DNA of 63,349 nucleotides, filler included, from Hausera hauseri (Eukaryota), in assembly GCA_046269625.1 (NCBI GenBank). It is 11 parts of 11 records of this genome, joined end to end, with 100 filler letters (N's around TTAATTAATTAA, not from the genome) between each part and the next. Parts side by side here need not be neighbours in the genome. Positions count along the whole stretch, not along the records: positions 18,997 to 23,776 come from JBJURY010438138.1; positions 23,877 to 32,122 come from JBJURY010716547.1; 9 more parts are not named here. One strand, written 5' to 3'. Shown here piece after piece: positions 1 through 63,349 of the stretch; the stretch's first letter is position 1, and every line of letters starts with the position of its first letter. Below the pieces are notes generated by a model that ran no database searches, was not told the DNA's origin, and saw nothing but the letters and a program-made list of their open reading frames with translations. The translations under genes were made by a program, and so were the position numbers.

Positions 1-1837
1 CAACTCTGTGTAACCATTTACCTGAAGAACAGATGTGAATTCTGCAAAGCAACTGTAAGTGAAAAGGTTGTTCTATGCTGTTTTAAGAACTTAAAACGAA
101 AAGCCCAATCCATGCCTTTTGAACCTCCTTTAATTAATGTTATCGGAGCAACATAAAAATACAACTTCCTCTTAAGACTGTAAGGTGTAATTTAATCATT
201 TTAAATCAGCCTTTCCTTTGGTATTTGTTGGTGCGCTCTGTGAGCTCCGTTCCGATTCCATCCCTCTGGAATCCCCTCGTCCTTCTGGTGCCTTTAATCT
301 CACATTTTCCTGAGGCAAATGATCCTGACAAGCGTAACATTAGCTGCACAAATGGGTCGGCCTCGTCGGACTTCTTGCATTTGAACGTTTGCGTTGGCAG
401 AAGCCACACGGTCGCACTCGGTTGAACCTCACAGGCTCGGTTCGGCCATATTTCGGGCCTCGTAAGCTGTCGCTGGATAGTTTTGTTCTCTCCAGTCAGT
501 GTCTCTTGATTGCCGGTGCTCAGTGCAAGGTGACAGAACACTACTTCTCCTTTAATTAAACCACTCATCCTGTCTTTCTGATTGGCGTCTATTTCCCACA
601 CGAAGGCAGACGTGTAAAGGGAGGATAAAATGAGAAAGGGATAGGAGAGGTCAACACTGGAGGACAATGTGTGGAGAAGAAAGAGAAAGTGTGATTGAAG
701 AAGAGGAATGGGGATGAGAATAAGGGTTTGATACAGGAGGAGAAGAGAAATGCTGTGAGAAAATCAAAATTCAAGGTGCAGTCTTTCTTGAGTGGACAAC
801 TTTTTTTTCCCCTTTTGTAGGACAGAAACTTGACAAATTCTGTAAGGCAGATGAAAAGTATTCCTCTAACAAACACTTGATTTTTAGAGCCCGATATTTA
901 AAGCCCATTTCAGCATTCTTTAAATTTTTTTGGTTTTCAATTGAGCCGCTGACTATTTTACTGTCACATAACACATTGGTTGCTCCGTCTTTTTTTTACT
1001 GTTTGTAAAGTTCCTTCAATTCTTACAGTATTTTGGAGTAGCCATTCCCAAAACAGAGACTTCTGATCATGACTTTTGAAAATCAAAGTGCTCATATAAG
1101 TCCATTAGAATCAATCAGAACCATTCAGCACCTCTTCTCTCAGACACAAGTCAAAACAACAAGGCTTGGGGAACTCTTTCTTCCCTAAGTTTCTAGTTTC
1201 TCAAACTACTATCTAAAAGTTATTTATTTATAGAACTTTAGGTTATTTTATCTTTACTTTAGACTGATCTGAGGAATACATTTTGTTGTCCCATCTCTAA
1301 GAAATTATGAACAACAAATGTGATTTTATTAATTTAAATGTAATTTGTTCTTAATTTGACAATTGACTCGAAAAACGTTGAGAATAAATTAAAGTACAAC
1401 GAATAAACTCCAACTGTGACAATCCCCACAACAAATGATTAAATGTGATTGTTAACAAAAAGTAATGTGAAATTAACTGATTTCTGCCGATGAATTGAAA
1501 TGACACAAACACGCACACACACAGAAAGTACAGAAACTCGATAACATGACAAACAATAAATAACATCAGCGCAGCACTAACAATGATGAGTTTGTGTGTT
1601 TGTCATCAACCCCGCAATTTTGCTGACTCATCTGCATGTTATTCGAATTACTTGCCTTTTATCTATACAATCAGCAGAGTAATAAAAATAAAAATAATCA
1701 ATCAGACGAATTGCATTGAATGGATATTTGTATCGAACAATTGTGACGAATTGAGATTTAGTTCAAATTTAATGTGGACGAGAATTAATTAGCATTTTTA
1801 GATAAATACGAATAAAAATAGCGGCAATGAAAATTAC

Positions 1838-3194
1838 TTTGTGAGTGGACAGTGGCTCGCCCGCATATTCATATTCAAGAGCCATCCATTTTTGTTTTTC
1901 TGGTAAAAAATCTAAAGACAAAAAATCGACAAGTCCATGACGGTTTTATGTTATTACCCAGTAATTCATTATCTGTTCCATTTTCGAATTTATACTGATT
2001 CCATTGATCACACAACACTTGTGGCAATTTACCACGAAGCATCGAAACCCTTGTTTACACGTTTAATAATAATTTGTACAAGTCGACCTTTTTACTTTTT
2101 GAGCTGAACAAAATTTGGTGCCCGAAATAGCTTATTTTTACCATTCAATTCGGTGAGTTTTTTAGATACGAATATCTCAGGAAATGCATCTTCAAGCGTC
2201 ATTTGGTCTTCGCCATTAACTAAATCGTCACCATCCACCGCAAATACTTTCGGTACGTTGCCACGGTTCAATCGGAATACTTCGTCATATACACCTTCGC
2301 CAATCTTTTTCGTTAATTGATTTGATGGATCGTCAATAAGTGCATTCCATGTTTTGATTTCGGATTCTTCACATAAATCAAGAATTTTTGCAACGGATCA
2401 ACATGGATTGATAAGCACAAGCTTTCTTCTCCAACAGAGGTACAACTAGAAGAATCAATTAATTCCTGACTTAATTCAAATTTTCTTCGTTGTCGCCAGT
2501 TTTTTGTACTTTGAGCATTTTGAAGCTTTGTTTTTCTTTTAATAAACCGAGACATTACAACTGATGACAGAGCAGTGCTACTGCAGTTACTGTGTTCCGA
2601 TAATTGAGATAAATTCACATAATCTTTCTCCGGAGAAATTTGTTTGCTTTTTTTCAAAATTTCCGATAGTGGTTTAACTGGAGGATCTGGTGTTCGGAAA
2701 AAGTGACTAAAAGGATCAATATCCGAAGAAAATGCCGGTTGTCTAAAACTTTTTGAACGAAGAGAATATCTTGAATTAATTTCAGCTGATTCTGAAGTTT
2801 TTAACACACTTCTGTGCCTCGTAAGCTTTTGGTTATTAGGAGTTTTAAAACTTTCCTTAACTTTAAGGCTTGACTTTGAATCTGAAAGACTACCGGCGGC
2901 AGAACAATTTTGACTATATTTACGTTTATTTACAGATACTTTCGTTCCGCTTGATGCAAAACTGGAAGCTTCTGAAGTTGGATATCTATCTTGATATGAA
3001 GATAAATATGAATTTGGAGCAGCTTTAAATGATCTACTGCGTAGTCTACTAGGAATCGGAGGTATGTTTTCTTGCTCTAAGGCCGACATTCGATTGGCAT
3101 ATGTAGCGAGTTCGAAATCTCGATCGACGGACTCGGTTGAAATATTGTTCGAAGCTGCAATTTCATGGAATTCTAACGACAGTTCTGATCCCAT
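1838..3194 (-). pseudogene. HASPIN: Haspin-like Ser/Thr kinase, 3'-truncated and frameshifted, with two 46-nt introns
   Basis: A Ser/Lys/Arg-rich N-terminus (ORF 2313-3194) is followed, after a frameshift in an A-run near 2387, by KKIGEGVYDEVF...KVFAVDGDDLVNGEDQMTLEDAFPEIFVSKKL. Splicing GT-AG introns 2050-2095 and 1912-1957 gives KVSMLRGKLPQVLCDQWNQY...DFLPEKQKWMALEYEYAG, matching the haspin N-lobe. Confidence 0.85.
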
Positions 3195-3626
3195 ATTGAC
3201 GGAGTTGAGAGCACTTTCGACAATTTGTATGTCTCCGGGATATTTTCAATTCAGTAGACATTTCAACAATTTGACTTGTTTTTCATGTCATTTGATGTTT
3301 TCACAGTCTATTCAAATTCAACGTTTGTTTTCTCAATATGGGTTTCTAATTCTTTAATTTCCTCGGATATCGTTTCGATTCTATCACAAAATCGTTCCTT
3401 CTCGATTTTCAACTGTTCATTTTCACCGATTTTTATGCAATTCTGAATAAATGTCCATTGGCCTTTTTGAAGATTTTAAAGCTCTCATAGTCGTAGAAGC
3501 TACGGGATTCATTTTCTTTCGAGGCGCATAATCGGGACCCGCATATGCGCCCGACGCGCCGGTGGCGGAAAACCCGGCCGTGCCCAACCGAATGGGCCGG
3601 AGAGCGAAGATCGACGCGGGCACCAC

Positions 3627-4469
3627 AGGTACAGCTGGTCGTTTACCGTAAGACATCCGTGTGAAATGAAATCACGCTGAGAATTATTAACAAATCCGTC
3701 AATAAGCAAACGACAGATAGCTAATTTATCTCTAGCCAAACGAGCAGTCATGGTTTACCTATTATCAAAACTCAAATGAAGTCGTATAGTTTTGAACATG
3801 GATTGCGACATTGTTTTCGAAAATATTGACCGTCGTTTATCTTTTGACCAGAGTTCATCAACTGTCTCTCCAGTAGACTTATACACCGCGTAATATCAAA
3901 AGTCCTAAGAATGCATCAAGTTTTGCATTATCCATATCTGTCCAAGCATCTCCAGCAACACGTCTATCCTCTCTATTAGTTTCCACCAGGATCGTGCGTG
4001 TCATTTCATTGTCAGGTATCACTCTAAATGTCTCTAGTATTGGGTTACCTAGAATTCTACTCGTGGCGCATGCGATGAAGCCAGGTCGTGTTGTTGAAAT
4101 GTTTTGGCTGCCAGCCTACCTACAGCTGCCGGTATACGCGTGCTCCACATCTCACCATTACTGCTAATGAATGAACCTACTTTCATCGATCCCACAAGCA
4201 TGGCGCTTCTTCATATATCTGCATCTTATTCGTCTGAGGTTTCACTTTCTTCGGGATCTTCCATCACTCTTTCATCAACCTACGCAAAGTATACCACATA
4301 TCGTCAAACCAAATCATATCACATATTGTCCATCAAAGTTTATGTTATGACTTACCGCATCAGTCGAAGTTCCGTCGTCATCATTTTCATTATCACTTTC
4401 TTCTGTCCAACTACGTCCAAGTAGTTCTCTCAAAGCCACAGATTTAGATAATCTTGTCGGTCGTGACAT
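3627..4469 (-). mobile_element. Degraded piggyBac (PGBD-like) transposase, 5' part
   Basis: Acidic N-terminus, then LDAFLGLLILRGVYKS..DELWS..IFSKTMS..LSFDNR..RLARDKLAICRLLIDGFVNN..LTVNDQL; contains stops and frameshifts and a probable GTAAGT..TAG intron at ~4280-4356. Confidence 0.85.
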
Positions 4470-4725
4470 GACATCAAATGACATAAAATCATTTGTAATC
4501 TAAATACCCTGTATAAAAAGTAAATATTCATGATAAGAAGTAATCAATTCGTCAGACGTTATAAAATGGCTCTAGCTCGAGGTGTTTATGCTACACGTTA
4601 AGACAAAGTAATTTCGTTTTTTGCTAAACGCATATTGTTGAATTCGCAGTACTTTCGAAAACCGGTTGGCATAGCAGCATTATGCGGGCAAACATCAGCT
4701 GAGAAATCATTGATTCATACTCGGC

Positions 4726-4825
4726 NNNNNNNNNNNNNNNNNNNNNNNNNNNNNNNNNNNNNNNNNNNNTTAATTAATTAANNNNNNNNNNNNNNNNNNN
4801 NNNNNNNNNNNNNNNNNNNNNNNNN
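4726..4825. other. Artificial contig linker N44-TTAATTAATTAA-N44. Identical linkers at 14504-14603, 18897-18996, 23777-23876, 32123-32222, 36290-36389, 42622-42721, 46697-46796, 52184-52283 and 56574-56673
   Basis: The same 100-nt spacer, with stops in all six frames, occurs ten times; sequence on either side is unrelated. Confidence 0.98.
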
Positions 4826-7800
4826 AAAGTCTTATGAAATTCTTTGTGACAACATCTGTGTCGTATGGGGAAAATGCTGAAAATTTTGTAAAATTGCATA
4901 TGGAGAAAGAATTATCCGGTAGACACATTCGATCGTCAATAAAGATTACCTATGGTCAAAATGCAGATCTTACTACGAAGAAGAATGTCAAAGAAATCGA
5001 TTTAGAACTCTATGGTGGTAACATGGTGAAAGATAATCTCGACGTAACAGAAGGCAGTCTTATATTTAAGTTACCGGCGAAAAATTTGAATTATGAAGGT
5101 CGATTTAAAAGCGAAATCGGTAACAAGATGGTTCGAATGTCACTCGTATTGGACAAAGACCAAATGCCTCAATTCAATCTGAAAGTGGATTATGTGCAAC
5201 CAAAACGCTATTTGAAAGATACGGATTGGGAAATTTCTTTTTCAATACCAAACCATGTTGCATCTGTAAAATGGAATCTTAAAGAAGTTGACGTGAGAAA
5301 ATTCGAGTACGGCCTTGAAGGTTTGTATAACTTTCACACGCTATCAATAAATGGTGTCCAATTACAAATATCAGACTTAAATTACGAATCAAATCTAATG
5401 ATCAAACTACCAGTGATTAAAGATTTACCAAGAAAATTGAAAATCGGTCTAAAAATCAATCTAGAAGATTTATCAAACGGACGAATTACCGGTGAACTGG
5501 ACTATCCCGATACTAAATTCAAATATTCCATGGATACGATATTTTCGTTTGCACCACGAAACTTTTTACGTGCAACAACTCAGGAAAATAATTCAGTTTT
5601 CAAATACAATCTGAAATTAAAAGGAATGGAGTATGTCATGAGATCGAAATCCGTTTTCACAATTAATCCGGAAGAATTCCAAATTTATTTAAACTACCTC
5701 TGGAATTTAGACCAAAATCCAGATAATGAATACATACTAAACATTCAGTCGGTTAATAAAAGTCCAAATCCAAGAAAATTTGATAATTCGGCTCGATTCA
5801 CTGTTAAATATCCGGGAAAGAAATATTCAATTGAATTTTTATCAGAATTTCAATACACGCAAATGATGGCTCAAATCAATCTATCATGGGATAAAAACCG
5901 ACGAATTAATATCATTACACAGTATGAAATCGATAACAGCTGGACTCAGAAAGGATTGACGTCATCAATTACTGTTAAAACTCCTTTCACTGGCTACGAA
6001 ATGACTCATCTTGGTCTTAATGTCATGGGACAGTTACGATATCGAAAAATCGATATCGAATATAAGTGGGGTAATAACAAAAAGGTACTATTTGATTTAG
6101 TCATCCAACCTCGTAGTTCAAGTGATTTTAGTCTGAATGCAAAACTCGTTACACCATTTAAAGGCATGACTTTAATCACATTTAATGCGAAACACATGTA
6201 CACAATGAATTCGATTTTAACCCAGTCAAATATTGAAATCGGCCCGTCACGACGATACCAAGTCAAATTTGAAGCAATTAACAATAGCGATGAAACAAAA
6301 CGCGATATTTTTGCCAATCTGTTATTAGAATCCGGTGATATTTGGCCGATTAAATTATCGTTGATGCATAAAGATAATCTGGTTCATTTTGAAACGCAAT
6401 TCGACGCAACATGGAAAAAAGATGACTCATTAAACTTTAAAAGCAAAATTTCTTTTAGCTTAGCAGATTCGGAAATAAACAGTAACGGTGACATTGAACT
6501 GCAATCGACCATAGCCATTGTAAAACAAATGAAGACCATATGGTCAGTTGAACAGAAAAATGGTAATCTTGTCGGAAATCTTGACGTTCAATACAAGTTC
6601 CGAAAAGCTGTACAAATGGTGATTAAGGGATTTTATGAAAAAGAAGACCAGACCGATAAGTTTGATCTAAATGGCTTTGTCAAAATTCTGGAACTACCAT
6701 CAATAAAAGTTGTGAATGAATTTGTCTTTAGTCAAAAGTTGCTTACAAAACGTTTATCAATCGAAAAAGACTCAAATCTGATCTATTCACATGATGTTTT
6801 ATTCAGTCCACGAGAGTATAAGATTAAAATCAAATTACCCCAAATGACATTCAAAACCATTGATATTGAATCGACTTGGAAAAATGAGGGAAAAACTACG
6901 ATCACGAATTCTTGGATACAATTCGGTGACAAGTATATCGTTAAAGAAACGAGCGTTATCAAGTTCATTCCACTGAAAGGATATTCAAATTTCGAACTGG
7001 AAATCAACTCGAATTACTATTCCGATTATTTGAATATGAAAACGATATCTGTCTATAAGAAAGTCGTACTAAATGACGTAATTGGTAAGCTGGAATTGAA
7101 AGCTAGTTCAAATTCACAGGATTTATTCACATTTGAATTCGATTTAAATACTCGAAACGGTATTCGACATAGAACTGCATTGAGAACGTACCTGGAAAAA
7201 CTACGACACGTCGAATTCATGTCAAACTATAAACCCGAAAATGACAAAACACCAATGACAAGTGAATTGAAGTTTCTCTTTAATGATGTCCTGGAAATCA
7301 ATGCTAACACTATAATCCGATATCCAGGTGTCATCAAATTAGACTATTCTGTCAAATGGCAATCCGTTTATAAATATTTCAAATTCATTAGTGACATTCA
7401 AGTTATTGGTTATGAGCATTTGTTGGACACAAACTTATTTGGTAGTAACATCAAACTGGTCAGTTCCATTGAATCGAGAGGAGGAATGGCGTTCAACGTT
7501 GATATAAAAACCAAAACCAGCTGGTTGGAATCGTTAACGATCGTTGGTCGAATGAGTAAACGAGATAGATTTTTGACATTCGTCTACGTGATACCTTTGG
7601 AAACAAAAGAAGTCATAAAATTTACTTTCCATCTAGTTCAACATAAATTGGTAATTGAATACAACACGAAATCATTTAGTAACGGTGTTCTACGTCTAGA
7701 AATGATCACAACGAAATACATGAATTTATATATTGACTTCAACTATAATGTTCAACTGAAATTTAAATACACGGGCGATTTCAAAACCATGCAACATACG

Positions 7801-7872
7801 AACGAAATCAAAGTAATTGTTGGTGATAAATCATTCGAAATGGAAAATAAATTCAAACTTAATGATCCAATT
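4826..7872 (+). CDS. Apolipophorin/large lipid transfer protein-like beta-sheet region, 5'-partial (segment 1)
   Basis: Open from the contig edge for >1000 codons; amphipathic beta-strand pattern with recurrent TPF-type motifs (VKTPFTGYE, LVTPFKG). Confidence 0.65.
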
Positions 7873-7968
7873 TATGTAATTGCATTTTATTCATGTATTT
7901 TTTGTTGTGATAGTTCAATTAGTTGTATGGAGTGTTATTTTTTGTTATTTTTCATGACNNNNNNNNNN

Positions 7969-10900
7969 AATTCAAACGAGTCAAATGGAGATATTTCCTG
8001 TTGGACAGCAAAATGAATACGAATATCTGGTCGAAATTTTCATCGCACAATATCGGCATCGAATACAACATCAAACCGAATACGTTTGAAGCAGAACTCA
8101 AAGCGTTTTGCAATGACCGATACATAAAGTTTAAAGGGCAATTATTTTCTCGGTCCGATGTTACCGTTGAATTTAAGTTAGAAACGTCTTTCCCGGTATT
8201 GAAAGAAATTATCTTGGATATTCGAACGAAACAAACGAAATTTCCGCAAAGTGCAATTTATGCCATTAAACTGTTGTCCGTTGTTCATGATAGTAAATTT
8301 CATTTTTCAACGTCACTTGAATGGAACAAATTCAATTATATCGTTTACGAAATGAATCTTGAAGCTCGAACATCAAAAGACTCCTACATAATTCAACCGA
8401 AATTCTTAAAACTGACCCATCAATATTTCAAAGACGATTTGAAAGAGATGTTTGAAATGACTTGGTCAAAAACCACTAACGTCAAGATGCAGCTTGAGAT
8501 ACCATTAAAAATCAAGTCAAGAAGTATATTCGAATTAGAAACAACGATTAAAGCGTTTGGCAAAATATCAGCTGATCTGAACATTGACTTTTCAATGAAC
8601 GACCAGAAATCCCTTTTACTTCGAATTGATAAAAATACTGATCGTTTGATTGCCGCTGAAATTGAATTGAAAAAGGATGGTCAGAAAATGTGGCTAACAA
8701 ATTCAATCGAGTATGCAACAGCGTTCAGAAATAAACTCGATTTGAAAACTGACATGTCGAAACCGGACGCAATAACTCTTGAAGGAACCCTGACAAATTC
8801 TTATTTAAAGAACAGTATAAAACTTAGTGCTTCACTAGACCGTGGTAATAAAGAAGGAACAATTGAACTAAAAGGCTTAACCGGAAAAAGCATTGCTCTG
8901 TCCGGAAAACTGCTGACGAATCAGTTTGAATTACGATTAACGTCTGAATTTGCTAATCTGTTCTTAAGAGTTTTCACCACATCGAGTTCTGTTGAATTGA
9001 AAATCACAGCTGACTCGAAAATCAATTTCGAATTGGATACTAAAATAAGCAAAGAACCATACGAATTCTACGTTCGTGTTAATGAACATTTTGTCAAATT
9101 ACTCGTGGCTAAAAATTACGCAATCGATTTTAAGTTCAAAGTCGAAAACCTTGAAGGAGCTTTAGATTCAAGTTTAGACTTTACACGGAACAGTTTTGAC
9201 TTTACAGTGAAAGGTACTTCAAGTTTAAATGAATGGAAATCTTTCAACGGTAAGCTCACTTACGAAGCCAAAGATACAAAGATTATGGCAGCGTCAAAAT
9301 TTACGCAAGAAAATACGGAAGTCTACAAAGCACGATTTGACTATGATGCATCAAATTTTGTAAAACTGATATACAAAACCAAATGGGAAGTAATGAAATC
9401 CGGTACGTTGAAAGTTGAATATTCTGGTCTCCCTTCAAAATTAACAGTACAGTTGAATTCGTTGAGTTTAAACGGCAAAATAAGTCTCGATCTATCCATC
9501 AACGATTACAAAATTAAAGGTAGATTGGAATCGCCATTTTCGTTTGCAAAATACATTGAAATACAAGGTGAACTGACAGCCAATGAAAATGATATCAAAG
9601 GTACCGTAAAAATGGTGATAAACGATGTTAACAAACCGATAGAAGCCGGAATAAATTACGTTAGACGTCCGAACAAACTGACAATAGATATAAATACGCC
9701 GTTCGCTTCTCCAAACGACAAATTTAGCGTGTTCTACGAAACTGAAACGACAAAAACGGTATTCAAATTTTCACAAAACGAAAATACAATTTGGAAAATC
9801 TTGTACATGAAGCCATCAAAAGGACGCTACGATCTTGATATCGAAATAATGGTACCGAAAACACTCGTTGGAATTGAATTAATACTTTCGGGTAAACTTG
9901 ATTTGGAAAGTCCTATTAAGCTGTTTAAAACGTCACTAAAATCGAATTTGTTCTCCGAACTGTCGTTCGCATTAACGTGCAATCCAACAATTCACCAATA
10001 TTCCATTCAATTCGCCAATCCAACCAAAGGAGGTCAATTGGAATTAAGCATTTCAAAGGAAGATGATGGTAGCAAAATAAAATTTGAATCGAAGTTAAAC
10101 GACTTAGAATCATCAGTTGAATTTAAATATAACGTTCAAAATGTACTGAACATTCGTACAAGTCTATCAATAACAACCAATGCATATTTCGGCAAAGTAA
10201 CAAAATTCGAAATGTCGTATGGCCACATCGTCAACTTCCCAACGTTGTTGAATGTTGATTTAGCAGCCAATTTTAATGGCAGATCTTTCATTCGTAAAAC
10301 GGTAACATGGAAAAAGACCGGTGAATCGTTTGAGTTGTTATCAAAATGTATCTTAACGCCATACGATAAGGATTATGAAAGTCTACTGCAGATTTCTAAC
10401 AAGGACAATGAGGTGTTCGATTTCGTTGTTAAAATGGCTGAGATTTTACAAAGTGACATCAACGTTAAGTTGATTAATAAACTCGAAAATAAAAAGCTTT
10501 CGATCCGAACTCCATATTCAATAATACGGACAGTCGACGTTGGCATAAAGTCTGATAACTCCAATAATCAAAAAATTCGAACGATTTCCTTTGATTCCAA
10601 CGTGATGGGAAAATACGAAATGATTTACAACGAGCAATTATTGACCAAGTCAGAGATTAAAGCAACGGTTACAATCAACACTCCAAAAACGATAAATTTA
10701 ATATCTAGTGAATTTACTTTACGAAAAGAGATAAAAAATGAAATGGTCGATCTTAAATTTGAAATCAACAATGTACAATATTCGGCCAAGTATACCAGAA
10801 AAGACGGTGAACAACGGATAAAAATCAATTCGCCTCATGAATATATGCGTAATGTGGAATTTTCATTAAAACAATTGCAAAACGAACTCGACGCGGAAGT

Positions 10901-13900
10901 TAAATACAACAATATTTTTGCTACGATTAAAACTGTCTGGACAGAAAAATCCATATCGTTCGACCTACGAAGCAATTTGAATTATTTCAAAATTCTTTCT
11001 ATATCGGTACAAAATCCATACACAAACGATTTCCAGAAAACATTCAAACTGACTCTTAGCAAAGACTCCAAAATTCTTCAATTTGAAACCGTAATCAATA
11101 CGAAGAACAAACGTTTCGAATACCTGATGAAAAATGATCTGTTTGACTTTATTCCAAGTTCTCTTTCGGCAGTAGTTCAGTTGTCTTTTACACCGATTAA
11201 TGTTATTGTTAACTTCAAAGGAAACGATGTAAATTTGGTCAATTTCGTACTCAATGGCGATCAAATATCATACGAACAGTCGATCTGGTTTATGATTAAA
11301 GGTTCGTTAAAGAAATCGGAACTGGACTTTACTATCATTGACAAGAAATTATTCTCACTTCTTGTACAACAGAAATCACGAAATACTGTCGAAAGCCTCC
11401 TTGTATTAAATGGAGATCAGTACGACATAACAACTGCTTTTGAACGAAGTTTAGGCCAATCAATGTTCAAATTATCGGTGAAGAAAAACAAACTCGATAA
11501 CATTCTAAATATCGACACCGAATTCGTACCGTACCGGAAACTATTGGATATTGAGTTGAATTACTTGAAAAAATCCGTTTTTAAACTAAAACTAACGAAT
11601 GACATTTCAACGAACATAAAAACGTCTTTCGAATTTAAACTGATGTCTGTCAATTTAGTCGCTGATTTAATTACCGAAATTAAGTCGGATCTATGGAATG
11701 TGAAATGTTCGTGGAATTTGATGAAAAATGATCAGCAGTTGACTGTAGGTTCTTTAGAAGTCGTCCGGAAAATTTCCAATCCCATTAATTATTCGATGAC
11801 ACTCAATTTACAAAGTGGAGATTTTCAGTTTCAAGTTTTAAAATTGACGACCAGTGAATCTCTATTGAAAATTCGAACGCCATTTAATGGAATTGATTTG
11901 GATTTGGAAACGAAGCATTTGTACGATATGGAAAAGGGAGAATTTGTTTGTGAGTGTCGTGTGAAAAACAGTTTCATTGGTGAATATCGAATGAAAGCAA
12001 TCGTCTTGGCCCAACTTGATTTGGAATTCCAATTGACTCTGGCATCAGATAAACCTATTCTTTCCTTAAGATTTCTGTTCAATCGATCCGTTCCCAACAA
12101 ATATATCGGTTTAGCTCAAATTCAAATTCTATCGTTGGAAAAAGTTGAATTCCAAGTAAAACTAATTACAGCCGATATCATTCAACTTCTGCTATCACTC
12201 AAGACGCCTTTTGATTACTTAAAACACGTAGAATTGAAAAAGTCCCTTCGATATAAATCGTGGCTTGAACATAAATTCGATACAAGAGTTACATACGATG
12301 GATTCACGCAGTTAGTATTCCAAACTGGACATTCTATTTCTATGACTCAACGAATTTTACGGTTTGAAAGCAAACTTCAGCAAGAATATGCCGAAATTAT
12401 ATCATTAAAAATCGATCATTCTGGCAGTTACGATAATCTCGATCATTCGATTGTTTGGTTTTGTCGAAAGAACAAATACGGATATCGATTAAAAGGTGGA
12501 TTCAATCCTATGTTCAGAGGACAAGCAGAAGTATTTTCTCCCTACCACAAATTAGGACGGTTTGTCTTGGCTGGAAAACAATCCGAAAATGGCATGAAAG
12601 TTTTGCTTGAAAAAGACGGCGAACGAATTAGTGTTTTTGAATTTAATTCCAATTCATTCAGAAAAATGATTCGATTTGATTCGTCGAAAAATAGTTTTTA
12701 TAAACTTGAAATCAGATCTCGCCGAACAAAACGAAGTGCAGAAAATTATTTTAACTCGGAAATAAATTATGATGGAAAACCATACCTTAAACTGAACAGC
12801 AAGTTTGAATCAGCAAAAGATAAATACTCAGCAAAGTTCAATTTCCACTCACCGCTTGTAACAGAAAACCCTGCCGAATTGCTATTGAGTCATCATTACA
12901 AAGACAATACTTGGAAATTCAATCATCACTTGAAAATTAACAACATGGTTGAAAAATACTACAGATTGTTTGGAAAATATTTTAGAGAAAATTCAAGAAA
13001 CTTTAATGTTGACTTCAACACAGAAACGCCGAATTTCGGAGTACTCAATTTGTCATTTGGACATAAATTCGAAAATTCCAATCATCGAAGTCATTTTTCG
13101 TTGAAAAAAGAACAAATCAATGTGCTCAAATATAATGGTGAATTAAATCTTGTCGAAAGTGAAAACGCTTTAAATGGCGTTTGGAAATTTGAAACACCTT
13201 CAAGATCGATTGAAATACGTTCCGGCCATACAGGAAAATGGGATGATTTCCAACAGTCATTTGACATTATTTACAACAATGAGCAAGTTATCAAATATAA
13301 AGGATCATTCAAACCGGATGAGACATCCGAAATGGATATTGCAATAAGTTCGACAAAAAAGATTAAAATAGTCATTGATAGAAAAAATAATGCATTGGAC
13401 ATAACCTACAACGATTCAAACAAGAAATATTTGTTTAAAATTGGTAACAAAGCGGGAGTCATTCAATCGTCATTGGATTTAAACGATAAGAACGTGGCAT
13501 CTACCTCTCTTGGCTATGGAAAGCAACCACTATTCATAAAGGGAAACGTTTATGGTAATTCAGCGAATGTCGAACTTATGTTGGGCGATGAACTGATACG
13601 ATTATCGGCAAACTCAAACTTCGACATCATGAAAGATTTGACTCTCATATTAAAACCGAACAAAGTAACATTCGAAGTCACTATTAATAATAAGCCGTAT
13701 CAAATCGATATAAGTTACCACTACGCCAAAGATAACTTCTATGCATTGTTGGAATCATCATTTACAATTGTGTCTAAAATATCAATGCACGTGACACCAT
13801 CAGAACTGAAAAGCAATTTTAGCAAATATTTTCCCATATTGGATTACTTATTGATAAACAACCGATGTAAAGTTATCGGAAAAAAAAACAATCAATTACA

Positions 13901-14015
13901 CGTGTCAAAAAAGAAACCCGACCACTTGCAAAAACCAAAATCAGTCATCTATCGTTTAAAAAGTCTGCAACGTAGCCATATTTCCCAAAGTAAAGTCTTC
14001 AGTATAGTACAGTAA
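7969..14015 (+). CDS. Apolipophorin/large lipid transfer protein-like beta-sheet region (segment 2, after a 10-N gap)
   Basis: ~2000 uninterrupted codons of the same composition (ESPFS, INTPFA, IRTPYS, IRTPFN, LKTPFD); RRTKR furin-like site at ~12720-12734; the last ~60 codons probably are not part of the gene. Confidence 0.65.
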
Positions 14016-16678
14016 TTGTGAATATTCAAAAATTTTATGTAGGCGCAGAGAATTTTCCGTGTAATTATTTTACCTATCATGTTTTAACCGTTTCAATATT
14101 TGTAACTATGAAATTATATTCGACAATATTTTGCCATTTGACTGTATTTCCTGATATCACTAAATTGTTCCAACATTTGTAGCTATCGAGTTATGTAAGT
14201 TTTTACTACATGGTCACATTGCCCGACAACCTTTTAATCGTTTAAATATTGGTAATGATAAAAAGCAAATGGTATAGATAATTTAAAAGAAACACAATTG
14301 ATTTTTTGGAGTTTTCGGTTAGATTTTTTCCAATAAAAGTATTTCGTTGCTTGCAGTTTTATGATTATAAATTCCAATTCAATTTTATGGCTCAGTTTGA
14401 TTTTTACGATCTACGGTTTTCCATGACTTCTAAATCCCCTTTAGAAGAATTCAGTGCAATCTTAGGGGATTAAAGACCTTTTTTGGAGGTGGGTCATGAT
14501 CCCNNNNNNNNNNNNNNNNNNNNNNNNNNNNNNNNNNNNNNNNNNNNTTAATTAATTAANNNNNNNNNNNNNNNNNNNNNNNNNNNNNNNNNNNNNNNNN
14601 NNNGGAGGAATTCCTTCCTTTTCTTCAACACGTTCTTTGATCCTTTCAACCAGTAACAGGAATTATAAAAGATGTTTGTTGTTGGCTGCTATCTTCCTTC
14701 CACTAAACAGTTTCTGCCAATCTCTTGTTTTGCTAATCTTTCACAATAAGAACTAAACTTTTATTGTTGCTACCAAACCATCTTTTCTGGGCTTTTTCTC
14801 TTATTTTTTCTTCACAGCAATGTTTTCGTGCCTTTGTGGAAATGACTTGCAACCAAACATTGTGATGTGCTGTCAAGTTACCTGTCATGAACACTAATGA
14901 AATATTTTTTCACAGATGTCATGCAGATATACTGTATTATGCATGATACACCGTATTTTAATTCTGGTCTTTACGCCTGTGCTATACGGGACACTCCTAA
15001 AAAAAACAGCATTGCAATGATACATGACAAGCCGTTACATTAACTGTAAACGAGAAAAAGCGGTTTATCACAACCTGCAGAATACCTAATTAATGACGAG
15101 GCATATTGCCAGGAAAAACTGATTACACTCATAGTGTTTTTAGCCTAAATTTGAGTCACTCTGACGGCGTTTATGTGACATCACGTTGTCTATAATTTGA
15201 AAACTGGAATCTCCTTCTCACTGAGAAATTGTAATTAACAATTTACCATCGCACATCTGTTCATTTCCATAATTTCTCCGATCTACTTGTTAGCAATCAC
15301 GATGATCTCAGTGCTGTGAAAAAAATCCAGGAACTTTTTTTTTTAAAAATGTGTTTAAATAACAAATTTAATCAAAGTAGGAGCAAGTTAGCCTACTATT
15401 TTCAGCTTTGCAGTTGCCAAAGGATTCTTTGCATACAAATTTTTCACATGAGATATTTGAATTTATTGTCCAGCTCCAATATGACTACTTGTTAGATCTT
15501 CACCAACCCTGGCGCCAGCGGCTAACTTGCTTATTTATTACATATGCCTTGTTTTTGGCAACATAACAGAGAGTGACTGACTCCGCATAACCAATTTGTT
15601 ATTTAATCTCCTCTATCCTCAGGACCTCTCTCCCACAGCTCAGACCACCATACTCAACACAGCTTCCTTCTATCTTTCTCTGATCTCCAACACAGAAGGA
15701 TGGATGGATGGAATTAAGGACGGAAGAATAGTGCTTTAGATTCTTCTAACATAACTTTATCCCTTCCTTTTTCGCTATAAGTATATTACCTAAAAATAAG
15801 CAGCAGTCCTTGATATCAATGACATTCACCCCTTAATTAGCTCATAGCACTCTAAAATCACAAAAATGCACCTGCATTTTTTACCTTGGTAAAACTAATA
15901 TAGCGGGAATAGCACAGTGACAAAAAACATGCTTTGTGGGTCCATCAAAAGTGTGCCAAGCTTTTATCATGATTGTAAACACTAATTTAACTTATAAAAA
16001 TGAAGTGTAGTGTGAGTGTTGATTTAAATAATGTAGTAAAATAATGTATAAAAATAACTTTCCTTTTCACGCTCCTTCAGAAAATATGCCTCCTCTTCAC
16101 CAAGAACAAAATATACAAGAAAGTGACCATATTGTCATAAAACTTATTCAGCGCCATGAAATCGATTTCCTAAATCTACCACAGCAGTGGGAAAATTGTT
16201 TTTAAAAGTGTGTCCTTCATTTGAATTTTCCTGCAGCAATAAAACTGGTCATACATATAAATAACTTAAACACATACCAAGGGAAATCACCTGGTATTTC
16301 AAACTGCCTAGATATACAGCCCAGGTCATGCAGGCATGAAGGGGAACGAGACGGCAGACAGGCTGGCAGGAAAAGTGGTCGAAGAGGGTACACTGACAAT
16401 GGACAAGTCAGATATCATGCAGGCCTTAGAGGAAAAAATTGCGTGGAGATGAAGATAAAGAATGGGAAGAGAACAGCTATGTAAGAAGATGTTTGCGTTA
16501 AGAAGAGTGATGGAGAAAAGAGTATATGCACTGGAAAGGCAAGGAGAACTTACAACCAAAGAGTTACTGTGAACATGGCTGCTGGAGCAGGGGCAGAGCG
16601 GATATGGGAATGTCCAGAACGCAGTGATGCTAGTTTCAGTTGCACTTCCCATATTATACAGCACTTAACAGTGTATTA

Positions 16679-16945
16679 GGAGCCGCGCTAGCTAAGTCGA
16701 TAGTGGGCTTGGCTGCGGACGGCAAGGTCTCGGGTTCGATACCAGCAGTGGCCTATCGAATTTTCGGGACCGTGAACGGCTCCAGGTTCACCCAGCCTTA
16801 AATGGGTACCGGGGTTTACTCCGGGAAAAGTAAAGCGGCGAGAAAGGTGGTGGCGTCCCTACTCACAAAGCCGTACGCCTAGAAATGTGAAGGCACTATC
16901 ACTTCACACCCACACGGTCTGCAAAGGCCATGGGACTTTACTTAC
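16679..16945 (+). mobile_element. tRNA-derived SINE
   Basis: A-box TAGCTAAGTCG, B-box GGTTCGATACC, central CAGGTTCACCCAGCCTTAAATGGGTACC; body and tail shared with the copy at 61955-62193. Confidence 0.8.
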
Positions 16946-16949
16946 ATGC

Positions 16950-17905
16950 TTATGGGAGCACGTGTTGGCAGTTTTTATGTCAGCGACATTGGACATGTCA
17001 CTAAGTTTTCATATAGGTGACGTTCCACATCTCAAGTTTTCATGTTAGGATTTTCTCATGTCGGCAAGTTTTCATGTCGACATCCTTCATGTCAACAATG
17101 TTCAGGTCGACAACTTTAGTGTCGACAACGTTCATGTCAGCAACTTTTGTATGATGGTAAATTTTTATGTTGGTGTGGAATGTCAGTAAGTTTTCATAGC
17201 AGCAATGGTTCAAGTCTCAAGCTTTTCTGTTTGGGTTTTTTCACATTAACAAGTTTTCATGTCAACAACCTTTCGTGTCGACAGCAACTTTTGTGTCATC
17301 TTCAATATCAGTGACTTTGGTATGTTGGTAAATTTTTATGTCGGCGACTTTGGTATATCGACACAGAATGTCAGTAAGTTTTTACATTGACAAGTTTTCA
17401 GGTCGACATCCTTCATGTCGACAACAACTTTTGTGTTATCAATTTCCGTATCGGCGACTTTGGGTTTTTTCACATTGACAAGTTTCACATTGACAAGTTT
17501 TCATGTTGACAACCTTGATGTCGACAACTTTCAAGTCAATGGCAACTTTTGTGTTGTCAAGTTTTATGTCGGTGACTTTGGTATGTTGGTAAGTTTTTAT
17601 GTTGGCTGTGTTACACGTCTCAAATTTTCATGTTATTATTTTTCACATCAACAAGTTTTCATGTCGACAGTGGTCATGTCAGCGATTTTGTCATGCCGGT
17701 GACTTTTCATGTTGGCGATTTTCTTGTCGACAACAGTTGTAAGTTTTCATGTTAGGATTTTTTCATGTCTACAACCTTTATGTCGACAGTTTTGTTATGT
17801 TGACAACATGTATGTTCGTAATTTTATTCATGTCGATAACTTCCAGGTTGACAACTTTCATGCCAGCAAGTTTTCATGTTAGTATCTTTTCATGTCTCAA
17901 CTTTT
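16950..17905. repeat. Degenerate minisatellite (AAGTTTTCATGTCGACAAC-like units)
   Basis: Dozens of variants of aagttttcatgtc / gtcgacaac / gactttggtatg. Confidence 0.8.
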
Positions 17906-18100
17906 CCGCTGTACTTTTAAGAAGTCCCTCTCGGACGAGAAGGCATGTTTTGCACATGACACATTGCAACAGGTCCAACTGACGGTCGAAAGAACTCACG
18001 ACGTTCCCTTTTTTAAATTTCTTTTAAAACTTTTTCTTTTCTATTTCATTTTTTCTATTTCATTTCTTCCTTGACTTTTGTCACGTGAGTTTTTCCCCTT

Positions 18101-18500
18101 GCATGTCCCGACTTGCTCGCATGACGCATTCCCAAGTATGAGGAAGACGACCTAAACACCGCAGCACCCCTAATGAATCCAACCTTAAAAGAAAGTATGC
18201 CCTTTTACTGATCCGACTGACTCCCATGAACATGAAGAAGACGACCTAAACCACCTCCAGCACTCTTAAGATACCCGACCTTAACAGAAAATATGTACCT
18301 TCCGTGATCCGACTTGTCCCTAAACATGAAGAAGATGACCTAAACCGCCTGAAGTACCCTTAAGATACCCCCATCCCCCAACAGAAAATATGACCCGTGC
18401 ATGTCCCGACTTTCTCCCATAAGCATGCCCAAGTATGAGGAAGACGACCTAAACACCACCAGCACTCTTAAGAATCCCGACCGTAACAAATAATATGACT
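18101..18500 (+). repeat. Four tandem units of ~95-105 bp
   Basis: ATGARGAAGAYGACCTAAAC recurs at ~18138, 18232, 18326 and 18435 with conserved flanks. Confidence 0.85.
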
Positions 18501-18996
18501 CCTTATAAATTTATACTTTAAACTGATCGTTGCCGCGGCGGTCTGGGTCCTGCACCTCGAGCGTTTCCCTGGCGATACCACCAGGGCATCCAGACTCCCA
18601 CATCTAATAGGGGATATGGAGGTGTTGGTCGCTAACAATCCTTATACAGCAGGACACCTGATGCGCACATAACACCTCACCTCTGTCCCCATCACCCTTT
18701 ATTCTACATAAATAACTATATGACGCAATCAAAAAGAATGGTGATGATGGTGTATGCCTAACTTACTACCAAAACACGCCCCGTCACCCCTTACTACACG
18801 TAAGAAAAAGAAAATAGTCTATATAAAAATATTAAAGATATTACGTTATCAAGATGTTGACATCCTTAAAAAGAATGATGATGGTAGTGTATATCTNNNN
18901 NNNNNNNNNNNNNNNNNNNNNNNNNNNNNNNNNNNNNNNNTTAATTAATTAANNNNNNNNNNNNNNNNNNNNNNNNNNNNNNNNNNNNNNNNNNNN

Positions 18997-19270
18997 CGTC
19001 ATCGGTAAGTTGATCCATTATAACTGACTCTTGTTTAAGAATTTGACCAATTAACTGGACTAAAGGATTTCATTTAAACTTTGGTTTGGATTCTTGTCCA
19101 AATGCTCCTATGCTGCCTGGGTCTGACACCGATGCAGGCTGCAGTTCATTCCGCAATGCCGGTGGTATTGATTCTAATTTGATAAACGATTTTTCTGATC
19201 CGGTATCAATTAAGGCATAGACTTCCCAATCTTGAATAGTAACTTTTGTGAAGGGTCTTCCTTCCATGAC
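18997..19270 (-). pseudogene. Retropepsin (aspartic protease), runs off the contig end
   Basis: GRPFTKVTIQDWEVYALIDTGSEKSFI; the frame continues to ..VIMDQLTDD at the contig edge. Confidence 0.85.
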
Positions 19271-19939
19271 TGATCCATAACAACTAGACACGTCCTTTGG
19301 TCGTTTAATCGAAGAAATTTTATGTCCGTTTACCGTTATTTTTGGTGGTTAAATAATATTCTCGGTCAGTTTTTTCAGTTCTTCGTTAGGATACAAATCG
19401 TTAACTGCCTTGTTATTTGCATTGTTTCTGATTAATGGTTCTTGTACTATTGAATTTTGGAACGATTTCATTCCTTGTGTTTCCCAGACTGTTGACCTTG
19501 TTTCTGTATTCCGAGCTATCCTCGGTGAGTACATTATCCCATGGTCATCTTGTGCTCGTCTTTGATTAGTGATCTGCATTTTCTTTAAGACTCCATATTG
19601 TCTTGTTCCTTCATAAGGATCTTCATAGCTGAAGGGTTTCTGACAGAATTCCTATCTATATGACATCATGGATGTTTTGTTACAGTCCTCGTATATCGGA
19701 GCCGTTGGCGGCATGATAGGTAAGGGTGCTCTAATTACGAAATACATTCTGTCTATTTTGTCGAGGATTTGATCTCCTCCCTTAGTCTCATCATCATCTG
19801 AATTATTTCTTCGTGGCATTGGTTTCTTAGCATTGTGTTTTAATCGAAATATGGGTCTTGCTCGACGTATATGATTATAATAGCTAACATGGCGTTCAAC
19901 GTCATTTTTCCATCGATTCTCTTCATAAGCTTTAAGCAT

Positions 19940-21752
19940 TTTACCAAATGGTGTGATAATTGCAGTTAGTATTTTACATGAAAATCATGTTAACGTAAAT
20001 ATCTCGTATCCATTAATTACTGCTTGTATGGCGGCCTTAACCATCTGTATCAGAAAATATATTGCTAAAAATCCAGATGAAACTTGTCCGAAAATCAAAA
20101 ATCTTCCCCAAATTTTGTAAAGTATTTCCGTTGTTACTCTCTGATAGTGGTTTACGCCAAATAATGATTCCCATTTAGCTTGATATCGTGTATCATCTAC
20201 TACCGAGGCCATGGCTCGATTCAATTCATGTGTCCGCTGTCGCGGAAAAGCGAGAAACCGTCTGAAGGCTTCGATTTCCTTTGGTTTGTATATGCCTTTC
20301 GAGAAGGTGTCTTGGAATTTCTCGTCTGTAATTACCTTCGCGAGATTTGTTCCTGTCAAATTATTTGGAGCGGCAATGATACCTCCATTTGGTAAACTGA
20401 CCCAGTCTGTCTCACTTCGTCTAAACATGGGTTCGCCTAAGCTTGCTTTAGAATTTTTAAGGATAGTCGGTTGGGTGGCTTTATCTAGTAACACTCTTGT
20501 CAATGATGCAGGTAATCTCGGAGTATTCTGATAAATAACAGGAAGTTCCTGTTAACAACGTTTTACTTCCACGTTTATGGGTACATCTTTCTTTTCACAT
20601 TAATATGTTAGTAATACTTCGCCTGCTACCCGGCCAAAAATTCCTTTTCTCATCGAAATTATTGGTGAAGCCAGTTCTGGGTTTGCATAATTAAGAGCCA
20701 TCTTCGTCTTCATGATTTCAGTGTCTAATTTGCAGTCGTTCATTATCATTTTGTGATATAATTCCGTTATTCCGACTTGTCTTTTATAGTAGAAGAAATC
20801 ATCACTATTTTTCAGGTTATCTTCAATACGTACATATTGTGTTTCTAGTTTATAAATTTTTGCGCTTATTTCTGTTTCTTCTACGAAAAACGCTTCATAA
20901 TTCGTAGCAAACATCACTACAAACATCGAGACATCATTTCTTTTTTAATAAATTTCAATCCATGCTGATCCGAAATTAATATAGTAGGTGTAGAGTGCTC
21001 TGATACATCCTCACGAGTCCTCGAATTGGTTTCTGATTTATCCACATATCGCTTTCCTGTAGTCTCATTGAACCTTAGTTCTTTAATTTTAATAAAATTA
21101 CAACTTTTTCCAGAAGGAGGTTCCCATATTATAACCGAGCTTCTAAAAGCACAGGTTCCTTCTTGTAAATGGCATTTCTCATTTTCAGTGTATAACTTAG
21201 TAACACTATGGAACATTACTTTCTGTGACCGCATCTCTGATTTGTAGAAGTCTACGACTACCACATTCGGTTGTAATCATTTTCCGGTATCGTATTCTGC
21301 TCCATAACAATGTCCGCTATGCATATTTAATCTTCCAGCCACTACCTTGTTTGCCCTAATTATTTTTCCTGGTTGCATCTCCAACTCCATACTGTCCCAC
21401 CGTATCTTTTCAGTTTCTTTGGCTTGTTTGCAGTGCTGGCGTTCTAATTTCATCGGAATTAGTGGAGTGATTGGCTTGATTATGGAGAAATATCCATGCA
21501 CTAATCCACAGTGAAAAATACTACGAGATCGTCTCAACATACATTCCACTCCGTCCAAAGATATCAATTCTTGTTGTTGGTATAGGAAATAGTACTTTTC
21601 TTATGTTTCCAATTTGTGTGATCTGGCATCTTCACATGCTTCTAATTCCATTAGTGAATATTTTTGTCCAAGCTTGAATCTGTCACAATCGTAGACGGTA
21701 ACAGCACCTATCTGTTTTATTAACATCATTATAGTGAGTAAGCTAATTAACC
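19940..21752 (-). pseudogene. Envelope glycoprotein resembling chuvirus G / herpes gB (class III-like)
   Basis: Internal signal-like WLISLLTIMMLIKQIGA then VTVYDC; Cys pattern incl. SIFHCG, CHLQEGTC..IIW, GEVLLTY.C..C.QELPV; C-terminal TM KIWGRFLIFGQVSSGFLAIYFLIQMVK. Confidence 0.7.
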
Positions 21753-24700
21753 AATTTGATTCACTCTTTTTGTTGCTATTGTCTGTTGTCGTCAAGTTCC
21801 GGAAGGCGTCTTCAAGTCTATTCTTACCACTCCTCTTATCGTCTTCTTTGTTAAACACTTTTGGCCAGTTTACCTCACACGGGAGTTTCCTAGATGCCTT
21901 TCGCGCCAAACTCGTAGCTCGATTTAATTCATTTTCCCGATTGGGATTTGTTTTGATTGCCACGTATAATAATACTTTTCTTAGTTCTTATTTCGTATTC
22001 CCCACCATGATCTTCTCAACTACGGCGTCATCCGTTAGGCTGCTTTTCGAGAGTTTGAAACGCGAACTTCTCATTGTTCTGGCTGCGTTAAATATTGTCT
22101 TTTCTTTGTTGTCTAATGTATCTCCACGGTGACTCAAATAATTTACGATACGTATTAAGTTTTTCATCAATTCGCTTAATTCTTTATTATCTGTACTAAA
22201 AGTAGGAATCGACGTCTTTCTTAACTCTTTAATCAGTTCTCCGTCATAGTCGATTTCTTTTTGGGGCTTTCTAGGTCTACCTATTGGGCGTTTCGGTCTT
22301 GGGACATTAGGTGGAATTACGCTCAACGGTACTAGATTATTGTCGTATTGTTCCTTGTCTTCATCCGTCTGTAAATATTCGAAGTACGTTGCTGCATCCC
22401 GTACTCCCATGATTTGTCCTACACATTGTTCCGTTTTAGCCTTTCGCGTGGCATCTTTCTTTGTCTGTTCATTGGCTATTATTACTACAATCCGATTTGT
22501 TTCGTCGGGAATAATCCCAACATCTATTAACTGTTCTAAATCGTCGAGTATTCTTCTTCTAAAATAAAATCTGTAATTTAGCTCATTTGTTCCATCGTTG
22601 TTTAGTAACCATTCTCTTACAACCTTTACGTAGGAATGAGTAGTTAACTCACATTCTTTTTCTTCCATCCAGTCGGATGATATCATTACTTTCATCACTA
22701 CTTCAGGTTTGGTTCTCAGAATATTCGCATACTTCTTTATCAGGAGTTTTGGTACTGTGTTGTAAACTGTATTCTCTCTAGATAATTTAGTTAAGGTCCG
22801 AATGAGTTTTCTGAGCTTGTTTTCAGTCATATTCACGATTATTGATTCCATCAAGTCCTTCTCAGTTGATTCTGAGTCTAGGAGCATCTCTACGTTGAAT
22901 TTCCTGTTCTACGGATACCTTTCTATTTTTTCTAGGTGTACTGGAGTTACCTGATTTTCGGCCTTTATCTCTTCTAAATAATCATCCCATTCTGGTTTAT
23001 TCATAATATCTGGAAGTCCATAGTCTACTAGGGCCGTATTCGTCCTTTACACATTTTCTTGAATTTCTCTCAATTTTGGTTGTATTTCTTTCATCTGTGT
23101 AGTTCGGAATCCTATTCCGTTTTCACAGGCATATTGAATCATTTTCAATAATTTGCTTAATTTATTAGAATCGATGAATCCCTTTTGATGATAATCGGTT
23201 ATTTCGAAAATTACATCTCTTTTCCATCTTTATACAAATTCTCGCTTATTTTTGATTTCTAACTCCGCAAAAGCGTATTTGTTTCGGTAGACTTCAAACT
23301 CGTTTGTTAGTTCATCTAGTCTCGTTGCTCTTCGTTTTGTTTTAATACATGTTCCTTATACTTTCTGTATCTTGGGCATCAATTGCCTCATCTTCTCATC
23401 ACTAATCTCTACCAATTCTACCAATAGATAGGCTAACTCGTACATCTCATTTATGACTTTTGAGTAGGGGTCCATTGCATCCGACAATTTCTTTACGAAC
23501 TTGTGTTCCTGAAAGCTAAAATGTGGGTCGTCTCTTATTTTTGTCAACTTGGTATGGAAATTCTGGTCTGATCCGGTCATCCATTATTGTGGTTTATGCA
23601 AGAATTTTATTGCGCCTGTTAACGTATCTCGATGTCCGGGACAGATGTCTAAGATTTCAATGTCTTGGGCAGCGATCTTGTCAATCGGTTTTCCGTTATG
23701 TATTGGATTCCTTCTAGTCGAGCAACCTTCAACTTTGAGTTTACATCGTAAATCATGTTCCGTTTTTCCGTGAAGCNNNNNNNNNNNNNNNNNNNNNNNN
23801 NNNNNNNNNNNNNNNNNNNNTTAATTAATTAANNNNNNNNNNNNNNNNNNNNNNNNNNNNNNNNNNNNNNNNNNNNTGGATGCCGCTGCGAGCCACTGAA
23901 TGCTTCCTCTGTCCAACTGGAAAAGAAAAGCCGGGGCAAAGAAAATAAGAGTGGTTTTGGGATGAGCAAGAGAACTGGGGGAGGAGGGAGGATGTGTCGT
24001 GTTTTCAAGCTAGGTGACACATGCTGGGACTCTTCCTCTCCTCCTCGCCGCGGTGTCCTCATTACAGTTAATGCAAAGCTGGTGGCAGGGGGCTGTGCTG
24101 GGTCGACTGGTTGACTTCTTTGTTGTGACGGGGGTTCGCTCTTGGTGCTTCCTTGCGCTGTTGGCAGTTAGGTAGGCACGCTCAGCTGAATCTTCCTTGC
24201 TGGGTTTCGGTAACCTCTTTGGATTGCGGGCTGGTTATGGGACTGGGGGTTGGGTCTTGGGGGTCTGGGCAGCTCTGGGGCAGGTGGACTGTTGGTCCCA
24301 GTTTCTGGTGGTCCTCTGGGCTCTGTCCCTTCATGGTCTGGGGCTTCCCTGGCCTGACAGTCTGTTTGGAGGAAGATGTATTGGGGCCTCACTACCTGGG
24401 TGTTGTCTTGTGTATACTTGGTGTATATCTCCCATATCTTCTAATCTTTCTTTTAATGTTTTCCATTATACTCCTTTTTCTTCTTTGTTTCTCTTCTTTT
24501 CTATATTTATATCTGTTTTATATTAAAAAAGCAAACAGGGATAATGGATGTGGTGCAGTGGGGGCAGTCACGCTCGGTCCCCCACCCATATCATTCATTG
24601 GCAGTGCATTAAGGCTTGGACCACTTCTCAATAATGAAAAGACAGCTTTCTGATCAGAGTTATTACAGTTCTGAGGTGATACATAAGTTTTGTGTGAATT

Positions 24701-24799
24701 ATAAACATTGTTCCACATGTTAGATGATAAGATACTGATGTATGAATATCTATCACAATTACCTTGTAATGATATGGACTCGGGCAATCGTTCTAGGGG

Positions 24800-26735
24800 T
24801 TTTTACGTCAACTGAACGGATTTCACTAATTCCTGAACAGCTTTGGCAATTTGTTTTTTATGGTCCATCTAAGTTACGAAAGATGCGGTTTCCGAAAAAG
24901 TTGATAATATCGTAGCAGGTGTGTCGAATAATTTTGAAATTGACGAACCGAGAGGGAAATTTATTGACGGATAAAATGGTAAATTGAATATTGTGCCAAA
25001 TATTAATTTACTAACAGAATTTTCAGCCCCAGTATGCTGATCGATGAACGACATGTGCAACGGATGCTGCAGTGACAGCCAAGCCGAATGAAGATTCTGG
25101 TTGAAATCCCAACACCATTTGTTGAATATCGGATCGGATTCGCAATTGTAGATCTTTTTTCTTGACGTAATGGCCACCAACTGTTTGGAATCGGAACTGT
25201 ACGCCAGTGCTGAAAAGTGTTCGTTGCCGAATGATTTCCGTACGACAGTTCCCTTCTGCATGGTGTACGTATATATCGTTCCATCCATTGTGCAGAATAC
25301 AAATTGATTGCAATTCGGCGAGACAGAAATTTTGTTGACATTGTGCAGAGAAACCGTACCGATTTTTGGTTTTCGAATGATCGTTGAACTTCCATTTGGA
25401 AATTCATATAGCAAAATTCCGGATGAATTTTCTTCGATTTGCTCAGAATACAGTTTGTACGACGCTGCTAGAACGAGATAAGACGGCGATTCCCGACTGA
25501 AGAATTTCATCAAATATGCTGCGGGTAACTTCAATGATGGACCCGTGCCGAGTATGACATGGTCAGACAATTCTGAGGGACTGTTGGAATAAAATCAACG
25601 AACGGACAATTTAAGAGAGACTTCGGAAAGATTAAAATCCAATTTCAGAACGTGTGTTTCACTAACTGTCGAATAAGCAAAATAAACCAAATCATCTGAA
25701 ACCGCCCATGATTGAATATGTTCGTTTTGTCGAGTAGCAATCGAACATAAATGTTGTTTGTACGGCTATTGTCGTTGTTCATCGGTGACAAATGCCAATT
25801 CATAAATATCTACTTTCAGTCCATTTTGGCAAAATAAAATATAACTTCTACTCAATTTACAGTAATGCACTTCGTTTGGGACTTCCGAATCGAGTTTGAA
25901 AGATCGATTAAGAAACGGGAATTTTTCATACAAATAAAATCCATTCAAATCGCCTTTATCACCAGCCGAAAGCAAATAGTTATCCATTGCAACCAATGCG
26001 CGCATATCACCATCCATATTAAGTGACTTTGGATTTCGTCCATTTATTCCCATTCTTTTTCGACTGAATAATCACCAGCTCGACACCGGCAGCAAATACA
26101 CATTTCGGGGTGGCATATACTGCTAAAATGTCGGCAGTATGAGTTTCAATTCTTTCAATAACACCGATTGTGTCAATATTCCAAAACGTAACGCAACCTT
26201 TACTGTCTCCACTGACTAACGTATTACCATAGAAATTCATTGTCCAAATTATTGTATTGGATTTAAGACTTTCGGCTGGCAATTCAAAACATTTTGCTGA
26301 TCCATTTAAAATATCCACTTTGTACAATAGCCCCTCCGAACCAGCGAATACGTTATTTCGACATCGTTTATTGTATTTTAAAGAAAACGCTGTTTTTTCA
26401 AGAGCATGAATACATTTTGCGAAATTCAACTCCGTAACGTAATTGTAAATGTTTAAATAGCCTTTTTCACATCCAACAACAATTGTATTTTCACACTGGA
26501 CAGTGGAACGAGCTATAACATTAGATAGCATATATGTCATGTTGATCTCAAAATTTTTCGATGCGGTAATACCGAATAATTTCAATTCATTGTTAATTTT
26601 TATAAATTTAACACTCTATGGAATTATATTTCGTACGATAATTCGTCGCAGATATAAAAAATTGTCATTATAAATTTCAACGGTTCCATTTTCTTTACCT
26701 ATAACAATCAATCGTTGCATCAGCGAGAGAATTTC
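24800..26735 (-). pseudogene. UTP4: UTP4/cirhin-like WD40 protein, disrupted
   Basis: IGKENGTVEIYN; IIWTM..TLVSGDSKGCVTFWN..HTADILAV..VFAAGV; DMRAL; WAVSDDLVYFAYST; several stops and frameshifts. Confidence 0.75.
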
Positions 26736-26754
26736 CATCAGATATGGCAGATTA

Positions 26755-27385
26755 TTTCCGATGTTTTTTTGACTTCAATTTGTCAAACAGCGACTTTAGT
26801 TCTTCGGCCGCTTCTAGTTTTAAATCGTTGTCAATATTGCGAATAACGGAATCCGGAATGAAACCGAATTATAAATTATTTCCGGCATTCGATAGAGAAT
26901 TCAACGAGAAACGTTTCGGTGGAAAATAGACTGTCATTTTCTGAGATACCATTCGGTGTTGACAATTGCGACAAGGAGTCGATTAACGACGCATACCTGC
27001 TGTACGACTGCAGAACATCCGATGGGAATTGTTTAATGTATTTGTTAAATCGCTCATCTCCGACTAATTTTTTGATGGATTTCAGAATATCGGTAACGAT
27101 ATTGACAATACGCGGATTGTCGTCCAGATTCATTTGTTTAACGATACCCAACATCAGGCGGTAGAAATCATGAGAGACAAAATTCAGTGTCAATAACAAT
27201 TGAAATGCAATGCAATTATCCCGACTTTGATTGAAATCAACATTTTTCTCTAGTCTTTTATCAATGAAACTGCTCAACAGTCCATCCAAATCGTCGGTTC
27301 GTTTGAGATATTTATGAAAACATTGAATAGCGGATTTTTTACCATTGCCTTTTTGTCCATAAGCAGCGAAAAATCCAGATAAGAC
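26755..27385 (-). pseudogene. TOGARAM1/Crescerin-like TOG-domain fragment
   Basis: HEAT-like helices (KYLKRTDDLDGLLSSFIDKRLE...LVGDERFNKYI), then in another frame NL*FGFIPDSVIRNIDNDLKLEAAEELK, resembling the start of TOG2. Confidence 0.55.
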
Positions 27386-27489
27386 GGATCAACCATAATT
27401 TTTATTTTGAAATTCAAGAAAAACTATCGATAAAAAATCAATTGTACAATATAAACAATAATATTACAAAGCTACGATCAAAGACAAAT

Positions 27490-27605
27490 GCAACCATTTT
27501 CAATTCAACCATTTTACACCAAATACGAATTGACTTTACATCAACAAACAATTTACAAATTGCACCTGCTACTACTCAAGCTGTTTCACCATCATCACCG
27601 AATCT
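27490..27605 (+). repeat. ~115-bp direct duplicate of Gypsy sequence at ~28352-28467
   Basis: accattttcaattc...catcatcaccgaatct is present twice, nearly identical. Confidence 0.9.
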
Positions 27606-27779
27606 TGTTGGGAGAGAACATTGTAAAAGTGTGAAATGACGTAAATTTTGACTTGAGACGAACTGCACTACCTGTTATAAGAGAACACTGTAAAAGTGTG
27701 AAATGAAGTAAATTTTGATTTGTAACCGCCAAACGACTGATCAATTTTGAGCAATTCTTTTTCTCTCGAACAGCGTTTT

Positions 27780-30373
27780 TGAAAAATCAAAATCCTCGTA
27801 TACTGCTGCATTTTTTGACTTGGGGACACGATTCGCACTCGCGACCGCGTCACCACACCGTTGATTTCCTCATTGGTACAGGTGCAGCGATTTCCTTATT
27901 GCCACAAACTTTTTCTGTACAAAATTCACCATTCAAAATCAATTCCTTATACACTGCTTCTAGTCAACCGCTGCACATTTCTGGCATGGCTAAACTATCT
28001 TTTATCTCACCAAAATTTCCTTCACCTTTCCACTGGACGTTTACATTTGCTAATGTCCAGACGGCAATTCTAGGTTCTGACTTTTTATCGAATCAATTTA
28101 TTGCTTGACTGCAGTCAACGATGTCTGAGGAGTGGCACCACTGGCAGCGTTAGTGAGCACATAAATAGCATCTCGACTACCGCGCAGTCGATCGAGACGC
28201 GGCGATCAATTTTAAGAAAATTAAAAGCTAATTCGAATTTCCGTAACGATATTTCATTTTTTAAATCATAATATTGATATTCAGTCGATGTTTGATGTTA
28301 ATTGTGGTATTGTCACCAACGTTAATTCATTCGACGAAATCACTTCATCCAAAACCATTTTCAATTCGACCATTTTACACCAAATACGAATTGACTTTAC
28401 ATCAGCAAACAATTTACAAATTGCACCCGCTACTACTCAAGCTGTTTCACCATCATCACCGAATCTCTCTGTTGCCTGCAAGTTTGCAGCAATTCGTCAA
28501 CACATCATGTCCACAAGTACTTAAAAAAGATAGTACATTTACTCCGGCAAACAGCACTTTACATCACAATTACAGCATCAACGGCCAATACGCCAAAAGG
28601 TGCGACCACTGTCACCTCGTCGTTGGCAGGCCGTGGAAGCCGCATTTCTTGAACTAGAACGCTCCGGCATTGTACGCCGTTCCAGATCTCCTTGGTCGTC
28701 ACCTCTACATGCCGTAAAAAAGGATGGAACTTTTAGACCATGCGGTGATTACCGACAGTTAAACAACTTGACAATCATGGATGCGTACCCCTTACCACTC
28801 ATCAAGGACATCCTGCATCGCCTTAATTCAACTACCATTTATTCAACCATCGATTTGGCCAAAGCATATCACCAAATACCGGTGTCACCTGAAGACATAG
28901 AAAAAACTGCTGTCACTACTCCTTTTGGTCTCTACGAGTACCTGTTTATGCCATTCGATTTGCGAAATGCCGCACAGACTTTCAGCGACACATTGATTCA
29001 ATTCTTAGATTTCCCGTTTGCGCACCCTTCCATTGATGATATTCTGGTCGTTTCGTCTTCAGCCAAACAACATGACGAATATCTTCGCGCAATATCCCAA
29101 CGCCTTAGTCACTATAATCTCCAAGTCAATTTTGACAAATGACATTTCAAAAAGCTCATCAATTTTTTGGGCCACGTTATTCCACAATATGGTCATTCCC
29201 CAACTACACCGGGTTGAAGCTCTTAAGAATATCCAGTTACCATGTACGACCACTGAAATGCGCAACTTTCTTGGTACACTACACTGTGCATAAATATGTA
29301 CCATATTGCTCCGAATTGACAGCACTCTTGCACACTTAAGCGGTGGCAAAAAACATCAGCCAATCCGGTGGACACATGAGTTAGTAGACAAATTTGATAA
29401 GCTGCGCGAAGGAATTAAGACCGTCAACATTCTCGCTTTCCTCAAGCCTGATGCAGAACTCATCCTTACTACAGACGTTTCAACCACTGCGGTAGGTGCT
29501 GTACTCCACCAGATCTACAAAGGAGAAAATCAACCGTTAGAATTTTTCTCTCGTAAGGTAACATCTTCTGAAACTAGATACTCAACGTTCGATTGGGAAT
29601 TATTGGCCATCGTTCTCGCTTTAAAACATTTCTCCCACCTACTTGTCGCTCGCCATTTTACCATACATACCGATCACAAACCCTTACTTAACATCATGGC
29701 TATGAAACACCTTCCACACGCCAAGAACGACAGATATCATACTTATTGACATTTAACTTCGACATAAAACATTAATGTGGTTAATAATTTGGTTGCCGAT
29801 TTTTTATCTAGGTCTGTTAGTTTGATTAGTTTTTCACTAATATTCACTCAAGTACAACTTCAGCAGAACCAGCCACCTCAGGACATGCCTAATTCTTTCA
29901 AGTCTTGCAAAATTGTTGATGGTGTGGCTTTAGACACTTCCAAACCAGGTCATTTCGTAATAATTCTTGTACCATCGTTGCAAAGGCAAGCATTTCACAG
30001 TGTGCATTCGTTACACCACCCCGGTGCTAAAGCCACTTTTCGTTTACTCCACCGACACATAATGTGGCCGTCAATGCGTTTTGATGTGCAAGCATGGATT
30101 AAAGAGTGCGTGGCTTGCCAAAAATACAAAACAGCAAAGCATTTAAATCCACCACTATTCCACTTCCCCTGCACATCGAGTTTTGAATCCGTGCATATCG
30201 ACATCGTTGGCCCTCTTCCTCCGGACAACGGCCATCAATTTATTCTCACCATGATGGACCGTTCCTTGCGATGGCCAGAAGCCATCCTTCTGCGGAGCAC
30301 AAATACCGATACTATAGCTGACGTTTTCATCCGTACGTGGATTAGCAGGTTTGGATCACTTCGATTCATCATT
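27780..30373 (+). mobile_element. Ty3/Gypsy pol (PR-RT-RH-IN), degraded
   Basis: FLIGTGAAISLLP; SPWSSPLH..KKDGTFRPCGDYRQLN..SIDDILV; LTTDVSTTAVGAVL..TDHKPL; HSLHHPG..C..C, VHIDIVGPLP. Confidence 0.95.
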
Positions 30374-30823
30374 GGCCAATTTTGGTTGGGCGCGGCCGCG
30401 TGGCCGTTATCGCCGCGTCGGATCCATAGTCGGGCCCGATCTTTCGCCTCGAGAATTTCGCCTGCCGAATTGGTCGACGGATTACGAGAGGAACTGTCAG
30501 CAAAACAGTGTTTTCAATTTAGGATATGTTTAGAAATCGCTAGTGGTTAGAAGCAGCTCATTCGCAACATATGTAGCACCGACGATCGTAGCAGGTGATA
30601 TCCCTGGTCCAATTTCTCAGCTTTATTGGTCGATCCGTCAACAAGACGTTCCGACAATACCGAGTTTTATTATCAATAACAAATGTCCAAACTCGTCAAA
30701 AAACCGTATGATCCAAATCAAAGCAGTAGTGCGTCAAATTCGGATACAGTAAATGGCGAATCAAAATGAATTTAAATTGCCTGTAATTAGCAAATTTTGT
30801 GCCAAATGTTGCTTGTAAAATAA

Positions 30824-31200
30824 ATGAATTTTGACATCGATGAGAAAAAGGCGCGAAGACAACGAACTTCCATGTCAAAAGACATTTCCAACGTCGTCAA
30901 ACAAATGCACATCCATTCATTCAAGCCACAGGATATTTTCAACGTTGTTGAGTTGTCCATGTCAACAATTTACCGCATTTTATACAAATTAGACAAAACC
31001 AACAACAATTCATCATTCGAAGAATTCTACCAGAAATTGGGACGGAAACCGGCGGATTATTCCGACGACATGAAGGCAATTGAAAATATTGAGTGAAGAT
31101 TCGACACAGACTCGAACGGCAGTTCGTGAACATTTCATTCGACAAGGCTTGCATTATTCCAAATCGACCATTTGTCGGTTGTTTAAGAATGCGGCATTAA
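30824..31200 (+). mobile_element. Tc1/IS630-like transposase N-terminal HTH fragment
   Basis: FKPQDIFNVVELSMSTIYRIL...KLGRKP, then SKSTICRLFK; no DDE domain seen. Confidence 0.5.
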
Positions 31201-32408
31201 AATGAATAACGACAAGATATCATTTGACAAATGTACATCGATAATGAATAAATTGAAACAGTCTCAGAAACAGAAAATGTCGGAAATTACTGAAATTCTA
31301 GTGAAATCGATTATGCAATATTTTGGATGTAATTCTGAATTTGTGTAGTGTTGTATTAGACGAGTTGAAAAGTTGCTGCTATCTATACATACAGCTGCGC
31401 TTCAGGTTAATTGTAAATATGCATAGTTTCTTGTAGCATAAATAGAAAATTTGTACACTTTTATGTTCATTCTTTTGTCAAAACGTTTTCACATGAAATT
31501 TGTTGAATATTTTTATTAATGCATATTGTTAATTTAATTGATTTCATTAGTTTGATTGAATTCAAGATACGAGATTGTTAACATTATCAATTTTGCTTTT
31601 GGTATAACGGACTCTTAGAATTCAGATGACATTTGACTCTTCTTTCGTGATATTTATGTACTAATATTTTTTGTTAAATGATGTTTTCTCTTTTATGGAC
31701 TAATTTTATGATATCCACAGTACGACAAAAGATTTTGAATATTGGTTCATTTTAAGGAATAATTTTCATATTTTTTGTGATGTTATGGTGTTTTATGGAA
31801 TAATTGTATATAGCTTAAAAATTGTTTTACTGAGGTAAAAATAAAAAATTTGAATTTTGTTGTTTCGATTTCAATTTGCATTTTGTTTTAAAAAAATTTT
31901 ATCTGCTTACATATGAGTGGATTTAGAAGTTCCGTATGTGATCCTATTTTAATTATTTCTCAGATTTTATGCATGCAATTCATTTATTAAGTGTCAATTT
32001 GTACAGTAACGGCAATTTTCGATTAATTATTCGGCTATCAAATTCAACTTGACCTAATGTTTTTAGTGACCGAATTTAAAATCAAAAGGGGAGTTATACT
32101 TGCGGCAAGTTTATTCGGAGTTNNNNNNNNNNNNNNNNNNNNNNNNNNNNNNNNNNNNNNNNNNNNTTAATTAATTAANNNNNNNNNNNNNNNNNNNNNN
32201 NNNNNNNNNNNNNNNNNNNNNNAAATACCACGGTAGTTTTGCATTAATTTACAAACAGTGTGTTTTACCATTTTAACTGGGACCTACTATCTGGAAAATT
32301 GCATCATTCTGCAGCTTCATGGCAACAAGACACCTTTCCTCACATGTTTTGTTTATATTCACACCATCAACATATAAATATTGCTACAATATGAACACTG
32401 TTTCCATA

Positions 32409-32866
32409 ATGTTAGCCAATATCAACTATCGCGTACATGTTATAAAATGTATTGACGCATTACCGTTTAATAAATGGAAACCGAGGCAGTATGTCCACTT
32501 TATTTTACGTGCATCGTATTTCAGTCGGGAAAATGTCGTATTATGGGTTGTCTCAAACCAATCACAAGTGACAGTAAACTACCATTCGGAATTGGCATTC
32601 ACCAAATTTAGTCAATAACGGTAACGACTCCGTTAAATTTCCATCAGTCTATTAATCTGTATAAATTAACAATGGCTACTGAATATATTTATGAGACCGA
32701 ACTGTTTCCTGCATTGAGATTAACAATATTCCGTCCACTTTATGTCAGTATGTTTAGCAGTGGAAACACTGTTATACGCGGTATTCGGACAATGTACTAT
32801 GAAACGACTGTTGATCAAATTAAAAACCACATAAACGTTTTAGTGAATCAAAATAATTTTCTCTAA
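32409..32866 (+). pseudogene. Divergent TATA-binding-protein-like gene (one frameshift, one stop)
   Basis: MLANINYRV...CIVFQSGKCRIMG...IHQI*SITVT..INLYKL..YIYETELFPALRL..PLYVSMFSSGNTVIRG; both TBP half-repeats (IFxSGK..G and YEPELFP) are recognisable. Confidence 0.7.
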
Positions 32867-32917
32867 AAAGCGAACTAAAAATACCACTACCACGTTCGTT
32901 CAAATATTTCTACTACT

Positions 32918-33515
32918 ATGGAAGACGACGATAAAACGATACTACTCAGTGGTGACCATGAAGATGAAAGTTTAGATTGGTCATGTTTGTTTGGTGGTGA
33001 GAAAGACAATGTCGAACTTCTGGAACCGAAAACAGAATCCTTTCAGCAATCAGCAAAACCGTTAATAAAACGGCAAGTGAGAATGATTGATAGTGGAATA
33101 CGCAAACGAAAATTAAAGCCGGCGGCTCGTCAAACACCCGCATTTTTACCAAAACGACTTTTTCGAAAGTCTGAAATGCAGTTTTGCAAACGCCCGTACA
33201 GGTTTCGTTGAATGATCCGTTATCGTGGAACGCAACCATGTACAGTTATCATGTAAAAAGCTGTCACGTAAAAATTTGGATAAACTCACTGATGCTTTAC
33301 ATCAATTAAACGTCGATTTAAAGTTGAATGAAAAAACCGTACAACAACAATGTGTCGTTTTACCAGCCGTAAAAACTAAATTGTTTGATTTTATCGGTCG
33401 AAAAATGCCTAATGTGTCTAATGATTTACAGTGTCGACTGAACATTAAATTGCAAGGATATAGAGAAAAAGATGGTGTCAAAAGCCAGATTTGGCGTATA
33501 GCTGAAACATTTTAA
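32918..33515 (+). CDS. Hypothetical protein (split over ORFs 32918-33211 and 33225-33515), associated with the pPolB element
   Basis: C-terminus LNIKLQGYREKDGVKSQIWRI is homologous to that of 56059-56268. Confidence 0.55.
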
Positions 33516-33565
33516 TTATAAGTAAATGTTGTGGCTGTTTTACTCTTTCTCTTTCTTGAACCCAG

Positions 33566-33816
33566 TTAGCGAGTATAAATATACGTTGATGTTATCGGCA
33601 CATCTTGCAAACCATTTGCCAGCTTTGCCAATGATTCATTCCGAAATTGCAATGAATCGATGAAGCGTACATGGAAACGGTTAATACGAGCAGACAGGGA
33701 TAGGTATTTCTCCATCGTAGTCGGAATTGCAGATAGTTCCCAGTGTTGGAATCCGTTTATTGCCCATTTTAAAATATGCTGACGATTATAACCCTTGAAA
33801 TTATGAAAGATCACCG
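33566..33816 (-). pseudogene. Protein-primed family B DNA polymerase fragment (exonuclease II region)
   Basis: IFHNFKGYN..IPTTMEKYLS..RFIDSLQF..SLAKL, clearly homologous to the other two copies. Confidence 0.9.
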
Positions 33817-33849
33817 ATAGATAAAAACAAGAAAATTTTCATGTCATAA

Positions 33850-34196
33850 AATTCTACTTGCTCAATCTCTTTTTACTGATGGAATTCACTGCTTTCAGAA
33901 GAACTTTGAGATACAATTTTCCGCAAGTTCCTGCATAAATATGGTCGACTGGGACAACATTGAATTTAATTCTCTGCCACTTCTGTACGATGTTACCTCA
34001 GAAATCATTGCCAGCAATACCGAAACCATACTTCCTGATTATCTCTGTCATTCTCAAGACGTGGAAAGAAATATCAAAGACGTCTCAGCAGTTTGCAAGA
34101 ATTGTGGAACACGAATCGCGCCATGGTGTTATTATCCAGACGAAAAACTCTAGAATGGAACTACCAATCATTGAAACAAAAGCTGATTTCCTGTGA
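33850..34196 (+). mobile_element. hAT-like transposase C-terminal fragment
   Basis: MVDW..PLL..LCHSQDVERNIKDVS..ESRHGVI resembles the CHTQAVERxVKxV dimerisation-type motif. Confidence 0.45.
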
Positions 34197-36719
34197 CATT
34201 AGAATATATACAGAGACATGTTGTTTAAAAGAGATTTTGGCTATATTATAAAAGGGAAATTAGTCTAGTTGAAATACTAACAATTTAAATGGAATACTAA
34301 TAGTTGTACCAAATTACAATTAAAGTTGATAAAATAACATTAAGTGCATCAAATATCTCTTTATTTCGTATTCTTTCCTTCCATATGCATCAATAATTTA
34401 TGCATGTATCGAAGTTAAAATAGAAACTTTGTTAAGATTTGCCCTATCCTAATATGCACATATACATTTCAGTAATACTAGCAACATCCTCAGTAATTGT
34501 CTAACTAAAACAAGATATTCATTGTGTAGGGTAAATATGTAGGTTCTCCACCAACCCTTCCCCCGGGGGTACCATAACCCTGAAACATTGGTTTATCGAT
34601 TCGAAACCGTCGTAATGGTAACAGATAACTGGAGACTGTTGGCATGACGACAGCTTCCATAGAAACCGATAATCCATTAAGCGTAAAAATCAATAAACTA
34701 ACGAGAAATCTATAATGTGCCAATCAATAAGCTGATCAGGTGAAAGTGCAAATCGATAGTGCTAATGTGTGCGCATCGATCTGTGCACTTGGTACATTCG
34801 GTTCACCAATCAAAATTCGCAAAAATCAATAATATTCATTTTCCGACTATTCCAATATCGATAATTCGAACTTGAAAACAAGTCAAATCGATCAAGAAAA
34901 CAGTAATCTATCTAACTACTCAAACCATTCTTAAATCTGTCAATTAGTTATCGAATAATATCGATTCGAAATTTGGTGGTTTCAAAGGTACATGGTTTTT
35001 TCTGATCCAATGAAGCAAAAATCGAAAAATCTTTAAGCGTAAGCAGATAGGAACCCATATATACATAGTCAAAATCCGGTGTCCGATATCCGAAAACAAG
35101 TTTACCAGTCGAATAATTACCTATTCGAACTCAAAAACTAAACTATGTTATTCTAATCATCTGACCATTCCATTGGATTCCTCATATAGGAAAACCTTAC
35201 TAGAAGGATAATGAGCGCTATGCGATACATGGTTGTCTATTAAATTAACATTATTCATTGACGATACATGTTTGTTTAATTAGCTGAGAAAACTAAAAAT
35301 GCAAATTTTAAGGTGATCAAAGTTAAACTCGTAAAATCTTTAATCGTAAACAGATAGGAAACCATATATGGCAAATCCGATTATGACGTCAGATACTTAA
35401 AAACAAGTTTACCAATATTCGAAAACTGGAATATTCAAAAATCAATAAATTTTAATTAAATATCAATAACTATGAAATTCAAATTTTAATTAAAAATCAA
35501 TAAATCAGGACAGTGCGTGTTGACATTGTTATATTTTTTATTATTTCAGAAATCTTTTCAACATCTAGTGAGTTTTTAATTCTGCGCTCCTGAACTATAC
35601 CTACTTTTAAAATTGCAACTTNNNNNNNNNNAACGATATTTCTGTTACAATTTCAACAGATGCGAATATTTTATATGTCTGACATGTGAGGCAGTTAACA
35701 GAACCAGCTATAACGAATTCTATAATATCCATAAACGGCATCTCTTCTATAAAACGTATAAAAATGAAATCTTTAACAAAAACAAACCCACAATGTCTTT
35801 CACTCCACGAATGTTGAGTTTTTAATCTCCTGAAAATTGACTATATACATATTTATAATTGTAAATGTGATTTGTACATACACTGTACACAAAGTGTGCA
35901 CATTCCTCAGAACTGTCACAACACAATGCAGCGTTATTACGCATACAAGTACAACAGACTGGACTTCTTCATTTATTCGAAATGTGAGATTGTGAGCGGA
36001 TCAGATTACCAACAGTTTTATGATTATTACAAAAAACATTTAAGTGACTTAGCAAACAAGTCGAAGAAGGTGATCTTCAGTGAACATAAAAATGTTATTG
36101 ATATGGGTTGAAATATATGCAGTCATGTAACAACTTCAACGCAACTAGCTCATCATACAAAGGCTAAGAAATCCAGAGAATCATCCATTTAAAACGAATG
36201 TTAGGCGATATGTCATACTTAGGATAGGACAAACAACATTACATGACTTCCTGAAATATTCAAAGGATAAGACTTGGTATTGTAGAAGANNNNNNNNNNN
36301 NNNNNNNNNNNNNNNNNNNNNNNNNNNNNNNNNTTAATTAATTAANNNNNNNNNNNNNNNNNNNNNNNNNNNNNNNNNNNNNNNNNNNNTGAAAGTAGGA
36401 AACTGCAAAGCGAGTAGTTAATGTGATCTAATCAGTTTTGGTATGAACAAGACGTTGAACCTTATTTATATTTTCTTCTCAGCTATATTTGCTAAAGGTA
36501 ACTGTCTTGCTTTGTTTAACGTGTTGTTTGCTTGTCTGTGTCTGTAGTCGGGGTGAAGTTCTATTTTGATTTGCCTTCTCAGCAGGTTGAGAACTGGTTG
36601 GTATGTCGTTTTGTGTTGATGGGGGTCTTAGAGTAGCAGGTTGTCGTGTAGGTAGATTGGCGGAAGAACTGATTGAGTCGAGAAAGGTTTTGTAGACTTA
36701 ACTGAAGATTCCGGTGTGT

Positions 36720-38750
36720 CATTGACAAAGAATGCTGGTTTTACGTTAGTTATGTGTACGTTTTGTTCTTTATCGTTTTTGAGTATAGTAATCGTGTGTG
36801 AGGTAATAAATGAGGACTTTAAATGGCCCTAGATAGTTTGGTTGGAATCCGGGAGGTGAAGGGTTTTTTAGCCACACAAACTTTGCGTTTAATAATGAAT
36901 CAGATAAGTATGTTTTGTCACCGTGTATTATCATGCAGAAGGAATCCTGGCTTAACTGAACGAAGTGATTTTGTGCGGATCGAATAGTTTCGTCAGTTGG
37001 TGTGTTGTCCAAATCGGTAAGTTCTAAGAGTGCACGGATTGTGGTACCGAAAAGTGCTTCGGCAGGTGCGCAACCCGTGGTAGTAGACGGCGTGTTGCGC
37101 CAACTAAGTAATACTAAAGGGAGGATGTTGGTCCAGTTCGTATGTGTTTCAGCTAGAATGTTTAGCGAAATTTTAAGAGTGCGGTGAAACCGCTCCAGTA
37201 AGCCGTTCGACTGGAAATGGTATGGAGTAGTATGAATATGGATTATGCCCAGTCGATTAACCAAGGATTTGAATAGGTTTGATTCAAACTGAGGGCCTTG
37301 ATCTGTGATTATATAGCGTGGTGAACCGAAGCGACTAATCCAGGTTCTTATGAATGCGTCAGCTATGGAGTCTATATTGATGGAGCGCAAAGTAACGGCT
37401 TCTGGTCAACAAGATGCACGGTCCATCATTGTTATTACAAATTGGTGGCCGCACTGCCTAACCCATTTCTGCACGTCAGACCTCATTGATGGCCATGTTA
37501 CGTGACGTTTGAGGAGCCGGAACGTAGCTTTGGAATCTGCACCTACAGTGTACCTGTGGTTTCTACGCGTGTGCCATTGGCAGCTTTGAGCATAGGTCTA
37601 GCGCATGCGCTAGGTATCAGCGATAGAGCTGCACCTGTGTCGATTAAAAAATCGAGCTGTTTCGAGATGTTGGAGTGTAGTAGTTCCACCTCGAGGGTAA
37701 AAATAGCATCGACAATGCGTTTGCTATTTGTATACGGGAGTTGTAATGATTGAGTTTCCAGTCAACGTGCCGTTGGTCGTCTGGGCTCATTTAATTTTTT
37801 GACGGCTTGTGAAATTTGCAGCCAGGTCGACAGACTTTAGCGTCTGGACCGAAATGGTTGTGATAAATGCAAGTGTCTTGCATTTTTATGTTTGCCGATG
37901 GCTTGTCGAATTGACAACCATGGTAACATTTGTAGGCAGATTCGCCAAATCGAGTGTGGAAATGGCAAATTTTGGAAAATTTGCCTTTCTTTCTCTTGGA
38001 GGATTGGCGCCGAGATGACGGTTTGTCTCTGGCTGGCGGATTCTTGTGCGTTACAAGTGCTTGCAATGCGGCAATAATAGTGTCTAGCTGATTTTGCTGG
38101 GTCGTGACGGAATGAATATTTTCCGTCAGTGAGGATTCTACGGTGCCTTTAGTGCACTCGTATATTTTGCCGGCTTTTGATGCCATATCGTCCAAAGTAG
38201 TATCGGGCGGTAATAACACCAATGTCGCTTGAATTTGATTGGGCAAACTACTTAGGAAGTAGCGCTGTAGTATGTGCTGGTTGGTGTGGAGGTCCAACTC
38301 AGCATTGCTCAAGTCTGAGCGTAACTTGTAAAGCAGAGCAGACGGTTTCATATTCTATGTCTGTCGCTTGGTGAAGACCAAGTTGAACTGGTCCTGTTGG
38401 AATGGCAGATATGCTTTGCATATGGCTGCTTTGATTTTGTCGAACAGTTTTTCATCTGACAGTAGTGTGTCCAGATCCGTTATGGCTGCAAGCGTTGTTA
38501 GCTGCAGGTATTAAATGACTGTTAAGGCCTTGTTTCGTTGGCCGGTAATGCTGCATTGAGTAGTCCATGTTTCAGACACATGGAACCACTTATATGGCGT
38601 TCCATCCGAACCTATGAAGAAGGTTGGACATGCTAATTTGGGTGCTTTGGCCTGTGTTTCTGAAGCAGTTTTCGCTTTTTTGTCAGACGTAAGGTTGTCA
38701 ACACCTCCTTTTAGTTTTGGAGTCGCCAGTATGGTGGTATTGTCAATCAA
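36720..38750 (-). mobile_element. Internally deleted Ty3/Gypsy element (gag, protease fused to integrase; RT and RH missing)
   Basis: Gag with KPSALL..FLSSLP and two CxxHxxFGxxAxxC knuckles ending PSKN*; FLIDTGAALSLIP joins at ~37530 to FRLLKRHVTWPSMRSDVQKWVRQC; integrase core WISRFG..TDQGPQFES..NGLLERFHR. Confidence 0.9.
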
Positions 38751-40977
38751 AATTGTATTGATTGCGCAATTATGCTTGCGTAATAATTTTCCATTATAGG
38801 AAAATGTATGCTCTGGATACTGTTAATTTAAAACTTCCATCATTCTCGACATAATTAGGGTTGATGGGAAACGATGAGCATTCGTCTGACGCCAGTTTTG
38901 TACAATGAGTTGTACTTCGTTTGGCGTACAATCGGTCGATGTTGTTTCACCATGGTAAATTTTGCTGTCTATGTTAATCGACTAACGATTGGGTGAATTT
39001 TTAAGTAGCGAATTTTCGCTAGTTGTGTGCTATTTTGGCACGGTTCGTATAATCTGGTTTGTATTCCGATTTAACGGTGTTGACGCGTGTGTTAGTGCTA
39101 AAATATATTGGCACTTGTTCAATATCACGCGTTGTAATTTTCTGGTTGCAGTTGATTTTGGCGATAAAACTGTCAGTGGGTACTACGTGATCATGTTTGG
39201 TGATGTACAAATGTGTGACCGGATTAATTTCGACGGCACTTGTGTGCATTTGAGCCTGATTGCTATCAATGGCTGTGTGAAGTGTTTTAGCCGGATTTAT
39301 TTTAACGGCTGCGTTTGTGTTATAGGGCGTGAATGCGGTAACCGCCGCCACCATTTTAGAGGTTATTGCCTTAGTGAAGGTTGTAGTTCTGTCCCATAGC
39401 ACCGCGTTGACCCAGCGAAAAAATAGAAAGAAAACGAACAAAACATTAAGGAACAAGACTTGATACGAGTCATAACGTTTATTTGTACGAAAATTACCGT
39501 CCACCGAGGCGTACGATTTGTTCGTACTGGATAATGACGGTTCCGTCCTAAGGAGTCGACGAGGTGGAACCAGCTGATTGTCAGAGTCAGAGCTGTACGC
39601 CCTGACCCGCCGAGATTCGGAGATTCTTTGGTTCGGAATCAGCTGGCTCTAGGCAGGAACCAGTGACTCGAACATCTGTGCGGCCGCCGCCATCAGTCTT
39701 ATAAAGACTGGCTGTCTCCGTCGGCATAGAATCTTCAGAGATGTCCGTGAGGGAGGCAATACGGATCGCCCTCGGACAACCAGTGAGGTGTCGTACAAAG
39801 CAGCTTCGTTGTAAGAGTTCTCGCACCGTCATATAATCGAAATATGAATGGCACGGAGCTTGGCGGCTTCTCTGACAATTGGCTCGCCGTGTGGTTCGGC
39901 TCCGGTCATCGGACCGGGTTTGTTCCGTCGGTGCAGTCCGCTCATTACTCTCGTTAACGGCTCCTTTCTATGCTGTTTGATGTACCTTCGGAATGCGGTA
40001 CCCCATCAGCGGAATTGTATCCTTTACGTTTATTGATATATCCGGTTAGTCTGGAACATTTATTCGGCGATCCTTGGTGGATTATCGCATAATTGGCTCA
40101 CCGAGCCTCACGATTGTCTTTATTCTATCCGTGGTCGAATTCTCCTTGGTGCGTGTTCCCAAGGTTTCTGGCATTGTCTTTATTTTTTTGAGATCGTTAT
40201 TCTGTGTGGACATTTTTGAATGTATTTGTTTTTTTACTTTGAATTCACTGTTCAATCCGTAATCTGTGGATTTAAACAAACGTATTAAATCCACAGATCT
40301 TGATTGTTAATTTTTTTATTTTTATAAGTGCTGGTTGCTTCGGCACTCGTGGTCCTAGTTTTATATTTTTGTTTCATAGGCGGACAAATCCGTGATTTAT
40401 TTTGATTTTATTATTTTTCTTTTTCTTGGAAAGAAATTAAAATTCTGTTTTTGATAAAATTTCACGGGAAAAATTTAATTCGTGGGTTTTGTATTTTATT
40501 TGATTGACTCCTTGATATTAATTTTTGAGGTTTTAAATTAGTATTTTTTTGTAAGATAGAACCTTACACACTTTCTACTTCTACTCTTTCGCCTAATACA
40601 AATCCAATCGCTACTTCAATTTCCGTCCCTCATTCTTCATCCGCCACTACGTCTTTTGACAATTCCTTGCCTTCTAACATTAAATGAACTCCCTCAACCG
40701 TCCGTCTTTAACAATTTCTCTTCCTCCTTCACTTTCTTCTTCCCTACTCTCTGACTTGTCATTTCACGACACAACACCCATAACAAAATTTGAAAATTAT
40801 TTTCCCAACTTCAAACTCTGCAAGCCAACATATTGCATACAGACAAAGCGCGCAGAGTGACATTTAGCATGTAAAGCAGGGAAAAATCAGTAGAGGGCAC
40901 CCAACGTCTTCTTCACACTAAGACCAATTGATACAGACATTTTTCTGTTTGGCGTTTTTTTTTCTGTTTTGTTCTTG

Positions 40978-42621
40978 TTTAAGATACTGGAGCATGTAAT
41001 CCAACATGTTTTTACAGACGAGCTCTGTCCAAGATTTTTTTGCTCTCTGATATTCAAGTTCTGTAATGCCTGTCCATCGTGGCGGTAATTACTCTGCTGT
41101 CCGGAGTCGCTCATTTGATGCTGCAAAGTCATATGGAAATATTCCTTTGCTGCGTGCAATATGTGTGGAGAACTGCGTTGAGGTTATAGGCACATCCGGC
41201 AAGACATTTACCAACTTCGCCAGTGATTCATTGAGAAACTGCAATGAATGAAGGAAGCATACCTGGAACCGGCTTATGCGTGCTGACAGGAACAGGTACT
41301 TCTCCAATGTTGTTGGGATTATAGACAGTTCCCATTGCGGAAATCCATTTATGGACAATTTCAGTATATGGTGACAATCATAACATCGGAAATTATGAAA
41401 GATCACCGATATAAATTGCCGCACATGTCTTGTTAATTGCATGAATTACATGCTGCTCCCAGGTATCGACCGGTAAAATGGTCGTGATCCGTTACAAGTC
41501 GTTCCTGTGCATCAAACGGTAATAATTTGTGGCACAGATAACATTTCACTGTGACTGCAAACGTCGGGTGTTCATCTTCATTTATCCAAATCAAGGGTTT
41601 TGTGCTGTTATTGCAATACCACGGTACGATTTCCGATTGGACTATTGTTTCCAAATGATGCAGGAAATCACGCACACAGTTCCAGCCGTGAAACATGTAA
41701 TACTGCGGTTGACCTGCAGCTTTTATTGGGACAACCAACATTCTGACGGCAATTGGAATATGCTTTTGATCGTATACGTAATGCCGTGGTAGGATTGCCT
41801 CAATATCAGCATATATTACATATGCTGGACTGTCCGTTTTAGACCCGTCTCTAAATCGCAGCTCCTTTTTGACTGGCATGACGTACATTGTTTCTCCTGA
41901 TGCATTCTGTCTGCACAGCTTCACATGTTTTCCCACGTGGTTTCTGATCTGAAGACATGCAGACATGTAGGACACTATTTACAACGTATTTGTTTTTGGA
42001 CAAACTGACAGTGATGTATGTTCAACAGTCGGTCCAAATTTGTTACGGACACGTAACGAAATTTTTCTGCCTGCTTCAACAATAACAAATTTACTGTGCG
42101 TCTATTCGGGTTCCGACTTCGATAAATTATATCCAAATTTGGATTCTTGCAAATCTCTTCATCTGCCGGTATTTCAACTATTATATTGTACCGGAGCACG
42201 TTGATTGACAGCGTCAAATTGCGCCGTTCAAATATTGAAATGGTTTTTAGTTTCATCGGCATCCAGTTTTCGTTGAATTGCAATTTGGAAAAATCCTGCC
42301 GATACTGACTCGGACGATATGCACCATGTCTGTCCACTTCGTCATATTTTAATACCGTCAGAATACAGTAAATAAAACAGTAATAATCGTCCGTGTTTTT
42401 TACATTCACTACCGCAGAAGAGTGCTTTAAAGCTTCAGGTGTCAGTATGAATGAACGCCCGGACAGGCAAATTATGTCACTCGACTTTGTTATAATAAAA
42501 ACGAAAGTGAAAATTTTTATTATTGGTCAACCTCTGTCCTCTTCGGTGTAGTTGGCGATTTTTTCGTCCAGCTGTTTGCCTAGGACGGCAATGAAATAGT
42601 TGGAATAAAAAAATGCTCAAT
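40978..42621 (-). pseudogene. Polinton/adintovirus-type pPolB, N-terminal half with endonuclease VII-like insert
   Basis: NVKNTDD..CFIYCIL; VIYADIEA; DHDHFTGRYLGAACNSCN; VIFHNFRCYD; KGIFPYD. Confidence 0.9.
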
Positions 42622-42721
42622 NNNNNNNNNNNNNNNNNNNNNNNNNNNNNNNNNNNNNNNNNNNNTTAATTAATTAANNNNNNNNNNNNNNNNNNNNNNN
42701 NNNNNNNNNNNNNNNNNNNNN

Positions 42722-42818
42722 AGGCTATGAAGAATGTCTTTAATGAGTGGTAGTTTATAGGCATCTGTAATAGTTAAATTGTTTAATTGTCGATAGTCGC
42801 CACATGGCCTATAGGTAC
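42722..42818 (-). mobile_element. Continuation of the Gypsy RT interrupted by the 42819-44366 insertion
   Basis: TYRPCGDYRQLNNLTITDAYKLPLIKDILHS joins ..VVKKGG at 44372. Confidence 0.92.
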
Positions 42819-44366
42819 TGTGGTGCCCACACTGACCCACCCAAAAAAATAACAATTATATATGGAATTTTTAATCTTTTTGTTTAAAATTGGTAAAATT
42901 TTAAAAGAAGTATGTTGTAGACATCGTTTGAAATATATATTTTGATTTAAATTATTTTAGAAAATTTTGTTGTTAAATTTGGTCAGAGAAATTAATGGGA
43001 TGTTTCGTTTCTTTTGATTAGTCGGTAGTTTTTAATTTTCGTATGGAATTTTATTCTCATCACTGACATTAAAATGACAGAATTCTACACTGGTATCAGA
43101 AGTGAGATACCAGAAACCGTTGTTTTTGGACTCACATTACTTTCTATGTGTGCCTTTCTTCTTGGACCATGTCAACAGTGCACTTACATGGATCATCATT
43201 CATTCTGGATGGTCGGCCAGCCTTTACATGAATTCCATGGAGAAGGCTTTATCGCTTTTCTCTCTCCTTCCGGTCAAATTCCTACAAACGTTGAATGGGA
43301 CTTCAGAAATCTTCAACACAGATAACCCGTACATAGAAGCCCAAAAATTTCTGTTAAAAATAACAGATCCAATGATCAACCCGCAAAATCTGTCATCGCT
43401 GTAACTTCGTCGTCTGAATATTGCCGGTGCGCAAAAGATATCCACTGTCAGTCGACCAACATGGACAATTTCGTTTGTTAAAGAAAATACACCCAGTGAG
43501 GAGTACGAATTAAAACACCTATTCACAGATACACCTGATCGTTCACGACAGTCTGTCAACGACAATACACCTCCCATTCAGAACGAAACATCGCAGTCAC
43601 AAGACAATTTACTAATGCGCCACTTTTCCAATGCATCGTCATTATCGCTTGATTTAAAACCCTTTATTTATGAGGAAATGCAGGTTGTCGACGGCCGTAC
43701 CATTACAGTATATTATGACGATTATCAGAACAATTCTGGTAGTACTTTTACACCAGCTTTTTTGAAGTCCAACAAAAATTCTCATTCCTTTCCGACTACC
43801 GTTTATTTCGAGTCGAACTCACCAAACAAGCAGAAAAACTACGAGTTCAAATATTGCAAAGCAGAATTCGAAAATAGTCCCAACGATATTGCGTTACCAA
43901 AGGTCAAACCCACAAAACTTCTGCTTGAAGGTTTTTCCAGTCTCACTGTGGTCAATGCAGAACGGAACATACTAGGCGATGAAACACAACCAGAGATGAA
44001 TCTGTCGACTTGATGGTTACCGGATGACCCACGCTGGGTCCCTCCCGGTAAAGCTGAATTTGCCAGGGGGAGTGATGTGGTACCCACATTGACCCACCCA
44101 AAAAAATAACAATTATATATGTACTTTTTAATGTTTTTGTTTAAAATTGGTAAAATTTTAAAACAAGTATGTTGTAGACATTTTACTCAACGTTTCTTTA
44201 TCAATTGAAATATATATTTTGATTTGGACTGTTTTAGACAATTTTGTTGTTAAATTTGGTCAGAGAAATTAATGGGCTGTTTCGTTTCTTTTGATTAGTC
44301 GGCCGTTTTTAATTTTCGTATGGAAATTTATTCTCATCACTGAAATTAAAATGACAGAATTCTACA
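42819..44366 (+). mobile_element. Complete small non-autonomous LTR retrotransposon (TRIM/TR-GAG-like)
   Basis: LTRs 42819-43089 and 44076-44366, both TG...CA; PBS TGGTATCAGAAGTG at 43091; polypurine tract AGGGGGAGTGA at 44065-44075; TSD GGTAC/AGTAC. Confidence 0.93.
43091..43108 (+). promoter_or_regulatory. Primer-binding site, tRNA-Leu-like
   Basis: TGGTATCAGAAGTGAGAT, 1 nt after the LTR end; resembles TGGTGTCAGAAGTGGGAT. Confidence 0.8.
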
Positions 44367-46300
44367 AGTACCACCTTTCTTTACCACTACATGAAGAGGA
44401 GAAGCCCACGGCGAATTCGATCTCCGAATAATGCCAGACCTTTCCAGTTCATTAATTCCTGTTCCACAGCTTTACGTCTGCGTGGCGACAAAGGTCTGAC
44501 CTTTTGTTTGATCGGCCTCTGATGCTCTGTTACTATGTGATTATAAGTTGTGGATGGCGGCTTGAAGTTGACGTCCCTTTTAACTGTGCAAAAGCATGAC
44601 GTTGTGACGTATGATTTAAGATTGGAATCTGGAGACAAGAGTAAATGAGACATATCATTAGAGAGAACAGCTCCAGTGATTGACGAAAAGCAACTGGTAT
44701 CGCTACTATCGAAGCCTAATTGGGATTTTTGTTTCAGAGTGGATTTATGATTGTCGTTCATAATTGAAATATTACCGGCTTTATCGGAAATTTTTTTATA
44801 GATGACGAAGCGTTCAATATGTTCATAGATGAATGCAACAAATTGCTCGCTAAGTTGTCTACGAGACACATGTTTGGAGTTTTAATTGATTTCCTGCTTA
44901 AAAGACAGTTGTATTTACAATCGATCAATAGATCATATGCAGCAAGAAAATCTGAGCCTATTATGGAAAATTTAATGTTGGCCACGTGGAACTTCCAGAC
45001 AAACTTATCTGGCAAGTTGGTGAATGTGAAAGTCAATTCCGTGGTTCCTGCAACGTGCAACGGTTGACCACTAGCAGTGAAAAGCGGTGGACAGAAAATC
45101 ATAGTCGATGTAGGAACGAAGGACAAAAGAAGGAGCGAAAAGGCAGCTCCTAAGTCTACAAGGAAGTTGATATGTGAAGTATCTCTGCATAACAGTACAA
45201 ATTTTAACAGAAAGAATACAGAGGCGGTGCTGAAACGGCCAGAAGATTGAGCGATATTGCCTGCGCCAGAATGTGCCGTAAAATCTGGCGGAATTATTAG
45301 TTTTTTGAAGGTTTTGGAGAAAAGGAAAAAGAGGAAAAAACGAGGAGATTTATCATTGTAATGTCTACAACCAGGCACGCATGATCTAGCCTGTGACTGG
45401 AACTTATTGTAGTAGACACAAATAGGGTTGTCCACAGCGTACCGTTCGACAACCCGAAAGGCATTTCCTAGCATCCCTTCGAAATCGCGTGTGGTAGAAG
45501 CCACTCATGCGTCCGCCAGGTGAAATGAATCAAGCAGTGTCTGGAAACGCTTCTCTGCCTTAAAGGTCTGGTTTCACTTCGTCAAGGCCCATTAAGATTA
45601 TTTAGTCAGGTAGTAATGGGCGAAATTGACTGCTGTAACTTGTCAAACTGTTGCTGCATCATTTGCAATTGTTGAGTAAAAAATGTTGTGTCTGTAGTTG
45701 TAGCATATGTGATTGTAGCCGCAATAGGGAGAGAACTGTTGGTATGAAGAATCTCAAAGGATTTATCAGCCATTATTGCCAGGTTTTTGATAGCAGTGAA
45801 CTTGTAGACAACGGTGAGCAAGGCTCTGATTGAGGTGAGCAAAAATGATAAGAAATAACGGCGAATTAAATCCGCGTTATTCGTAGGTGTCACCCCCAAA
45901 GTGCTAATCTTCAGAATGGCCGTTTAAAAAATCGGATGGCTTTTGGCTTCCTATTACGTGGTCGTTAAAATACTTTTGTATTATATTGTCAATCGAAGGA
46001 TCCGTGACATGCAGCACAGCTTCACAGAGTGTTTCGTAGGGTGTCGAGAATTGTAGAAGTTCGGAGATATTATTAATCTGCTGCTTGACTTTGGCAGCAG
46101 AAGAATTAAGAGGCTATTGGCTAGCACAAAAGAATCAGTGATGTTGTTCGATTTTAGCCACTGTTGGTGGAATTGGAGCCATGGTTTGCTGAAATTGTTC
46201 TTGTCGTGGAAAAATTTCACACAAAGTAAATTTAATGACCCTCGTGATTGTTGGGAATGTGGCAAACAATAGACGTTGCCTGTATTTGTGGATTTATCAT
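44367..46300 (-). mobile_element. Ty3/Gypsy gag-protease-start of RT, degraded
   Basis: Gag N-terminus (KPWLQFHQQWL..ITDS), knuckle CVYYNKF..ARSC; gag ends PSKN* over AAAAAAC (45306-45300); FLVDLGAAFSLL..IIGSDFL; RPLSPRRRKAVE..SPWASPLHVV. Confidence 0.92.
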
Positions 46301-46796
46301 CCGAGAAAGATAGGTTTGAGTCCGATCTACCCCGAAGGCAAAAATGGAGCATGAGATAGATGACTGGACGTTCATGGCAGACAAAAGATAGGAGTGAGTC
46401 GATAGGATATACAGTGATGCCTCGGTATGTGAAATAAAAGTTGGAAATGTTCATTAAGGAGGATAACAAGGTGCATAGGAGCTGCGCCGTGGCGTGGTTT
46501 TAATGTGTTGATTATTGCTAAAGACTAGGAAGGAGAGTAGCAGCGAAATGATCCCAAGGGAACGGTGAAATGCATAGGGAGCTTGGGCGGTTTCCTTTTG
46601 TGTTAACAAGGGGTACGGGCGTGCAGCTGGGGTAGCAGTGGCTAGTGATGATTGGGATAAAGGTGTATCCAAAGACATTAAGCTTAAAAAACCTTTNNNN
46701 NNNNNNNNNNNNNNNNNNNNNNNNNNNNNNNNNNNNNNNNTTAATTAATTAANNNNNNNNNNNNNNNNNNNNNNNNNNNNNNNNNNNNNNNNNNNN

Positions 46797-47995
46797 GCCA
46801 TATTACTTTCAATTTTAACATCAGAGCCCGGTGTTTTAATTAACACGGCATCGGGGTGTTTTAAAATCTCGGCAATTTGTGCGGCATCCATCCCTGGAAA
46901 AGCGTTAATATCCACTTCAGCTCTAAAAGAAGATAGATTATTAATCAGTTTTGCTCTTCGATAATTGGATTCGCGTTGTAAATCCTTCATCACTGAAATC
47001 CAGCCATCGGGGACACCGTCTTCAAAACGACGCGTCCAAATGGAAGGGATATAAGTAAAATCTGGCATGTTGGGCAGATTTGGTTTTAAAGGCTCATGTT
47101 CTAATAACAAATTAGCGGTAAAAAGCGTTCTCATAATTTGAGTAGATTCTTTTTCTTGCAATGCTTTCTTATCCACCGCCATTTCTTCCGCTTCTTGTTC
47201 GTCAAAAGTCTCAAAATAATGCCCTTGCTCATCAAAGCTAAAATAGGCTTTCTTTTTAGTCTTATATTGTACTTCTACAATCAATACCCGACTGCCGTAA
47301 CCACCGGTGCCGGTTGCATAGATATCGACATAAGCGCGAAGTCTTGCCGACAGTTCACCAGAGATATTGCCAGCAGCGGCATAAGTAAAGGTTGGAGAAA
47401 ACATGCTATCAAAGTAGGCGGTCTGTTTTGGCCATAGTTCTTTAGCCTTATCTAAAGGTAACCAACGTAAACGAATGACATAATCCATCTGGGTAAATTC
47501 AGGGGACAAATCATCCGGATCAAAAATAACATTAAACGGATTAACATACTCATAGAGAATTTTAGTATCGTCTTTATAGATGTTGCTCCAGCCAATTCCG
47601 GTAATTAAAGTATCTCTAAATTTAAGGGAAGCCCAATGGGGAATATCCTGGTTTTCTTGTTCATAATAAATACGATGGGTTAATGCTTTGGCCAAACGGT
47701 CTTCTTCTTCCTTACCAGAATGGCTTCTAAACGCCACTCTAAAACGAGTTTGTATTTCTACTCCAGACATGTAATTGACTAGGTTCTTAATTTTATTGAC
47801 CACCACCGGCTTTTGGTCTCGGTCCAACAGTTTGCGTATGGCATCCAACGGCCATTGCCGTGTGCCATCATAAAAGCCATAATCTTCAAACGCCTTTTGT
47901 CGCCACCTAAATACCGAAGGATGTGAGTCAGCATAACGAAAATAGCCTCTTGCTTTTTCTAAGGCTTTTTGTTGCGCTTCGCTTAACGCCGACAA
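46797..47995 (-). CDS. Phage portal protein, P22-like, 3'-truncated at the linker
   Basis: WRQKAFEDYGFYDGTRQW..PVVVNKIKNLVNYMSG; FRDTLITGIGW; VIFDP; MKDLQRESNYRRAK. Confidence 0.85.
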
Positions 47996-47996
47996 T

Positions 47997-48200
47997 TTAA
48001 GCCGCCTCGTTTACCGTGGGAATAAGCGCTTGCCAAACTTGCACTGCGGCAATTAAATCAGCAGAGACTTTTTGCAACGTCATACACAGTTCATGATTGG
48101 CTTGGCCATTAAATACTTGAATGCCCATTTGATGGGCATATTGGGCATCAATCATCATATCCGATAGTTTCTTTAATGCTTCTCGATTGGGTAGGTTCAT
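47997..48200 (-). CDS. Small phage hypothetical protein (67 aa)
   Basis: GAGG ribosome-binding site upstream; tightly packed between the tail-fibre and portal genes. Confidence 0.7.
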   Translation of the reverse strand: MNLPNREALKKLSDMMIDAQYAHQMGIQVFNGQANHELCMTLQKVSADLIAAVQVWQALIPTVNEAA

Positions 48201-48251
48201 ATAATTTCCTCAATTATTATCAAATTATAAGTAAATTCTAGCATAAAATAC

Positions 48252-49541
48252 TTAATTAACCAAACGTTTTTCCAAACTTAAAATTTTAGTATTCAACTCT
48301 TTAACGGCATTAATTAACATATATAAAATCGCACTAGAATCATATACCCGTAAATCTTCGAACTGTTTATTTTTGAATTGTGTAATGCACTCAGGAATAA
48401 TTGCTTCAATTTCTTGTGCAATTAACCCCACTCGTTCTATTGATAATTCTGTTGCGGCATACCCCGATAATTCATTGTATTGGTATTTTTTAGGGATCAG
48501 TTGCAATATTTCCTTTAAGCCGCTGGTGTAATCACCGAGCACCTCTTTAATGCGTGCATCCGAATAAGTCGCCCAGGATCCACCACCCACTTTAGAAGCA
48601 TTACCATTCACCGATAATATTTGGTCTGGCACAAAAGCAGGCCCCATGCCAATATTGCCATTGGCTTCAATCTTCATACGCTGAGTACCGTTAGTGCCAA
48701 ACTTAAGGGTGTTATTACCATACGCCCAAGCATAAGCTTCGCTGGTGCTATTATTAAAGCCAAATTCAGCACTTAAAACCCCATTTTTTAATAAAGCTAT
48801 GCCATTGGCATAAGCAGCGGGATTGGTGTTGTTAATATTAATCTCAAAATCGACTAAGGCAGTCGTAATATTTAGGGTACCATCGGCCATAATCTTCATT
48901 CGTTCCGTGGCATTGGTGCCAAATTTAAGCGTTCCGGTGCCATACGCCCACACATAGGCTTCATTGGTACTATTATTAAAGCCAAAGGCAGCACTGGTAT
49001 TACCATTATTATAGGTTACTAATCCGGTAGCAGTGGATGCCGGATTGGTATTATTAATCGCCAATTCATATACCGCGACGTTGGTGGTAAAATTGCTGCT
49101 CCAAGTGCCATCGCCCCTTAGAAAAACCCCAGCATTATTGGGATAACCGGCAATTTGAGCCGGTGGTAATATCAATGCATCGACATATTGTTTGTTAGCC
49201 GCATTGGCGGGATTGGTAGGTGTGGGGACTAAAACGGGTATGGAAAACGTGCAAGTATTATCTTCATTTAAACTGAATAAATTGATGCCCGTTGTTTGTG
49301 CATTCACAAAACTTTGTAGTGTCAAAGAGCCTATCGTCGATGTTGCACTGCTTTTATGGATCCACCGATAGCCTGACAAAGCATTATTTCTCGTCTCAAA
49401 ATTATTTTGTACCGGAATATTAGCCGTTGGTACAAAAATATTATCAAACTGTATAGAGCCAATATTTTGATTAAAGACAAATTGTTGAGTCGCGCCCAAA
49501 ACTTGTAATTCAGGATCAATGGCTTTAATAAATAATGGCAT
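48252..49541 (-). CDS. Tail fibre with C-terminal intramolecular chaperone (peptidase S74) domain
   Basis: Duplicated GFNNSTxEAYxWAYG..LKFGTN..RMKI; C-terminal YSDARIKE..GLKEILQLIPKKY..GLIAQEIE..LINAVKEL. Confidence 0.88.
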   Translation of the reverse strand: MPLFIKAIDPELQVLGATQQFVFNQNIGSIQFDNIFVPTANIPVQNNFETRNNALSGYRWIHKSSATSTIGSLTLQSFVNAQTTGINLFSLNEDNTCTFSIPVLVPTPTNPANAANKQYVDALILPPAQIAGYPNNAGVFLRGDGTWSSNFTTNVAVYELAINNTNPASTATGLVTYNNGNTSAAFGFNNSTNEAYVWAYGTGTLKFGTNATERMKIMADGTLNITTALVDFEININNTNPAAYANGIALLKNGVLSAEFGFNNSTSEAYAWAYGNNTLKFGTNGTQRMKIEANGNIGMGPAFVPDQILSVNGNASKVGGGSWATYSDARIKEVLGDYTSGLKEILQLIPKKYQYNELSGYAATELSIERVGLIAQEIEAIIPECITQFKNKQFEDLRVYDSSAILYMLINAVKELNTKILSLEKRLVN

Positions 49542-49542
49542 G

Positions 49543-51162
49543 TTAGATCACCTCGTCATTTAATAGTCTAAATAAGAACTCAAAATTAACCGCGTTTTGT
49601 TGACTTGCTACATCTAATTCGGCTGGCATGTCTGCCACATCACGAATAGAAAAATTATCTATGAAAACATCCCCACCGGCTGGAATAGTACTTAACAAGC
49701 ACAAAGGCCCGCGGCTGGTTTGTATTATACTATTCACTGGCGGACCGCCTACTATAAAACCTGCCAAGGTTAAATTACCAACGCCACCCGAAACAGCCGC
49801 ATCGACATAACTTTTATTAGCGGCCTCCGAGGGATTGCTAGGCGTTGCAAGGTTAATTACTTTATGGTTATTTAAATCTAAATCAGCATTAGGTTTAGCA
49901 AACTGATCTAATCTAAATGCAATTACTGAAGAAACAAAATCACTGATTTGTGCTGTCACCCAAGTTTTCGTATCAACATAATTTTTATTAGTGACATCAC
50001 TCGCTTGAGTCGGCGCTGCTAAATTGATTATTTTTTGGTTGTTCAGATCAATACTGGCGGTCGGTTTAGCAAATTGATCGAGTCTAAAAGCCGTCACTGC
50101 ACTGGTAAAATCAGTAATATTGGCAACTATCCAAGTATGCGTGTCGACATAATTTTTAGTCGCGGCATCATTTAAATTAACAGGTAGCGCTAAATTGCTG
50201 ATTAATTGCGTATTTAAATCTAAAGTCGCTGTAGGTTTGGCAAATTGATCTAATCTAAAAGCAACGACTGCGGTATTAAAATTGGTAATTTGTAATGTAG
50301 TCCAGGTTTTAGTGTCGACATAGTTCTTGGTAGCCGCATAGTTCGGTTGTGTAGGATCTTTTAGGTTAGTGATAAAGAAATTACCCACATTGATATCACC
50401 CGCGTTATTAATTTGATTCAGGGTTTTAGTAAACGTGGTGATAACGGGTGAACTTAAAGGGCCTGTGCCGGTGATATCGCCTTGTAACGTGATATTGGCA
50501 GCGGGAATATTGCCAATCGCCGTATCCACATAACCTTTAGTGGCTCCATCCGTAGTCAGTGTGGGTAGTGCAACATTAATGAGCTTGTGGTTGTTCAGTG
50601 AAACATCCCCAGTACAAGGTAAGGCATTTAAGCCCGTCGCTAAAAGTGTATTTAAATACGTCTGCGCTTGCGTAGCGCTATTGGCGGCATTGGTGGCTGA
50701 GCCAGCGGCATTCGATGCAGAATGTGAGGCGCTACTGGCAGAGTCAGACGCATCAGATGCAGAGCTAGAAGCACTGCTCGCAGAAGATGAGGCACTGCCT
50801 GCTGAAATTCCTGCTGCAAGTGCTGAGCCGGCTGCTGCCACTGCCGATACACCCGCGGCACCGGCTGAAGCACTGGCCTCGCCTGCAGCAGCGGTGGCTT
50901 CTCCAGCTGCACCCGTTGCTTCGGTGGCTGATGCGGAGGCTTCCGTGGCAGATGCTGATGCTTCTTGCGCAGAGGTTGCAGCTTGCTCCGCCGATTGCTG
51001 GCACTGGGTCTTAATTTCTTCTAATTGTTGTGCGGTGGCATAGTCGGTCCCTTGAATCGCAATCGCAAATGCCCCTCCTGCCACAATCTTTGCCATGCCC
51101 GTTCCCAGTTCACTTAAGACTTGAGCGTTGGTTAAGGTAGCGTTTGGTGTTTTAATAATGTA
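49543..51162 (-). CDS. Tail-fibre-like repeat protein, 5'-truncated at a junction
   Basis: Ala/Ser-rich coiled stretch; repeated DAATKNYVD motifs and three ~59-aa AFRLDQFAKP repeats; the frame stays open upstream of ATG 51096 to ~51162. Confidence 0.8.
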   Translation of the reverse strand, partial: YIIKTPNATLTNAQVLSELGTGMAKIVAGGAFAIAIQGTDYATAQQLEEIKTQCQQSAEQAATSAQEASASATEASASATEATGAAGEATAAAGEASASAGAAGVSAVAAAGSALAAGISAGSASSSASSASSSASDASDSASSASHSASNAAGSATNAANSATQAQTYLNTLLATGLNALPCTGDVSLNNHKLINVALPTLTTDGATKGYVDTAIGNIPAANITLQGDITGTGPLSSPVITTFTKTLNQINNAGDINVGNFFITNLKDPTQPNYAATKNYVDTKTWTTLQITNFNTAVVAFRLDQFAKPTATLDLNTQLISNLALPVNLNDAATKNYVDTHTWIVANITDFTSAVTAFRLDQFAKPTASIDLNNQKIINLAAPTQASDVTNKNYVDTKTWVTAQISDFVSSVIAFRLDQFAKPNADLDLNNHKVINLATPSNPSEAANKSYVDAAVSGGVGNLTLAGFIVGGPPVNSIIQTSRGPLCLLSTIPAGGDVFIDNFSIRDVADMPAELDVASQQNAVNFEFLFRLLNDEVI

Positions 51163-51329
51163 AACTCATTTGGTAAAAGGATGGTTACATTTGGAGGTTT
51201 TGACCATTTTAATGCATCTAGCTTCCCTTTGGCCCCTTTAAAATCCAGACACTTCATTTTGCTCTTATACTAAGTGTAAGTTTCCACCGTAGCCCATCCT
51301 GCAGAAATCATGGCCATGACTATTTTTTT

Positions 51330-51880
51330 TTGGAACACTTTAAGCTGATTAAAGAACATTTCAAAGCTGCAAGCTATTTTATCTCAGACAGAATTAGAAA
51401 TGATTGTCCATGCTTTTATTTCCTCTTGGTTGGACTATTGTAACGACCTTTTAGTAGGGATAAGTAAATCATCCATGGCTTCCCTTCAATCTGTGCAAAA
51501 CGCTGCAGCCAGGCTTTTGACTAGAACCCACAGAACAGCCCATATAACTCCTGTTCTGGCCTCGCTCCACTGGCTTCCGATATATTATAGGGCTCACTTT
51601 AAAATTTTGGTTTTAACTTTTAAAGCACTCCATGGTGAGACTCCCAAATACATTTTGGACCTTTTGAAGCCACTCTGTCATTTTAGAACCCCAAGGTCTT
51701 CCAATCAGCTATTGCTGTCAGTTCCTAGAACTCATTTTAAAACTCGTGGTGATAGAGCATTTCAAGTGGTGGCCCCAAGGCTCTGGAACGCTCTCCCTCT
51801 ATCTATGCACGGCTCTGAGTCAACTGTTGCATTTTTAAAAAAGTCTTAAGACTTATCTCTTTAGACAGGCTTTTGGTTAA
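51330..51880 (+). mobile_element. L2-clade LINE 3' fragment, teleost-like
   Basis: VHAFISSWLDYCN..QNAAARLLT..HITPVLASLHWLP..GDRAFQVVAPRLWNALP. Confidence 0.92.
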
Positions 51881-52499
51881 TTGTGTTTATTGATTTTAGA
51901 GTTTAGATTTTATCATGTGTTACCTTTTTGTACAGCAATCTGTGAGTTTTATGATTTTATTACATGTATCCCTTTCTGTAAAGCACTTTGTGATTCCTAT
52001 GTCTGTGAAAGGTACTATATAAATAAAGTTTTTTATTATTATTATTATTATAAATAAAGGTTGACAGAATCTTGGTTGTATTTTGAAGAACTCACAATGA
52101 TGTGCCGTAGAGGTTGTCCTCATGGTTACCAAGAGGGTCCTAGCTGAAGCTGTGATCAGGAGGGGTTTCTAAGGACCCAAGACNNNNNNNNNNNNNNNNN
52201 NNNNNNNNNNNNNNNNNNNNNNNNNNNTTAATTAATTAANNNNNNNNNNNNNNNNNNNNNNNNNNNNNNNNNNNNNNNNNNNNATTACATTATATACATT
52301 TTATTTACCCCCTATACCTCTTCCGTTGGGGTTTGACCGGATTTCCCAACCAGTCAATCCGGTTCCAACACTCTCAACAAGCAGGAAACGTCAAGCATCC
52401 ACAAGTCTTGACGAATACATCTCAAACAATACCGAACAGCAGCAGATGCAACAACAGGAACCTTCCACTACTGTCAAGTAAGATCTAAAAAAATCGTAC

Positions 52500-55400
52500 G
52501 TGTACATGAAAGTAAACATATCTTGGACAACAACACTACAGCTCAGGCATATTCAGTTCAGTGTGTGTAACCGGTTAAAATTGGAAGTAGAAAAATTCCA
52601 ACACCAACACTGCAAAGTGCAATATTACTCACTTGCAGAATTTTAAAATATTAAAGGTGACAGGAAGCAATGGTAGCTATCACATCGAGCCGATGTAGGC
52701 GAAAAGCTGGATGAAAAAATCGCCAACTACACTGAAAAGAGTAGTGGCTGGCGAATTATAAAAATTGCCACTCTCGGCTTTATCATAACAAAGTCGAGTG
52801 ATATGATATATTTGTCTGGACGATCATTCATATCGACACTTGCAGCTCTAAAGCAGTCTCTGTCAGTAGTAAATGTAGAAAATACAGACGACAAATACTG
52901 ATTTATTTACAGTTTTCTGGCTATATTAAAATACGACGAAGTGGTTAGAAATCATCCAAATCGCCCAAAGCAGTAACGGCAGTATTTTTCCGAATTGGAA
53001 TTCGATGAAAGCTGGATGCCGATGAAACTGAAATCCATCCCGACATTTGAACGGCGTAATCCTATTATGGCAGTCAACGTTTTCCGGTACAACACAATCG
53101 TAGAAATATCAGAAGACGAAAAGATATACAAAAACCCGCACGTGGATATAATTTATCGCAGTCCGAACCCGAATGGACGCTTGGTAAATTTGTTGCTGTT
53201 GGCGCAAGCAGATAAATTTCACTACTTGGCAGTAACCAATTTGGACAGAATGCTGAACACGGATTACCACCAATTCATCAAAAAGTGTATCAATTGTAAA
53301 TGGTGCCCTACATGACTGCATGGTTTCAGGTCAAAAACGACATGGGAAAAACATGTGGCGCTGTGCAGGCAAAATTTATCAGGCACAACAATATACGCCA
53401 TGCCAGTCAAAAAGGAACTGCGATTCAGTGACTGGTCGAAAACAGACATTCCGGCAAATGTGGTATATGCCGATATAGAGGCAATCCTACCGCGACGTAA
53501 CGTATACGACCAAAGGCACATTCCAATCGCCGTTGGTATGTTGTTTGTTTTAATAAAAGCCATCGGACAACCGCAATGTTACGTTTTTCATGGCTAGAAC
53601 TGTATACGCGATTTCCTGCAACAGTTGGAAACGATAATGGTAATGGAAATCGCACCGTGGTACAGTGACAATAGCACTACGTTTTTGATATGTACAGACG
53701 AATATGAACCGCTGTTTTTCGCTGCCACCGATGAATGTTACCTCCGCCACAAAATATTGCCTTTTGATGCACAGGAACGGCTCGTACCGGACCATGACCG
53801 TTTCACCGGTCGATACTTGGAAGCAGCATGCAATGCATGCAATTTAACAAGACGTGTGTTGCCATTCCTACCAGTTATCTTTCATATTTTCCGAGGTTAT
53901 GATTGTCACGATATACTGAAATGGGCCATCAACGGATTTCCGCACTGGGAACTGTCCATAATCCCAACAACAATGGAGAAGTACCTGTCCTTGTCAGCAT
54001 ACATAAACTGGTTCCAGGTACGCTTCCTTGATTCATTGCAATTTCTCAATGAATCACTGGCGAAGCTGGTAAATGCCTTGCCGGATGTGCTGATAACCTC
54101 AACGCAGTGCCCCATACATATTTCACGCAGCAAAAACATATTTCCATGTGACTTTGTAACATCATTTGAGCAACTCCGGACAGCAGAGGAATTAACGCCG
54201 CGATGGACAGGCATAACATGAGCAGAATATCAGAGAGCACAAGAATTTTGGACAGAGCTCAGCTGTAGAAGCATGTTGGAGTACGTGCTCCAGTATCTTA
54301 AACTGGACGTGTACTTATTGGCCGATGTGTTCCAGGCGTTTCGGGCGAAAGCGTTGGCTGAAGATATGCTGGAGCCACTCAACTTTTATTCCATAGCGGG
54401 AATGAGTTCAGCGTCAGCTCTAATGTCACTGGATCGGGATATTAAGCTGCCGCAAGACACGGAAATATACCGGCTGTTTGATGTTGGTATTTGCGACGGC
54501 ATGACATACCACATCACTGCTGTATATTGATATTAATAACCTGTACGGTTGGGCACTTTCGCAACCCTTGCCGTACGGTTCATTCAAATGGGTTGTCGAC
54601 GGACAAGATCCGGACGACATAATGGTCAAACTACCACAAGTAGACATGGCAGGCTCAGTCGGATACTCGATGGAGGTCGATCTCGTGGTACCAGATGAGC
54701 TGCATGACGTTTTGGACGATTTACTGGTCACACCATTTAACCAACATTCGCCACGCTCAAAAGTGAAGAAACTGCTCATGATTCATGAACCGAAACTGAA
54801 TTACGTGGTCCATTGGCGTCTGTTGCAGTTTTACATGCAGCTCGGTGTACGCGTCACACAGCTGTATCTTGCAATCCGATTTGCTCATGCTCCCATATTT
54901 AAGGCGTACATAGATGGAAATTCGAAGAAACGTGCTGCAGTTTGTGCAAAGTTCGAAAAGGACTACTACAAGCTAAAAAACAATTCCCTGTACGGAAAAC
55001 AGTGGAGAATCTGAAAAAGTGACTCAATGTACGCCTATGAAATAGTAAAAAGCGGTTGGTCACGTACACGAGTAAAGCGCAGTTTCGGTGATTAATGCAC
55101 ATTGCCGATGGATTGGTCGCGGTGTTCTTAAACAGAGAAGAAGTCGTTCTGGACCGGCCAAGTTACATCGGACAATTGTTATTGGACTTGAGCAAGTTGC
55201 AGATGTATGAACTACAGTATCGCGATTTGGCACATTACCGGCAAATGTCTGACTGCTGTGACATTAGTATAATTGCCGGTGACACAGACAGTTTTTTTCT
55301 GCGGCTGAAAAAAGTCAATCGCGAAAAGCTACTGCAGCGACTGCAGTCAGATGGATTACTGGACACGTCAAACTACCCACCGGATCATCCTGTGTACAGC

Positions 55401-55770
55401 AGCTCGATAACCAACAAAATCGATTGCTTCGGGGATAAAAGTGAAGGTCGGGTTCAGTATCGGGAATGGATATTCCTACGCCCAAAGTGCTATAGTCTTC
55501 TGACGGATTGTGGACTAAAAATGCAAACAAAGGGAGTCCAGCTGAAGCTGACGAAAATCAGCCTTGGTAATTATCGCCGTATATGTGAAGCAGCAGCAGC
55601 AGAAGAAGAATGAAAATCAGTGGTTGTTGCATCTAAAACGATCAGCCGATCAATTGAACACCAGCTGTACACAATAAGCAGTGCGAAAGTCGCTTTACTC
55701 ATGTAACGATGTTAAGCAAAAGTGAGTAGGGTGAATAAGAGTTGGACGTATGAACATTGGCGGTTAAAAT
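52500..55770 (+). pseudogene. Near full-length Polinton/adintovirus-type protein-primed DNA polymerase B, degraded
   Basis: VVYADIEA; DHDRFTGRYLEAACNACN; YLKLDVYLLADVF; LLYIDINNLYGWALSQPLP; YYKLKNNSLYGK; AGDTDSFF; FLRPKCYS. Confidence 0.93.
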
Positions 55771-56058
55771 AAACGCATGTCCAAACAATCGGTGCTCTGT
55801 CGGTTTAGTTCACTTCATTTACTGCGACAATCATTGACAATTATGCGACGTATATTGTTTTTTATATTTTAGTAACGTATTTTGTTCAGTGTTTTTTGTG
55901 TTTTTTTTCGTTTATTTACCTAACCTATTATTATTAAGTAAGATAGAAGTAAAAGTAAAACAATAACCTTGCACGAGAAAACAAAATATGTTACACGAAT
56001 ACATTTATTTATTGATCAGAGGAAAACTAAAATCACAAAAACACTCAAAGTAAGTCAG

Positions 56059-56573
56059 TTAAATCATAGTAAACTTTCCAATTTTCCATATTGGGGACTT
56101 GACACCGCTCCCTTCCTTGTATCCTTTGAGCTTCAGTGTCAGGTAGCCTTCAGCTCCTTCCGATGGAAAAACTGCTGCTGCTTTTTCACTATGTGAACTG
56201 ATAATTTTCGTCATATTTCCTTTGAGAGAAATCGACGATGTATCTCGCATATCGTTACTCAACGCCAAATCACTATCAACTTTTCAAATTGTATTTTCCA
56301 TTGTATCCAAATCATCGTCGTTGATCTTTTTCACCAAGAGACCATATTTCACCGGTTTCATTTTGACAGTTTGCATCAATGGCAATTGAATAGCTTTGCG
56401 CAGATAATGTAAGTTGTATCCATTATACAATTGGCAATTTCTGGGCCAATATTGTCAGGTACCATCGCAAGCGAGCTGTTCGATGTTGTTGAATACGTCG
56501 TCATTCGCAACTCGGGAAACTGTGAATGGAGTTGTGTAAATTTTTGTCCGTCAATTTGATCTTTAATGTAAAA
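56059..56573 (-). pseudogene. Hypothetical protein convergent with pPolB, homologous to 33225-33515
   Basis: LTLKLKGYKEGSGVKSPIWKI vs LNIKLQGYREKDGVKSQIWRI. Confidence 0.55.
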
Positions 56574-57214
56574 NNNNNNNNNNNNNNNNNNNNNNNNNNN
56601 NNNNNNNNNNNNNNNNNTTAATTAATTAANNNNNNNNNNNNNNNNNNNNNNNNNNNNNNNNNNNNNNNNNNNNACTAAAATTGAAATTTGTATTTCAAGA
56701 AACGAATTTAGAATGATGTTAAGACTGCTGAAACTATAGTGGTAATTGGGCACTCGCCTTTAAGCCGTTATGGAAGGCTGGTCGTGTGTCGATTATGTAA
56801 ATTATTCATTGCGTTCCAACATCCACCAATCGCTAACTGTCTTGTGTTATTTTTATTCATGTACATATTTTATAGTGTGGCACGTCTACTTTTCTTAATG
56901 TTAATTGAAAAACACAAATTAATTATGGTAATACACTTTTATTTAAGCTAACTTTGAGTTCACTTCCATAATGACTGGAGGCATATTACCTTCAGGCATC
57001 TTCTCATTCCTTGCTGGACGTAAGGGACTCTATTACTTGCCAATAATTTCTATATTTAATTCTATTTTCTTCTTACTGTTTGTGTCTTGTGTTTCTTCTG
57101 TTTCTTTTTCACCAGCACGTTTCTTGGGAGTCACGATGATCATATCTTTTACGTATACATATATTTGTTTTAAAAATTTCTTACTAAAGAAGGCTCCGTA
57201 ATCCGCCTCACACG

Positions 57215-57520
57215 ATGTGCATGGGGCTTTATCGTCTTGCTGCAGAGGGGGGCGTATCCTGGAAAGACAGTGGAGTCTGCGATGTGGCAAAGAACAGCAA
57301 TAACGATGGAGGTGATGTCCGTGACAGAAGCAATACTGTACAACATGCCTGCATATTCAGTGACTCCATGAGCCTAAGGAGAAACATCAAGACTGATGTT
57401 GTGTGCAGGCTGTGGCTCAGCTCTTTTATGGCGTCATCACTTGGCAGACTGCCTTTCATCTTTGTGCTTGGACACCTAGTATGACAGCTAACGAGTGTGC
57501 AGACAAGAAAAGCTGCAATT
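57215..57520 (+). mobile_element. Non-LTR retrotransposon RNase H fragment; ~80 bp of it is repeated inverted at ~58170-58251
   Basis: HACIFSDSMS..FIFVLGH..ANECADK. Confidence 0.65.
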
Positions 57521-57621
57521 TCACAAGGAAAAGCGACGTCATTGTGGCCATAAGGATGCCCTGTCTTGTATTGTATTTGATCCACGTCATCGAGCGTCAT
57601 CTCTTGTTGACTTTGATGCCA

Positions 57622-57860
57622 TTATGTGGTAATGTGTAGTTTTAATGAACTGCTGTAGGCTGTGATATAAAGCTGTATGATTGGCTTGTCTGGTAGCAGA
57701 GACCGTCTTAGCTCCTGAAGTGAGGGACAAGACAGCAGGTGGTGATCCACTATCTTATATTGGTGTGTACATAGTCTACGTCGTGCTGAAGTCTGTGGGT
57801 TTAGTCTGCTTCTGTGGGCATTTAGTGTAGAGTGGCCAGTTCTCAACCTGAAGATCTGTG
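57622..57860 (-). mobile_element. Non-LTR retrotransposon C-terminal zinc-knuckle fragment
   Basis: LRTGHSTLNAH..LC..IVDHHLLSCPSL. Confidence 0.7.
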
Positions 57861-58424
57861 TTAGGTACCTTTTAAATTTAAAACTAAACTACTGTGGAAT
57901 GGCGTCTAACTGGAATTAATGTATTTTCAAGGAAGCAATAATCCAAAGGAGTGTATTAAGTTAAATGCAACTGACTGAATTCAAAGCATCAATAAGTACA
58001 GATATATTTGGATGTCTGAAAAAAAAAATGACAAAATTATTGTATATAATTTCTGCTTCAACATATATATTTGTGAACATGTTTGCTCATGACATGAATT
58101 TTACATTAAAAAAGTCTCTTCTAAAAGATTCCATTTGTTGTCTATAAACACAGGCTCGGTTTGAGATCTCAGAGCTAAGCCAATGCCTGCACACAACATC
58201 AGTCTTGATGTTTCTCAACAGGCTCACGGAGTCACTGACTATGCAGGCATGAGTTTAGCTATATCAGAAACCTCGTTACGACTTATCACCGTTCAGTAAC
58301 ATTTATGACTTACCATTAAATATAACATTATCCCTGTATGTGTGTACCAAAGTATGGGAAAAAGTCAATGACCCTCATTCATGCCTATAGGCGCATACGG
58401 GATTTGTGCAGCTAGTGACAATAC

Positions 58425-58610
58425 ATTTCGTTGGCTAACATCACGTGATTGGTTTTTACTCTCTTAGATAATTTTTCCGGCACCCATTTTTTTAGGCTGA
58501 GTGAGTCTGTTTTTTGTTTGGTTGAAACAATTCAACCCGCCACAGCTGGCATTGAATCCACTACCATGGGATCGGCAAACGAGTGCATTAACCAGTGTGT
58601 TACCGTGGCT
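58425..58610 (-). mobile_element. tRNA-derived SINE with a related central domain
   Basis: Degenerate A/B boxes, then GACTCACTCAGCCTAAAAAAATGGGTGCCGG. Confidence 0.55.
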
Positions 58611-60320
58611 AATACCAAAGAATGTCTAACAGTCTATTTATGTTTTTAATGCGACTCGCCATAAAATGTATGGACATCCTTGCGGCTCTTGTGGAAAATT
58701 AGTTGCCCACCCCTGATCTAGCAGAATTATCTGAAGTTGGAACAAGAGTATGACAAGGATGTATGCTAACCCTCTTTAACTTCTCCCTAAGATAGCACAG
58801 AAAACACTCAAGGAAAGTCATCAGGGAAACAGATACAAGAGAAACCAGAAACATAAGGGAAAAAAGCGAAATTAAGTGGTCTGGAATTAAGCACAGAATG
58901 AAATAGATACTGGAAAATAAGTCTCCATTAGTTTGGATGGAAAACGTATTAAAGAAATGTAAATACCTAGCTAGCTGTACTGGTATAGAAAGGGACACAC
59001 GATAGGGACATAAAAATCAGAATTTAAGTCAAGAAGGAGCAAAGACAAGGTAGATAAGGTTAAAGATAAATGTATGTTGGATCGTCAGACATGGGTATGT
59101 ACAGCGATATGCTTATTTTCTGCCAGTCGAACGAGCAGGAATATTTAGAAAGCTATATAACAGAAAATGTGATGGACAGCAGACATTAGCTTTTCAAATA
59201 CTGCGCCATTCTTTATTGTAATACAAGGGAGATAATATTACAAAATAAGACCATACTAGTGAACTAGTTATCTGCTCCAAATGAGAAATGCAGCACATCT
59301 TCTGGATGAACCCTGACATGGGCTGTAGTAAGGATTGGAGTAATGGCGTTGAGCAATCCTGCTGTCCCAGAAGGGTGGACCTAGGTCATCCTGGCTTTAA
59401 TGCAATGTTGGTATCCTAGATCCACCTCTCAACTTGGGACCATGTCGATCCACACAACGTTAGCCAGAATTTCTTTTGTTTCCAGGATTCACTGCGAGGA
59501 ACTCGTGAGAGGTCCTGGTCCTGTCTAGATTGCGAAGCGATCTCAGCCTCTGTATTTCTAATGGCTTTTTATTCTAAATCTTCAATCTTGTCAGTCACGT
59601 AATTGGTAGCAAGGGTTTCTGTTTCACGCAGGCTGCTCTCTTTTAAATTAAAGATTATACGAAGATAGTACACTTTCCCAAATTAATTAAATATCGTTTT
59701 CCTTCGCCTGAGCTGCATTGACTCAAGTTACGGACAACAAGATATAACGACACGTCACAATGTTACAGACGTCTTAAAATATTGTGGTCGTTAAATAAAC
59801 ATTCATAGTTGCCTATAGCTTATTAAATAGCGTATTAAATGTTATTTTAAACTAATTTAGCTATCGCGACCAAACTCACTAAAGCCAAAGCAACAATTAA
59901 AAAATATAAGTAAAATAAATATGTATATTATATACGATCAATGTAACATAGAGACATATTTTTTTTTGAAATATAGAAATAAATATAGAAACAAATACAT
60001 ACCCACAATATTATTAAAATCTTTGTTAAATCCAGCCCAAATGAAAATGTTACCACAAATAGCAACAGTTGTTATTAAAATGTTAATAAATATGCAGGTA
60101 TTCATTGTTGAAATGTGTAATTTTAATATAAAATAACAGAAAATGTGTTATTATTGCAGTCACATCAGAACGTTTTGTATTTCCTCGTTTTTCTGTCATA
60201 TATAGGTGGTGTATCCTTTTGGAAATCTTGTTCTTATTCCTCGCAAAGTTATTTTACAGTGTGAAGGTAAATGTGAGAAGTGTAAGTGGGTGTCTTACCT
60301 TGGAAGCAGAAAAACAACAT

Positions 60321-60358
60321 GACATCGACGTTTCGACTGTAAAGTCTTCGTCAGGCAC
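60321..60358 (-). ncRNA. Minimal hammerhead ribozyme motif (Penelope pLTR type)
   Basis: CTGACGA-AGACT-TTAC-AGTC-GAAA-CGTCGATGTC. Confidence 0.7.
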
Positions 60359-60922
60359 AAATAAAAACACTTGAAATAGCACACAACACGATACCATCGA
60401 AATCAAAGGAGCTGGACATATATCAAAATGAAAAGTTACAATAATAATATTAGTAATATAATAATTATAAAACATAATAAATATAAAATGGAAAAAAAGT
60501 TCGAATTTAATAAATAAATTTAAAAATAAAAGAGTTAGATACGGTTAGAAAAAAATGAAGTAAAACTTGAATTCAAGCGTCGGTTTTGGCGGAACCAGGT
60601 CGTGGCTTCAGCACTTCTTTTTCTTCTTTCGTTCACGTTAATCTATATCTGCAGATGTGTCTCCCTGATGAACTACACAGTGTTCTCGAGTTCTATCACG
60701 GAGCCATATAGCTTTGTGTTTAGTGAAGTTTCCCTTGGCCAGTGAGTGTGCCTTAGTTCATCGTGCTGGGTGCAGTTTTGGAGGATATGTTCCACAGTCT
60801 GGGATGACTGTCTTCACGTGCACAATAATTTATTATTTTTATTTCAACTTCTCCTTTTGATACATACTCGGTTCCGCTGACTTTGATAGTATCGTATTGT
60901 GTTATTTCACCTGTTTTTATTT

Positions 60923-60960
60923 ATGCCTGATGAAGACTTTACAGTCGAAACGTCGATGTC
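60923..60960 (+). ncRNA. Minimal hammerhead ribozyme motif (Penelope pLTR type)
   Basis: CTGATGA-AGACT-TTAC-AGTC-GAAA-CGTCGATGTC, followed by a donor-like AAGGTAAG. Confidence 0.72.
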
Positions 60961-61954
60961 TTCCTTTTTTCTGCTTACAAGGTAAGACATTTACTCACTT
61001 ACACTTTTTATGTTTACATTCATTCTATCGTTCCATTGTTCTACCTCTTTTTCTACTCACCATTTCCATGTTTAACAGTATGTCAGTTAGCCATAGTCGA
61101 CAAGAAATGCTACATTTTTTGTTACAATATAGTCTGGATCTCGGTAATGTTCCCACCTATATTTTAAGCCTATTTTGATATTAACATGCCTTGTCTACAC
61201 AGCTTTCTTATTTTAAACTTTTTTTTTTTCATTTACAGGAGATACGAGCTTTCACATGTGCCGTAGAAAAACTCACCACAGAATGTTATGTTTAGAAGTG
61301 TAGCCTACTTTAGCACACTCGTGTCCATTAATTTGAAATAAGCTGAATTCTCCAACTTCAGATCTTTTGTCATGTCCAGCTATCTGAATACACCTATAAC
61401 GTGACATATTGTGAGAAATATCTGAGGTGGAGTGAGAGCGGCAACAGTGATACACAGTGACAGGGCTCATAAATCATAGTCAGCCAAGAGCCTCTGCCCA
61501 CATCCAAGCCGTGTCTCCGGGCAGCGGTAGTGAAACCTGTCGTCTATCTGGCGGAGGCGCGGGATGGTCCTCATTTGAGTGGTGGATCACTTCTAGGAGG
61601 CCAAGCAATGCACTACTACCTGAAACATCGGTTCACCTCCTAGGCCCCACCGGGACAACTTGAACGCTCAGCTACCCTCCTCCATAGTCCCTCTTAGGAC
61701 TACAAAGGCCTTCTCAGGGCACATTCAGAAAAGCTGATGTTCGGCGTTGTGGAGATCAATCAATAACAATAACGTTTACAAGAAAATAAACCAACATACA
61801 CTGCGAAAACAATACTTTCATCTATCTTTCCCACAAATTTTAAAACATAAAATGGCCCAGTAACTGAGAAGCTCAACTGTTGCATCAAATAAAATCATTA
61901 GACTGATGGAGACATTGTTGGGAACTTTGGGTTTAACGGAATCTGGCGCAGATT

Positions 61955-62193
61955 AAACCCCACTCCCATATCGTTAATGAATGCCGTAGGGGAATGAAGT
62001 GTTAGTGCCTTCATTTTCCTAGACTTCGGCTTTGTGAGTAGGGACGCCACCACATTTCTCGCCGCATTTATTTCCTAGGGTTTTTTTAAATCCTAGTACA
62101 CATTTAAGGCTGGGTGAACCTGAGGTCCGGCGGTCGGAATTGAACCCGTGGCACTAGATTCAGTTCACTACCCACTCGGCCACCGCGGACCCC
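61955..62193 (-). mobile_element. tRNA-derived SINE, same body and tail as 16679-16945
   Basis: Reverse complement reads GGTGGCCGAGTGG..GGTTCAATTCC..CAGGTTCACCCAGCCTTAAATG..GCGGCGAGAAA.GTGGTGGCGTCCCTACTCACAAAGCCG. Confidence 0.82.
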
Positions 62194-63349
62194 GACGCAG
62201 ATAAATGTGTAAAAAGTATATTTCAATGTATGGTTATTGTGTGTTGTTGCAGAAATCCAATGTTTTCCAAAGATATTGTGAAACTGTGTGCAAGTGATAA
62301 AATATTATCAGTATAAATATTAGACAAGGGAATTAATGTGACAACATAAAGTACATTGTGATGATTGTGTGCGCTTATTTTTTGTTACCAAAAACCTGAT
62401 TCCACGGGTAGGAAAATTGTGATTGTATATAACTTCATAAAGCTAAATGTTGATAAGTTTCCTATGGCTTTGTTTTAAAGCTTCATTGATCTTCACATAT
62501 TTCAGATGATTTTCTGTAACATTTGTCAGCAAAATGTTTTCATATAGACTGGTGCAAATGTTTATATCGGTGGATTTGTTGCAACTGCGGGGGTGCAAAG
62601 CAAATTATATGATAGTGAAAAAAAATTATAGCGACTAGATTAGTATCTGGATGCCTCCCAAGGACTAACCCGGCGTCTACGTCGTGGGAGATGGAAACAG
62701 ACAAAGTATGGGATTTCTGGGGTCCGGTGAAGTATGGCTTGCCGCGCATGGCCGTTGTGATAGCCATGAAGACCGGCGTGGAACAAACCCGAAAAGTCTG
62801 GATAAGGGGGCTCCGAAGTTGGAGAGTTGCTGGCCTTGAATGTGTGGAGGACTAATTATTCAATTAAGAGTTTTGTTTTCGTAACTTCAGCCAGAAAATC
62901 TAGGGGACTGGAAGTCTTTGCAGGTGTTAAGTTTGGTTACTGCTATTTTAAGTTAGCCTGTAAGATTTGTAATGTGTATATCCCTGCGTAAATGTATTCC
63001 TTCCTTCCTTGGTCTTCTCGTTTTGTTTTTCCTGTCAACTTTATATTGTAGTTTTCCGTTTTAACACTACATCTTAAATGATATTATTGGTATCATAATG
63101 ATACTACCACATATCCATCCCCTCCTTTCAGGAGACTTTTACTTGGTTAAAGTCTACTGTCCCTATCTTGTTACTATTCGTCAGTTTTTATGTCCCTGTA
63201 GTTAAATTCCTACACAGTATTACCGTCAGCAACCTTATCCTTAAAATATCAAAGTGCTATGTCGTGTTTCGATAATCGCAAAAAATCCACCAAATCTATG
63301 TCATGTCTCTATAATCCAAATTTACAAGTTCTTTATTTTCCATAATCCA

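Follow-up and report, generated by a model that had tools for sequence, protein, structure and literature searches.

A probable Burro-like GAG-ENV-POL retroelement, now decayed, in Hausera hauseri with a ubiquitin-fold module upstream of its envelope region

The Hausera hauseri contig JBJURY010438138.1 is very probably the central part of a Burro-like GAG-ENV-POL Ty3/gypsy LTR retrotransposon (endogenous retrovirus-like) that sits dead in the genome of an invertebrate, possibly a flatworm. The whole contig (18997-23776, minus strand) is an internal piece of this element, which runs off it at both ends; it lies in a window of 63,349 nucleotides, the whole stretch of DNA analysed, in which 11 contigs are joined by N-spacers. 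A ubiquitin-like (Ubl) module, a signal, a gB-type envelope protein (Env), a membrane anchor, a spacer and a protease once lay here in one frame. Membership of Ty3/gypsy is suggested by relatives that are only 26-34% identical to the query in env.

On the minus strand, frame A extends from 23775 to about 20920 with eight internal stops, and frame B from about 20920 to 18998 with six; tblastn with intact relatives places the env frameshift between 20923 and 20914. The 14 stops in 1,593 codons compare with 100.7 expected from the triplet counts of the same contig (P = 2e-28). An earlier note, made from the sequence alone, had described just such a frame of about 1,590 codons, with 14 stops and one frameshift near 20920. 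It had also placed a signal, a Cys-rich glycoprotein, a transmembrane helix, a tail and a DTG retropepsin in that order up to the contig end, and we recover the same order: a 673-aa upstream region with its ubiquitin-like module, then the internal signal, glycoprotein, membrane anchor, spacer and retropepsin. The present copy decayed via point mutation and one indel, and the polyprotein can no longer be made. Base make-up is uniform throughout the contig (GC 0.35-0.40; coding-strand A 0.35-0.41). The contig ends 673 codons before env and the end of the protease is cut; any Gag, RT, integrase, LTRs and primer-binding site would be located beyond its ends. Within 18997-23776 no repeat exceeds 31 nt and none is LTR-like, and neither Gag nor a CCHC knuckle was found anywhere on the contig, spacer included. 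Pfam gave no match on the contig to BIR/RING, MATH, ankyrin or dUTPase, the domains that mark Burro1 proper of S. mediterranea (an ORF of about 4,900 aa); such regions could lie beyond the contig ends. An Rfam scan of the whole window returned 0 matches.

The envelope region opens with an internal signal-peptide-like segment (21703-21756, minus strand; hydropathy 1.96), its hydrophobic stretch spanning residues 676-694, which precedes the conserved Y/F-D-C motif that opens the ectodomain. The same layout is seen in 16 of 17 relatives examined, P0004 not having passed the filter. The ectodomain (20105-21702, minus strand) holds four stops and the frameshift near 20920, and matches Pfam family PF24664 (Monjiviricetes_fusion) on either side of that frameshift (E = 1e-15 and 6e-37; 57.3 and 127.4 bits against a cut-off of 27). 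All 10 cysteines in the first half of env are conserved in all 12 aligned relatives. Hydropathy then marks a transmembrane helix and an amphipathic or hydrophobic segment after it (19964-20104, minus strand; one stop), both within the PF24664 match. The intact relative P0010 matches both query halves (E = 6e-33 and 8e-52). Its env model (pLDDT 79.9) matches herpesvirus gB in Foldseek (E = 3.4e-13), and the top five rows of a VIA-align comparison are all herpesvirus gB (Z 9.8, rmsd 9.6, 424 aligned), although the similarity over the whole fold is modest (TM about 0.33-0.47). These results support a predicted gB-like class III fusogen, the kind of protein proposed in the earlier note; the fold is that of P0010 rather than of the query's own split env. 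The first half of env found nothing better than E = 0.38 among PDB sequences, and no furin-type R-x-K/R-R site is present in the ectodomain of the query halves or of four relatives.

Env sits in frame before the protease, the reading between them interrupted only by decay stops, with no LTR or Gag in between. The retropepsin, cut by the contig end (18998-19264, minus strand; one stop), has its DTG at 19207-19199. Its Pfam RVP match lies under the cut-off (18.8 vs 20.7 bits), and a profile of the relatives' proteases finds its best place in the window at 19264-19007 (18.3 bits, iE 5.5e-7). The low-conservation spacer from Env anchor to protease (19265-19963, minus strand; about 230 aa, two stops) has no capsid or zinc knuckle. 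The distance from anchor to protease is 280 aa in the query vs 108-368 aa in 18 relatives. Spacer and protease together gave 0 matches to PDB sequences at E<=1.

To place this arrangement among intact proteins, we relied on a profile-free HMMER search with the query, which gave 404 matches at E<=0.001, the best 150 of the 404 being listed. A protease follows env in the same stop-free ORF in nine of the best 10 matches, and in 12 of 19 scanned matches picked by rank and length from the best 150 of 404; a second search added six new matches, all six with env then protease, for a total of at least 18 stop-free relatives. RT-RNase H-integrase continues after the protease in 9/18 of these env-protease relatives and CCHC (Gag) knuckles precede env in 9/18, while five ORFs (P0003, P0025, P0154, P0155 and P0158) run CCHC-env-PR-RT-RH-IN. 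In intact relatives, Gag-CCHC, accessory domains, Env, one or more proteases, RT, RNase H and integrase form one stop-free ORF, 2,146-3,761 aa from Gag to integrase. Because the relatives hold env and protease in one ORF, with RT-RNase H-integrase after and zinc knuckles before env, the env-before-pol order is genuine and does not stem from a tandem insertion. The polyprotein design put forward in the earlier note is thereby borne out, and the positions of RT-RH-IN and gag, which it had left to intact copies, are located in these relatives. Elsewhere, a word-index search for longer proteins with the query's second frame gave 0 of 3,219 candidates, two scans of bacterial and archaeal genome contigs gave 46 and 21 pattern matches with 0 confirmed, and two parts of P0016, another relative, drew no usable match and one lead at 0.76 in atlas searches.

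The region upstream of env had been described as some 670 aa of unknown character. Its length stands (673 aa), but it is not wholly unknown: residues 290-437 (22465-22908, minus strand) form a three-helix unit and, after it, a ubiquitin/SUMO-fold (beta-grasp) domain, identified by a relatives' profile and an AF2 fold. The profile, built from eight relatives without the query sequence, scores 41.3 bits against these residues, where the best of 300 shuffles reached 12.5. AF2 pLDDT is mostly 70-95 over the module, and the Ubl model matches SUMO1, ISG15 and ubiquitin (TM up to 0.88 over target; structural alignment Z 10.1, rmsd 1.6 A, 76 aligned). The Ubl domain proper, at about 22704-22465, has no Gly-Gly end. 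The helix and SUMO/ubiquitin-fold module is common to the query and eight relatives, as in Burro. A search for further carriers of the Ubl/BCL2 region returned 1 of 2,063 candidates, which was the query protein itself.

The rest of the upstream region lies on either side of this module. Residues 1-289 (22909-23775, minus strand; five stops) are by position an accessory stretch between Gag and Env; searches with them found nothing in Pfam at E<=0.1 or in the PDB at E<=1, and neither a Gag profile nor the upstream regions of 17 relatives matched them. A basic motif, RPIGRPR (22270-22290, minus strand), which we take to be AT-hook-like, has a pattern that also precedes env in 4 of 20 relatives scanned. 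A helical region at the position of Burro's BCL2-like domain (21826-22233, minus strand) has no support as BCL2: it scores 1.7 bits against a profile of only four rows, within the range of shuffles, with an hhalign probability of 0.3% and pLDDT of 44-58. The fold-search lists for both models also hold no BCL2 row, but they were filled by Ubl and by gB or helices, so this excludes nothing. Pfam Bcl-2 matches in two of 11 rows of one relatives' alignment (best E 3e-5) hint at a BCL2-like domain in some relatives.

The earlier note implied that env before pol was new, which does not hold. An in-frame gag-env-pol was already printed in 2019 for planarian Burro, where the order is Gag...Ubl-BCL2-Env-PR-RT and env is read in frame, flanked by gag and pol (Arkhipova and Yushenova 2019, PMC6431247), and gB-type GAG-ENV-POL Ty3/gypsy elements have been catalogued in Nematoda, Bryozoa and Platyhelminthes (Chary and Hayashi, eLife, PMC13524379). 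The contig is a dead, divergent further member of this known kind of element. Like Burro, the query has its Env in frame after the Gag side and ahead of the protease, an env akin to mononegavirus fusion proteins, and a Ubl upstream of env (PF11976 in Burro); decayed copies with stops and frameshifts are likewise reported for Dugesia japonica (PMC6431247). Unlike in Burro, a BCL2-like domain is not supported, and nothing on the contig matches MATH, BIR or ankyrin. Burro/GYPSM1 are giant gypsy-like elements of planarians with an ORF1 of 4,873-5,140 aa (PMC6431247), and the Gag-to-integrase ORFs of the query's relatives are shorter than this. The likeness to Burro is drawn from its published description. 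With the elements of Chary and Hayashi the query shares gene order, a gB-type env and the signal-ectodomain-TM layout, and by eye its cysteine pattern resembles that of the Schmidtea C1a group; six Schmidtea env sequences have, by eye, an 8-cysteine pattern and short motifs in common with the query and its relatives. The elements of that catalogue are intact and mostly multicopy, whereas the query is dead and partial (PMC13524379). In the main text of that paper there is no mention of ubiquitin, BCL, in-frame, single ORF or polyprotein.

In an IQ-TREE phylogeny of the second half of env (34 rows: 33 chosen matches and the query), the query falls within a 22-row clade with all 17 env-PR rows used (support 100/99), and within a 13-row subclade (95/97) holding 7/8 of the Ubl-bearing relatives. 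Its branch is long (1.84), and the placement of such a row is unsure. Two matches that carry integrase or DUF5641 ahead of env, P0087 and P0042, do not belong to the clade of the query. A FastTree run comprised 138 rows, 19 of 156 matches (P0031 among them) being left out as too short.

Among alternatives to a Burro-like element, the one that survives best, though improbable, is a GAG-ENV-POL lineage of its own in a host that is not a flatworm, such as a nematode NERV-type element or one of a bryozoan, sharing the layout of Burro but not its ancestry. NERVs have a chromadorean host, a NERV-clade RT and a continuous gag-env-pro-pol ORF, and we know of no Ubl module in them. Their order of env and pol is described as flipped (Sacco et al. 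2022, as cited in PMC13524379), and GAG-ENV-POL elements are reported not to be monophyletic (PMC13524379); the query, moreover, is distant from all its matches, and its BCL2 is unsupported. Against this, the shared helical and Ubl module and the env tree link the query to the Ubl/BCL2-bearing clade. By eye, 18 nematode env rows (Nematoda_C1 rows 1-18 not among them) look unlike the query, whereas the Schmidtea rows look alike (PMC13524379).

It is very unlikely that two separate elements, or an assembly chimera, put an env (or a chuvirus EVE) by chance in frame before another element's protease. The contig is short and the spacer alone has no significant similarity to relatives, but at least 18 intact relatives share the env-spacer-protease order, with CCHC in 0/18 of their spacers. 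In addition, one tblastn HSP of P0155 crosses the junction to cover env, spacer and protease (20908-19136, 599 columns, 25.5% identity), base make-up is even, and the frame is maintained through the spacer, in line with the earlier view that a knuckle-free spacer makes a tandem second element unlikely. We give as little credence to an ENV-GAG-POL design as in oribatid mites, with the spacer of about 230 aa as a short diverged Gag. Elements with short Gag are reported, but the mite elements are listed with F-type env (PMC13524379) and the query env is gB-type; the spacer has no match to a Gag profile that recovers a left-out relative at 49 bits, and Gag/CCHC stands before env in relatives.

A canonical errantivirus or Anakin element, with env downstream of pol, is ruled out by the position of the query env before the protease. 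The query shares with Anakin BEL/Pao elements and with chuvirus glycoprotein EVEs a glycoprotein of family PF24664 (PMC7642597, PMC10084718). There the glycoprotein stands solo or, as in Anakin, after integrase. Other contigs of the window hold RT/integrase pieces at about 28.5-30.4 kb and 36.8-37.5 kb, with only 24-40% match to relatives and no env; we did not assign them to this element.

That the element is alive under a variant genetic code is very unlikely: TAA or TAG make up 11 of the 14 stops, but all three stop codons are present, the normal sense codons CAA (38), CAG (21) and TGG (15) are common in frame, the frameshift remains, relatives are stop-free in the standard reading, and other retroelement pieces of the window are decayed too.

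For a Burro-like element, the layout suggests how an intact polyprotein might be made. It would be translated by ER-bound ribosomes, with Gag and the accessory domains remaining cytosolic. The internal signal would pass Env into the lumen, where signal peptidase may free its N-terminus right before Y/F-D-C; the transmembrane helix would then halt transfer, leaving spacer, protease and Pol on the cytosolic side, and the Pol side would stay tethered to the Env tail until retropepsin cleavage. Env trimers could coat particles and fuse them to cells nearby, such as germ or stem cells. As it has no Gly-Gly end, the Ubl is likelier to act as a protein-interaction handle on the ubiquitin/SUMO machinery of the host than as a modifier that is conjugated or cleaved. 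More speculatively, and with some doubt, the query may belong to a deep-branching new lineage of Burro-related enveloped retroelements with a host outside triclad planarians, in which a single membrane-threaded polyprotein would unite Gag, a conserved helix and Ubl module for host control, a gB-type fusogen, a second membrane protein at the C-terminus and often several retropepsins in tandem, with the timing of maturation set by Env trimerisation or by the protease copies.

A single dead fragment is of little weight in itself, and its value is modest and comparative. What is new here is the helix and SUMO/ubiquitin-fold module within the upstream region, common to eight relatives; the Burro-type Ubl module thus extends over a diverse clade of gag-env-pol polyproteins. 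In the portions of the literature on Burro and gB-type GAG-ENV-POL elements consulted, we found no description of how such a polyprotein is processed, and the compact intact relatives suit the study of membrane-threaded Gag-Env-Pol processing. Since Burro1 cargo is reported, in a secondary citation, to protect planarian stem cells against apoptosis (PMC13465017), it is the accessory region that deserves study.

The element fragment fills one entire contig (18997-23776), so the neighbouring contigs carry nothing linked to it; the window consists of 11 contigs joined end to end, with spacers of N44-TTAATTAATTAA-N44 between them. Base composition is even over the whole of this contig, and no long repeats were found within it. 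An earlier note described a minus-strand frame interrupted by 14 stops and one frameshift near 20920, and our analysis confirmed it. It falls into two parts, frame A starting at 23775 and reaching about 20920, with 8 stops, and frame B continuing from there to 18998, with 6 stops; tblastn of intact relatives against the contig places the change of frame between 20923 and 20914. The 14 stops in 1,593 codons compare with 100.7 expected (P = 2e-28). A variant genetic code was rejected as their explanation; all three stop types are present (9 TAA, 2 TAG and 3 TGA) and the usual codons for Gln and Trp occur often in the frame, indicating that the stops reflect decay. This copy of the element is dead.

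Both halves of the envelope glycoprotein (env), which the frameshift splits, match the Pfam profile Monjiviricetes_fusion (PF24664) at 57 and 127 bits (cut-off 27), and all 10 cysteines of the first half are conserved in 12 of 12 aligned relatives. The structure was predicted for P0010, an intact relative with matches to both halves. For this model (mean pLDDT 79.9, built from a 90-row alignment), every listed Foldseek row was herpesvirus gB (best E 3.4e-13), and VIA-align also had gB in its top five rows (Z 9.8, rmsd 9.6 Å, 424 aligned). The global TM to post-fusion gB rows is only about 0.33-0.47, which fits the distance that would be expected between far-apart class III fusogens. The profile matches and the predicted gB fold of P0010 support the proposed chuvirus/gB-like class III fusogen.

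HMMER, run with the second frame as query, yielded 404 matches, of which the best 150 were listed. In nine of the ten best matches, a retropepsin lies downstream of env in the same stop-free ORF. Among the best 150, 12 of the 19 matches scanned have env followed by protease; the remaining seven comprise fragments, proteins that stop at the anchor or close to it, and proteins with integrase, DUF5641 or Ig domains ahead of env. A second search added six further relatives, all six with this order, bringing the total to 18. RT, RNase H and integrase follow the protease in 9/18, CCHC knuckles lie upstream of env in 9/18, and in five a single ORF extends from knuckle to integrase. The anchor-to-protease distance is 280 residues in our element vs 108-368 in the 18 relatives, and a single tblastn alignment block with one of them (P0155) covers the contig's env, spacer and protease. 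Judged from sequence, the env-before-protease order is real here, and these stop-free relatives, half of them continuing to integrase, bear out the suggestion of an env-before-pol polyprotein. The earlier note held a tandem second element to be unlikely, the spacer having no recognisable capsid or zinc knuckle, and this is supported: none of the 18 relatives, nor our element, has a CCHC knuckle there, and a profile of Gag, able to pick up a left-out relative at 49 bits, has no match in the whole contig.

An IQ-TREE tree of 34 rows, built on env's second half, puts our element inside a clade with all 17 env-protease rows used (support 100/99), with 12 other glycoproteins outside. A FastTree of 138 rows agrees on this placement. 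Since the branch is long, its exact position is unsure.

The relatives show further variation. Two to four retropepsin motifs follow env in 9/18 (P0004, P0005, P0006, P0011, P0012, P0153, P0155, P0156 and P0157), with one copy downstream of integrase in P0005, P0153, P0155 and P0156; the portions of the literature on these elements available to us make no mention of multiple retropepsins per ORF. Seven of the nine integrase-bearing relatives (P0003, P0005, P0021, P0153, P0154, P0155 and P0158) end in an extra C-terminal region, where at least two hydrophobic segments about 230-400 aa apart resemble a second signal-ectodomain-TM protein after pol. The source record of the gag-env-pol polyprotein P0003 calls it a hypothetical protein from a Flavobacteriaceae MAG; the contig behind it is most likely eukaryotic and wrongly binned. 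By eye, residues 100-300 of P0021, ahead of env, look like a DEDDh-type exonuclease in place of the ubiquitin-like module described below, with no Pfam match at E<=0.01. In P0073, immunoglobulin domains are fused N-terminal to the PF24664 glycoprotein, which may be a gene-prediction artefact or a domesticated env.

The region upstream of env, previously described as about 670 aa of unknown nature, is not unknown throughout. Residues 1-289 (counted from 23775) have no assignable match in Pfam, PDB sequences or the relatives' upstream regions. Residues 290-437 comprise three helices and a ubiquitin/SUMO-fold domain (Ubl). Residues 304-433 score 41.3 bits against an eight-relative profile built without our element (best of 300 shuffles 12.5). 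The module lies between Gag and env in 6/8 relatives, these being the ones that include a Gag end or knuckle or can be read against one. When residues 290-673 were modelled with AlphaFold, confidence was limited to the first 148 residues, which form three helices and a beta-grasp. Structural matches to this part are SUMO1, ISG15, ubiquitin and Rad60-SLD2, with TM reaching 0.88 over the target, Z near 10 and rmsd 1.5-1.9 Å; searching PDB sequences with a profile likewise brought up the ubiquitin family. By eye, a Gly-Gly end is absent from the Ubl of our element and of 7/8 relatives. An AT-hook-like motif follows the Ubl in our element. The three-helix unit (22705-22908, minus strand), also present in the eight relatives, may resemble, by eye, the TFIIS N-terminal/LEDGF integrase-binding domain pattern; an atlas search with one relative gave no match. 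In two relatives Pfam Bcl-2 is matched weakly just ahead of the env signal (best E 3e-5, for the fragment). The helical region at this position in our element scores no better than shuffles and folds poorly.

Most of the 11 contigs carry invertebrate-animal-like DNA with decayed mobile elements. One carries phage genes (46797-52183, minus strand: a tail protein bearing a Peptidase_S74 chaperone, and a portal of P22-like type at E 5e-44), so the window mixes phage and animal DNA. Two very long uninterrupted ORFs of 1,062 and 2,014 aa (4828-14012, plus strand), separated near an N10 gap, are rich in beta-strand-like repeats and have no Pfam match above cut-off; they look like one large exon from a gene of apolipophorin/ApoB type. 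The WD40 beta-propeller ORFs at 24872-26615 (minus strand), with little or no intron sequence, belong to a host gene, presumably UTP4-like. Three contigs with weak DNA similarity to each other hold decayed gypsy-type fragments of an ordinary family (27.8-30.5 kb, plus; 36.8-38.4 and 44.4-45.5 kb, minus), with protease, RT, RNase H, integrase and Gag-like matches. Decayed pieces at 41.0-42.6 kb (minus), 52.7-55.6 kb (plus) and 33.6-33.8 kb, about 78-80% identical between three contigs, match endonuclease VII and a protein-primed DNA polymerase B and are presumably Polinton/Maverick-like. The contig adjoining ours in the window has a degenerate tandem repeat array (16960-18500, copies 64-83% identical).

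Arkhipova and Yushenova (2019; PMC6431247) describe planarian Burro as one polyprotein of Gag, accessory domains (including Ubi2/SUMO-like and BCL2-like ones), an env matching mononegavirus fusion proteins, and then PR-RT-RH-IN. Our element shares this order, env type and Ubl, a likeness that does not by itself place it in Burro proper. Burro1 has been credited with an anti-apoptotic role (second-hand, via part of PMC13465017), and an excerpt of PMC8532177 describes BURRO1 as abundant and active. Chary and Hayashi (PMC13524379) record gB-type GAG-ENV-POL elements from Nematoda, Bryozoa and Platyhelminthes, citing Sacco 2022 for the nematode elements; in the supplement rows covered, Schmidtea copy numbers go as high as 215. 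By eye, six Schmidtea env rows of that supplement share our element's cysteine pattern and short motifs; the 18 nematode rows covered do not. Our element likely belongs to this GAG-ENV-POL gB-type Ty3/gypsy group, an assignment that rests on its relatives because Gag, RT and LTRs lie off the contig. The kind of element is already known, and ours is a new, decayed and divergent member of it.

Ubl, signal, Env, anchor, spacer and protease share one frame in our element, and whole Gag-to-integrase ORFs are present in relatives. Going by how signal peptides and viral polyproteins generally behave, Gag and the accessory domains would remain cytosolic, while the internal signal would insert Env into the ER, with cleavage before a conserved Y/F-D-C, a layout visible in the relatives' sequences. 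The Env anchor would bring the chain back to the cytosol, where the retropepsin would free itself and Pol from the Env tail. The Ubl probably serves to bind the host ubiquitin/SUMO machinery. Unless splicing intervenes, such a single polyprotein would yield Gag, Env and Pol in equal amounts.
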